Source: a virus (taxonomy: Duplodnaviria; Caudoviricetes). From it: DNA of 46,780 bases. The notes below the pieces were generated by a model that worked only from the letters and a program-made list of their open reading frames with translations, was not told the origin of the DNA and made no database searches. The translations under genes and the position numbers were made by a program. The stretch lies in IMG/VR virus record IMGVR_UViG_3300022173_000087, positions 1-46,780 of that record; one strand, 5' to 3'. Below are positions 1 through 46,780 of this stretch, one piece after another (within the stretch, counting starts at the first letter, position 1; the number at the start of each line of letters is the position of its first letter).

Positions 1-1
1 G

Positions 2-3000
2 GATCATCGCTGAAGCCGAACGCTGAATCGAGCGATCAATATCGCCACGATCATTAGCCAGCATGGCATACGCTTGACGCTCTGCCCCCGTGAGATCGTT
101 TAACCTTTTGCCGCTCACGCCCTCTATCGTCATGCCCTTATGGCGCAGCGCCAAAGCCTCGCGATACGATTTCGCAACGCCCTCATTCTCCGCAAAATAC
201 AGCCCATGCCCGTAGCTCTGCGCGCCCTCGCCGGTCCCGATCTTGCTCAGATCGAACTTGTCGAAGTCGTGCGGCGATCCGTGATAGGCGCGGATGCCGC
301 CTTCGTCGGCGTTGTTCGCTGCGACGACGCCCGTTCCCGTCTTGCGATCAGTGAAATTCGAGAAGTAGTCGGCGTCACTGCGATTGAACAACTGTTGCAG
401 CGGCGTTCCTTGCGGTTCGGCTGTCACGTACCGCTCGGGGTAAACTGCGCGCCGATAGTCCTCAACCGCATCGTCCCGCGAGGACCGCCATGACGCGGTG
501 TTCTCAGCAACCGCCCGGCCCCATGTCCCTTCTGCCGGATCGCCGCCGCGCGCCCGTTGCTGCGCCGCGCTATCCTTGTAAACCTTTACAGTGCTTCCGC
601 GCCCTTCGTTGCGCGCGTCTAGTGCCAGTTGCTTAAGAACATCCTGGTTCTCAATCATCCCGTAACGGCTCGTGCGCCTTGCACCGCTGCCTAGTGCGCT
701 GATCGGAACACCGCCAGTTATCGCTGGCGTGCCAACCAGGTTCATTCCGGTTTCCGCCGCGAGACCGGCACCGACACGCCGCGGTTCGTAATCAGTGGAG
801 AGCACGGGAGCCTGTCCTGTTTGCTCCGCAGCGATATCCCGCGCGGCATCCACCATGCCAGCACCGGCCCCCACCATGGACATCGGGATGCGGCCCACCG
901 CATCAAGACCGCGCGTCGCAAGCCCTTCCTCGCGTCCGCCTTCCGGTTTGGCTGCACTGCGAACGCGGAGCGCCGCCGCTTCATGCGGGCTCAGGCCCCC
1001 ATCGGAAACCCAAGAAAGGTCCGGGGCTTCGTCTTGAACGCGACCGCCGGTCCACATCTGCTTCACCGGCTTCGTGGTATCGCCATCGTCGAGCCACGTC
1101 CGGAATTGCTCCGGAGACATCTCCGCGATGTGCCCGAGGCGCTTGTCGGCTTTCCCGTCGTTGAAGCATTTGCGATAGATCGCGATCACCTGCGCTTTGG
1201 AAGCGAAGCCGACGAATGCCTTGTGTTCGTCGAATTTTCCAGTGTCCGCGTCTTTCTGATCGACGACGAAGACCTTCGGCGCGTTCGGAGCGGGGCCGAC
1301 ATATACATCGACGTGATCCTCGTCGGAGCCCTCCGTGCCTTTGATGTAGCCGTAGTGAGCCGGCATCCTCACGGCCCACGGCTTGCCGTCCTTGTCCACA
1401 CCGCGGCGGTATTTTCCCTTGGCGTTCTCGACGGTTATGTCGAGCCCTTGAATGCGGACGTGATCTTTCGCATAGTTCCCGGCCTGCTTTTGGCCATCCG
1501 TGGGGGAATGGTTGATATTCGACGGGACCACGCGACCCCCATGCGCAAAGCCCTTCTGACCGCCTTCCTCGCCGCCGCTATTTTCCTGTGCTGGTGGCCC
1601 TGGAATCTTCTGCTCGTCTGTGTCGGCGCTCGATGCCACGGGGCTTTGAAGCCGCTGGCCAATCGTCTCCATGTGCCGAAGTGAGCGGTCCACGGCGTTG
1701 TAGGCCGACGACAGCGATTTGACGGTCCCGGGTGTCTGACGCTTCAGCGCACGCGCCTGCGCGTCCTGCCATTTCTTGACCTGATCGGCCAGGATCGGCA
1801 TCTGCTTTTCGATCTGCTTGGCTTCCCGACTTGCCGCGCGGCCCTGGCGGACCATCGTGGCCACTGCGCCGATGGCTTCGCCGCCGAACGGGATTCCAGC
1901 CGCGGCGCCGGCCGCGTGACCGATCATCGCGCCGAGCCCCCATTCCGCCACGGAACGGATGCGCTGCATGAACGGAGCGTTGTTCGACCATTGGCCGGAC
2001 GCCTGCGGAACGGTGATTTGCCGCATCAAATCGGCGTAGGACTGCATCGCCGCGCGCGAACCTTGCTCGTACATCAGTGGCGCCATCGGCGTGCCAAGAA
2101 ACTTCTCAATGCGGTCCGCGGAGCGCAGCGGCGTGCCTTCCTTGAGGGCGTCCCATTGGCCCTGCCTGATCGCGCTCCACTCCATCGATGTCTCGCCGAG
2201 CACTTCGCGCAGCCTGCGGGCCACGCCCAACTTCTCGGTCGTGATCTTGCCGCCATCGCCCCCGATAAACGCCGCCACCTCCGAACCGATGGCCGGCGCG
2301 TTTGTTTCGTTACCGATGATCTTCTCGATCTTGCCGCCGACCGGATCGTTTTTGCCCTTCTTGAACATCGATCGGTATTCGGAATGGGCGGCGCGCGCGG
2401 CGTTCCAGGCATCGACTGCCCGCGGATCGCCGCGGAACAAGCCGCCGTTAATGGCCCCGTCCACCGCGTTGTCGAATTCCTTGAGCACCGCGCTGATGGC
2501 GCGCCCGTCCGGCGCATTGCCGCTCGAATATGCATCCTTGCGCATGGCGACGAGGTTCTTGCGCCACTGATCGATGCCGTTCAGCGAAACACCGACGATG
2601 TTTTCCGGGTTGGGCTGCCCGAACGGATCGGCCTTGTTGGGGATGTCGAGGTTGGCGACGCGCTCGCTGATGTAATCGAGCGCCTTCGACGCGCGGGGCG
2701 TCAATTCGTCGATGATGATCGGCTCGGGGCGATTGGACAGTTCCCATTTGATTTTCGGCGCGATGCCTTCGAACGCAGCCGCATGAACTTCGCCGGGGAG
2801 GGCGCGCGCAGTCTCATAGGCCGTGTCGACTCCGGTCTTGGCCGCCTTCGCGTTCGCACGCAGTGCCTGCGAAACCATCTCGCCGGCCTCCTGCGGCGTA
2901 TCTGCAACACGCAAACCCAGCGGGTCCATGTCGCGGGCAATCTTGTCTTGCGCGGCATCGATCTGCTGCACGCGCTGCTCCGCAAACTCTTTCGCGTGCG

Positions 3001-3577
3001 TATGCGCTGCTGGATTGGACTGGTCCCGCAACGCAGCCTGCTCCTTCTTCCGGAGGGGCAGGCTCCCGGTCATCTCGCCTTCGGACAGCACGACGCCGAG
3101 AGGACCGTTCGCAGTGGGGCGCGGGGCAGCGGGGAGGCTGACACGACCGGGCTTCGTCGCGCCGAGCGCGGTTTCGACGCCTGGCGCCAGCCGATCATAC
3201 GTCTCTTGCGGGACATCCGTGGCGGCGACCTTCGGATTGATCCACTTACCGATCTGGTGGGACACGGCACCGAGCGCCGGTGTCACCAACGCAGCAGCTT
3301 GGCGGATGGGCGCGGTCGGAATTTCCGCAATCGCTGCGCCCGTGTTCAGCAGGCTCTCCACCGCGCCCTGCTTGGAACGCGCCTCCGGACCGAAGCCCCG
3401 CGCGAGAACTTCAGCGGTCGTTCCGGCAGCCTTGGCCATTTGCGATGGGATCGCTGTGGCAGCACCTGACCACCATGACGCATCGTCTCCCGCCGCCGGC
3501 TTCTGAGCGGGCTGCGCCAGATATTCGTCCGGGTTGAACGTGCTGAGATAGGCGTCGGGATCGAATTCGTCGGCCAT
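2..3577 (-). CDS. Giant polyvalent/ejection-type virion protein, >=1192 aa, 3' end off window; InPase-like (~1060-1500) and ART-PolyVal-like (from ~289) domains
   Basis: Hand translation. ATG at 3577 directly follows the TAG of the upstream gene and no stop was found to base 2. MADEFDPDAYLSTFNPDEYL...; GNYAKDHVRIQGLDITVENAKG...HYGYIKGTEGSDEDHVDVYVG...FDEHKAFVGF; AYHGSPHDFDKFDLSKIGTGEGAQSYGHGLYFAEN. Confidence 0.85.
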   Translation of the reverse strand, partial: MADEFDPDAYLSTFNPDEYLAQPAQKPAAGDDASWWSGAATAIPSQMAKAAGTTAEVLARGFGPEARSKQGAVESLLNTGAAIAEIPTAPIRQAAALVTPALGAVSHQIGKWINPKVAATDVPQETYDRLAPGVETALGATKPGRVSLPAAPRPTANGPLGVVLSEGEMTGSLPLRKKEQAALRDQSNPAAHTHAKEFAEQRVQQIDAAQDKIARDMDPLGLRVADTPQEAGEMVSQALRANAKAAKTGVDTAYETARALPGEVHAAAFEGIAPKIKWELSNRPEPIIIDELTPRASKALDYISERVANLDIPNKADPFGQPNPENIVGVSLNGIDQWRKNLVAMRKDAYSSGNAPDGRAISAVLKEFDNAVDGAINGGLFRGDPRAVDAWNAARAAHSEYRSMFKKGKNDPVGGKIEKIIGNETNAPAIGSEVAAFIGGDGGKITTEKLGVARRLREVLGETSMEWSAIRQGQWDALKEGTPLRSADRIEKFLGTPMAPLMYEQGSRAAMQSYADLMRQITVPQASGQWSNNAPFMQRIRSVAEWGLGAMIGHAAGAAAGIPFGGEAIGAVATMVRQGRAASREAKQIEKQMPILADQVKKWQDAQARALKRQTPGTVKSLSSAYNAVDRSLRHMETIGQRLQSPVASSADTDEQKIPGPPAQENSGGEEGGQKGFAHGGRVVPSNINHSPTDGQKQAGNYAKDHVRIQGLDITVENAKGKYRRGVDKDGKPWAVRMPAHYGYIKGTEGSDEDHVDVYVGPAPNAPKVFVVDQKDADTGKFDEHKAFVGFASKAQVIAIYRKCFNDGKADKRLGHIAEMSPEQFRTWLDDGDTTKPVKQMWTGGRVQDEAPDLSWVSDGGLSPHEAAALRVRSAAKPEGGREEGLATRGLDAVGRIPMSMVGAGAGMVDAARDIAAEQTGQAPVLSTDYEPRRVGAGLAAETGMNLVGTPAITGGVPISALGSGARRTSRYGMIENQDVLKQLALDARNEGRGSTVKVYKDSAAQQRARGGDPAEGTWGRAVAENTASWRSSRDDAVEDYRRAVYPERYVTAEPQGTPLQQLFNRSDADYFSNFTDRKTGTGVVAANNADEGGIRAYHGSPHDFDKFDLSKIGTGEGAQSYGHGLYFAENEGVAKSYREALALRHKGMTIEGVSGKRLNDLTGAERQAYAMLANDRGDIDRSIQRSASAMI

Positions 3578-6500
3578 CTAGTCCATCCCGTGCTTTTTGA
3601 GGATGGCCTTGGCGCGCGCATCGTCCTTATTTTTCTTTGCCCATTCGATGGCCTGCTTGTCCTGCGCGTTCAACTCCTTCGCCTCGACCTTTTTCTCGTC
3701 GGTCGATGCGTCGCGAAGCTTGTCGAAGATGTCGCGGAACTTCTTGTCGATCAGGTCGGACGGCTGTCGCGACGTCATCATGCCGTTGTTGTATTGCGAG
3801 GCGAGCGCTTCCAGACGGCTATCGACCTGACGAACGAGCTGCTTCACTGCCGCCATCTGCGCCGTCTTGGAATGGCTGACGTCGAACAGTTGCTCCCAAT
3901 GCTGACGGTCGGCGAGTGCGGACTGAGAACCGGCGAACACCTTGGCGGCTTCGTCGGCCACCACCTTGGCCTGCAGTTCGTATTTCTTGATCTTCTCCTG
4001 GTACTCCGGAGAAATGCCGGTCTCGCGGCCAGCCATCTGCTTGGCGCGGTTCCACATCGGGACTCCGCTGTTGTCGAGCTCATTGGCGAGTTTGTGCAAA
4101 TCCTCCAAGTGGCCGGCGAGAGTCTTCGTGGCGGTCAGATTGCGACCCGCCACGCCATTCTTGAATTCGTTCGCGGTGCGCTGGCGCGAAGCGAACACGG
4201 TCTGGTCATAGGCCGGGTTGTAGGCCGAGACCTTGTCCATGATCATTCGGTTGTAAACGTCGTTCCGCCCGCGCAATGCCATCGCTGGCATGCGGCCTTC
4301 CGCTACGGCTTTGACCCGGTTCGCTGTTGCCGCGTCGAGCCCTTCCAGCGCCGTTTCGTTGAAGGCTACCGCGATCGGGTCATCCAAGCCGAGGCGTCCG
4401 GACACCGGCTGCGCGCCGGGAGGGAGCGTCGTGTCACCCGTCATGGGAATGTTTGGATCGACGCCGGGTGTTGCGGGCGGCGGAGCGCCAGGTGCGACGG
4501 GAGGCATGGCTGCAGGTGCCTCGACAGGGCGCCCCGTGACCGGATCGAGCGGGATGATGTTGCCGTCCTTGCTGCGGATGCCGAAGACATCGCGGCCCAT
4601 CTGATCCATGCCGATCTTGAATGGCCTGGACGCTTCAAGGGTTTCCTTCTGACGACTATGGCGCCGCTGCTCCTCCAGCCTGGACTCCTGCAGGTCGAGT
4701 TTCGACTGGGCGAGACGCGCCTGTTCTTCAAGACGCCGCGAACCACGCGCGTCCTTGTACGCCTTGAGTCCGGTCAGACCGCCTTCGCCAATGCCGACGC
4801 CGAGATACGGCGAGCGAGACGACATCATGCCGAGTCCGGCGGCGATCATGCCAAGCCGCGCCTCCTCGGACATGTTGAGGAAGCCCGCGCGCGGAGCGAC
4901 GCCTGACGGCACCGGTCCTTGCGCAAGTTGGGCGTTTTGCGGCAGCGCGTCATCGCCAGCGCCAACGCCTGCAACAACATCCGGCGCCGGAGCCTCGGGA
5001 GGAAGCGAAGCAACCGGCGCCGGAGTTACCGACGAGCCGCCGGCAACCGTGTTCTGCGGACCCAGACCGGCCGCAGTGTTGAACTTGTTCTCGTATGAAG
5101 CGACGCTGGTCCCGAGGATGTCCTTGCGGTTCGGATCGTTCATGCCGCCTTCGCCCGCGAACCATGCGCGCGCTGCGCCGCTCGGGCCGTACTTGTCCTT
5201 GTAGGTTCCGAACTTGGCTTGGAAGACCTGATCCTGCGCTTTTGGATCGGCCAGGAATTCCGGCGCGGTCATGGCTCGGCCCAAAACGGCCAGCGTCCAT
5301 TCCGGGATGTTCGCGCCCATGACCTGGTACTTGCCGTAGGCGCGGTCGCCGGTGCGGGTCTGCGGGCCAACCTCGGAGTAGTCGTTGCTGCTTTCCATGT
5401 TGGCGATGGCTCTGGTGTAGCGGTCCATCGGGGGCGACGCGGCGGGAGCAGCAGGCGCGGGAGCAAACCCCGCTGTCGGGGGCCGGGGCGGCGGCAGCGG
5501 GATGTTCTCCTGCGGAAGCGCCGCGAACCGATCGGCAAACATGTCGACGGGCAATTCCGGGCCTTCCGGCACAAAGCCACCACCAACGCCGGAGAGCGTC
5601 GGCACGCCGCCGTCGGCAAAGCCCGGCGCGTAAAGCGGGTAGGTTATCTTATCGTAGAGCGGATTCCGCGAACTGCGCCCGCGCGCCATCATCTCGCGAT
5701 ATTTATCGCCTTCAAAAATCGATCGCGCGACCGCGAGTGCGTGATCTTTCACCGAGTAGGGACCCGGCACCTCGAATTCCGTGACCGACGGGCGATAGCT
5801 TTCGCGCGGGCCGTAAATCGTCCGCCAGTCATTAGCGACTCCAGAGACCGGCGCAGACGGAGGCGGTGGATAGCCCTCGACAAGCGGAAGATCGGGCTTG
5901 CCGGGCGGCTTCGGATAACCTGTCTCACTCCATCCCGGACGAGATCGCGGAAGTGGAACCGCTCCGCCGTCAGCATAAGGCCCGGCCCACGCTCCTGCGG
6001 AATAGAAATCAGGACTCTCCGGACCCACGGCATAGTTGGAGTTGGTGATGTCCTGCGCCGGCGCGTAGTTCTCAAGCGGTGCGGGCACGCCCGAGAAGAA
6101 ATCGCTCCCCTTGTCCCATAGGTTTTTGATCCCGCCGGCGACGCCTGCCATTTGTCCCGAGGACATGGCATTGTCCTGCTGCTTTGGCGCGTCCATGAAT
6201 TTCATGTCATGGCTCTTGGGGTCGAAAAACTTCAAATTCGACCGCCAGTCGGTGGCTTGCGGCGCGGCAACGCCGGGCAGCGATGTCATCACGGACGGCA
6301 TCGGCATGATCGGGGAGCCGCCGGCGGCAAAGCCCGCAACCGCGCCACCGCGCCAGCGCTTCACTGAATCGTCGGTCGCAGCCTTGTAGTCGACCATCCG
6401 CATGTTGCCGACGCCGCGCGTGACGGCCTCCGGATGATCGCGCTCAACCTCCTGAGCGATCAGGCCGATTTCCCACTTGGGGCTGCCCTTGAAGCGATAC

Positions 6501-7456
6501 CGATAGATCGCCTGACCATCGGTCAGCTCGCCAACCTTTTGGACATCCTCTTTCAGTCGCTTGTCGGAAAACGCGCCAAGCCCAGCGATGCCCAGTCCTA
6601 GAATCTGACTCCACGGATTGGGTGCGGCCGGCGTGGTCGCGGAGTTGCCGGAACTGGTGCCAGAGCTCGTTCCATAGCTCGTGCCCGAGCCGCCCATCTG
6701 CGAGCCGACGCCGGTCGCGATCTGCGACATCGATCCATACTGCCCATAGGGCAGGAGCCAGTTCTGCAGCGCAGCGGTATCCTGCGCTTGCTGGGTCTGC
6801 TGCATGAGCGTGCCGACGCCAACCTGCGCCTGGGCACCCTGCAGACCGGCTTGCTGTCCCTGCAGCGCGAGCCCGCCGTAGAGTTGCGCCGCCTGCATCG
6901 GGTTCTGCTGGAATTGCTGGTTCGCCACACCAAGGCCCGACTGATACGCCTTATCGTAGATGCCAGCTATGATCGGAGCGTTCTTGGTGTTCTGGTCGGT
7001 CAGATAGTTCGATTGCGCGATGCCGACGCGGTTTCCGCCGAGCGCGTTCTGCGCTGCGGCGTTGCCGGTCAGGGCGGAGAGACCCTGCTGGTTTTGCAGA
7101 TTCATCGCAGCCATGGTCGTGTCGACCACGTTCTGCGTGTAAGGGCTCATGTACTGCTGGATTTGCGCTGCAGAGAGCGGCTGGGATGCGCCTTGCACAG
7201 CACCCATCGCATTTGCGATGCCGGGCTGCGCTGCGCCTGCGTACTGGTTGACGTTGCCAACGCCCGCCATCTGCTGGGCGTTGATCGGGGCGGTCAGTTC
7301 GCCCTGATAGGACCCGGTCGGAAGATTCGACAGGCCGGCAAGGATTTCATTATAGCGGGAAAGCGCCGCTTCGTTCGGGGTGTAGCTAGTCGACTGCTGC
7401 TGATTCTGCTGGGTCTGCTGCTGCGTCTGCTGAGTCTGGCTGCCCTTGCTGCCCAT
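3578..7456 (-). CDS. DNA-transfer/ejection protein with internal peptidase S74 chaperone domain and lysozyme-like (lytic transglycosylase) domain
   Basis: 1292 aa; Gln/Gly-rich N-terminus; FSDKRLKEDV...YRYRFKG...GLIAQEVE...VDY (S74); AIANMESS...AYGKYQVM...AARAWFAG (SLT-like). Confidence 0.8.
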   Translation of the reverse strand: MGSKGSQTQQTQQQTQQNQQQSTSYTPNEAALSRYNEILAGLSNLPTGSYQGELTAPINAQQMAGVGNVNQYAGAAQPGIANAMGAVQGASQPLSAAQIQQYMSPYTQNVVDTTMAAMNLQNQQGLSALTGNAAAQNALGGNRVGIAQSNYLTDQNTKNAPIIAGIYDKAYQSGLGVANQQFQQNPMQAAQLYGGLALQGQQAGLQGAQAQVGVGTLMQQTQQAQDTAALQNWLLPYGQYGSMSQIATGVGSQMGGSGTSYGTSSGTSSGNSATTPAAPNPWSQILGLGIAGLGAFSDKRLKEDVQKVGELTDGQAIYRYRFKGSPKWEIGLIAQEVERDHPEAVTRGVGNMRMVDYKAATDDSVKRWRGGAVAGFAAGGSPIMPMPSVMTSLPGVAAPQATDWRSNLKFFDPKSHDMKFMDAPKQQDNAMSSGQMAGVAGGIKNLWDKGSDFFSGVPAPLENYAPAQDITNSNYAVGPESPDFYSAGAWAGPYADGGAVPLPRSRPGWSETGYPKPPGKPDLPLVEGYPPPPSAPVSGVANDWRTIYGPRESYRPSVTEFEVPGPYSVKDHALAVARSIFEGDKYREMMARGRSSRNPLYDKITYPLYAPGFADGGVPTLSGVGGGFVPEGPELPVDMFADRFAALPQENIPLPPPRPPTAGFAPAPAAPAASPPMDRYTRAIANMESSNDYSEVGPQTRTGDRAYGKYQVMGANIPEWTLAVLGRAMTAPEFLADPKAQDQVFQAKFGTYKDKYGPSGAARAWFAGEGGMNDPNRKDILGTSVASYENKFNTAAGLGPQNTVAGGSSVTPAPVASLPPEAPAPDVVAGVGAGDDALPQNAQLAQGPVPSGVAPRAGFLNMSEEARLGMIAAGLGMMSSRSPYLGVGIGEGGLTGLKAYKDARGSRRLEEQARLAQSKLDLQESRLEEQRRHSRQKETLEASRPFKIGMDQMGRDVFGIRSKDGNIIPLDPVTGRPVEAPAAMPPVAPGAPPPATPGVDPNIPMTGDTTLPPGAQPVSGRLGLDDPIAVAFNETALEGLDAATANRVKAVAEGRMPAMALRGRNDVYNRMIMDKVSAYNPAYDQTVFASRQRTANEFKNGVAGRNLTATKTLAGHLEDLHKLANELDNSGVPMWNRAKQMAGRETGISPEYQEKIKKYELQAKVVADEAAKVFAGSQSALADRQHWEQLFDVSHSKTAQMAAVKQLVRQVDSRLEALASQYNNGMMTSRQPSDLIDKKFRDIFDKLRDASTDEKKVEAKELNAQDKQAIEWAKKNKDDARAKAILKKHGMD

Positions 7457-7467
7457 CCATCATGGCT

Positions 7468-7992
7468 TCACCCGGCGGCCTGCCGTGCTGGTGACACTGC
7501 CTGCGTGGCAGGGGTTGGCGTCGGGACGGTTCCCGTACGAGGCGCGTTATACACGAAGAACGCTCCGGACGCAGTACCCAATTGGCGCTGGTACAACTGG
7601 ACCTTGGCCTTCGTCCGGTCGTTGGAGATGATGCCGATCACGGCGGGGATGCCCAGATCGTCCGAGCATCGTTTGGCGAAGTTGATCAATTCCTTGGCGT
7701 TGTTCGATTTGCGGTACTGCGGGCGCACGTAGGAAAACAGTTCCTCGAGGTGCCATTCTTCCGAGTACCAGAATCCTCCGATCAGAAGATAGATCGAGCC
7801 TTCGATCTTGCCGCGCTCGCCGATCACGCCGATCACGGCACCGTTTCGAGAGAAGGCGCGCCGCAGGTAGGCCCGCACCTTGTCCTCCGCCATCGGGAAT
7901 AGGCCATTCTCGCGGTGCAATTCCATGCACATGGCCATCAATTCTGGCTCGTCGCGAATGTCGGCCTTTCTGACAAACGGGGCCGTGGTCAA
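7468..7992 (-). CDS. GNAT-fold acetyltransferase-like protein of the virion module
   Basis: TTG start overlapping the upstream TGA, with GGAGGG SD; ELFSYVRPQYRKSNNAKELINFAK resembles GNAT motif A. Confidence 0.7.
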   Translation of the reverse strand: MTTAPFVRKADIRDEPELMAMCMELHRENGLFPMAEDKVRAYLRRAFSRNGAVIGVIGERGKIEGSIYLLIGGFWYSEEWHLEELFSYVRPQYRKSNNAKELINFAKRCSDDLGIPAVIGIISNDRTKAKVQLYQRQLGTASGAFFVYNAPRTGTVPTPTPATQAVSPARQAAG

Positions 7993-8300
7993 TTCGAAGG
8001 CCCTCCGGATGGAGCCGCGCTCGTCTTCAGGAACCGGTCCAGTTGGTCCCACAGGCGCTGGGCGCAGTACATGTCCATCCGCAGACGGGACGTGATCTTC
8101 AGGTCCACGTCGACCTCTTTCGACTCCCCGTCGCGCGGTGTCCAGTTTGCAGTGACGAAGGTGAGATTGACGACGCCGTTCAGATATCCCGCCGCCGCAA
8201 GATCGCTGACGAACACCACCGGTGTGTTGTCTGGATCCGTGATGGTCAGACGCTTTTCTTCCTCTGCCAAGTATTCCTCCTCCGGAATGTTGACGGTCAC
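7989..8300 (-). CDS. Hypothetical protein (103 aa)
   Basis: Operon-packed ORF with protein-like composition. Confidence 0.65.
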   Translation of the reverse strand: MTVNIPEEEYLAEEEKRLTITDPDNTPVVFVSDLAAAGYLNGVVNLTFVTANWTPRDGESKEVDVDLKITSRLRMDMYCAQRLWDQLDRFLKTSAAPSGGPSN

Positions 8301-8307
8301 GGCAATA

Positions 8308-8979
8308 TCAGTCTTTCGCCGGGGGCGCTAACCCCTGCAGGGTTTTGATATGGCTTTTCCGCCGACTTATGACCCATTCGTCGAGGTTCTTGTGACCGCG
8401 ATCGATGTTTCCATCGCCAACGGCCATGACATCCTTGGGATGAATCACGAATTCGCCGCCCGCGATGATGATGGGGATGCGCTCCCCGCGCGATCCTTCG
8501 ACGGCATATCCGCCATCGGCGCGCCGCTTGGCGCCGGAAGCGCCCCCGCCATTGCCATCCGCCGGTTGCGCCGAATTCGGAAACATCTCGGTGAGCAATT
8601 TCAGGCCGGCCAGCGTGTTGTCCTCGCCGAGCGAAGCCACATGCGAACTGGGCAGCACGTAGCTTCCGGCCAGAACGCTGACCGGGTGCCGATCCGTGCG
8701 CCCCGGCACCGTGGAGATCACAGGGCCGATCAGCGCATCGCCTTGCGATGAAGCGTCTGGTTCCGGCGCGCCGCCGGGGGCAAAGCCCGCCAGTTTGCGG
8801 TCTGTGCGCTGGGTCTTCATGGCGCGCGGAATCTTGTTTAGCCGCGGCATTTTTGTCATCTGGGGGGCCCTCTTCGACCCCGGGGCAAGGCTCGTCACCG
8901 GGCCCATGCTGGTGCCCATCGGGCCCTGCTTGAACAGTTTGCTATCGACCTTGAAGCCCTTGAGAATATCGTCCGGCAT
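8308..8979 (-). CDS. Virion-associated protein with two AxGG...G(S/E)(Y/F)V units
   Basis: GFAPGG...VPGRTDRHPVSVLAGSYVLPSSHVASLG and RADGG...IPIIIAGGEFVIHPKDVMAVGDG. Confidence 0.7.
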   Translation of the reverse strand: MPDDILKGFKVDSKLFKQGPMGTSMGPVTSLAPGSKRAPQMTKMPRLNKIPRAMKTQRTDRKLAGFAPGGAPEPDASSQGDALIGPVISTVPGRTDRHPVSVLAGSYVLPSSHVASLGEDNTLAGLKLLTEMFPNSAQPADGNGGGASGAKRRADGGYAVEGSRGERIPIIIAGGEFVIHPKDVMAVGDGNIDRGHKNLDEWVISRRKSHIKTLQGLAPPAKD

Positions 8980-8992
8980 GGCAGGGGCTTCC

Positions 8993-9430
8993 CTAGAAGA
9001 ACTCGATGATTGTCAGAGGATTTGCGCTGCCGGTGGCGGCGAACGCAGACCACCCGGCGTTCAGGTTTGGGAACAGGGAAGGGCTGAGCACAACCGAGGC
9101 CGTCGTGGCAATGAGAAGCGCCCCACCTAGCGCCGCGGTCGTCGGCGTCGTCGTGATGGGAGTGGGGAAAACATAGATGTTCGCAGCCGTTCCCGGATTA
9201 TGAAAGATCAGGCCGTGCCGGATGCTGCTGGTCGAAAGTACCGCCGTTGCGGTGGTGCCGATGTTGTTGAAGCCCAAAGACCTGGGCGAGGCGGTCGTAG
9301 TTGCGGCGGGATAGGCATTGGCGATCGATTGCGCGTAAACGCCGATCTGCCGCGCGACGTTCTGCAGGACGGAAACGCCTTCCTGCGGTGCTCCGGTGGG
9401 TCCTGCCGTATTGTTGTAGGGGTCTGACAT
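8993..9430 (-). CDS. Hypothetical structural protein (145 aa)
   Basis: TGATG coupling to the upstream tail gene; beta-rich Thr/Ala composition. Confidence 0.65.
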   Translation of the reverse strand: MSDPYNNTAGPTGAPQEGVSVLQNVARQIGVYAQSIANAYPAATTTASPRSLGFNNIGTTATAVLSTSSIRHGLIFHNPGTAANIYVFPTPITTTPTTAALGGALLIATTASVVLSPSLFPNLNAGWSAFAATGSANPLTIIEFF

Positions 9431-11475
9431 CAGCGCCTCCCGGCCGGAGCCCAGCGATAGCGGATGCGGCCGATGCGCCAGAAGCTGCCGACGTCACTCG
9501 ACTGCAGGGTGAACGACATCTGCCGGCCGCGGAATCTTGTCGAGATGTATTCGGTCGAACTGTCCATTGGATAGGGGCCATACTGCGTCGGTGTGTCACC
9601 GGGGAAGTTGATCACATTGAGGGTGATGGACACCTGCGCGGTCTGCGCGCCGCCGTAAGTCCCCCAGATCATGTCCGGAATAATCTGGTCGACGAAGGCG
9701 TAGTCTTCGCCCTCGGCGATGTAGAAATACCCGGTGGTGAACGACGCCGACATGGGCTCGCCATCGGCGTCGTTCGTTGTCTCCTGTTGGTAGAGAATTC
9801 CGGTTGATGTGCACGCGATCGGATTTCCCAGAATGGTCTGATCGATCCATGCCGAGCGCGGCAACAATCCGTAGTCCCACGGCACCGAAGGATCGGAAAT
9901 GTTGAACTTGACGTAGGAGTCGCACTCGCCGCTCACCGAGTTGGTCGATGGAAACAGCCAGCCCACCTCGTTGAACGGGGTGTTGGGCATGGCCCGCACG
10001 TTGCTGGCATACTCGGTATTCAGGCGCTGGAACACGAAATCCCAGACCGGACACTTCACCACGGAGACGCCGCTGCCGGTGTATGAATAGAAGTTGCTCG
10101 CACCCATCCAGTACACGCCATTGCGCAACTGCTGCGGAGAATGCGATGAGATGGCTCCAGCGCCAGCGCCGATCTTGTTGAAGCCGAACACCAGCGGGTA
10201 TCCGGCATAGTTCGCAGCCCACAGGTCCAAATCTGTCCAGAACAGGTTCTGGTTTGCCACCGCCATGCCTGCGCGCAGCGTGGAGCCGATGGGGACTCGA
10301 AAGGCACCGGCCTGGTTCGTGCTGAGCGCGCGAAACTCCGCGTAGTTTCCAAGGTCCGACCACCGGATCAGCATCGGATCCTGGTCGAGGCCGATGGCCT
10401 TCTCCGCTGTGGATCCCCAGCAGAACAGGATTTGCAGGGAGTTCGAGACAAAGATTCCGAGATTGAATGGCGGCGCGGTCGGCACCATGCGCGCCGTCAG
10501 AAATCCCCCGCTCGGGCTGTATTGGTAGAGCGCGCCGTTCATGGGACACGCCAGCGCGAGTTCGCCCCAGTTATCGCTGGTCCAGTCCGATGCCGTGATC
10601 TGCGAACCGGACGCGGCCGAGACGGAGATCCCCGTCCCGTAGCCTCCCTCTCCGTAGCCGCCAAGGCCATATCCCACGCCGCCGGCCGGAGGGCCAAACG
10701 TGATGTAGTACTGAATCGATGGGTCTCCGCCGTTCATCGAGAACGAGCCGTTCGCGCTCGCCTGGTCAGGAACCGTGATGGTGAAGTTGTTCGCATCGAC
10801 GACGGTATCGACCGCATAAGTCCCGAACACGGTGACGCCGTTTCCCGTGGTCGATGCCTGAAACGTCACGGCATCGCCGGCCGCTTGATTGTGTCCGGTG
10901 ATGGTGACGGTCACCGTCGCGGAATCATCCACCGTCGTAAAAGTCGGGACAGCACCGCCATTGTTGACCGTTGTCGCCGCGGCTGTGGCGGCGCTGATCG
11001 TGTACGACGTCGGTCCGGTAGACTGGATGATCGGATAGACGCCGCTAAGCACCAGTCCGCCGACAGCGATCGGCGTCAAAAGCATGATCGTATCGTAGCC
11101 GGTCACCGGGGCGGTCAGCGCATTGTCGAGGATCGTCACTGTGGTGGAACCGGCGACTGTGCTGAAATCGACGGTCGTCGGATTTGTCGTCAGCGTTCGC
11201 GGGGTGATGTCGACGTACGAATTATCCGTCAGAATGCCAAGCTTTGTGGTCGACCCGAGCAGCAGATGCTGCAGGTCGTTCAGATCCTGCCACGCATGCA
11301 TGTCGCGGGTGACGCCGGCCAGATTGAACCCGTACAGCCGCGACCACCCGCCATACTTCTGCGCGAGTCCTTCGCGGAAGCGGATGAGCTGGCTCTGCGA
11401 AATGCTGGCCTGCAACAGGGTCGGCGTCTTGGTGACGTCAACTCCCGGCAACAGGGTGACTGAGCCGAACGGCAC
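9430..11475 (-). CDS. Tail tubular protein B / P22 gp10-like nozzle (stabilisation) protein
   Basis: Probable GTG start (MPFGSVTLLPGV); IRWSD...QAG, EVGWLFPS...CDSYV, C-terminal RFRGRQ...WRIGRIRYRWAPAGRR. Confidence 0.75.
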   Translation of the reverse strand: MPFGSVTLLPGVDVTKTPTLLQASISQSQLIRFREGLAQKYGGWSRLYGFNLAGVTRDMHAWQDLNDLQHLLLGSTTKLGILTDNSYVDITPRTLTTNPTTVDFSTVAGSTTVTILDNALTAPVTGYDTIMLLTPIAVGGLVLSGVYPIIQSTGPTSYTISAATAAATTVNNGGAVPTFTTVDDSATVTVTITGHNQAAGDAVTFQASTTGNGVTVFGTYAVDTVVDANNFTITVPDQASANGSFSMNGGDPSIQYYITFGPPAGGVGYGLGGYGEGGYGTGISVSAASGSQITASDWTSDNWGELALACPMNGALYQYSPSGGFLTARMVPTAPPFNLGIFVSNSLQILFCWGSTAEKAIGLDQDPMLIRWSDLGNYAEFRALSTNQAGAFRVPIGSTLRAGMAVANQNLFWTDLDLWAANYAGYPLVFGFNKIGAGAGAISSHSPQQLRNGVYWMGASNFYSYTGSGVSVVKCPVWDFVFQRLNTEYASNVRAMPNTPFNEVGWLFPSTNSVSGECDSYVKFNISDPSVPWDYGLLPRSAWIDQTILGNPIACTSTGILYQQETTNDADGEPMSASFTTGYFYIAEGEDYAFVDQIIPDMIWGTYGGAQTAQVSITLNVINFPGDTPTQYGPYPMDSSTEYISTRFRGRQMSFTLQSSDVGSFWRIGRIRYRWAPAGRR

Positions 11476-11482
11476 TGGATGC

Positions 11483-12463
11483 CTATGTCTTGATGAGTGG
11501 AAGGAACGACACGATGGTCGGCTGGACGTTTTGCGACACGCCGCCACCGGTTGTGCTGATTGAAATGTTCGTTGTCGCGTTTGTGGTGGGGGCGCCCGAG
11601 GAGCTCCAAACTGCGTAAGAGACACCGGAACCGCTGCCTGCGTAGTTATTCAACCCTGTCGGCCAGTTGCCTGTGTGGCCATGGCCCGGATCGGCGACGC
11701 CGTGAGTATGTGCGTGAAAGATTTGCGAGCCGCCGGCTGCGCCCATGGTGGTGCCGGAGAAACCGCAGACTGCCGTTGTGAGGCGGCTTGAGAGCCCACC
11801 GCCGACGGTCGCTGCGATGTCGATACCCACGCGCGCGCGGTTGCGCTCGTCCGGAACGCCGAACGTGGTGATGCCGTTGCCGCCGAAGGTCGATCCCAGC
11901 AATTGCGCCAATTGTGGATAGAGCGATGAGGTGTGGATCGATCCATCCTTCACGAGATACGGCAGGACCGTGCACACCTGCATCCAAGGTGGCGTGGTCG
12001 AAATTCCATGCAGATCGAGCGCCGATCCCACCTCCTGCAAATCGACGTAGTCCATGTCGGTGCCGTCGAAGAACACATGTGCCTTGCGGCCCGGAGGCGC
12101 CCCGATGCTATTGCCGGTGCCCGTGGCAGGGGAAAGCTGGATCGATGTCGTTCCGGTGCACTTGTTGTTGACGATGTAGAATCCCGGCAGCGTGAATTGA
12201 ATGACGGCAGACCCGGTCTGCGCGCCGGTAAAGACGATCAGGGAATTCGAGCTCTGCGGGACCGTTCCGCCCCAGATGCCGGTGGTGGCCGGGACCGACA
12301 GCAGGATCGTCGTTGCGCTCGACAGCGAAATCGTCGTGCGACCGCCGAACATGGCGTCGATCAGTTGAAAGTCCGGGTTCAGCGCGGCTGTGCCCCACGT
12401 GCCCGGCAAGTCACCCGTGTTCGGCACAATGAGCGATTTATTGGTGGTGATCGGTTCGGTCAT
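11483..12463 (-). CDS. Tail fibre protein with tail-collar domain
   Basis: YLVKDGS...YPQLAQLLGSTFGGNGITTFGVPD collar motif; HTH/HGH motifs; NVQPT...IKT end. Confidence 0.8.
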   Translation of the reverse strand: MTEPITTNKSLIVPNTGDLPGTWGTAALNPDFQLIDAMFGGRTTISLSSATTILLSVPATTGIWGGTVPQSSNSLIVFTGAQTGSAVIQFTLPGFYIVNNKCTGTTSIQLSPATGTGNSIGAPPGRKAHVFFDGTDMDYVDLQEVGSALDLHGISTTPPWMQVCTVLPYLVKDGSIHTSSLYPQLAQLLGSTFGGNGITTFGVPDERNRARVGIDIAATVGGGLSSRLTTAVCGFSGTTMGAAGGSQIFHAHTHGVADPGHGHTGNWPTGLNNYAGSGSGVSYAVWSSSGAPTTNATTNISISTTGGGVSQNVQPTIVSFLPLIKT

Positions 12464-12480
12464 GGATCACGTCCTTGAGG

Positions 12481-13200
12481 TCATGTCCGGGGAGGCGTGG
12501 CTTGCGGCGACGGGCTTTCCGTCGACCAGCCCGGGCCCTGGAATTTCTTGCGGTTTTCTTCGACGGACGCCGAGGCCAGTTGCGTCTGGTAGTGGCTCTC
12601 CCACGTCACCGCGGCCTTCGGATCGTCGACCGCGCTGCCGAAGTTCTTCTGGTAGGCGGCGCCGAACACCATGGAGGCCGAGATCAGCAGGTCGGGGAAA
12701 TACACCGACAGGATTGTCGTTGTGTTTGTCGATGAGATCGCGGCGGGTCGGATCGTACCGGTAATCTCCGCCTGATAGGCCGCCGCGGGCCAAGGCCCGA
12801 AGGCGATCGATCCCTCGTTGTAGCGCGCGTAATACTGCGGGATGCTTGAGCCGTTGGAACTCGGGTAGAGCGCATTGAGAACGTCGATGCTGACCGGCTC
12901 CAGCGGATTCCGCGTGCCTTGCTCCGGGTCGACGGTTCCCGCCGGCGTGATCAGATTGATCTGGTCGACCACGATGAATGTTCCGGATGAGACCGGGAGA
13001 CTGAAGATGCGCGTGCTGGTCGACACCGCATTCGCGATATTGGTGACATTGGTCGACAGCAGATCGAGGTCCCGATAGATGCGAAGCTCCGCATCGTCGA
13101 TGATGTTCGGCAGCACGGTCTGGAAATTTGGATCCGCCGCAGGGACCACCAAAAGGTTGGCCAGTGACGAAACGTAGGTGCTGTAGGTCAATCCTGGCAT
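12481..13200 (-). CDS. Head-tail adaptor-like protein
   Basis: IIDDAELRIYRDL...PQYYA...FGPWP...PDLLISASM pattern of phage adaptor family; gene position. Confidence 0.65.
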   Translation of the reverse strand: MPGLTYSTYVSSLANLLVVPAADPNFQTVLPNIIDDAELRIYRDLDLLSTNVTNIANAVSTSTRIFSLPVSSGTFIVVDQINLITPAGTVDPEQGTRNPLEPVSIDVLNALYPSSNGSSIPQYYARYNEGSIAFGPWPAAAYQAEITGTIRPAAISSTNTTTILSVYFPDLLISASMVFGAAYQKNFGSAVDDPKAAVTWESHYQTQLASASVEENRKKFQGPGWSTESPSPQATPPRT

Positions 13201-13209
13201 TTCATATCC

Positions 13210-14478
13210 TCAATGCAGGAAGGCCACGGGGAACATCGAACCGACCGCCGCCGTGTAGGTCACAACGATGATGCCTTGCGCCCCGGCCGTTCCGGGGCCG
13301 GTGCCAGAATCGAAGCCACCACCACCGCCGCCACCAGCGCCGTATAAGCCGCCAGCACCACCCGCACCGGCGCTGGTGCTTCCACCACCGCCGCCGCCGC
13401 CAGCACCACCGCTGCCATGGCTGGCGTCCCATTCCGTTCCAGCGCCTCCCGCCGCACCAGGGCGACGGGTCGTAACGACGTTGTTAATCGCGCCACCACC
13501 GCCGCCGCCGCCGTTGGTCCCGGCAACGGCGTCAGAGGATGCAATCACGGCACCAGCGCCGCCTCCTGTCCCACCAAAGTTGTTTCCGCCGTTGCCGCCA
13601 GAAGATTCATCGGTGCGGTTCGCCGCGCCCGCGGTGCCGCCGCCACTGCCGCCGCCGCCACTGCCGCCGCCAGAACTTGCGCCGGATGCTGCGGCACCAC
13701 CTACGGCCCCATTGCCGTTGACGCTGCCAGCGCCGCCGCCCCCGCATCCTGTTCGGGTAGCGACGCCGTTGCTTCCGCCATTTCCCCCAGAGGTTTTGGT
13801 GGGTCCAACACCGCTTCCAGCAGCACCACCGGTGCCTCCTGTGGTGCCTGATGCGCCACCACCACCCTTCGCGCCGACCGAGGACGCACCGAGGGTGGCG
13901 CCGTTGAACCAGCTATCTCCACCAGTTCCTGCCGCGCCGCCACCGGTTCCGATCTGATAGGTGGCGCTGCCGCCGGCTGTCAGCACCAGATCTCCGATGG
14001 CCGAATAGCCAGCGCCACCACCACCGCCGCCGCCAACCGGCGCCGACGTGCCGTTTGCGCCGCCGCCGCCAGCACCCAACGCTTCAATCGCGTTGTCCCC
14101 CGAGTTCCAATCGGTCGGCACCGCGTAGACCTGATTGCTACCGGTGGGTGAGGTGAGAAACGTCACCGTTGCAAAGTCGTATGTTATGGTTTCCCCGAGC
14201 CACGGCCGCCAAGACGGCGAAGGCAGATTCCACAGTTCGCGCTCGATGCCGAGGTTCCCAGTAACGGCTGAGAACAGAAACGCATCTGCGTCTTCGCGGT
14301 CATCAAACCATCCGCGCCATACCAGGCCACCATCGGGCGACCGTGCAGTCAGGCGAAACCTGGTCTGCCGTTCAATTCCATAGATTGCCGAGCGCTGCGA
14401 TGGCTGGCGCCATTCCGCAGACCGCTGCGGCATCAGGAACTTGCCGCGAGCTGCGCCTTGTTCCGGGAGGATCAGCAT
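13210..14478 (-). CDS. Glycine-rich tail/virion protein
   Basis: ATG 14478 just after upstream stop; IEALGAGGGG...GAQGIIVVTY Gly-rich domain. Confidence 0.75.
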   Translation of the reverse strand: MLILPEQGAARGKFLMPQRSAEWRQPSQRSAIYGIERQTRFRLTARSPDGGLVWRGWFDDREDADAFLFSAVTGNLGIERELWNLPSPSWRPWLGETITYDFATVTFLTSPTGSNQVYAVPTDWNSGDNAIEALGAGGGGANGTSAPVGGGGGGGAGYSAIGDLVLTAGGSATYQIGTGGGAAGTGGDSWFNGATLGASSVGAKGGGGASGTTGGTGGAAGSGVGPTKTSGGNGGSNGVATRTGCGGGGAGSVNGNGAVGGAAASGASSGGGSGGGGSGGGTAGAANRTDESSGGNGGNNFGGTGGGAGAVIASSDAVAGTNGGGGGGGAINNVVTTRRPGAAGGAGTEWDASHGSGGAGGGGGGGSTSAGAGGAGGLYGAGGGGGGGFDSGTGPGTAGAQGIIVVTYTAAVGSMFPVAFLH

Positions 14479-14479
14479 G

Positions 14480-15100
14480 TCACCCCACATCCCAGCGGGC
14501 TTTGGCATGGGCCGAGATCGCGGCGTCGACGTCCATCGATTTGTTGATGTTGTGTTTTGCGGCCATCCTTGTTTTTTCAACCGCGGCAGCGAATTCGACC
14601 CACTGCTTGGCAGCGAGAAGCACAAGTTCAGCAACATCCGACAGTGTCTTGCCATCGATCCCAACGGTCGCGGCCAGGAGCGGGTAGTTCTCCGTCTTCG
14701 GATTAGGATCGCGAGCGCATGCCTCGGCCTCGGCCTTCTTTTGCAAATAGACCATCAACTGCCCGATGCCATGGGCTATGGACCTGCCACGGATCTCCTC
14801 GGCGGCATCGTCGATGCGCTGGCACAGTATTTTTTTGACGTCCGTGATGTCGCGTGGGGCGTATTGCCCACGCATCAGGATGCGCTTGCCGTCGAACTCG
14901 GGGGCCGATCCGCCGGCGCTGTCCTGGTAGAACTCACTAGGCGCCTGATCGTATTCGATCGGCACGATTTTCCAGTTTTTGTACTCCATCCCCTCAAATG
15001 AGCCGTGGGAGACGTCGCCGTTCGGCCAAACGACCGGATTGACCGTCCGCGGCCTGCCGACGATCTCTCCGGTTTCCTTGACGACGATGGCGTATCTCAT
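14480..15100 (-). CDS. Putative tail-fibre assembly chaperone
   Basis: ATGA overlap with the fibre gene; IDDAAEEIR...YLQKKAEAEA...YPLLAA...EKTRMAAK helical domain. Confidence 0.6.
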   Translation of the reverse strand: MRYAIVVKETGEIVGRPRTVNPVVWPNGDVSHGSFEGMEYKNWKIVPIEYDQAPSEFYQDSAGGSAPEFDGKRILMRGQYAPRDITDVKKILCQRIDDAAEEIRGRSIAHGIGQLMVYLQKKAEAEACARDPNPKTENYPLLAATVGIDGKTLSDVAELVLLAAKQWVEFAAAVEKTRMAAKHNINKSMDVDAAISAHAKARWDVG

Positions 15101-16581
15101 TGGTATGCCGCCCATCGATAGGTGGAAGAGCCATTGACTCTGCGGATCGACAGAAGAAACAGCGATGTCGCGTTGGCGATGTAGGGATCGCCCACCGGTG
15201 CCGATGTGGTTGCGTTGAAGCCGGACAGCGTGAGCGTCGACGCATTCGTGGTTCCCATGACCAGCACGTCGAGTTCGCCGTCTGTAGACGGCGCGGTGAG
15301 CGTACCGGTGCCAGCATTGCGCATGAACTGGATCGGGCCGTTGCCGCTGCTGAACGTGATCGACGTGCCGCCGCTAGTAGTGCCCGCGTTAAACGCGGTG
15401 AGAAAGACACCGCCGCTGAACGTCTGGTTGGTGTTGCGCAGGTTCAGGCTGAGTAAACCGTTTGCGCCGTTCGGGATGTAGTTGGTGCCGTCGGAGATCA
15501 GGCGGACGCTGGAGTTCGGTCCGAGCAGCCCGGTGGCGCCAACGCCGGTGAGGTTCGACGTGACGGGCGCAATCACGATGGCCGTTGCGCCCGAGTTCTG
15601 GAGGTCGACAAACCATCCGGGCCCGAACGGGCTGGCGACCGTCGATGAAGCCTGCGGCATGACGAATGTCGCCAGTGCGGCCGTCGAGAACGTGATCACC
15701 TGGCCGAGATCGCCGGTCACCGCTGTGTAAAGCGCGGTCTTGAGACTAGGATACACGACCCTCGTCAACGTGCCGGTGGTCGAGATCGTGCCGTTGGTGG
15801 TGCCGACGCCGAGCGATGACAGGCCGCCGCCCGCGGTGATGCTGGCAACTGCCGTGGAGATCGCAGGCGCTGCAAAGACCGGCGCCGTTGCCGAGCCGGT
15901 CGCCGTGAGCACATGCCCCGATGTCGTGGCGGCGACCACCTGCAGGGCCGACGTTGCATTGCCCAGCACGACGCCGTGGAGCGGCAGAGCCGTGGTCCCG
16001 ATGCCGCCGAACGGCACGATCAGGACGCTGGAGAGCAGCGCCGTAGCCGCGAAGTTGATGGCGCCGGCGGCGAGATTGGTGGAATGGACGGCGCCGACAT
16101 CGATCTGCGCCGATCCGATTGCCGCTGCGGTTATGTTCGCTCGCTGAACCGCGAGATTGCCGAGCTGGGTCGAGCCGATGCCGCCGTCCGTCACGCCAAC
16201 GATGAAGGTGGTGCCAGACGGGGTGACCGTGATCGAGGTGCCAGCCGTCACCGAGAACAGCGAGAGAATGGACGTGTTGACGCTGATCTCGACGGTGGTC
16301 GAGCCGGCCAAAGTGATCCCGGTCCCGGCCACGAACGAACTCGCGATGTTGCTCCATCCCGCGGCGTAGTTCGTCGTGGAGTTCTTTTGCAGGAACTGCC
16401 CGACGTCGCCACCGGTCGGCAGCCCGCCGAACGTCGTGGTCATGATCTGCGGGAGCAGCACCTGCACGGTCGTCGCGTTGCCGGACGCGGTCGTGTACGA
16501 CGCCTCGAACGCCATTGTGCTGGTTGCGACCGAGGTCGAAGCAAGGTCCAGAATGGTAACTGATGCAGGAATAATGGTCAT
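15097..16581 (-). CDS. Tail fibre/spike-like structural protein (Thr/Ala/Gly/Ser-rich)
   Basis: 494 aa; AGTGITL/AGTSITV/AGGGLS repeats; GHVLTATG...PVF fibre motif. Confidence 0.65.
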   Translation of the reverse strand: MTIIPASVTILDLASTSVATSTMAFEASYTTASGNATTVQVLLPQIMTTTFGGLPTGGDVGQFLQKNSTTNYAAGWSNIASSFVAGTGITLAGSTTVEISVNTSILSLFSVTAGTSITVTPSGTTFIVGVTDGGIGSTQLGNLAVQRANITAAAIGSAQIDVGAVHSTNLAAGAINFAATALLSSVLIVPFGGIGTTALPLHGVVLGNATSALQVVAATTSGHVLTATGSATAPVFAAPAISTAVASITAGGGLSSLGVGTTNGTISTTGTLTRVVYPSLKTALYTAVTGDLGQVITFSTAALATFVMPQASSTVASPFGPGWFVDLQNSGATAIVIAPVTSNLTGVGATGLLGPNSSVRLISDGTNYIPNGANGLLSLNLRNTNQTFSGGVFLTAFNAGTTSGGTSITFSSGNGPIQFMRNAGTGTLTAPSTDGELDVLVMGTTNASTLTLSGFNATTSAPVGDPYIANATSLFLLSIRRVNGSSTYRWAAYQ

Positions 16582-16985
16582 CGGATGCCCGCGAGATCGG
16601 CTGCGCTGAGGTTTCCAGGGACGGCCACGATGCGCTCGATGACCGAAGCGGCGCCGGTGCCCTGCGGGACGCCTGCGATGGCGCGCACGATGCCGTTGGC
16701 CGTGTACCGCGTCGAAACCGGTTGTTCGTCGATGGTGTACTGCTCGGGCCGCGCGTTCATAATCGGCGGCGGGTCCGGCGGAATGATCAGGATGCCGAGC
16801 TGGCGCTGGGGCACATCCATTTCATCCGGATAGACGAGAACCTTGGTGTTGATCAGCGACTTGCCGCGCCACTGGAACTGCCACTGCATGTTCTCGTGGT
16901 TGCCGATGAAACCGCTGCGGTCCGACGTCGCCCATGCGCGCGGCGACGTTGCATCGACTTTGGCGCGCTTCGGATGCGGCCTCAT
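16578..16985 (-). CDS. Conserved phage virion-module protein (degenerate Zn-ribbon type)
   Basis: AWATSDRSGF...WQFQWRG...PQRQL...PDPPPIMNARPE. Confidence 0.65.
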   Translation of the reverse strand: MRPHPKRAKVDATSPRAWATSDRSGFIGNHENMQWQFQWRGKSLINTKVLVYPDEMDVPQRQLGILIIPPDPPPIMNARPEQYTIDEQPVSTRYTANGIVRAIAGVPQGTGAASVIERIVAVPGNLSAADLAGIR

Positions 16986-17113
16986 CGAAGCGCCTCCAAT
17001 TCCGCCATGATGCGCCGCTCGAAATCGGCGATGATGTCTGGGATGGACCGCTCAAGATCTGGGTCGGCAGCGATCAAACGCGCCATTTCCGCTATGTATT
17101 TTTCCAAACTCAT
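16982..17113 (-). CDS. Small helical protein, 43 aa, not in ORF track (MSLEKYIAEMARLIAADPDLERSIPDIIADFERRIMAELEALR)
   Basis: ATGA overlaps with both neighbours and fills the gap exactly. Confidence 0.7.
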   Translation of the reverse strand: MSLEKYIAEMARLIAADPDLERSIPDIIADFERRIMAELEALR

Positions 17114-17808
17114 CGGTAGTACCCCTGCATGCTAGGCGAGATGCTGAGGTTGACGTTCTCGGTATCCTGCGCCGCGGCGATGTCCCACGCCTCTTTGGCG
17201 TCGACCTTGCGCATGGCCTCAACCTCGGGCGCGTAGATGCGGCTCAGGCGGTGCGCGAGGCCTGCCACCAGCGCGTCGATCCAGCGGTACGGCACATTGG
17301 GGGTTTCGCCGCCGTACAGGTTGGCATCCTGCATCTGGGTGCAGGCGTAGTAGTTCAGCGTGTAGGGGCCATTGCCGTCGGGCACCGTCCACAAGGTGAT
17401 GGTGGGGTCGATGGTCCGGTCGAACCAGTACGAGGTGGGCTGGCCCTGCGTCTGCTTCTGACCGATCGCCGCATAATCGGTGCGGCTCATGGGCGAGATA
17501 TAGCGGTCGGTCTGGTTCGACGTGCCGTAGTTCAGGCTGATGTAGGCGTCCAAGACCATGACGACCTTGGCGTCGACGTCGTAGGTTTCGGTGCCCTCAA
17601 CCAGCGTCTCGGAGACGAGGGTCACAGTCCAAAGATTTGGCTGGAGATTCGACAGCGTGGACAGCAGGAAGTTGAACTCCCGCTGCGCCGAAAGCATGTG
17701 TTCCTGACGCAGCGACGGCGCGCGAATCCTGCACCGCTCGAAAGCCGACAGCACAAGGCTGCCGTTGCTGGCGGTCGATGAAAACGTATAGGTGCCGGAA
17801 GAGGCCAT
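17110..17808 (-). CDS. Head-tail connector / tail tubular protein A-like
   Basis: MASSGTYTF...SAFERC...FNFLLSTLSNLQPNLWT...GQPTSYWFDR...ALVAGLAHRLS. Confidence 0.7.
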   Translation of the reverse strand: MASSGTYTFSSTASNGSLVLSAFERCRIRAPSLRQEHMLSAQREFNFLLSTLSNLQPNLWTVTLVSETLVEGTETYDVDAKVVMVLDAYISLNYGTSNQTDRYISPMSRTDYAAIGQKQTQGQPTSYWFDRTIDPTITLWTVPDGNGPYTLNYYACTQMQDANLYGGETPNVPYRWIDALVAGLAHRLSRIYAPEVEAMRKVDAKEAWDIAAAQDTENVNLSISPSMQGYYR

Positions 17809-17924
17809 GGCGCGCCCTGCACATCGAAGGCAGGGCGTCTGCCGGGTATTTCGGTAGCGGCGCGCTACGGACGGGGTTGTATCAGAAGTCGGGCGGGGGG
17901 TCTATTGGATCGGCGGCGCGACGG

Positions 17925-18191
17925 TTAACGTTTCATCAGGATGCTGGAGGGCCCGCGCTTCCGGTTTCCGTCCTCGACCTCGCTCAGGATCGCCCGCTGA
18001 AGGCTGGCGCAGCCCATGTGGAGGTCGGCCGCAGCGGTGCCGGTCATGGCGTGGGAATACCCGGACTTCATGCACACCACGATGCCTACGGAATGGAAGG
18101 CGCCGCGCTTGGCCTGGGCCAGCGTTTCCTCCAGCATTGCCACCACGTTCTGCTCGGCCTCGCCGAGGGGCTTGATCAGGATTTCAGACAT
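17925..18191 (-). CDS. Hypothetical protein (88 aa)
   Basis: AGGAG SD; follows terL. Confidence 0.65.
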   Translation of the reverse strand: MSEILIKPLGEAEQNVVAMLEETLAQAKRGAFHSVGIVVCMKSGYSHAMTGTAAADLHMGCASLQRAILSEVEDGNRKRGPSSILMKR

Positions 18192-18206
18192 CGGACTCCT
18201 CCAGTT

Positions 18207-21059
18207 TTAGACGGGATATATGGCCTTCGGCTGCGGCCGGTGCGTCACGGATTGGTTCTCCACGAACGTCGCCTCGTCGTCGGTCTGCGCCATGCCGGTG
18301 TCTCGCAAGAACTTGATGGCCTGGGTCAAACTGTCGGTCAGATCCTTATAGCGACCGTTCGGAAATACGGCAGCCTCGTCGATGACCATCTGTGCCCAAT
18401 CCCTCGACGGCGCATAGACCATGAGTTGGGAAAACGTCGCCTGAACGCCAAGGGCACGGGCGACCTTATCCCCGGATACCGGACGCAGTTCGATCGACCA
18501 GTCCTCGAGCGCGTACCGGTTGCGCAGTTCCTGCGCCGCGGAAATCCCCGACGCCTTGGCCTCGATCAGAAGCTTGTCCACCTTGAAGCGCCTGCAAGTG
18601 TCGCAGACGTGCTCGATCAGGCCCCATGTCGACATGGTGCGCCTGCGGTAGGCATCCTTGCTCTCCCGGGGCTTGTATTCGATCCGGGGACCGCTGAACT
18701 TCAGATGCCGCCGCCAGGCGTGCACCAGCATGATGCGCCGGCGCCCGGTCTCGTCAACGAACACACCCCAGACCGTGAAGCCGGACGGATCATTCTGCTC
18801 TTTGTCGGTGAAGGCGCTGTCGAGGCTGGCGAGCACGTATTCGAACACCGGGAAACGCCCATCAGGGCTGTCCCATAACTGCCACCAGTCTCGCTGGAAT
18901 ATGCCGCCGCCGCGCGGGGCAGGGGCCTGCTGATACTGACCGGCGTAGGCGTAAGGCCCGAGTGTGTGCTTGAGCGCCGCAGTCTCGTCAGGTCCCCAGC
19001 GGCCAGGCCATGCCAGCGTGCCTTCGGCCTCGTCCGGATCGTCCTCATCGTACCGCGGATCGATCCAACCCAGCGCGTTCGATCGCAGCGAGCCGTCGTC
19101 ATTGAACTGATAGTTCGCGTCGTACTCCATCGGGATCTTCAGGTGGCAATAGTCCAGCCCAAGATCGAGGATGACGCCGGATACGTCCTCTTCGTGGACC
19201 CGCTGCATGATGATGACCACAACGGGCTTCTTCGGGTTGTTGTGGCGCGAGGTCATGGATTCCCGGAACCAGCGGACCGTCTCCTTGCGGACCGTGTCGG
19301 ATTCGGCTTCCTTCACGTTGTGGGGATCATCGCAGTTGTGGGTCAGAATGCCGTTGGCGAAGTAGTTGTGGTCCGGTTCTACGCGCACATTAAAGACTGG
19401 TTCTGTTGAGCCGATGCGCTCAACAGAGACAACAGTCGTTTCGTCCACGCCTTCCGAGATTCCATCCCACCATGCATTCCGCCGTGGCACATCCGGCACA
19501 GCGAGATCAGGTTGTCCAAACTCATATCGTCTTTGTCGTAATTGATGTGGTGAACGTGCAGCGCCGTGCCGTGTTCCTTCTCGGTCATCGGGCACAGACG
19601 GCAGCAATATCCATCGCGCTTCCGCACTGCGGCCTTGCGCTTGGGCGTCCAACCGCTCCCGTATTGCTTCGCGTGCTGGCCATGCACATAGCGCCCATTC
19701 CCCGAACCTCGCATTCGTTTGGCGTGCGCTCGCTCCGCACAAGCCTTGCAGCAGAACCTGGATTTGCGATGCCGCTTCACCAAAGGCAGACCGCATTCGC
19801 CGCACATAATTGGTGGCACGCGCTTTTGCGGAAACTTCTCCGCCTTCCAGCGGTCCAACGTGGCGCAGCGCAGCGAACAATGGACCCGTCGTTTTGCCTC
19901 GGCTTGCTTCGCCGTAAACGGCATTCTGCACCGTTTGCACGACAGCGCGACCAAGCCGCCACGCCATCCAGGATTTGCCGCGCCCACGCTCACCGTCGCG
20001 AAGCAGGCATGGCTGCAAAACGGCTTGCCCTTTAACCGCGCCCAATGCGCCGGCGTGCGATATATCGGCTTGGCGCAGACCGAGCACGGCCGCGTCCCAC
20101 GCTCCAGTGCCCGCCGCGTGTCCAGCTTGTTCTTGCAATCCTTGCTGCAGGTCTTGCAGCGGCGCAGGCACGGTGCTCCGCACATCGCGCACGGACGGGA
20201 TGGCGAGCGTTGCGTCTCCTTCGCAGACGCGCGCAGCTTGCGTATAGCCTCGACCGACAATGAAGATTGGGTGATCCGCGGTGCAGACCAATTCCGTTTC
20301 GTCATCGAAGCGGAGTCGAACAAGAGGTCTAGCTGGGTTGGCTTCATACGCGACAATCCGCTGCCAACGAGGGCGTTTTCCAACGTGGTCATACCCTAGA
20401 ACAAACCGTGCTTTTTTGCCATCAACCAATTGAGAAAACGACACTTTCCCCAATTCAGTCTCGGCCATGGTTGAGCCTGAGACGCAGATGATCCGGTCGC
20501 CGCGTTCGCCCGTTCCCACGCCACCAACGGAGGAGGCGAATTTCCACCCCATCTTCGTATTGCTGACCTTCTTTTGGCCCTTGGCGACGACATGCACACG
20601 GTCGCCCCAGAGCATTTGGTATTTCTCGGATGAGATCAGAACGCCAAAGCGGTCGTTGTCGCGCTCCGTGAGGGTCGATGCATACGAGAACGTGACATAG
20701 CGCAAATGCGCCCGGTTCATCGGGCCCCATTCCCACGCCGGCCAGAACACGTCCGTGAGCAATGACTTCATGAAGCCGGGCGGGACGTTCATCAGCAACT
20801 GCATGATCTCGCCGTAGGTCACGGCCTCGAGGTGCTGGCACATAGCCTCGAGCGGCCAATCTGTCTCAAGCGGCGTTTCCGGCTCGAGCACATCCCAGTA
20901 GTATTTTACAAACGCAAAGAGGCCGCACTGCCATTCCCCGTTCTCGTCTCGGAAGCCGCGCGCTGACTGCTTGGCCTTTTCGAGACGGCGGATCCACGCG
21001 TCCTGCGCCTCTTTGAACTTGGAGAGCGCCAGGCGATCGGGGAGGACGGGCTGGTTCAT
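18207..21059 (-). CDS. terL: Terminase large subunit precursor (950 aa; 566 aa after intein splicing)
   Basis: TGATG-coupled start; Walker A NVPPGFMKS; Walker B GDRII|CDDP split by the intein; IIMQRVHEED; YAGQYQQAP; nuclease SLDSAF...KDLTDSLTQA. Confidence 0.93.
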   Translation of the reverse strand: MNQPVLPDRLALSKFKEAQDAWIRRLEKAKQSARGFRDENGEWQCGLFAFVKYYWDVLEPETPLETDWPLEAMCQHLEAVTYGEIMQLLMNVPPGFMKSLLTDVFWPAWEWGPMNRAHLRYVTFSYASTLTERDNDRFGVLISSEKYQMLWGDRVHVVAKGQKKVSNTKMGWKFASSVGGVGTGERGDRIICVSGSTMAETELGKVSFSQLVDGKKARFVLGYDHVGKRPRWQRIVAYEANPARPLVRLRFDDETELVCTADHPIFIVGRGYTQAARVCEGDATLAIPSVRDVRSTVPAPLQDLQQGLQEQAGHAAGTGAWDAAVLGLRQADISHAGALGAVKGQAVLQPCLLRDGERGRGKSWMAWRLGRAVVQTVQNAVYGEASRGKTTGPLFAALRHVGPLEGGEVSAKARATNYVRRMRSAFGEAASQIQVLLQGLCGASARQTNARFGEWALCAWPAREAIRERLDAQAQGRSAEARWILLPSVPDDREGTRHGAARSPHQLRQRRYEFGQPDLAVPDVPRRNAWWDGISEGVDETTVVSVERIGSTEPVFNVRVEPDHNYFANGILTHNCDDPHNVKEAESDTVRKETVRWFRESMTSRHNNPKKPVVVIIMQRVHEEDVSGVILDLGLDYCHLKIPMEYDANYQFNDDGSLRSNALGWIDPRYDEDDPDEAEGTLAWPGRWGPDETAALKHTLGPYAYAGQYQQAPAPRGGGIFQRDWWQLWDSPDGRFPVFEYVLASLDSAFTDKEQNDPSGFTVWGVFVDETGRRRIMLVHAWRRHLKFSGPRIEYKPRESKDAYRRRTMSTWGLIEHVCDTCRRFKVDKLLIEAKASGISAAQELRNRYALEDWSIELRPVSGDKVARALGVQATFSQLMVYAPSRDWAQMVIDEAAVFPNGRYKDLTDSLTQAIKFLRDTGMAQTDDEATFVENQSVTHRPQPKAIYPV
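19335..20486 (-). other. Intein, 384 aa, inserted in the TerL Walker B motif
   Basis: Begins C-VSGST; block B LVCTADHPIF; ends VFNVRVEPDHNYFANGILTHN, followed by +1 Cys. Confidence 0.93.
19379..20392 (-). CDS. Zn-finger-repeat HNH endonuclease nested in the +1 frame of the intein (start uncertain)
   Basis: Four CxxC...C(S/C)xxC repeats; GSGNGRY; VRKRDGYCCRLC...LHVHHINYDKDDMSLDNLISLCRMCHGGMH. Confidence 0.85.
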   Translation of the reverse strand: MTTLENALVGSGLSRMKPTQLDLLFDSASMTKRNWSAPRITQSSLSVEAIRKLRASAKETQRSPSRPCAMCGAPCLRRCKTCSKDCKNKLDTRRALERGTRPCSVCAKPIYRTPAHWARLKGKPFCSHACFATVSVGAANPGWRGGLVALSCKRCRMPFTAKQAEAKRRVHCSLRCATLDRWKAEKFPQKRVPPIMCGECGLPLVKRHRKSRFCCKACAERAHAKRMRGSGNGRYVHGQHAKQYGSGWTPKRKAAVRKRDGYCCRLCPMTEKEHGTALHVHHINYDKDDMSLDNLISLCRMCHGGMHGGMESRKAWTKRLLSLLSASAQQNQSLMCA

Positions 21060-21388
21060 CAGGTGGCCAGTTTTTTCCGGCGGTACCATGTGCGCCGAGA
21101 CATGCCGAGCGCGACCCACGGTTTCATGGCTTCGTGTGTTTTGGAGCGATCCTCAATGCGCACGCCGCCAGGCTGGCGTTTCTCGACGAAGGAGTTTCGG
21201 ACGTCTGCGGCGTAGTACTTGTCGCGTTCAGGCACGCGATTGCCACGCGCAAGCGGGATTTCGATGTGGGTGGCTTGATCGACACTCTGTCGATCAAACT
21301 GCTTGACCGACAAAGGGGTGCAGTGATGGCGCTGGCCGACCAGGACACGATCTTTGCCACAGAGGGGACAGGGATCAGACATTGGCAC
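21059..21388 (-). CDS. Hypothetical DNA-binding protein
   Basis: CPLC...HHC N-terminus; C-terminal KPWVALGMSRRTWYRRKK HTH-like motif; lies between terS and terL. Confidence 0.6.
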   Translation of the reverse strand: MPMSDPCPLCGKDRVLVGQRHHCTPLSVKQFDRQSVDQATHIEIPLARGNRVPERDKYYAADVRNSFVEKRQPGGVRIEDRSKTHEAMKPWVALGMSRRTWYRRKKLAT

Positions 21389-21423
21389 CGCCTTGACACA
21401 ACCGTGTCACAGTCGCGGCACTA

Positions 21424-21885
21424 TTAGTGTTCGACCCCGTTGGCAACCGCCACGCCCTCGATCAGCTTCGGCGTCGAAGGCATCACCAGCCCGATGTCCT
21501 CCGCCCGCCGGCAGAGCTCCGAATAAAGCTGCTGATCGGTCATCTCCGCGTAAGGATCGGCCTTGTGCACCGTGATGCTCTCAAGCCGCGGGCTCTCGTA
21601 GGGCGCAAGCTTCGCCGCGATGTCGGCCGCCACCACGGTGAACTCCATGGCGCGCTTCTCATCCTTGTTTTTCCAGCATTCTTCGGCCATTCCCCACGTC
21701 GCCATCATGGCCTCGGCCAGCACTTCCCGGGCCAGCAATAGCCCCATAGCCTTGCGAGAAGACGCAGAGCGCATGGCCTCCATCGCCAAACGCTCGCGCT
21801 CAATCGTGATCTTGTTCTTCGTGCCCTTGGGCTTGCCGTGAGGGTTCCGGGTCTCGCCCTTTGCGATCGATCCGCGTGGTGCCAT
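21424..21885 (-). CDS. terS: Terminase small subunit
   Basis: GETRNPHGKPKGTKNK N-terminal motif; AAKLAPYESPRL; upstream of terL. Confidence 0.7.
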   Translation of the reverse strand: MAPRGSIAKGETRNPHGKPKGTKNKITIERERLAMEAMRSASSRKAMGLLLAREVLAEAMMATWGMAEECWKNKDEKRAMEFTVVAADIAAKLAPYESPRLESITVHKADPYAEMTDQQLYSELCRRAEDIGLVMPSTPKLIEGVAVANGVEH

Positions 21886-21973
21886 GGCCCAATTTAGCAG
21901 ATTTCAAGCGTTAGGTCAGCCGTGCGAATTCCGGGTCCTTTTTCTTTTCTGGTCGTCGTGGTAGTTGCCAACA

Positions 21974-23083
21974 ATGTTCTACAAGAAATTCGCATTATAT
22001 GCCGCGGCCGGGTTTATCGCCTGCGTGGCTGCGGATGCGTACATTGCGGGCGGGCTTCGCTCCGCATTTGAGGCCGGAGCGAACAGTCACCGCGGCCTCC
22101 GCACTCAACGCGATGTCGTGCTCGAATTGAGGGCGAAGGGGATCGCGGCGGTGCCCTATGTTCCGCCTAATTCGTCGATCACCCATGACCGCTTCCCCGT
22201 GTCAGCAATTGCGGCGAGAAAAACAGTATTTTGCACGGAGGCAAAAGACGTTTGGACGATCTACGACAGCGACAGTCACGGTTTCAATAATCCAGGTGAT
22301 GTGTGGGATAGACCTACGGAAATAATGGCACTCGGCAATTCGTTCGTGCATGGCGCCTGCGTCGAACATGGGCGCGGCATGGTTGACCTGATCCGAAAGG
22401 AAGTGGCAGGGACAATAAATCTCGGACTAGGAGGGAATGGTCCGCTGATGATGTTGGCTGCGCTGCGAGAATACGGCCCGGCCCGTCGGCCGAAAAAAAT
22501 TCTGTGGTTCTTTGTCGAGGGGAATGACCTCGACGCATTAGGCGATGAAGCAAACTCAAATCTTGTTCGATATTTAAGCGATCCAAAATATACGCAAGGT
22601 CTGATCGATACGCAAAGCGTCACGGACCAGGGGTTGATAAAGTTGGTCGACCGTCTCCTCTCTGATCCGGTTCCGGCAGAGGGGCATAATTATCGAAGGA
22701 CGGTCACAGACACATTGCTCCTGCGAAATCTTCGCCAACGTCTCAGGCAGACCGAGGTTAAGCCGCCACCTACTGACCTTCTAGGTCGCGTGCTCGGTAT
22801 GGCAAAATCAGATGCCGCGGCGTGGGGCGGCACTGTCTGCTTCGTGAATCTTCCAACATGGCAGTCATTAAATCAGCCAACGGCGGATCGCGGGGCTACG
22901 CGGAAGACGGTCTTAAATTTAGTTCGTGCCAATGGAATTCCAGCCGTTGATCTGTACCCCGATCTGTTGCGACACGCGACAAGCGGTGAGGCGCTTTTTG
23001 TCTATCCTGGCTCTCACTACAATGCGTCAGGGTATGCTCTGGTTGCTCGCCTCGTTAGCGCGAGCCTCCGGGACTGCAACTGA
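21974..23083 (+). CDS. Membrane-anchored SGNH-hydrolase-fold protein (AlgJ/AlgX-like), moron
   Basis: N-terminal hydrophobic helix; DSHGFNN; LGNSFVHG; NLGLGGNG; EGND; SHYNASGY; visibly more AT-rich than flanks. Confidence 0.75.
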   Translation: MFYKKFALYAAAGFIACVAADAYIAGGLRSAFEAGANSHRGLRTQRDVVLELRAKGIAAVPYVPPNSSITHDRFPVSAIAARKTVFCTEAKDVWTIYDSDSHGFNNPGDVWDRPTEIMALGNSFVHGACVEHGRGMVDLIRKEVAGTINLGLGGNGPLMMLAALREYGPARRPKKILWFFVEGNDLDALGDEANSNLVRYLSDPKYTQGLIDTQSVTDQGLIKLVDRLLSDPVPAEGHNYRRTVTDTLLLRNLRQRLRQTEVKPPPTDLLGRVLGMAKSDAAAWGGTVCFVNLPTWQSLNQPTADRGATRKTVLNLVRANGIPAVDLYPDLLRHATSGEALFVYPGSHYNASGYALVARLVSASLRDCN

Positions 23084-24130
23084 CCCGTATTTGGGCCGGG
23101 CCGCTAAGATTGGGCGCTCGTAGAACCAGTAGAGCGCGGTCGTGAGCGCTGTCAGGATCGACAGATACATGACGAGGTGCATTGGGATAGTCGGCGGCAG
23201 GGCCATCAACACCACCAAGTGGAATAGGTACACGCTGTAAGAAATACGACCGAGGTAGATGAAAAAAGTCACGGTCGCGGCAGAGCGGCGCACCGGGCCT
23301 TCCAGCGTAATAAAGAACGCGATCATCGTTGATCCAACCAGGGCCGCCGCGAGCGGAAAAAGGGCAGGAGCCAGCGTTCCGCCGGCCGGGATCTGCGCGG
23401 TCACGTAGAATGCAAAGGCAAACGACAGAAACATCGCCACGGCGCGTACAAGGGAGGGCCGCGGGGCGTCGGGCCTATGCCGCAGCACAAGCCAGAGCAG
23501 GAAACCGACTGCGATGGAATCGATCCGGAACGCGACTATGCGCCGAATGCTCTGGCCCCAATGGTCGGGGCTGCCTTGGAACATGCGCAGACAGGAGACA
23601 ATGACGATGAACGCGATGGCGAAAGCAACAAGGTCCCGCTCATTGGCGCGGCCCCACACCGTGACTATGCCGATCAGAATGAGCGGAAACACCACATAGA
23701 ACCACTCCTCGACAGCGAGGCTCCACGCCACCGGATAGAAGTCGTGATGGTTCGCCTGGCTGAACAAGTTCTGTACGTAGAACGCATAGCGGATGACGTC
23801 CGCCGGCCGAACGTCAGCGGCCATCACACTGATGCACGCCAGCGCCAGCAGGAACGGCGGGATGGTCCGCATCCAGCGCCGCACCAGAAACGTGCCAATC
23901 ATCCGGTGATTCCCCGGCTGGGCACACATGACGATCTGCGGCGCAAGGACGAATCCGCTCAAGACAAAGAATACCTCGACCGCAATTATAGAAATTGTTT
24001 CGGCCGTGCCGGCAGCGGTGTTCTGATAGATCAGAAAATGTGCGATGGCGACGGAGAAGGCGGCAAGCCCGCGCAGCAGATCGAGGGACGCGATTCGGCG
24101 CTCGGTGGTGTCAGAAAATCCGATAGACAA
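23027..24130 (-). CDS. Acyltransferase-3 family membrane O-acyltransferase (OafA-like)
   Basis: LDLLRGLA; VEVFFVLSGF; RRWMRTIP; WSLAVEEWFY; LGRISYSVYLFH; YWFYERP. Confidence 0.9.
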   Translation of the reverse strand: MSIGFSDTTERRIASLDLLRGLAAFSVAIAHFLIYQNTAAGTAETISIIAVEVFFVLSGFVLAPQIVMCAQPGNHRMIGTFLVRRWMRTIPPFLLALACISVMAADVRPADVIRYAFYVQNLFSQANHHDFYPVAWSLAVEEWFYVVFPLILIGIVTVWGRANERDLVAFAIAFIVIVSCLRMFQGSPDHWGQSIRRIVAFRIDSIAVGFLLWLVLRHRPDAPRPSLVRAVAMFLSFAFAFYVTAQIPAGGTLAPALFPLAAALVGSTMIAFFITLEGPVRRSAATVTFFIYLGRISYSVYLFHLVVLMALPPTIPMHLVMYLSILTALTTALYWFYERPILAARPKYGSVAVPEARANEASNQSIP

Positions 24131-24233
24131 ACGACTTGATCTCCTGGCCGCCCGTCAGCCACACGACGGCGACAAACAGCGCCACAGCGAAACAGGCGGG
24201 ACCGAACCACCACTTGTGAACCAAGTTTCGCAA
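24111..24233 (-). CDS. Small single-TM peptide, DUF5989/DltX-like (MRNLVHKWWFGPACFAVALFVAVVWLTGGQEIKSFVYRIF)
   Basis: KWW..P, TM segment and FxYxxF C-terminus; TTG start after GGGGG; overlaps the AT3 start. Confidence 0.6.
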   Translation of the reverse strand: MRNLVHKWWFGPACFAVALFVAVVWLTGGQEIKSFVYRIF

Positions 24234-24301
24234 AAGGACACCCCCGAGGCTACTGCGCTCGCAATGTACCGGGGGGATTATGGTATCGGCAAGAGCGAGG
24301 C

Positions 24302-24535
24302 CTAACCCGCGGGGCGTTTTTCGTTTTCGAACGCCGCCTGCCATCTGACCTTGGCGGCATCCATGGTCGGTTCGCGGCCGGCGCGGCTGGTGCCGTATAT
24401 CGTCCAGGCCCAGACCTCTGCGCCTCCGACTCCGACCGTCTTGTAAAGCCTGCCTACGTCGTTGCCGTCATGGCGGACCACGTAATCGTCGGTGCGGTCG
24501 GGATCTTGAGGGAAGGCTCTACGCAGCGTGAACAT
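24302..24535 (-). CDS. Hypothetical protein
   Basis: DDYVV...VGRLY...WAWTI, small alphaproteobacterial phage-type ORF. Confidence 0.6.
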   Translation of the reverse strand: MFTLRRAFPQDPDRTDDYVVRHDGNDVGRLYKTVGVGGAEVWAWTIYGTSRAGREPTMDAAKVRWQAAFENEKRPAG

Positions 24536-24589
24536 GCCGAGAGCGTATCACGGGTGCTGAATTGGGTTGTTACGCGCCGCCCATGTCGC

Positions 24590-24826
24590 TTATGACGGTG
24601 CGGAAATATCGAACATTCCCGTGCCCTCAATGATGGAATCCTCGGCCTCGCGCTTAGTATCGAAGGTGCCCACGCCACCGTTATCCCCCATGACCTCCCA
24701 CCTTTCACCGCGCGGGCAGACAGAGTAGTAAGCGCGCACCAATATTTCAGTGCGCTGCGTCTCAGGCATTTCGGCCAAGAGCTTCTTCACCCTGGCCCAA
24801 TACTGATCGTTGGTTTCTTCGCTCAT
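24590..24826 (-). CDS. Hypothetical protein
   Basis: Operon packing. Confidence 0.55.
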   Translation of the reverse strand: MSEETNDQYWARVKKLLAEMPETQRTEILVRAYYSVCPRGERWEVMGDNGGVGTFDTKREAEDSIIEGTGMFDISAPS

Positions 24827-24841
24827 GGTCACGCTGCCTGT

Positions 24842-25177
24842 TTATGAGCCGACGCGCTTTACTGTGACGCCAGCCTTCTCAGCGCGCCGGATCATGTCTG
24901 CCGTCCCACGACCACCAGCGAACGCCAGCACCATATCGGGCTTGGCGTCGTCCAGCATTTCTTGATTGCGGATCGGCCCAGCGGCCTTGCCGTGCTTCTC
25001 CCATTCAGCGTGGTAGGTCATGACTGGCCGCAGTCGGGAGTTCGCCCAGTCCTTCGCCAGCGCATCAGCACCACCCGCGCCGCCTTGAACGACCATCGTA
25101 ACCGGCAGGGCGTCCAGCGCGTCATAGACTGTTTGCCAGTCCGAATAGCTACGCCCGCCACACACCAGAACCTTCAT
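24842..25177 (-). CDS. SLOG-family protein (DUF2493/YspA-like)
   Basis: VLVCGGRSY...QGGAGGADALA...AAGPIRNQEM...GGRGTADM. Confidence 0.85.
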   Translation of the reverse strand: MKVLVCGGRSYSDWQTVYDALDALPVTMVVQGGAGGADALAKDWANSRLRPVMTYHAEWEKHGKAAGPIRNQEMLDDAKPDMVLAFAGGRGTADMIRRAEKAGVTVKRVGS

Positions 25178-25452
25178 TTCCCGTCTCCCTTAAGCGCATC
25201 GGCTGTCTGCTCAACAGCGCGCGCCGACTCCAGGCTCGCGTTGATCTCCTGAAAATATCGGTCGTGCGTCATGTCGGCGTCGTGCTTGTAGGAGTACAGC
25301 GCCCCGCACGTTGGGCCGCCCACGCACCCGACAGACAATTCGTTGCGCTCGACCATCATGGCCAAGGTACGCAATTCGTCGGCAAGGCGTTCGGCTGTGT
25401 CGGCGCCGATCTTGCAAATAAGCTCGTGAGCGCGGTGCGGTGTAGCCATCAT
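25174..25452 (-). CDS. Hypothetical protein
   Basis: GAGGGG SD, ATGA coupling. Confidence 0.6.
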   Translation of the reverse strand: MMATPHRAHELICKIGADTAERLADELRTLAMMVERNELSVGCVGGPTCGALYSYKHDADMTHDRYFQEINASLESARAVEQTADALKGDGK

Positions 25453-25467
25453 TTCCCCTCGCGGTTG

Positions 25468-26148
25468 TCAGGTAGCAGCGTGTGCTGTCGGGGCGGGCAA
25501 CAGCGGGCGACCGCTCATTTGCGCAATGGCTTTGCCGGCGTCTTCTTTTAGAGCCTTCTCAAAGTCCAGCAGCCGATCAATTGCGCTGATAAGACCTTGC
25601 TCCATCGCCTCAAAAAATGCCTCCCGCTCGGGCGTCCATTCGATTTCGACGCCTTCGGCGTGCGATCTCCGCAATCCGCTTGTGGGATCGCCTTCGTCGA
25701 CACACTTATAGAGCACGCCGTTCGACTTGAACCGCACGGCGTAGGACAGAGCGAGGGCCGGGCGCGGCGCGAAGTGCATGTCATCGCGCGGCACGTGGTG
25801 CATCGACGAGACGTTGCACTTGAAGTTGAACACAATCACTTTGGTCTTGGTCTGCTCGCGCACGATTGAGGTGTAGCGGGCTAGAACGTCGCGATGAATG
25901 GCCAGCAGCGAATCGATCTGCGAATCCGTGATCCTGTCGGACCGCCACCACTGCCCGCCATGCATGTACCGATCACCAAGGTCGGCGGCGCTGACAAGTC
26001 CCAGGATGTGCGGCTGCAAGTAGATCGAAAACATGCCGTCGCTCGCCTGGAAATAGACCTTCTCGACCACCTTTTGGTAGGTCAGGTCGGGCTGCGGAAT
26101 GTGAGCCTGAAACGTTTTGACCTGTTGGCCCTTGCTCTCTTTTTTCAT
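25468..26148 (-). CDS. Hypothetical protein (226 aa)
   Basis: Protein-like ORF in operon. Confidence 0.65.
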   Translation of the reverse strand: MKKESKGQQVKTFQAHIPQPDLTYQKVVEKVYFQASDGMFSIYLQPHILGLVSAADLGDRYMHGGQWWRSDRITDSQIDSLLAIHRDVLARYTSIVREQTKTKVIVFNFKCNVSSMHHVPRDDMHFAPRPALALSYAVRFKSNGVLYKCVDEGDPTSGLRRSHAEGVEIEWTPEREAFFEAMEQGLISAIDRLLDFEKALKEDAGKAIAQMSGRPLLPAPTAHAAT

Positions 26149-26159
26149 TTTCGCTTACC

Positions 26160-26453
26160 TCAGATAACCGCGCGCGTTTTGCGGTTGGTGTGGATGCCTT
26201 CGTAGCGATGATCCCAGCCGCCGTCATCGTCGGGGTCGTCGTGTCGTTCATCGACAATTCGGCCAGTCTCAGTGATCCGCCATTGCATCCCGGCCATGAT
26301 GCCAGTCTCGCCGGGCGTATCGCGGTACTCGACTAGCCCGCGCTTGCGGAGCGCGTCGGCGCTGCTGCCTTCGCTGAGCTTGCTCCAATGGTTCGGCGCG
26401 CGCTTCAACGCTCGCCGCATCGCATCACTGAGTTTGATCGTCATGGCCTTCAT
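26160..26453 (-). CDS. Hypothetical protein (wHTH-like)
   Basis: ALRKRGLVEY...WRITETGR. Confidence 0.55.
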   Translation of the reverse strand: MKAMTIKLSDAMRRALKRAPNHWSKLSEGSSADALRKRGLVEYRDTPGETGIMAGMQWRITETGRIVDERHDDPDDDGGWDHRYEGIHTNRKTRAVI

Positions 26454-26473
26454 TCCGCGTTAGCGGGCTTGGT

Positions 26474-26731
26474 CTATTCTTCGCTTTCCCAGTAGCTGAT
26501 GTCAGTCTCTGCTGCTTCTTCGGGGGAGACGTAATCCCTGCGATCAACCAGATAGGTGGGCGCAACGCGCTTTGCGTATTCTGGGAGTTCGCGAGCAAAG
26601 TCCTCTGTCGCGTTCTTTTTGCCTTCGGTCACAAGGAACGCGATGAACCGCTCGATCCACTTTTCGTCGGACAGGCTCGGTTCACGCTGGAAGTCTGTCT
26701 TGCGTTCGTACACCCTTGGGTCAAAAGCCAT
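26474..26731 (-). CDS. Hypothetical protein
   Basis: GAGGA SD before MAFDP. Confidence 0.6.
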   Translation of the reverse strand: MAFDPRVYERKTDFQREPSLSDEKWIERFIAFLVTEGKKNATEDFARELPEYAKRVAPTYLVDRRDYVSPEEAAETDISYWESEE

Positions 26732-26859
26732 ATCGTCCTCCCTCATTGCAGTTCAGCGTTCGTTGTCTGCGATGCACGTCCGCTCAAAGTGGTGGTAGCA
26801 GCGCATCGACCAGAGGCGGATAGTCCAAGGTTCAAGCATGTGCGATCCCCAATGGGTCC

Positions 26860-27054
26860 TTAGCGTTCAACGGCGTCGATGCAGGAAGGATCAGGGGCCT
26901 CCGGCAAGAGCTTGCGGGCCGTCTGCTGAGTGGCAGGGCCGACCGTTGCGTAGGTCGCCATAGTCTCAGCGCCGAACCACCCCTGAACTGCACGCATCCG
27001 GCAAGGGCATAGCGGCTCGCCGTTCTGCGGTCCCATGCAACAACAAGTCGCCAT
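26860..27054 (-). CDS. Small Cys-rich protein
   Basis: CCCMGPQNGEPLCPC; ATG directly after the upstream TAG. Confidence 0.6.
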   Translation of the reverse strand: MATCCCMGPQNGEPLCPCRMRAVQGWFGAETMATYATVGPATQQTARKLLPEAPDPSCIDAVER

Positions 27055-27390
27055 CTAACGCTCCGTTTCATATCTCGCCGCTCGCGCGAGCGTTGGTGTC
27101 TCTTTTGGGCCGCCCAGCAGCGCGGCTCTCGCTCGCTTGCCCGGCATCGGTCGTCCATACGGCTGTGCGACCCAATCATCAGCATTGTTGAAATCTTCTG
27201 CGAACTCGCCGCATGGCGAGTCGGCCATGATGGCTATCGCGTGGTAGTTCTCAGGGTCTGCGTAGAACGACAGCGCGAGCCGTAGGCGTTGAATCTCGGC
27301 ATGGGCTTCGGCGCACGCTTTCGCCATCGGCCCGTGGTGTTGGCCGTAGCCGAACCGCTTTAGACGGTTGAGAAGGTTTGCCTCGGTCAT
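27055..27390 (-). CDS. Hypothetical protein
   Basis: RLRLALSFYAD...GKRARAAL phage motif. Confidence 0.6.
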   Translation of the reverse strand: MTEANLLNRLKRFGYGQHHGPMAKACAEAHAEIQRLRLALSFYADPENYHAIAIMADSPCGEFAEDFNNADDWVAQPYGRPMPGKRARAALLGGPKETPTLARAARYETER

Positions 27391-27494
27391 ATGCAGACCC
27401 CAAAAATAAGACAGGTCACGGCCAAGGCGGGGCCGATCATGAGAACAATGATGATTCCGATCAGGGCTCCGCGCGCGGCGTCGGGATCGATCAT
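27387..27494 (-). CDS. Small membrane peptide (35 aa)
   Basis: ATGA overlaps at both ends; one TM helix. Confidence 0.55.
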   Translation of the reverse strand: MIDPDAARGALIGIIIVLMIGPALAVTCLIFGVCI

Positions 27495-27688
27495 TGTGGC
27501 CACGTCAGCGCGTCGGCGCGCCCGGTAAACACCATCCACGCGGCCTTGAAGCGCCCGAACAACTGGATTTGGTTCCAGCCGTAGGCCCGCGCCGGTCCCC
27601 ACCACTTCCTGCCATCCGCCAACGTCCATTCGGCCATAGCCCGGTCGCAAGACAGATCGACCACGCTGATGATTTCAGGCTTTCTCAT
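27491..27688 (-). CDS. Conserved small phage protein
   Basis: GGAGG SD; WGPAR...RFKAAWMVFTGRADALTW. Confidence 0.65.
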   Translation of the reverse strand: MRKPEIISVVDLSCDRAMAEWTLADGRKWWGPARAYGWNQIQLFGRFKAAWMVFTGRADALTWPQ

Positions 27689-27717
27689 TTTGGTTCCTCC
27701 GCTCTTGAATGACGACA

Positions 27718-27800
27718 GGTGAGCCCCACGCCCAGCCCGCTCTCGCGATGGGGCCACTCTCACCTCTGCGGATGAGAGCCGTAAGATCGTGGGGCTCGCC
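27718..27800 (-). other. Intergenic multi-stem RNA structure
   Basis: Perfect IR GAGCCCCACG (27721-27730) / CGTGGGGCTC (27788-27797) enclosing two hairpins. Confidence 0.5.
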
Positions 27801-27805
27801 AATAG

Positions 27806-28117
27806 TCATTTCGTTTCCTCCGTTGTCGGCCCTACCTCACCGTTACGGATCGCATTGGCGATAAACCGCTTGGCGTAGTTCACGCCCTCATCCCATTCGG
27901 TATCCTGCGCTTGGATGAAGCCGGGGTTCTCCGCGATCTTGGCGCACCGCTCGCGTTCGCGCAGGACGGCAGCGGGCGTCGGCCCGGTCCAGCATTGATA
28001 GTGCTGTTCGCCGTTGTTCCCGAGGACGGTGGAATAGATGCCGTTGTATCCGGCTGGTGGCTTCAAATCGCCACCACAAACAACGCAGAGACGTGGGACG
28101 GCGGTCGTGTCATTCAT
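27806..28117 (-). CDS. Hypothetical protein
   Basis: CVVC...HYQC; ERERCAKIAE...IANAIR phage motif. Confidence 0.6.
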   Translation of the reverse strand: MNDTTAVPRLCVVCGGDLKPPAGYNGIYSTVLGNNGEQHYQCWTGPTPAAVLRERERCAKIAENPGFIQAQDTEWDEGVNYAKRFIANAIRNGEVGPTTEETK

Positions 28118-28148
28118 CGTTGCGGCTCTGTTGGCTGTACAGCGCGCA

Positions 28149-28355
28149 TCACTTTGCCTTGTTCCATATCGGGCAACCGTCATCGCCGTAACCGTGGAAC
28201 GTGTCGCCGTTGAACCAAGGGTCGCGCGCATTGGCTGCGTCGAAGTCGAAACGCACCCGACCGTCCGGCTCATAGGTTTTGCCGGTGTTGAAGTAGCGCC
28301 CGTTCTTGATGACGCCCCGGCCTTCGGCAACGGCCTTCCTCTCTGCGTCGGTCAT
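28149..28355 (-). CDS. Hypothetical protein
   Basis: ATGA coupling. Confidence 0.55.
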   Translation of the reverse strand: MTDAERKAVAEGRGVIKNGRYFNTGKTYEPDGRVRFDFDAANARDPWFNGDTFHGYGDDGCPIWNKAK

Positions 28356-28591
28356 TGGTTGTCCTTTCTCGCCTCTATGGCGTTCTCCATGCCGCTGAGA
28401 TAGATCGCCAGCAGCGCGTCTTGCAGCGGCTTCCCGCTGTTGATGCAGTCGGCAAATATCGCCAGCACTACCTTGGTCAGCGTCTCTCCTGTTTCGTGGT
28501 CCAGATGGACCGACGACATATCGCGTGGCGTTCGGCGGATGACATGGTTCCGCATCGAATGGTGCAGCGGATGAAGCGTCGGCGCGCTCAT
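28352..28591 (-). CDS. Hypothetical protein
   Basis: ATGA coupling. Confidence 0.55.
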   Translation of the reverse strand: MSAPTLHPLHHSMRNHVIRRTPRDMSSVHLDHETGETLTKVVLAIFADCINSGKPLQDALLAIYLSGMENAIEARKDNQ

Positions 28592-28908
28592 TGGCTGTTA
28601 CCCGTCGCCCTTGCGATGGCGTCTCCTGCGATCAGCCATGCCGTGCGAAACTTATTCTGCGTCTCGCTATCGACCTCGCGCCCGAACGCATCCGTTGCCG
28701 CGCGCAGCCCTTCCAGCGCATCCAGCATGTCCGGCGCTGCCGCGACCAGACGGGCGTTGGCATCGTCCTCGTCACCCATGCCGCTGCACCACGTCATTGT
28801 TGCCACGACGCGGCTGTTGCCGTGGATTTCACCGCCGGCGCCATGCGAGCGCCACGGCCCCGGAGTATGCAATGCGGGCGAGTTGGCTGGTCTTGAAGGC
28901 GTTCTCAT
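28588..28908 (-). CDS. Conserved phage protein (HTPGPW...ANARLxAAAPD family)
   Basis: Motifs present; ATGA coupling at 28908. Confidence 0.7.
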   Translation of the reverse strand: MRTPSRPANSPALHTPGPWRSHGAGGEIHGNSRVVATMTWCSGMGDEDDANARLVAAAPDMLDALEGLRAATDAFGREVDSETQNKFRTAWLIAGDAIARATGNSQ

Positions 28909-29192
28909 TGCTGTGGCTCCGGCAGGGGCTTCCATTCTGTGGGCTGCGTGCTTGGGTTCCCGTCCTCGTTGACGGTCCAGCAAATGCCGTCCGTCCAATC
29001 GTCTGGCGGCTCTTGATCTTCGACAAAGTGCCAGCCGCCGCAGTCGGCGCCGTCCGAGTTCAGCAGTCCATCTTGCCACGCGATGATGTTGTCGCTCCCG
29101 TGGCCGGGGATGCGCGCCTGAAACGCGGTGCCATCTTTCGGCGCCGTGTCGATCGGCTGCCATCCTGTAACGGGGCTTGAGGGTGTTCCCAT
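28905..29192 (-). CDS. DUF551-like protein
   Basis: WQPIDTAPKDGT...PTEWKPLPEP. Confidence 0.75.
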   Translation of the reverse strand: MGTPSSPVTGWQPIDTAPKDGTAFQARIPGHGSDNIIAWQDGLLNSDGADCGGWHFVEDQEPPDDWTDGICWTVNEDGNPSTQPTEWKPLPEPQQ

Positions 29193-29488
29193 TGCTGTTA
29201 CCGTTGTGGTTTCGGGTTGGGGTATTGGTCCGCATCGTGCGTCCACCATTCACCGTCGCGCTGGTGAAGTTCCTTTCCGCAATGGATGCAGTTCGTGATT
29301 CCGATTGCGTCCGGCGCTGCCTCGCATGTCCCGGAATTGTCGCAACAGGGGTTCTCGAAATCGGTCGCCGGTCGCCCACAGGTGCACCAATCCTCGGCAC
29401 AATCCGCCACGACCTTTTTAGCTTCGGCATTGTCGCCGTAATCGCAATCATGCTTATCCGGTTTGAACATGCGACCCCCAAAGGTTGA

Positions 29489-30538
29489 TCAGTCATGATG
29501 GCTGTCCATCGTCGGATGCTTCCAGGTTCCTTGGTAAATCCCGTCATAGGTCGGGCCTTCACCATTGGTTCCGATGCCGAGCAACGAGCGGAACGCATTG
29601 AAGGGGTAGAAGCGCCGGTTAAAGCGGAACGTGAACTCATTGAGGTAGGCTTGAAGGTGCTGCGGCTCGACGCGCCCGTGGTGCGTGCCTTGCAGCCAAG
29701 CCTTGAGGTTGCTGAAAACGAGGTGAACGATAGGCAGGTATTCTTCCGCGACCGCCGGGTTGCCCGCCTCAATGACCGGCAAATGCGCGTAGCCGCTCTT
29801 GCCAAGGTTGGCGTAGCCCGGCGCGGCGTCCGTGATCACCATCGCGCCCGGTTCAACGGCTTGTTCTACAAAGCCGACCAGCGCCTTAGCGGTGCGGTTG
29901 GGGACGATTTCCAGCCGCAGCCGACCGGCGTAGCGCCCGCCGCGCCGCATGGGCTTGTCACCCTTCTTGGCGGGGCGAGTCCGAACCTCAACGGCGGCGC
30001 ACACCAAAACCGTGTCATCCGGCTTGGGGCCGCGACCTTCGCCGCGCACCGAACCGCCGATGTAGGTTTCGTCAACCTCAACGTGATCGTTCCGGCTGAG
30101 GTTGCGGCCGATCCGGTCGCGGCCTTGCCGCACCATCCCCGCGCGCAGTTTATGCAGGATTTGGAAGGCGGTTTCGTACCGGCTGAGGCCAAGCTGGCGC
30201 TGGAACTGCACTGCCGACATTCCCGGCGTCATGCTGGATACGAGATAGGCGGCCCAAAACCACACCGTAAGCTGTGTATGAGTGCGCTGCATCACGGTCC
30301 CGACGGTCAGGGACGTTTGCTTGCGGCAGACGCGGCAGGCCAGCACGCCGGGGCGAGTGGCGAGACGCACGGGCTCGCCCTTTTCTTCGCAGTGCGGACA
30401 GACGAAGCCCTTGGGCCACTTTGCACCCTCAAGATACCGGGCGCAGGCTTCATCGGTCGCGAAAAGCCGCTGGAAGTCTCTCAGGGATTTGGGGAACGGC
30501 AGGTGTTCCCATTGGAGAACGTCGGCGAAGGGAGGCAT
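29489..30538 (-). CDS. IS1595-family DDE transposase
   Basis: CPHC/CRVC Zn ribbon; VEVDETYIGG; VITD; YLNEFTFRFNRR. Confidence 0.93.
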   Translation of the reverse strand: MPPFADVLQWEHLPFPKSLRDFQRLFATDEACARYLEGAKWPKGFVCPHCEEKGEPVRLATRPGVLACRVCRKQTSLTVGTVMQRTHTQLTVWFWAAYLVSSMTPGMSAVQFQRQLGLSRYETAFQILHKLRAGMVRQGRDRIGRNLSRNDHVEVDETYIGGSVRGEGRGPKPDDTVLVCAAVEVRTRPAKKGDKPMRRGGRYAGRLRLEIVPNRTAKALVGFVEQAVEPGAMVITDAAPGYANLGKSGYAHLPVIEAGNPAVAEEYLPIVHLVFSNLKAWLQGTHHGRVEPQHLQAYLNEFTFRFNRRFYPFNAFRSLLGIGTNGEGPTYDGIYQGTWKHPTMDSHHD

Positions 30539-30541
30539 GGC

Positions 30542-30832
30542 TTACCTGCCTTCCCCGACCAATCGAGTGGTCTCAGGCTGCTTCGCCATAAACTCGGCGC
30601 GCCGGACGAGATTGGCCGCGTCGTGCCGCAATGGCTCATCCGAGTAGTACCAGCGCCGGAAAAACCCGCGCCAGCCCGTTTGCTCAAGGGCGAAGCTGTG
30701 AAGCACGTAAAGGCACTCCATCAGCAAGGCCCTGTCGCTCATCTGGTAGGGTTGAGGATCAACCAGTGGCGGCGAACTCGGAACGTGCTCTTTAGGGCAC
30801 GAAAAGCCGTCAGATGTGCTCTTAAGCGTCAT
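30542..30832 (-). CDS. IS passenger, hypothetical protein
   Basis: Inside the IRs, packed against the transposase. Confidence 0.6.
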   Translation of the reverse strand: MTLKSTSDGFSCPKEHVPSSPPLVDPQPYQMSDRALLMECLYVLHSFALEQTGWRGFFRRWYYSDEPLRHDAANLVRRAEFMAKQPETTRLVGEGR

Positions 30833-30835
30833 GGC

Positions 30836-31264
30836 TTAGACCCTCACCTTGGCAATCGCGGCTTCCGCCCGCTCCATAGCCGTCTCGTACTTGGACTCCG
30901 CGCCGACGGGGGCCATGCCGCCGGACGCTTCAATCAGACCCTTGAGCGCCTCCAGCAGTTGAAGCCGCTCGAATGCCACTCGCGTCAAAATGACGAACAA
31001 CGTCTCGATATTGTGGTCACCGCGATACTTTTGGCTGATGGCCGCAAGTATCTCGCCTTCGTCGCGGTCAAACGATGCCGGCCTGTCATAATTCTCAATG
31101 AGATCGGCCTTAGCGGCTTCCGGCGTTGGGCCAAGGCCGCAAACGCTGCCGCTATCGTATGTGCCCCAACATGCCGCCCAGCGATATTCGAGCGGGGAGT
31201 GCATCTGCTCGAAAACAGAAATCCTCTCAATATCGCCTTCGGTCCGCTGCGCTCTTACAAGCAT
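30836..31264 (-). CDS. IS passenger, phage-like hypothetical protein
   Basis: GGAGGG SD; C-terminal QLLEALKGL...RAEAAIAK module. Confidence 0.65.
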   Translation of the reverse strand: MLVRAQRTEGDIERISVFEQMHSPLEYRWAACWGTYDSGSVCGLGPTPEAAKADLIENYDRPASFDRDEGEILAAISQKYRGDHNIETLFVILTRVAFERLQLLEALKGLIEASGGMAPVGAESKYETAMERAEAAIAKVRV

Positions 31265-31310
31265 CTAACCCTCCAAAGGAGCCGAGCGGGATTGCTCGGG
31301 TATGCCTATG

Positions 31311-31339
31311 GTTCTAGCACTAGTGTCTGCATGTGTCAA
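31311..31339 (-). promoter_or_regulatory. Sigma70-like promoter with its -35 box in the IS inverted repeat
   Basis: TTGACA-17 nt-TAGAAC on the minus strand. Confidence 0.6.
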
Positions 31340-31528
31340 CCGGATAAGCATGATCGCAATCTCCGCAGCGGGAGCAGGTGTGTACCGGAATGGAGCATCC
31401 GCAGTCGGGCGCGCATCCGGCGTTGCGCCCGCCGATATGCCGCATGTCGTGACCGCCCTCGCATCCGACATAAAGAAAATCGCGAGCGGTATCGCGTTCC
31501 TTGACCAGCGGATAGGGCGACGGGTCAG

Positions 31529-31900
31529 TCATGGCAGCACCTCTCGCGGTGTCCAGCAGTGGACGTAGCCCTGAAAATATCGCGTGCCATACGTCTCGAA
31601 GAACCATTCGACCATATCGTCGTAGCCCTCGAACCCGTCGCGCACTGCGAAGGCGTCCGCATCGCCAGCGTGCTTCGCGGCGTTGCCGAGCGTGAGATAT
31701 TCGGGACGGATGCTGACGTAATCGACTAGGACGCAGACCGGATCAGGCTCGACCAGCTTGCGACACGCCTTGGTGCGCTGGCCCGTGTAGAGTTGCAGCC
31801 GGTCGCCCGGTTTGGCTCGCGCCGTCTGTCGGATCGTCTGACACTTGACGCCAGACGCGACCAGCGGGGCGAACTGCGGGGCGAAGTTGAAGGCTACCAT
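31529..31900 (-). CDS. ASCH-domain-like protein
   Basis: F.PQF.PLVASGVKCQTIR...PGDRLQLYTG...FAVRDGF. Confidence 0.75.
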   Translation of the reverse strand: MVAFNFAPQFAPLVASGVKCQTIRQTARAKPGDRLQLYTGQRTKACRKLVEPDPVCVLVDYVSIRPEYLTLGNAAKHAGDADAFAVRDGFEGYDDMVEWFFETYGTRYFQGYVHCWTPREVLP

Positions 31901-31937
31901 TTGATACCTGTCCTACTGAGCGCGCCCTTCGTCCTCG

Positions 31938-32255
31938 TTAGAGGTTCGCTTCGATGTGATCCGCGATCTTTTTGAAGGTGTGGTGCTCGTACATCGTCCT
32001 TGATTTTGGTTCCCACGAGCCATCGTTCATGGCTGCCAGTTTGGAGCGATCACGATTGCTCAGCCCCGCGTTGTACCCGCGAGGCAGTGTGCTGGTGACC
32101 GCGCCAGTGATGGCGTCAGCCGGGCATCCTTGAATAAGGGCGAGAACACCAAGGCAGCAGAACCGCCCCTCAAGATCGCACAGTTGGGCATCGCCCTGTT
32201 TGTACTTGCCGCTCCGAAGCGCATTGAGCCACTTGGCCTTCAACTTCTTGTCCAT
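31938..32255 (-). CDS. Conserved phage hypothetical protein
   Basis: KWLNALRSGKYKQG...FCCLGVL...MND...F..IAD.IE. Confidence 0.7.
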   Translation of the reverse strand: MDKKLKAKWLNALRSGKYKQGDAQLCDLEGRFCCLGVLALIQGCPADAITGAVTSTLPRGYNAGLSNRDRSKLAAMNDGSWEPKSRTMYEHHTFKKIADHIEANL

Positions 32256-32304
32256 CTGATATCTCTCCGATTGGGCGTCTTGTGCTTGATAACGATGGAA
32301 CGGC

Positions 32305-32565
32305 TTACGCGGCCTGCGGGCTCAGGTCGGCCAGCGTGGCGCTCTCAAGTTCGCTGCGGTATCGGCACCACGCGGCCTTGAAGGCGTCGGCTTCGTCGCC
32401 GTCGATCCAGATGTTGTTCGCCCAGCTTCCTGCCTCGTGGTCCCAGCGGGTGTGCCGGGTGATGACGATCAGTCCGGGGGCTTTGTGCAATTCGATGTGC
32501 TGCACGTCAGCCAGGGGGACGAGGACGCCCTTGCCGTTGAAGATGCTCTCCGAAACCAAGCCCAT
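32305..32565 (-). CDS. Hypothetical protein
   Basis: AGGAG SD before MGLVSES. Confidence 0.6.
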   Translation of the reverse strand: MGLVSESIFNGKGVLVPLADVQHIELHKAPGLIVITRHTRWDHEAGSWANNIWIDGDEADAFKAAWCRYRSELESATLADLSPQAA

Positions 32566-32601
32566 CTGAGTTCTCCTGCTAATGATAAACAAGCGACCGC
32601 G

Positions 32602-32985
32602 TTATCTGAACGCGGCGGTCTTGCTGTTCGGGTTCTTGCCGATCAAAGCGTTGTCGCGCCGATCAATCGCCCCCGATCCGACAGCGCGCCGTCCTGGCGA
32701 GCCGCTATCATCCGTGCCCTCGAAGAACGCACCCTCGACCGCCGGATGCATGAACTCGATCATCGCGAAGTTCGCTGCGTCGATCAGGTATTCGGTGTTC
32801 TTGGTTTCCGCGTATTTGCGGAGCCGATCCGTCAGAGACGCTACGGCGCTGACCTTGTGCGGGTAGGCGTCAGCCAGTGGGCCGTACTTGTAGAAGCTGA
32901 CCACCATCCGGGAACGCATCCCCTCCACGAACTGCTCCGAAAACTCAGTCTCCAAAATCTTCTTGAGGTCATCGTTCTTTGGCAT
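32602..32985 (-). CDS. All-alpha NTP-pyrophosphohydrolase-like phage protein
   Basis: AAGGAG SD; YKYG...NTEYLIDAANFAMIEF. Confidence 0.5.
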   Translation of the reverse strand: MPKNDDLKKILETEFSEQFVEGMRSRMVVSFYKYGPLADAYPHKVSAVASLTDRLRKYAETKNTEYLIDAANFAMIEFMHPAVEGAFFEGTDDSGSPGRRAVGSGAIDRRDNALIGKNPNSKTAAFR

Positions 32986-33047
32986 CTGTCTCTCCTTCGA
33001 TGTTTTCCCGCAAAGGCGGGCTTTAATGCGCTGTCGGGGAATGCGGC

Positions 33048-34034
33048 TCACGCCGCATCCTCCTGCTGTTTCAAACGATGCGCTGCGCGCTTCTCCATCA
33101 CGCCCGCGATCTTGTCGGTCGATCCGCGGGAGTAACGCTGGGTCATCGCAATGTCGGAATGTGTCGCCGCGTGGCGAACGTGTTCGAGCTCGGCGCCTGC
33201 GTCCGTCGCTTCGCTGATCGCACCAGCGCGGCTGTCCATGTTGAAGGTCGTCAACGGAACGCCGGCCGCGCACGCCACAAGCCGCCATTGACGGCGGAAG
33301 GCATAGTTCCAATAGGGCAGGCCGGTGGCGTCCGCGACGATCAGCGGGCCTGGCTTCGGTGCAACGCCGCTTTCAAGAATGCGGGTCAGTTCGACCATCA
33401 CCAGCGGGGCAAGTTTCAGATCCACAACGATCTCTTTGCCGCGCTTCGACGTGACGTGCGTGAGGATCAAGTCGCTGTTGATCTCAGACCAGACAATTCC
33501 GCGAAGCCATTTGTAGCCCTCGTGCGAGACGATGGCTTGGCCGGACTCGCTCTCGGGCACCCATTCGCCAATCACGTCCTTCTGCCGCAGCATCAGGTCG
33601 AATTGCAGCGCCTGGGCAAAGCCGATCGAGTGCAGCCCCATCTTGTGGGCTTGGTCGATGACCGCCATGGCCTGCGGTGCCGTGATGCGCTCGGTGCGGG
33701 CCTTCGGCATCTTGAAGCGCATTTTGGACAGGACTCCGGACAGCCGGGCGCACTCGGCATCCTCAAGGATCGTGGTGCCGAACGTCGTCAGGGTCCGAAG
33801 CATCCCGACCAGGCTGTGAGCCATCGCGACGTGGTTGCCGGCGCCGACCCAGCCTTCATGCAGGCGCAGCAGCGTCCGGGCCTTGAGCTCGGCCACGTCC
33901 GTCGCCCCGCAATCCCGCTCAAGCCGGGACATAAGGGAGGTGTAGTTCTGGCGGGAGTGGAAGCGCAGCTTGTGAAAGCTCGAATCCGGGTCCGTCTTGT
34001 AGGCGTCGATCAATCGGGAAACAGGCAAACTCAT
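33048..34034 (-). CDS. Second tyrosine recombinase (divergent family)
   Basis: LQFDLMLRQKDV; TSKRG; NMDSRAGAISEA...ATHSDIAMTQRYSR. Confidence 0.8.
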   Translation of the reverse strand: MSLPVSRLIDAYKTDPDSSFHKLRFHSRQNYTSLMSRLERDCGATDVAELKARTLLRLHEGWVGAGNHVAMAHSLVGMLRTLTTFGTTILEDAECARLSGVLSKMRFKMPKARTERITAPQAMAVIDQAHKMGLHSIGFAQALQFDLMLRQKDVIGEWVPESESGQAIVSHEGYKWLRGIVWSEINSDLILTHVTSKRGKEIVVDLKLAPLVMVELTRILESGVAPKPGPLIVADATGLPYWNYAFRRQWRLVACAAGVPLTTFNMDSRAGAISEATDAGAELEHVRHAATHSDIAMTQRYSRGSTDKIAGVMEKRAAHRLKQQEDAA

Positions 34035-34111
34035 AGGTCGTCCTCGGGTACGGTTGAGCGCGCGCCGGTCTGCCTTCCGACGCGCAAATCCCCGATCAAG
34101 AACAGTGGAAA

Positions 34112-34284
34112 GGTGCGACAATGACCCGTGGTTTCCCAGCAATCCGCTGGGGCTCTTCGGCTGTCGCACTTGAACTAAGTTGTTGATTTTGCAGAAAGAG
34201 GGAAGGCCTACCTCTCCCACCATCACCGCAAAATTCGCCCGGTATTTCAACGGGTGCGACAATCCATGGTCTGCGGGTGCGACA
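34112..34284. other. Putative attP: tRNA-3'-like core, arm repeats and IHF site
   Basis: Core CCTACCTCTCCCACCA at 34207-34222; GTGCGACA repeats near 34112, 34162 (inverted), 34252 and 34275; TAAGTTGTTGATT (34176-34188) matches the IHF consensus. Confidence 0.75.
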
Positions 34285-34291
34285 TGGCGCA

Positions 34292-35380
34292 TCAGTGCAA
34301 CCCCTCCGCGGCCGGCTGGATCAGGTGCATGGCACCGCTGGTGATCTTCTTCTGGCTGGCGGCTTTGGTGTAGGTTTCGGCCTGCCGGCTGGTGGTCCAG
34401 TCGTAGATCGCCATAAGCTGGTGCGTCGTGGCGTTGTTCTCCACGGCGATCGTGGCTCCAGCCTTCCGCAGCCCGTGCGCGGTGCATTGCGTCAGGCCTG
34501 CCTCGTCGCACCGCTCCCGGAACCAGTTGCCGAACCCGTTGGCCGTGAACGGCTTGCCGAACGACGTCTCGAGGAACGTCCCGGTCCCGCACGGGCTGCG
34601 CTCTATGATGCTCCGCAGCACAGGGAGGAGGGGCTTTTCGGAAGGCGTCTTGCGCTTGTGCCGGGTCTTGCGGGGCACGAATTTCAGGACATCGCTTCGG
34701 ACCATTTCCGCTCCGAAGCGCACCACATCACCCTTGCGTGCGCCTGTGTAGAGCAGCAGCGCCAGCGCCAGCATGGCCTTGGTGCCCACCGGATGCCGGG
34801 CCTCGTAGCGGCGCACGTCCTCGACCGTCCAGGTGTAGAACCCGCTGCTGGCGTACTTCTTGGCCTTCACGTCGCGAACCGGATTCGCGGCCATGTGGTC
34901 GGCCTCGATGGCCCAGCCGAACATGGCGGACAGGTACTTGCGGCGGTTGTTCGCAGCCCCGTGCTTCTTCCCCTTGAGATCCCGTAGCCGCTTGATCTTC
35001 TTCGGCGTCAGGTGGGCCACCGGGCAATTCCCCATAGGGTCCGGGTCGGTGTCTGTGTGGGGTTCGATCAGGCAGGCCTCGATCACCTGGCGGCGGGTCC
35101 GCTGGGAAATCGGGTCTAGCCCGGTGAATTCAGGCGCGGCAAAATAGCGGTGGGCGAGTTCCCCGAACGATCCCCGGGGCCAGCGATGGGGCTCCGGCCG
35201 GCCGGGCGCCGTCGGCTTTTCAAGGCGCGCGATCGCGGATTGATAGGCCCGCAGGAAGGCTGGCGAGCCCAAGGATTCGCTAATCTTGATGCGGCGTCCG
35301 TGGCGCCGGACGTACAGCCGCGGCGTGCCGTGGCGGCTCTTTTCGGCGCTGAGATAGGGAAAATCGAGTTTCATGGTCAT
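34292..35380 (-). CDS. int: Phage integrase (tyrosine recombinase)
   Basis: LLYTGARKGDV; KT; HGLRKAGAT; W...Y (DWTTSRQAETYT). Confidence 0.92.
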   Translation of the reverse strand: MTMKLDFPYLSAEKSRHGTPRLYVRRHGRRIKISESLGSPAFLRAYQSAIARLEKPTAPGRPEPHRWPRGSFGELAHRYFAAPEFTGLDPISQRTRRQVIEACLIEPHTDTDPDPMGNCPVAHLTPKKIKRLRDLKGKKHGAANNRRKYLSAMFGWAIEADHMAANPVRDVKAKKYASSGFYTWTVEDVRRYEARHPVGTKAMLALALLLYTGARKGDVVRFGAEMVRSDVLKFVPRKTRHKRKTPSEKPLLPVLRSIIERSPCGTGTFLETSFGKPFTANGFGNWFRERCDEAGLTQCTAHGLRKAGATIAVENNATTHQLMAIYDWTTSRQAETYTKAASQKKITSGAMHLIQPAAEGLH

Positions 35381-35580
35381 TGCTCCCGGTCCTCCCATTT
35401 GGAGGTGGGCGCATACTGTGAGGGTGCGACACTCCCTGGAATTGGAACGGACGGGTTGTCCCCGTCGTCCACCAGCACCGTGCCGTCATTTCCAATGCCA
35501 ATTACCCGCAGCCCGGCCTTTTGGGCCGCAGCGATGCGCCTGGTCACGGACGCCTGGGTAAACGGCAGGGGCTTGCTCAC
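35377..35580 (-). CDS. Putative excisionase-like protein
   Basis: FTQASVTRRIAAAQKAGLRV; ATGA-coupled to int. Confidence 0.55.
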   Translation of the reverse strand: MSKPLPFTQASVTRRIAAAQKAGLRVIGIGNDGTVLVDDGDNPSVPIPGSVAPSQYAPTSKWEDREQ

Positions 35581-36011
35581 CGGAACCCCCGGCTCTGCAT
35601 TGGGCGCTTGCCCTGGGGAAATGGGCGGCTCGGGATGCTGTGCTTGCGGCGGCGGACCACGCCCGCGCCGGTCAGTTTCGCAACCTTGATGGCGTCGTGC
35701 TCGGCCTGCCGGCGTTCGATGCGCTTGCCCTTGGCAATGCGGGGTACGTCGATCTTGGCGGTGATCTCTTTGTGTGCGGCCTTTTCCTCCGGCTGGAGGT
35801 TCCAGTGAACGTCCTTGCCGCCGTGCGCCTTCGGGATCGGGAAGTGATGGAAGTCGAACCGGCGCAGGATCTCATCCTCGGTCAGCCGCTTGGACAGTTC
35901 GTAAGGGATGATCTTGACGTACTCGGCATTGGCTTCGTCGTAGCGCACAAGTTGGCACAGCGCCGAGCACAGCTTGGTCTTGAGGCTGACGTGGGCCCGG
36001 CGCGCGCTCAT
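35577..36011 (-). CDS. HNH-like nuclease
   Basis: FDFHH.PIP...GG...NL......H...T...D...IAKGKR. Confidence 0.65.
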   Translation of the reverse strand: MSARRAHVSLKTKLCSALCQLVRYDEANAEYVKIIPYELSKRLTEDEILRRFDFHHFPIPKAHGGKDVHWNLQPEEKAAHKEITAKIDVPRIAKGKRIERRQAEHDAIKVAKLTGAGVVRRRKHSIPSRPFPQGKRPMQSRGFR

Positions 36012-36014
36012 GGC

Positions 36015-36527
36015 CTATGCCGCCTTCCCGGTGTTCTGAGTCAGAGCATCGCGCGAAACCCCGACCATGCCGGACACGATCTCGAGCACCGCAGCCTTGG
36101 ACGCTTCGAAGTCCTTTTTGCCCATCGCACGAAGCGACTGGGATTTCGCGGTGCGGACGATGACGAACTGATCTCGGATGAAGATGATCGCGAAGTCGTC
36201 GCGCTTGCGGATCGCGGCGCCGACGTTCGGCGCAACCGTGTTGCTGCCGCAGTCGATGATTTCTTCGTCGTAGTATTTGGCATCGACCAGGGCGCGTTTT
36301 CGCAAATGTTCGCTGGTGGGGAAGCGCTCGGCGACGTCCTCCGGCAAGTTCTTCCATGCCTCGTGCACGGCTGCGAAGTAATGGTTATGGCTCGACTGCG
36401 ACCGCTCCTCGTGAACGACCAGCGGATAGGTTTCGCCAACCACGAAATGCTTGTCGGCCACCAGCGGGCGCAATGGCGCGAAGGCGTCACCGTCCCAACG
36501 GCAATGAAGGGGCGGGGGTGCGTTCAT
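36015..36527 (-). CDS. Recombination accessory protein (NinB/DUF1367-like)
   Basis: ERSQSSHNHYFA...LRKRAL...KSQSLRAM; follows exo/erf. Confidence 0.55.
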   Translation of the reverse strand: MNAPPPLHCRWDGDAFAPLRPLVADKHFVVGETYPLVVHEERSQSSHNHYFAAVHEAWKNLPEDVAERFPTSEHLRKRALVDAKYYDEEIIDCGSNTVAPNVGAAIRKRDDFAIIFIRDQFVIVRTAKSQSLRAMGKKDFEASKAAVLEIVSGMVGVSRDALTQNTGKAA

Positions 36528-37153
36528 GCTGCGACCCTTTCGGCGGAGCCGTACGCCCTGATCCTCTCAACAAGGTCGGCCAGTTCGGCGTTGAACTGAT
36601 CGACAGCGGCGCGCAATTCGGCGATGCACTTTTCGTCGCGCACCACGCGGGTCACGAACAGCGGAAGCCGCGGGCAATAACTGGCGAAGTCCCACCATTC
36701 GCGCTCGGCAATCCAGAGGCAGCCTTGAACCTGCAGCCGGTGTTCGCTCGGCAGTTCGTTGCGTTCCAGCCGTTCGATTTGAATGTGAGCCAGCGCCGAC
36801 TTGATCTCCAAGCCGCCGCCGGCGCCGAGCAAACTATCCGGGCTGCACCCTGTGGTGCCATTGCGAATAAAGCCAACGCGCTGCGGCTCGGCGTCGAAGG
36901 TCAAGGCATACAAGTTACGCGCCTCGTCCTCCATTGCCGTTCCGCGCTCCATGTGCGCGTTGGAATAGCTATCCATGGGCTCACCGGTCAGCAGTTCGCC
37001 GGCCAGCTTCCGCATATATTCTGTGCGGGTTTTCTTGTCCTTGGCGTCCTTGTTGACCGCCACGATCTTCTTGAACTCCGATGCGGTCGGGATGCCAAGG
37101 CGCGCGGCAAACCACTCCGGCGAGTTCTGTTCGCAATCGATGATCTGCATCAT
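36524..37153 (-). CDS. YqaJ/lambda-exonuclease family
   Basis: EQNSPEWFAARLGIPTAS; GCSPD; LEIKS; QVQG. Confidence 0.9.
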   Translation of the reverse strand: MMQIIDCEQNSPEWFAARLGIPTASEFKKIVAVNKDAKDKKTRTEYMRKLAGELLTGEPMDSYSNAHMERGTAMEDEARNLYALTFDAEPQRVGFIRNGTTGCSPDSLLGAGGGLEIKSALAHIQIERLERNELPSEHRLQVQGCLWIAEREWWDFASYCPRLPLFVTRVVRDEKCIAELRAAVDQFNAELADLVERIRAYGSAERVAA

Positions 37154-37932
37154 GACACTACCTCCGGCTTCTTGGCTGGCTTCTGCAGCGCAGCCTTGGC
37201 GCGGTCGAAGTCGGCGGCGAGAAGGTCCGCGGTGCTTTCGATTTTGAAGATGGACAGGAACTTGTCGAGCGCAGCGGCGGGGTTGGAGCGGGCTCCGATT
37301 AACGCCTTGATCTCGTCGTCCTGCGCGTCGGTGATGGTGGTGAGGTCAACGGTGGTCGATGATGCCTTGGCGTCGTCGTCCATCGACGCCGACAGCCCAA
37401 GCGCAGCCTTGAGCGTGTACCGCTGCAAGTAGGTGACGGTCGATCCGATCTGCTGGATGCTGTTCTTGTTGCCGGTGTCGTCGCGGCCGGCTGAGAGGGT
37501 GTTCTCCTCGCTGTGGCCCATGCGGTGCGACACGATGCACGTCACGGTGACCGGCTCGTTCGGCACGGAGCTGGTCCTGTAGCGGTAGGACAGCCCATGC
37601 TTGGCAAGGATCGGATCGACTTGGCGCGCGATCCCGGCCATGTCCTCGTGCCGGTAGTTAGTCCGGCCCTTGGCGCTGGTGAAGTCCACGGTGCGGTTCT
37701 TGAAAATGACCGGCATGTCGGCCTTCGCCGCCGCCATCGCCTCGTCGAACGCCTGCTTGGCCTGCTGCGCCTGCCAGCGCTCCTGCAGCGCCATCAGTTT
37801 TTCCAGGGTTTCGACGCTGGCGCCGGACTCGGACGCGCGCGCGATCATGTCCATGGGTGTGAGCGCGCCACCGGTTGTCGGCGCAAGCGCGGTGGTCGGC
37901 TCGTGTTCGATGGTCTTGGCTTGGACACTCAT
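37150..37932 (-). CDS. erf: ERF-family single-strand annealing protein
   Basis: HGLSY; GHSEE; QQIGSTVTYLQRYTLKAALGL...DDD. Confidence 0.9.
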   Translation of the reverse strand: MSVQAKTIEHEPTTALAPTTGGALTPMDMIARASESGASVETLEKLMALQERWQAQQAKQAFDEAMAAAKADMPVIFKNRTVDFTSAKGRTNYRHEDMAGIARQVDPILAKHGLSYRYRTSSVPNEPVTVTCIVSHRMGHSEENTLSAGRDDTGNKNSIQQIGSTVTYLQRYTLKAALGLSASMDDDAKASSTTVDLTTITDAQDDEIKALIGARSNPAAALDKFLSIFKIESTADLLAADFDRAKAALQKPAKKPEVVS

Positions 37933-38192
37933 ACGCGGCTCCTGCGGTTGACGTGAGTTGTTGCGGTGGTGGCGAGAACTTGGCTCAGCGCGGCGATCTG
38001 GTTTGCAACCTTCGCCGTCTGTTCGCTGGCGGTTTTGACGCCGACCATGTGGCGGGAGTTTTGGTTATCGCGGAGCGACTTGATGGAGGCGGCGAGGATG
38101 CGGCCGGCGTCTTCGATCTCCAGAACGGCGAACTCCAGACCGTTGTAGATTCGGTCGTCGGAATTTCGCTGGCGGACGGCTGGCGCGTTCAT
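37929..38192 (-). CDS. Hypothetical helical protein
   Basis: TGATG and ATGA coupling. Confidence 0.55.
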   Translation of the reverse strand: MNAPAVRQRNSDDRIYNGLEFAVLEIEDAGRILAASIKSLRDNQNSRHMVGVKTASEQTAKVANQIAALSQVLATTATTHVNRRSRV

Positions 38193-38308
38193 CACAGCGC
38201 TCCCAGGAATGGCGCGGAAGCGACCAGAACAATCGCTGCGACCAGCGCTGCGATTACGATCCGCTCGCCAAGCGAAAGAGGGTATTGATCGGGAGATTGG
38301 AAAGGCAC
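38192..38308 (-). CDS. Small membrane peptide (38 aa), not in ORF track
   Basis: GGAGG SD and GTG start; RIVIAALVAAIVLVASAPFLGAL. Confidence 0.55.
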   Translation of the reverse strand: MPFQSPDQYPLSLGERIVIAALVAAIVLVASAPFLGAL

Positions 38309-38310
38309 GA

Positions 38311-38517
38311 TCACGCCTCCTCGTGCTGGGAGGCGTTGGCTTTAGCCACCACAGCAATCACTTGGCTGAAGGCCGCCCACAATTCGTCGTCGTTGGTGGT
38401 AATTTTCCGGGTGCTGAGCACCGCGCCGATGCGTTTGAGCGCCGTCAGCATTTCAGAATTGCTTTCCTTGAGGTCGCGAACCATATCGAGGGTGCTGCGC
38501 GGGTCATTGTCGCTCAT
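38311..38517 (-). CDS. Hypothetical protein
   Basis: GGAGG SD; EMLTALK...AVVAKA. Confidence 0.6.
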   Translation of the reverse strand: MSDNDPRSTLDMVRDLKESNSEMLTALKRIGAVLSTRKITTNDDELWAAFSQVIAVVAKANASQHEEA

Positions 38518-38519
38518 GC

Positions 38520-38732
38520 TCACGCCTCCTCGTTCTGGTAGTTCTTGCGCTCGTGCTCGGCGCGAATCTTGCGGTTGAATGCGCGCAGCGTGGACGACAC
38601 GTGCATGTCGACCATTTCGCATCCGCCGAAATCGTCGATGGTCGAAATCGAACAATCGTCCGCGATCACGGTTTCGCCGGACGTCTTGTCGATCACCCGA
38701 AATTCGAATTTGTAGTCTGGCTGGGTGCTCAT
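38520..38732 (-). CDS. Hypothetical protein
   Basis: ATGA coupling. Confidence 0.6.
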   Translation of the reverse strand: MSTQPDYKFEFRVIDKTSGETVIADDCSISTIDDFGGCEMVDMHVSSTLRAFNRKIRAEHERKNYQNEEA

Positions 38733-39172
38733 TCCGCAGCCTCCGCAAACACCGGCGCGCGCAACCCGGCGACCGTCTCAGCGAACTCCGCGTGCATCCC
38801 CTTGCGACGCATCAGCCGCAAAATCATGTGAAGTTCGCCGCGAACCATCGAAGGCAACCGGATGTGTTCGCCCGGACGTTTGATGGAGCAGTCGAGTTTG
38901 AGAAGCGTGCAGGCTTCGTCCAGCGTCAGTTCGCCTTCGACGAAGCGGCCGATGTAGCCGGAGAAACGCGCGCGCACTTCCGGGTGCCCGAAGCTTTTCC
39001 GGATCAGCCGCTCAACATCGATTTTTTTCTTGTTGAAAACTCCCGCCGGGGAAAACTGCGCATCAATCCCCTTCAGCGCGGCGTCCAAAGCGCCGATGCC
39101 CTGAGCGCGGGCCGCGGCAACCGCCGTACGCCCCCTGGCCTCATCTCGCGTTTCCCTTGGGAAATAAGCCAT
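38729..39172 (-). CDS. First gene of the leftward early operon, hypothetical
   Basis: GGGGAG SD downstream of PL. Confidence 0.65.
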   Translation of the reverse strand: MAYFPRETRDEARGRTAVAAARAQGIGALDAALKGIDAQFSPAGVFNKKKIDVERLIRKSFGHPEVRARFSGYIGRFVEGELTLDEACTLLKLDCSIKRPGEHIRLPSMVRGELHMILRLMRRKGMHAEFAETVAGLRAPVFAEAAE

Positions 39173-39191
39173 TTGTCCGCTCCCCGTTAGT

Positions 39192-39252
39192 CAACATGTT
39201 GTGTATAGATCAGACTTACGGGCTTTGCAAGCAAGATATACGCAGAATGTTG
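39192..39252 (-). promoter_or_regulatory. PL promoter with two operators
   Basis: TTGCAA-17-TATACA on the minus strand; CAACATGTTGTG (39192-39203) and reverse CAACATTCTGCG (39241-39252). Confidence 0.75.
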
Positions 39253-39306
39253 ACTTTCTTGCGAACGGATTCCATAGCCGATGGGGAAGCGTGTTCGTGC
39301 GTGCGG

Positions 39307-39339
39307 AAAACGAAAAACGCCCCGCTTGCTGGCGGGGCG
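39307..39339 (-). terminator. Rho-independent terminator
   Basis: CGCCCCGC-6 nt-GCGGGGCG followed by TTTTTCGTTTT on the minus strand. Confidence 0.75.
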
Positions 39340-39690
39340 CTATCGACGACCGGTGAGGCCACCGGGGGCTCAATCACATACTGCCCCTATACCTCAGCGG
39401 CGCGTCGGACACAAGACCTAGTCGGTCTGGTGGGTTGCCGTCGTGGCTGGACCCCAACGCTTGGGGCTCAGCTCTCCCAACAGGAACGGCAGGCGCAGGG
39501 TGTGAGGGCAATTGCCCTGCTCGGATGCGCCGTTGGGGAAATCGCCGAGCACGGCCGAAGGTCCCATTCTGGCTCCGTCGATTAGGACCGGCCGATATCT
39601 CCCTACCCAGACAATGGCGGTGGCCGTTGGGGGTAAGGGGGGTGTTGGCCTCCCGAACCCTTCTTCACCATCGATTAGAACAAGAAAAAC
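39340..39690. ncRNA. Candidate structured non-coding RNA
   Basis: At least 7 nested or adjacent inverted repeats, no convincing ORF, ends at a terminator. Confidence 0.4.
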
Positions 39691-39740
39691 ATATACTTAG
39701 CTTGCTTTAACACAGTTAAGAATCGACGGATTCTTCCGCG

Positions 39741-39947
39741 CTATTTCAGCGTGATGTCCCGCTCGATCAGCTGATCGATTGCGAGATAGGCCACCGCGAA
39801 CACGGCCAGGAACACCCCGTATCCGACGAATCCATCGTCTTGGATCCACGCCTTTGCCGCGGCGGCGGCAATGGATGCGCCGGCGACCGTGAGAATCCGA
39901 TTCGTCCGTCCGATTTTGCGCTCCAAGCCAGCCAGGCGGTCGCCCAT
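39741..39947 (-). CDS. Small two-TM membrane protein downstream of the repressor (start uncertain)
   Basis: ILTVAGASIAAAAA / GFVGYGVFLAVFAVAYLAI. Confidence 0.55.
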   Translation of the reverse strand: MGDRLAGLERKIGRTNRILTVAGASIAAAAAKAWIQDDGFVGYGVFLAVFAVAYLAIDQLIERDITLK

Positions 39948-39997
39948 GCGTTGTTCTGGCTCGGACAGGCATCCGTCGCCTCGGAAGTGATTCGCGC

Positions 39998-40357
39998 TCA
40001 CCGGCGGCCTCGGCTGGCCACCAGGGCGCCGATCATTGTGAGAGCATCGTCCCGGATTTCCTGCGAAACGCCGCGAAGCAGTTCGTCGGCGCTGGGCTGG
40101 TCGGGGTGCCGGTAGAGGTCTTGGGGCTCGATATCCAGCGCTTCGGCCACCGCGGCGATCACGCCGGCACTCATTTGCGAGGCTCCGGCGACGGTCCCGC
40201 TGCGGGCGGCCTTCTCCCACCTCGAGACGGTCATATCGGTCACGATGGGGTCCAGGCGCTCGCCCAAAGCCTTTTGCGACAGTCCGCGCGCTTCTCGCCA
40301 CTCGGCCAGGTACATGCGCCGCGGTCGTCGGGGTCCGATTCGGACTCGTCCTGCCAT
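39998..40357 (-). CDS. CI-like XRE repressor (no S24 peptidase domain)
   Basis: YLAEWREARGLSQKALGERL...TVSRWEK; divergent from cro. Confidence 0.85.
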   Translation of the reverse strand: MAGRVRIGPRRPRRMYLAEWREARGLSQKALGERLDPIVTDMTVSRWEKAARSGTVAGASQMSAGVIAAVAEALDIEPQDLYRHPDQPSADELLRGVSQEIRDDALTMIGALVASRGRR

Positions 40358-40369
40358 GCCACTACTTGC

Positions 40370-40465
40370 CAACATATTGTGTCTACGTCACTTCTCGCAA
40401 AATGTTGCACGTGAAACACCGTCCACATGGGAGCGGCTTGCAATTACCAACATTTTGCGTATAAG
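40370..40465. promoter_or_regulatory. OR region: three operators and PR
   Basis: CAACATATTGTG 40370; reverse CAACATTTTGCG 40396; CAACATTTTGCG 40448 inside TTGCAA-16-TATAAG. Confidence 0.8.
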
Positions 40466-40471
40466 TGAGGA

Positions 40472-40705
40472 ATGAGCGAAGCACAGCATCCCCTCGTCCA
40501 ATTCCGCGAAAGCAGAAGCCCGCGCATGAGCCAGGATGCGCTCGGCGAGGCGCTCGGGGTGGACGGGATGACCGTCTATCGCTGGGAAAAACGCATGAGC
40601 GTGCCGCGAGAGCGGCTGTGGACGCCGATTGAATCCATCACGGGCATTCCGATCCACAAAATCCTGATGGCGTGCCGTCGTCCGCAAAGCGAGGACGCTG
40701 CGTGA
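40472..40705 (+). CDS. cro: Cro-like XRE regulator
   Basis: MSQDALGEALGVDGMTVYRWEK HTH. Confidence 0.8.
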   Translation: MSEAQHPLVQFRESRSPRMSQDALGEALGVDGMTVYRWEKRMSVPRERLWTPIESITGIPIHKILMACRRPQSEDAA

Positions 40706-40707
40706 CG

Positions 40708-41007
40708 CTACTGCATCCCCGATCTGTCGCGGAACGCCTCCGGAATGATGTGCGGGATGTCCTGCTCGCCCGTTCGCATGGCGACCAATCCGTTGCCGGC
40801 GTTGAGGATGAAGTGCTCGCGCGTCCAGATCGTCCGCAGGACGGGCACTCGGAAGATCAACCCGCTGTTGATGTCGGGATCTCTTTCGTACCGGAAATAG
40901 TATTTGTGAAAGAGGCCACCGAGGTTGTCCAACCTGTAGGCCCCATCGACGTAAATTTCCGGGATCGCGTTGCGTTCGATCAGCGGAAATCCGTTCTTCC
41001 CATTCAT
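40708..41007 (-). CDS. Hypothetical protein, antisense to the right operon
   Basis: GGGGGA SD; protein-like 99 aa. Confidence 0.6.
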   Translation of the reverse strand: MNGKNGFPLIERNAIPEIYVDGAYRLDNLGGLFHKYYFRYERDPDINSGLIFRVPVLRTIWTREHFILNAGNGLVAMRTGEQDIPHIIPEAFRDRSGMQ

Positions 41008-41019
41008 GCGATCCCCCGA

Positions 41020-41208
41020 TCACTGACTGCGGATGAAGACTCCTTGCATCATGGCAGCGTCTTGGAATGCGGGTCGGTCGATCACGATGACGACCTGATC
41101 GTCGGTCGCTTCCCAAGTCATAACGATGTCGTCGGCGTCGTCGTGTTCGATGCGGAGCAATTTCCGCACGCGGATAGGGGCAGCTTGTCCCATAGGGGGC
41201 CTCGTCAT
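41020..41208 (-). CDS. Hypothetical protein, antisense to the right operon
   Basis: Packed with 40708-41007. Confidence 0.5.
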   Translation of the reverse strand: MTRPPMGQAAPIRVRKLLRIEHDDADDIVMTWEATDDQVVIVIDRPAFQDAAMMQGVFIRSQ

Positions 41209-41567
41209 CTAAGCCGCAATGGGCGAGTTTGTCAGGGTTTTCCCTGCCTTCAAGCATCAAATTCCCGCAAGGCGGTAAATTCCGCATTGACGGTTGGAAT
41301 CGAAACAAATCAGCGGTCTGTGCGGTGGGAGTCATCCGCCGTGCGCCAAGAGCGCCAGCGCGAAGACGCCGCACCACAGCAGAACATTTTCGATTTCGAG
41401 AAAACTGTTGCGTTCCATCGCGTCACCGTCGGTTCAGGTTTTGCGCATCCGCGCGGCTGTGAAGAGTTGACCGGAGAGGCACGCGGTACGCCGCCTCTCC
41501 GGTCCCTTTCCGCGCGTTGGGGGCAATCGCGCGGTCAGTTTGTGTTCGTGTATCGGGGGAGTTCGTC

Positions 41568-41810
41568 ATGGGTGCAGGATCGTCTGCCATCGTCGTCGCG
41601 TCGATGGAAAAGCGGGGCAACGGGTTGCTCCACGGTGCAACGGATTGCACCACTATTCACGTCCGCGCCGCGCGCGGAATTTGGCCTGACAAAACAGCGG
41701 AGTGCTGGGCGGCGGCTGCCGGAGTGCAGCCCCGCATGGCGAAATATTGGCTCGCTGGCTACCGCGTCTCTGACGCCGGTCGCCTCGCGATCATACGCCT
41801 GCTGACGTAG
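41568..41810 (+). CDS. CII-like HTH regulator
   Basis: GGGGAG SD; WPDKTAECWAAAAGVQPRMAKYWLAG. Confidence 0.55.
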   Translation: MGAGSSAIVVASMEKRGNGLLHGATDCTTIHVRAARGIWPDKTAECWAAAAGVQPRMAKYWLAGYRVSDAGRLAIIRLLT

Positions 41811-42064
41811 GCGGAATTTCTGATGCCGCACGTCGCGGCGAGTAGTCGGGGAGCGACTTCGGGGGGACCGAGGGCCAATCCCACAGTTCAGTTGCGTACC
41901 GCGTGATCTCGTCTCGTAAACGGGGAGCGATGCGCTGTGCCTCCAAGCCTGTTCGATCTCGAATACGAGCGCATGAATTCGCGGCGCAACTCCGCGCGCA
42001 AACGTCTTTCGTTCCCATCCGCGCTCGCTATCCCGCCTCCCCCAACTGACGGCGAGCGTGTGAC

Positions 42065-42108
42065 GCCCGCCGGCACTGTCCCCCACGGTGCCGGCGGGCA
42101 ACCTTTTA
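42065..42108 (+). terminator. Strong hairpin, possible terminator/attenuator
   Basis: GCCCGCCGGCAC/GTGCCGGCGGGC perfect 12-bp stem, C-rich loop, short T run. Confidence 0.5.
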
Positions 42109-42130
42109 CAAACGAAAATCAGTATCAGGA

Positions 42131-42640
42131 GTGAAAAAAATGCTGGGAGTGAAGGAATTCGACAGCGGCGTGGCGTGCCTGGAAAACTATCGCGAGACGC
42201 GCGCCAGGTTGCGCAGCCTCAAACCACGGTCTGAGCCGGCTCCGGTCCCGCCTATGCCGCATCCGGTGCCGCCGACAGCGGTCATCATCGCCGCGGAAAT
42301 CCCGCCCGTCCGCCCGGAGGTTGTCATGGATCGCACCATGCCGATGAAGGCGGTCGTGGCGACGGTCGCGGAATACTACGAGATCCCGCTTCGGGAAATC
42401 CTTGGCCCCACGCGAGTCGCCAAGGTCGCGTTCGCCCGTCAGGTCGCCATGTACCTGCTGCGCGCATCGTTCGACCGGTCATGGAAGGACATCGGGCGCC
42501 GGGTCAGGCGCGACCACACCTGCGCGATTCACGGGCATCGCAAAATAGGAAGGCTTCTCGAGACCGACCAAAAACTCCGCGACGATATCGACGTCCTGCG
42601 CACCAAATTGGCCGATCTCTTGCCCGCGGGGGCCGCGTGA
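42131..42640 (+). CDS. DnaA C-terminal (domain IV) HTH protein
   Basis: VAEYYEI...ARQVAMYL...SWKDIGRRVRRDHTCAIHG..KI. Confidence 0.85.
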   Translation: MKKMLGVKEFDSGVACLENYRETRARLRSLKPRSEPAPVPPMPHPVPPTAVIIAAEIPPVRPEVVMDRTMPMKAVVATVAEYYEIPLREILGPTRVAKVAFARQVAMYLLRASFDRSWKDIGRRVRRDHTCAIHGHRKIGRLLETDQKLRDDIDVLRTKLADLLPAGAA

Positions 42641-43125
42641 TGGGTACGCACTGGAGCGACGATAGGGTCGAGGAGCTGAAGCGCCTGTATGCGCAGGGCC
42701 TGTCCGGGCAAGTCATCGGCCAGCAGATGGGCGGGATCACTCGCAACGCCGTGATCGGCAAAATCCACCGCCTTGGGCTCGCGATACAAACCGACACGGT
42801 TCGCGTGGAGCGCGTGCGATCCATGGCCAAAGCGCGCCATGACCGAAATCGAGGCCTGACGCAGAGGCTGTCGCGCCCAGGCCGTTTCAGCCGGCCGCAA
42901 ATTGGAACTGCCACGGAGCCCCCCCGGCATGTCGAGCCTGAGCCAATTCCGACCCCGGACTTCCTCGCCATCCCGCTCTCGGAGTTGAAGTCCGATTCCT
43001 GCCGCTGGCCACACGGGGAGGGGCCGTACACGTTCTGCGGCTGCCAAACCTTGGATGGGCTTTCCTATTGCCCGCCCCATTACCGCATCGCGACCACGCC
43101 GACCGCTGAAGAGGTGCGCGCGTGA
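42640..43125 (+). CDS. gcrA: GcrA-like cell-cycle regulator
   Basis: WSDDRVEELKRL..QGLS...GGITRNAVIGKIHRLGL; CRWPHGE...FCG...YCPPH. Confidence 0.88.
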   Translation: MGTHWSDDRVEELKRLYAQGLSGQVIGQQMGGITRNAVIGKIHRLGLAIQTDTVRVERVRSMAKARHDRNRGLTQRLSRPGRFSRPQIGTATEPPRHVEPEPIPTPDFLAIPLSELKSDSCRWPHGEGPYTFCGCQTLDGLSYCPPHYRIATTPTAEEVRA

Positions 43126-43499
43126 GCGCGTTTCCGAAAACCCTTTTCGTGAATCTCTACGCCGAGGGCGTGGGCGGCATGGTGGGCGCGGCCTACACCG
43201 ACCGCGTGAAAGCTGAGCAGAGCGCCAATTCCCACCGCATCATGATGATGGAATTGCCGACCAGTTTCGGCAGCCGCGTTCTGGTGCCTGCCGACCTTGG
43301 CGCCCGCCTCAACGCCTTCGCGGTCGACAATAACGCCGATCCCTCGCAAGTCATGACGGAAGCGCTCTCGATCTATTTCGCCATGCCGCGCGAGGTCCGC
43401 ACAGCGGCCCGACGGTACGCCACCGAACAGCGCACCACGCTTGCCGCAGTCATCGCGGAAGCGGCGCGCCGGTATTTCATGCCGCCGGAGGCCGCGTGA
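43122..43499 (+). CDS. Hypothetical protein with tandem ribbon-helix-helix-like units
   Basis: SQVMTEALSIYF / AAVIAEAARRYF. Confidence 0.55.
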   Translation: MSAFPKTLFVNLYAEGVGGMVGAAYTDRVKAEQSANSHRIMMMELPTSFGSRVLVPADLGARLNAFAVDNNADPSQVMTEALSIYFAMPREVRTAARRYATEQRTTLAAVIAEAARRYFMPPEAA

Positions 43500-44104
43500 G
43501 CGAGTCATCCCCTATCGCATTGGACCTCCCGCGCCGGGATTACCGCGCCGTCATGGCCGATCCGCCTTGGCGTTTCAAATCCAACAGCGCGGCGAAGCCC
43601 GGACGCAATGCCATGCGCCATTACTCGTGCATGTCGATGGAGGAGATTCAGGCGCTCCCGGTTGGCGACCATGTTGCCGACGACGCCGCGCTGTTTCTCT
43701 GGATCACCGGACCGCTTTTGGCGATCGGCGCTCATCTGCCGCTGATGAAGGCGTGGGGCTTCAAGCCGTCCGGGATGGGCTTCGTCTGGATCAAGTTGAA
43801 CCCAGGCGCGGCGCCGATGTTCGTCATGCGCGGCGATCTCGCGATGGGCGGCGGCTTCACCACGCGCAAGAACGCCGAGTTCTGTCTGATCGGCAAGCGC
43901 GGCAAGTCCGTCCGTCGAGACGCCGGCGTGCACGAGGTCATCATGTCGCCGCGCCGGCAGCACTCGCGCAAGCCCGACGAAATCATTGAGCGCATCGAGC
44001 GCTACACCGACGGCCCGTATCTCGAATTGTTTTCCAGAGCGTCGCGTCCGAACTGGACGTGCTGGGGCAATGAGGCGACCAAGTTCGATCAACAAGCTGC
44101 ATAG
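43496..44104 (+). CDS. MT-A70 family N6-adenine methyltransferase
   Basis: ADPPW; LFLWIT; HSRKPDE; YLELFSR..R.NW..WGNE. Confidence 0.92.
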   Translation: MSESSPIALDLPRRDYRAVMADPPWRFKSNSAAKPGRNAMRHYSCMSMEEIQALPVGDHVADDAALFLWITGPLLAIGAHLPLMKAWGFKPSGMGFVWIKLNPGAAPMFVMRGDLAMGGGFTTRKNAEFCLIGKRGKSVRRDAGVHEVIMSPRRQHSRKPDEIIERIERYTDGPYLELFSRASRPNWTCWGNEATKFDQQAA

Positions 44105-44113
44105 GAGGTTAAA

Positions 44114-44479
44114 ATGGCATTGGCGAAGAACAGCATCGAAGGAAAGGCCGCCGACTTTCTACGGCGCATCGAAAATCTCGTGGCCGAAGGCGAGTCGGCC
44201 AAGGGCACGTACATGGCGGATTGCAAAGACCGCCGGAACGACATCAAGGGAGTCTACAAGGAAGCCAAGGACAGCGGCGTCCCGAAAAAGGCGCTTCAGG
44301 GCCTCGTCAAACAGCGCGAATTGCAGCGCAAGATCGAAGCGATTCCGGACGGGTTCGACGACGGCGATGCCAACGCATACGAAATCCTCGTTGCGGCGCT
44401 CGGCCCGCTCGGCGAAGCCGCAGCCAAGGCTGCCGGCCATGCTCCGAAGGGCGACGCCTCCGCAGCGTCGGCGCACTGA
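44114..44479 (+). CDS. GapR/DUF2312-like DNA-binding protein
   Basis: RRIENL...DIKGVYKEAKDSG..KKALQGLVKQR. Confidence 0.7.
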   Translation: MALAKNSIEGKAADFLRRIENLVAEGESAKGTYMADCKDRRNDIKGVYKEAKDSGVPKKALQGLVKQRELQRKIEAIPDGFDDGDANAYEILVAALGPLGEAAAKAAGHAPKGDASAASAH

Positions 44480-45087
44480 TGCGACTCGTCGGCCTCGATT
44501 CAGCGTTGCGAAAGTCCGGCGCCGCCCTGATGGACGGCGACCGGCTGATCGAGGCCGCCGCCTTTGAAAACAAGGCGGGCAGGCAGGGCAAAGCCTTCAT
44601 GGATTTCCGCATGTGGTGGCGGGAATTCCTGCAGCGCAATCGCCCGATCAACCGCGTCGCCATCGAAGAACCGTTGCGCTCCGACCTGCAGCGAACGGCA
44701 ATTTCTTTCGACGGACAGTCCGAGGCGTTCGGACAATCCATCCGCAGGGTCAAGCAACCGATCACCACGTATCAAACCCTTCGCGGGCTGTACGGCATCA
44801 TGGGTCACGCCATCGAAGTCTGCGAAGAACTCCGCATCCCGTACAAGGAAGTCAACGTCCAGGAGTGGCGGCAGGTTATTCATGGACGCCGCACCGCACC
44901 GAAAGGCACTGCCAACGCTTCCGAATGGTGGAAGCAACAGGCGCTCGATCGGTGCCGCCTGCTGAAGTGGTCCGTGCCGTCCAAGGACGCCGCCGAAGCA
45001 GCTCTGATCGCGGAATATCTCCGCATCAACCTTTCGCCGCTCGGCGCCGGGCACAACGACCTCTTTTCCGATCGGATCGTCGCTTGA
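44479..45087 (+). CDS. RuvC-like Holliday junction resolvase
   Basis: LVGLDS...G; VAIEEP; KDAAEAALIA; TGATG start. Confidence 0.7.
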   Translation: MRLVGLDSALRKSGAALMDGDRLIEAAAFENKAGRQGKAFMDFRMWWREFLQRNRPINRVAIEEPLRSDLQRTAISFDGQSEAFGQSIRRVKQPITTYQTLRGLYGIMGHAIEVCEELRIPYKEVNVQEWRQVIHGRRTAPKGTANASEWWKQQALDRCRLLKWSVPSKDAAEAALIAEYLRINLSPLGAGHNDLFSDRIVA

Positions 45088-46505
45088 ACGCAAACCCAAA
45101 CCAAGACCAATTCGAACTGCCGGCATCCGCGGAAGCGGAGCAAGCTTTGCTCGGCGCGGTCATGATGAACCCGGATGCGTATTTCGCGACGTGCGAGATC
45201 GTCGATCCGGAGTGCTTTTCCGAACCGGTGCACGGAACGCTCTGGAAACTCGCTGGCGCTCGAATCGAGCGAGGCGAGCGCGCAGACCCGGTGGCGCTAA
45301 TCGCGGCGCTCGGCAAGGATGCGACCGAAAAGGTCGGCCCGATCACGCTGCGTAAGTACGTGGCGCGGGTGGCGGCTTCGGCCACATCGGTCATCAACGC
45401 CACCGATTATGCAAGGACCGTGCGCGACCTCTACAATCGGCGCCGGCTGATTTCGTTTGGCCAGATGCTGGCCTATCGAGCCCACGGCGGGATCGACACA
45501 GGGTCGGTCGATGACCTGATCGAGGAAGCGGACCAGGAGTTGGGGCAAATCCGCTCCGGTAAAGCCGACACGTCCATCCGTTGGCTGCACGAAGCCGCTG
45601 GCGCCGCGGTGAAGCAGACCGCAGACGGATATCAGCACTCGGCGGATCGGAAGGTGGGCCTTCGCACCGGTATCTATGAGCTCGACAACCTGTTCGGCCC
45701 GTTGTTCGGCGGCGACCTGATCACAATTGCCGCGCCTTCCAGTCACGGCAAAACGGCGCTTCTGACGCAGATCCTGTGCGCGGCTTCGGAAAGCAGTCTC
45801 GACGCGACGCAGGGGCGTCCATCGTTCTTCGTGAGCCAGGAAATGACCGGGACGCAGATTGCGCGCCGGGTGCTGGCATCATGGACTCAGGTCTCAACGC
45901 GCCGGCAGCGTTCTGGCATGATCGACGAAGATGAATTCCGCAAACTGGAGGACGCCGCGCGGTCAGCCTCGCGCGTCCGCGTGCTGTTCGACGATAGCGG
46001 CCAGCAGAAGGCGTCGACTATTGCCCGCAAAGCCCGCGCCATGAAGCGCCTGCATGGCATCGGCGCAATGGGGATCGACCATCTATTGCTGATCAAGCCG
46101 GAGCATCCAAGAGATACCGCGGTGCAGACGGTCGAGCGGGCGGCGATGCTGTTCAAGCAATTGGCGAAAGACCTCGACATCGTGATCTTCCAACTGGCGC
46201 AGCTCACCCGCGAAAGCCAGTTCAACGCTAAGCACTGGCGGTTCTCCAGCCAATCCCTCTGGGGCGGCGATGCCATCAAGCAGAACAGCGATTTCGTGAT
46301 CGGCCAGACCTTCCCGCGCAAGTGGTTGCGCGAGCGCGAACCAGCCAACAAGGAAAGCCCGGAAGGACAGCGCTGGGATATTCAGATGGCGGAATGGGAA
46401 GGCAAGGTCGATATCGGCGCTCTGAAAATCCGCGACGATGAGGATGGATCGTGGTTTCCGCTGATGTTCGACGGGGCAACGATGACGTTCGGGACGAGAC
46501 GGTAG
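45084..46505 (+). CDS. dnaB: DnaB-like replicative helicase
   Basis: EAEQALLGAVM; Walker A AAPSSHGKT; SQEM; IDHLLLI; LAQLTR; AIKQNSD. Confidence 0.9.
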   Translation: MNANPNQDQFELPASAEAEQALLGAVMMNPDAYFATCEIVDPECFSEPVHGTLWKLAGARIERGERADPVALIAALGKDATEKVGPITLRKYVARVAASATSVINATDYARTVRDLYNRRRLISFGQMLAYRAHGGIDTGSVDDLIEEADQELGQIRSGKADTSIRWLHEAAGAAVKQTADGYQHSADRKVGLRTGIYELDNLFGPLFGGDLITIAAPSSHGKTALLTQILCAASESSLDATQGRPSFFVSQEMTGTQIARRVLASWTQVSTRRQRSGMIDEDEFRKLEDAARSASRVRVLFDDSGQQKASTIARKARAMKRLHGIGAMGIDHLLLIKPEHPRDTAVQTVERAAMLFKQLAKDLDIVIFQLAQLTRESQFNAKHWRFSSQSLWGGDAIKQNSDFVIGQTFPRKWLREREPANKESPEGQRWDIQMAEWEGKVDIGALKIRDDEDGSWFPLMFDGATMTFGTRR

Positions 46506-46506
46506 G

Positions 46507-46773
46507 CTATTTCCCGTATCTCGCCCGCACCTTCGCTTGCTGCGACCGCGTCAGACATTGCATCGCTCGCTTCTTGTCGTCTTCGCCCATCCTCGAAACC
46601 AGCGCATCGATCGCACTCCACGAGCGCGTGGCCAGAACGTACTGAACATCGACGCAGGTGAAGCCCATGGTTCTGTGGCCGGGTTCCGCGCGGGCCTGCG
46701 CCGCAAAGAACAGAATAATCAGCAACGATGCCGCAATTCCAGCAGCAGCGGCGGCGCCTTTCGCCGGGGCCAT
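46507..46773 (-). CDS. Small secreted/membrane hypothetical protein
   Basis: Signal-peptide-like N-terminus (ARA), two Cys. Confidence 0.45.
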   Translation of the reverse strand: MAPAKGAAAAAGIAASLLIILFFAAQARAEPGHRTMGFTCVDVQYVLATRSWSAIDALVSRMGEDDKKRAMQCLTRSQQAKVRARYGK

Positions 46774-46780
46774 GGTGGGT

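Follow-up and report, generated by a model that had tools for sequence, protein, structure and literature searches.

The terL locus and its intein

Within the window, by which we mean the whole 46,780-nucleotide stretch of viral DNA that was analysed, the following features are all found on the minus strand:

18207..21059 (-), terL, gene of the large terminase precursor, 950 aa (open reading frame, PHROG match, motif position)
19335..20486 (-), class 1 intein in Walker B, GDRII/CDDP (translation, Pfam PF14890, AF2, Foldseek)
20190..20486 (-), N-terminal splicing half, about 100 aa (pLDDT 87-97 per block; top Foldseek matches are inteins)
19449..20189 (-), filler in the terL frame, about 247 aa, a shifted read-through of the HNH gene (pLDDT 28-57)
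19335..19448 (-), C-terminal splicing half, 38 aa
19379..20395 (-), +1 open frame, stop to stop, coding part probably from near 20206-20191
20216..20221 (-), AAGGAG, Shine-Dalgarno-like, from the intein's EGD codons (role suggested by relatives that start there)
19739..20191 (-), four Cys4 zinc-finger repeats, predicted DNA-binding arm (motif positions)
19484..19606 (-), HNH nuclease domain, CRLC...HVHH...NL..LCRMCH (invariant motifs, PHROG, pLDDT, Foldseek)
21424..21885 (-), possible small terminase gene, 153 aa (position only)

The terL frame is open from the ATG at 21059 to 18207 (upstream, it extends to a GTG at 21119) and encodes a 191-aa N-extein, a 384-aa intein and a 375-aa C-extein. 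Both coordinates and sequence thus agree with an earlier, sequence-only reading of this DNA, which had described an uninterrupted terL with an intein of this size splitting Walker B. The C-extein matches PHROG phrog_38 (E 8e-50), and a Walker A-like motif, PPGFMKS, lies at 20783. For the possible small terminase, a PHROG search with the product of 21424..21885 gave no match.

The intein (1152 nt, CVSGST...THN) is flanked by the extein sequences GERGDRII and CDDPHN and matches Pfam Intein_splicing (PF14890) with an E value of 1.9e-9. It carries the full set of canonical splicing residues, namely Cys1, block B TADH (20282-20271), block F VFNVRV (19397-19380), the His-Asn end and the +1 Cys, and C1, T, H, HN and C are unchanged across 19 aligned inteins. 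Its removal restores the host motif; empty alleles read GTGERGDRVICDDPHNVK (L214). In the predicted model, the splicing halves reach an AF2 pLDDT of about 90-97 and find inteins as their best Foldseek matches (E 1e-6), and the two halves are predicted to form a HINT fold. Their charges in the window are +1/-4, such that the acidic-N/basic-C pattern of the split relatives is absent, which fits splicing in cis. The filler between the halves is weakly conserved among relatives and gave neither a Pfam nuclease match nor a predicted fold in the intein frame, in line with the earlier remark that no endonuclease is recognisable there.

A zinc-finger HNH nuclease in the +1 frame

On the same strand, an open +1 stretch runs from 20395 to 19382, between TAG at 20398-20396 and TAG at 19381-19379. 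Counted from the ATG at 20392 it comprises 337 codons, the length given for the open reading frame in the earlier reading. While the frame is indeed open between these stops, the upstream ~65 codons overlap intein blocks A-B, and their openness is not significant (codons 47-93 contain 0 stops versus 0.7 expected, P=0.45). The real gene is therefore probably about 270 codons long, with the first ~65 of the 337 probably non-coding.

These approximately 270 codons remain open in the window and retain all invariant Cys and His. The predicted protein shows the four Cys4 repeats and the intact HNH that had been read from the sequence, with the qualification that the first finger is shortened and irregular. 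The fingers, of the pattern CxxC...CxxxC, span 20191-20135 (the irregular one), 20086-20003, 19939-19865 and 19804-19739; the Cys of fingers 2 and 4 are invariant in 19/19 aligned relatives and those of finger 3 nearly so, and profile comparison gave weak matches to MYM/FCS/L24e fingers. The HNH catalytic motif comes with a Cys4 zinc site (HVHH at 19558, NLISLC at 19513, CRMCH at 19498), and its VHH, CxxC and CH are likewise invariant in all 19 aligned relatives. The protein matches the PHROG HNH family phrog_1271 (E 1.7e-21), and Pfam HNH at E 0.001 only, below the Pfam cutoff. Its predicted model has a mean pLDDT of 84.5, with values >=90 in the HNH domain. Foldseek returned weak matches to the HNH nucleases McrA and Cap5 (best E 0.0045), and no HNH match at E<=0.001. 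Antisense open reading frames of 209-226 codons gave no match in a Pfam search.

Relatives at the insertion site

Viral contigs searched with the +1 protein alone gave no match, and a protein database search returned only 3 distant HNH proteins and no close relative; relatives were gathered via terL and junction patterns. Duplicates, chance pattern matches and L056, which is identical to the window in sequence and length, were dropped from the census, as were the truncated or unresolved loci L045, L054, L073, L077, L081, L091 and L099. This left 33 distinct elements at this insertion site, 20 of them with this HNH. Including the window, 11 of the 20 have an uninterrupted terL and carry the HNH at +1; 9 are split, and none has it in frame. 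The host gene is split into two open reading frames, as in fractured genes, in 13 relatives, and 9 mini-inteins and >80 intein-free terL relatives have no HNH at the site. The nested layout is also present in the cultured phages Tb, Clown and S-EIVl, in the last two of which the HNH lacks annotation. Gene callers thus miss such nested genes, since DNA shows 19 relatives where the protein search shows no close one. Some members have decayed: L093 resembles a deletion product, and L047 has a frameshifted HNH and was excluded from the HNH alignment, shuffle and tree. L062, with a partial N half, was excluded from the splicing tree and the charge test.

The terL relatives closest to the window (61-65%) are intein-free. 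An extein tree of 117 rows requires at least six changes of intein presence, with L169, which carries an intein at a nearby site, wrongly entered as empty. L063 and L068 share 98-99.5% of their extein DNA, and their inteins are almost unalignable. This patchy distribution against empty alleles is what would be expected of an HNH homing endonuclease. The idea that the intein imports its own +1 Cys, suggested by the first-sampled intein-free alleles (0/83 had Cys), was rejected, because 85/99 targeted pattern matches are empty terL genes bearing the needed Cys.

Selection on the two frames

As a null model, the synonymous codons of the HNH core (236 codons) were shuffled and terL-frame stops were counted. 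The window has 0 such stops versus a mean of 5.2 expected (P=0.0005), and all 11 nested elements have 0 versus 5.0-15.3 expected (P<=0.003 each); of the split forms tested, 7/8 have the 28-42 stops expected. The terL frame has been cleared of stops by selection. With each frame aligned separately, the HNH frame is better conserved than the filler in 55/55 pairs (median 120 versus 23.5 bits), and in the close pair L008/L010 dN/dS is 0.13 in the HNH frame versus 1.4 in the other. Since dS is near saturation in every pair containing the window, these values point to purifying selection on the nuclease frame in the family rather than on the window's own branch. Conservation in homologues thus tracks the HNH frame, as had been anticipated, and together with the purge of stops it upholds the proposal that the intein middle is the read-through of a separate +1 gene. 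This confirms that a packaging gene can keep about 750 nt readable in two frames, with a selfish nuclease travelling within the intein.

Translation start of the nuclease

In 7/11 nested elements, an ATG or TTG lies 4-11 codons before the first finger with an anti-SD energy <= -4.7, a level that is also reached by 23% of 120 internal NTG codons. The SD-like motif is encoded by conserved intein codons and hence is partly a by-product. In the window, the +1 frame has ACG directly after AAGGAG (0 nt) and TCG 9 nt beyond it, and there is no ATG, GTG or TTG near the first finger, such that expression of the window's nuclease is uncertain. L002 and L004 likewise have no start codon there; in L060 an ATG is present, but no good SD precedes it. 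An ATG at intein codon 46-47 is common to the window, L002 and L060. Upstream of the fingers, the window, L002 and L004 have 65-70 codons of open +1 frame, and in L020, L063, L068 and L069 this frame extends no further than 5-11 codons ahead of the first finger.

The start had been placed at ATG 20392, 20347 or 20305; none of these is backed by conservation, and selection on an N-terminal extension from them was rejected as not significant. A hairpin bringing AAGGAG to an ATG at 20185 was not supported (folding z 0.27), and 0 sigma-70 promoters or terminators were found inside 19200-21200.

Proposed mechanism and alternative explanations

We consider it very probable that a cis-spliced intein here hides a zinc-finger HNH homing nuclease in the +1 frame. 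The 384-aa intein would splice out of TerL in cis, with about 247 aa of filler being discarded. In this family, translation of the nuclease likely begins at an internal start of its own, for which intein codons lying 4-11 codons ahead of the first finger supply the ribosome-binding site in relatives, and the nuclease likely acts as the homing endonuclease of the element. During co-infection it would nick or cut intein-free terL near the GD-x-x-x-CDDP codons, and repair would then copy the whole element into the cut allele. Given that the window has no start codon at the family position, its nuclease may be produced in small amounts from an upstream ATG, of which that at 20347 is the strongest candidate, or from a near-cognate codon, or it may have been silenced recently.

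This last possibility, an enlarged mini-intein in which the layout is real and the +1 frame a recent relic that is no longer translated, appears unlikely. The TCG and ACG where relatives start, the irregular first finger, the non-significant openness further upstream and the decay seen in L047 and L093 would all agree with it. Against this, the window's roughly 270 codons are open with every invariant Cys and His, and it shares the ATG at codon 46-47 with L002 and L060. Furthermore, L002 and L004, at about 40% identity, encode intact nucleases without a proximal start, which points to another start site more than to three recent losses. The missing start in these three elements would also be explained by a programmed +1 frameshift yielding a TerL-N/intein-N/HNH fusion in place of internal initiation, as their +1 frame is open far enough upstream. 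We regard this as improbable, because a start with an SD occurs at a conserved position in most nested elements, and in four of them the +1 frame closes just before the first finger; moreover, inspection by eye showed no slippery site common to the elements, and the window's junction shows no unusual folding (z 0.27).

HNH proteins can also serve as packaging cofactors for the terminase, as HK97 gp74 does. Terminase-adjacent HNH proteins are known packaging factors, and such a role was raised for a brucellaphage HNH (accessible part of PMC4422536); the location within terL would suit it. It nevertheless seems very unlikely for the present HNH, as the mini-intein and intein-free terL relatives do without it at this site, it moves between near-identical terL genes, and its long zinc-finger arm suits the reading of a long target. 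Finally, the window is a single metagenomic contig, and the layout could be mimicked by a conventional intein with its HNH in frame if two sequencing or assembly indels compensated each other. We give this practically no credence and reject sequencing error as the source of the +1 HNH: the same phase is seen in 10 further divergent elements and in three cultured phages, an error would not purge terL-frame stops, and homologues with the HNH in frame, which would have spoken for such an artefact, number 0/20.

Relation to known systems

The hidden homing nuclease had been taken for a third, undescribed architecture. However, a brucellaphage terL intein with an out-of-frame HNH was published in 2015 (PMC4422536), and the layout itself is not a discovery. 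Phage Tb (GenBank KC556897, Perisivirus; Tb_07/Tb_08), in which the HNH is annotated as a nested CDS at offset +1, resembles the window in having a related, open terL, a Walker B intein and an HNH CDS on the same strand that belongs to the same zinc-finger family (profile E 3e-34). It differs in that its intein sits three codons upstream (D/CVIIDDP versus DRII/CDDP) and its nuclease has 228 aa, fewer fingers and a clear AAGGAG-GTG start. Tests of selection or splicing are not part of the brucellaphage account in the accessible portion of that paper.

Homing endonucleases encoded out of frame on the same strand of inteins are described in two preprints. According to the available text of the first (Gosselin, Arsenault, Gogarten; 10.1101/2025.01.02.630785), actinobacteriophage inteins, with terL among their hosts, resemble the window in being contiguous, with a disordered in-frame middle and the endonuclease in another frame, and show evidence of continued transfer. 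Unlike in the window, the same-strand type listed there is endonuclease VII-like and in frame 3, and the HNH type is given as in-frame. The set includes the 385-aa intein of Gordonia phage Clown, a phage that carries the window's HNH family at +1. The second preprint (10.64898/2026.09.14.751524), which credits Gorbalenya 1998, reports a cyanobacterial dnaX intein with a nested same-strand endonuclease (a +2 LAGLIDADG ORF) that has its own SD and whose reading frame, by per-frame dN/dS, evolves under purifying selection; full, mini and empty alleles occur side by side. Here the host gene is cellular, the nuclease is of the LAGLIDADG type, and split forms are not reported.

In the fractured genes of Dassa et al. 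2009 (PMC2677866, accessible part), the 3' end of the endonuclease gene extends into the C-terminal intein half and provides the start codon of that half, as here, and nine relatives at the window's site are fractured genes with the window's HNH. The nucleases of Dassa et al. are Vsr-like or GIY-YIG, and a stop-free nested state is absent from the model steps in that part of the paper. The window's terL is unbroken, a single ORF where fractured genes have two. Phage methylases with a ShiLan domain (PMC11855218, accessible part) likewise hide an out-of-frame HNH in an open host frame, but they have no intein and the host gene is non-essential; their HNH matches the window's weakly (E 2e-6). In the literature outside subscription journals and bioRxiv supplements, we found no paper on this exact site, nor on an HNH family that has nested and split forms together. 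What the present analysis adds is the presence of nested, split and mini forms at one site with one nuclease family.

Nested and split states

That these forms share a site and a nuclease family hints at interconversion. The GTG that is the first codon of the C-terminal splicing half overlaps the conserved Trp codon of the nuclease, and split relatives have ATG or TTG there. Since the Trp codon already gives the C half a start, one stop after the N half would split the gene and free it from dual coding. We tentatively raise the possibility, itself doubtful, that nested dual-coded and fractured genes are interconvertible states, the nested one being the direct precursor of natural split inteins; the step from nested to split would then occur most readily in AT-rich genomes, as suggested by a GC contrast without correction for kinship.

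In the nuclease tree, which is unrooted, the window and the split element L050 are sisters (98/96). An AU test gave p=0.006, for a grouping that was chosen once a quick tree had been inspected. L050 has 2 stops versus 7.3 expected (P=0.006), as if it had left the nested state recently. In the likewise unrooted splicing tree, however, its halves cluster with those of another split intein (SH-aLRT 89), such that a nuclease swap would explain the sisterhood as well. With the nested, split, mini and empty states all represented at one site, it becomes possible to test in which order the steps towards split inteins took place, and the HNH family offers new natural split inteins as well as zinc-finger HNH nucleases.

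A second reading frame in the terL intein

The terL gene of the window is interrupted at the Walker B motif (GDRII|CDDP) by an intein whose middle also encodes a predicted nuclease in another frame of the same strand:

21059-18207, minus strand: terL, stop-free ORF
20486-19335, minus strand: intein in terL, 384 aa (Pfam E 1.9e-9)
20395-19382, minus strand: +1 open frame in the intein

The intein carries the residues for splicing (Cys1, TADH, block F, His-Asn and the +1 Cys). In an AlphaFold2 model, its splicing halves reach a pLDDT of about 90-97 and are matched by solved inteins in Foldseek, while the middle stays at 28-57. The predicted +1 product combines four CxxC...CxxxC fingers with an HNH domain (PHROG E 1.7e-21); its model has a mean pLDDT of 84.5, with at least 90 in the nuclease part, and its Foldseek matches, all weak, are HNH nucleases (best E 0.0045). 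The sequence-only reading of this locus as a terL intein with an HNH gene at +1 was correct; both frames are open and the motifs intact.

A terL search and three junction-pattern scans (15, 48 and 14 matches) yielded, with duplicates, chance matches and truncated loci left out, 33 distinct elements at exactly this site, the window counted. Eleven are nested: the element is contiguous, its HNH is at +1 and terL-frame stops are absent. In nine the intein is split, and the same HNH sits between its halves. Two further split inteins at the site (L021, 2564-3663; L022, 2933-4186) have, in place of the HNH, a gene that is GIY-YIG-like by eye, judged from its motif; two are split with a nuclease remnant only, and nine are mini-inteins. 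The HNH lies in the terL frame in none of the 20 HNH carriers. A sequencing or assembly error as the source of the layout is ruled out by the relatives that share it.

L046 and L075 are natural split terL inteins without endonuclease, the nuclease being nearly all deleted. The terL of L019 (2501-3931) contains a second insertion, of ~970 nt, which lies near residue 100 and precedes the Walker B intein; that of L006 has one of ~730 nt in its C-terminal part.

Selection on the two frames

Coding in two frames is real and under selection in this family. When synonymous codons were shuffled inside each HNH core, 5.0-15.3 terL-frame stops were expected, and none was observed in all 11 nested elements (each P<=0.003; window, 5.2 expected, P=0.0005). 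As a control, 7 of 8 split elements tested carry the expected 28-42 stops, and split L050 has 2 versus 7.3 expected. With the frames aligned separately, the HNH frame outscores the terL-frame filler in 55/55 pairs (medians 120 vs 23.5 bits). Hence the terL frame is kept open but not conserved, whereas the nuclease is conserved. The purifying selection anticipated for the +1 frame was borne out at family level by the relatives L008 and L010 (dN/dS 0.13 for the HNH frame against 1.4 for that of terL); pairs including the window are near saturation, such that this result is the family's and not that of the window's own branch.

Seven of the 11 nested elements have an ATG or TTG 4-11 codons ahead of the first finger, together with an SD-like motif formed from intein codons (energy <= -4.7, against 23% of 120 internal NTG codons at that level), and in 4 of the 7 the start is fixed by closure of the +1 frame 5-11 codons before the finger. 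In the window, after AAGGAG (20221-20216) come only ACG, at 0 nt, and TCG, at 9 nt; a proximal start is likewise absent in L002 and L004. The openness of the upstream stretch is not significant (P=0.45), so that neither the proposed length of 337 codons nor the proposed starts at ATG 20392, 20347 and 20305 are supported. Among these, ATG 20347 would be the best candidate, with a weak SD and a position common to L002 and L060.

Predicted splicing and homing

From established intein chemistry, the precursor would splice in cis and restore Walker B, as would be needed if this terL is the only terminase; no second one was seen in the window, a linear record of 46,780 nt with an estimated completeness of 71%. 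The net charges of the window's halves are +1/-4, versus -6 to -19 (N) and 0 to +7 (C) in split relatives (P=0.0001, kinship ignored).

By analogy with homing biology, the nuclease would cut or nick empty terL, and repair would copy the element. Such homing is supported by several observations: the exteins closest to the window's (61-65%) are empty; the presence of the intein changes 6 times or more on a FastTree of 117 extein rows; L063 and L068 share 98-99.5% of extein DNA while their nested inteins are almost unalignable; and Cys-bearing empty terL alleles account for 85/99 matches (68 distinct).

Nested and split forms

The C-terminal intein half starts at the nuclease's conserved Trp codon, a position that is ATG or TTG in 11/11 split forms examined (HNH-type or remnant) and GTG, CTG or ATG in 9/11 nested forms. 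The window nuclease has that of split L050 as its sister (98/96), and the AU test rejects one clade for the split forms (p-AU 0.006, for a grouping chosen after the first tree). L093, with 96% extein identity to an L047-type split element and the nuclease's first codons kept, looks like a deletion product of such an element. Gene GC is 0.48-0.65 in nested forms and 0.38-0.46, plus one 0.63, in split HNH forms (P=0.002, kinship ignored). These findings suggest a conversion of nested into split elements, which we consider possible but doubtful. Since the trees are unrooted and the splicing halves of L050 cluster with another split intein, nuclease exchange explains the sisterhood equally well.

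Relation to known systems

The sequence-only reading was wrong in holding the architecture undescribed: it was reported for brucellaphages in 2015 (PMC4422536) and more generally in 2025-26, and the window intein is a further case. The brucellaphage terL intein (GenBank KC556897) has a nested HNH annotated at offset +1, which matches the window's HNH family profile (E 3e-34). Phage inteins with frame-3 endonuclease VII-like and with antisense nucleases are reported by Gosselin et al. (bioRxiv 10.1101/2025.01.02.630785), a dnaX intein with a +2 LAGLIDADG gene and per-frame dN/dS by Phillips et al. (bioRxiv 10.64898/2026.09.14.751524), and the fractured form by Dassa et al. 2009 (PMC2677866). 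What may be new is that one nuclease family goes with a single site that can be nested, split, mini or empty; in the openly accessible literature, no paper on nested and split forms of one HNH family at one site was found.

The nested +1 layout also occurs, 2-3 codons from the window's site, in three cultured phages: Gordonia phage Clown, Synechococcus phage S-EIVl and Brucella phage Tb. The zinc-finger HNH genes of Clown (L100, 926-3685) and S-EIVl (L101, 1031-3571) are unannotated. Escherichia phage BUCT618 (L102, OM735461; 522-2891) has a terL intein at G|CIIIDDP with an unannotated antisense ORF of 229 codons, NUMOD4/HNH endonuclease-like by eye. Upstream of 2501, L169 has an intein with its HNH nested at +1, inserted elsewhere in Walker B (GGN|CIIVDDP), and its extein clusters with empty L117. 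The cyanobacterial contigs L091 and L099, which look like truncated prophage remnants, keep only the nuclease 3' end, C-terminal intein half and C-extein, adjoining WD40-like repeat genes.

Integrase, Erf/RecE-like and virion genes were recognised in the window. In connection with the region 17110-21885, neither a portal nor a major capsid gene was identified among the 61 ORFs compared with PHROGs, either because the record is incomplete or because these genes are divergent. Immediately upstream of the terminase genes (21965-24130), a minus-strand O-acetyltransferase gene (PHROG E 3e-34) converges with a plus-strand 372-aa gene without PHROG match, possibly a surface-modification moron.
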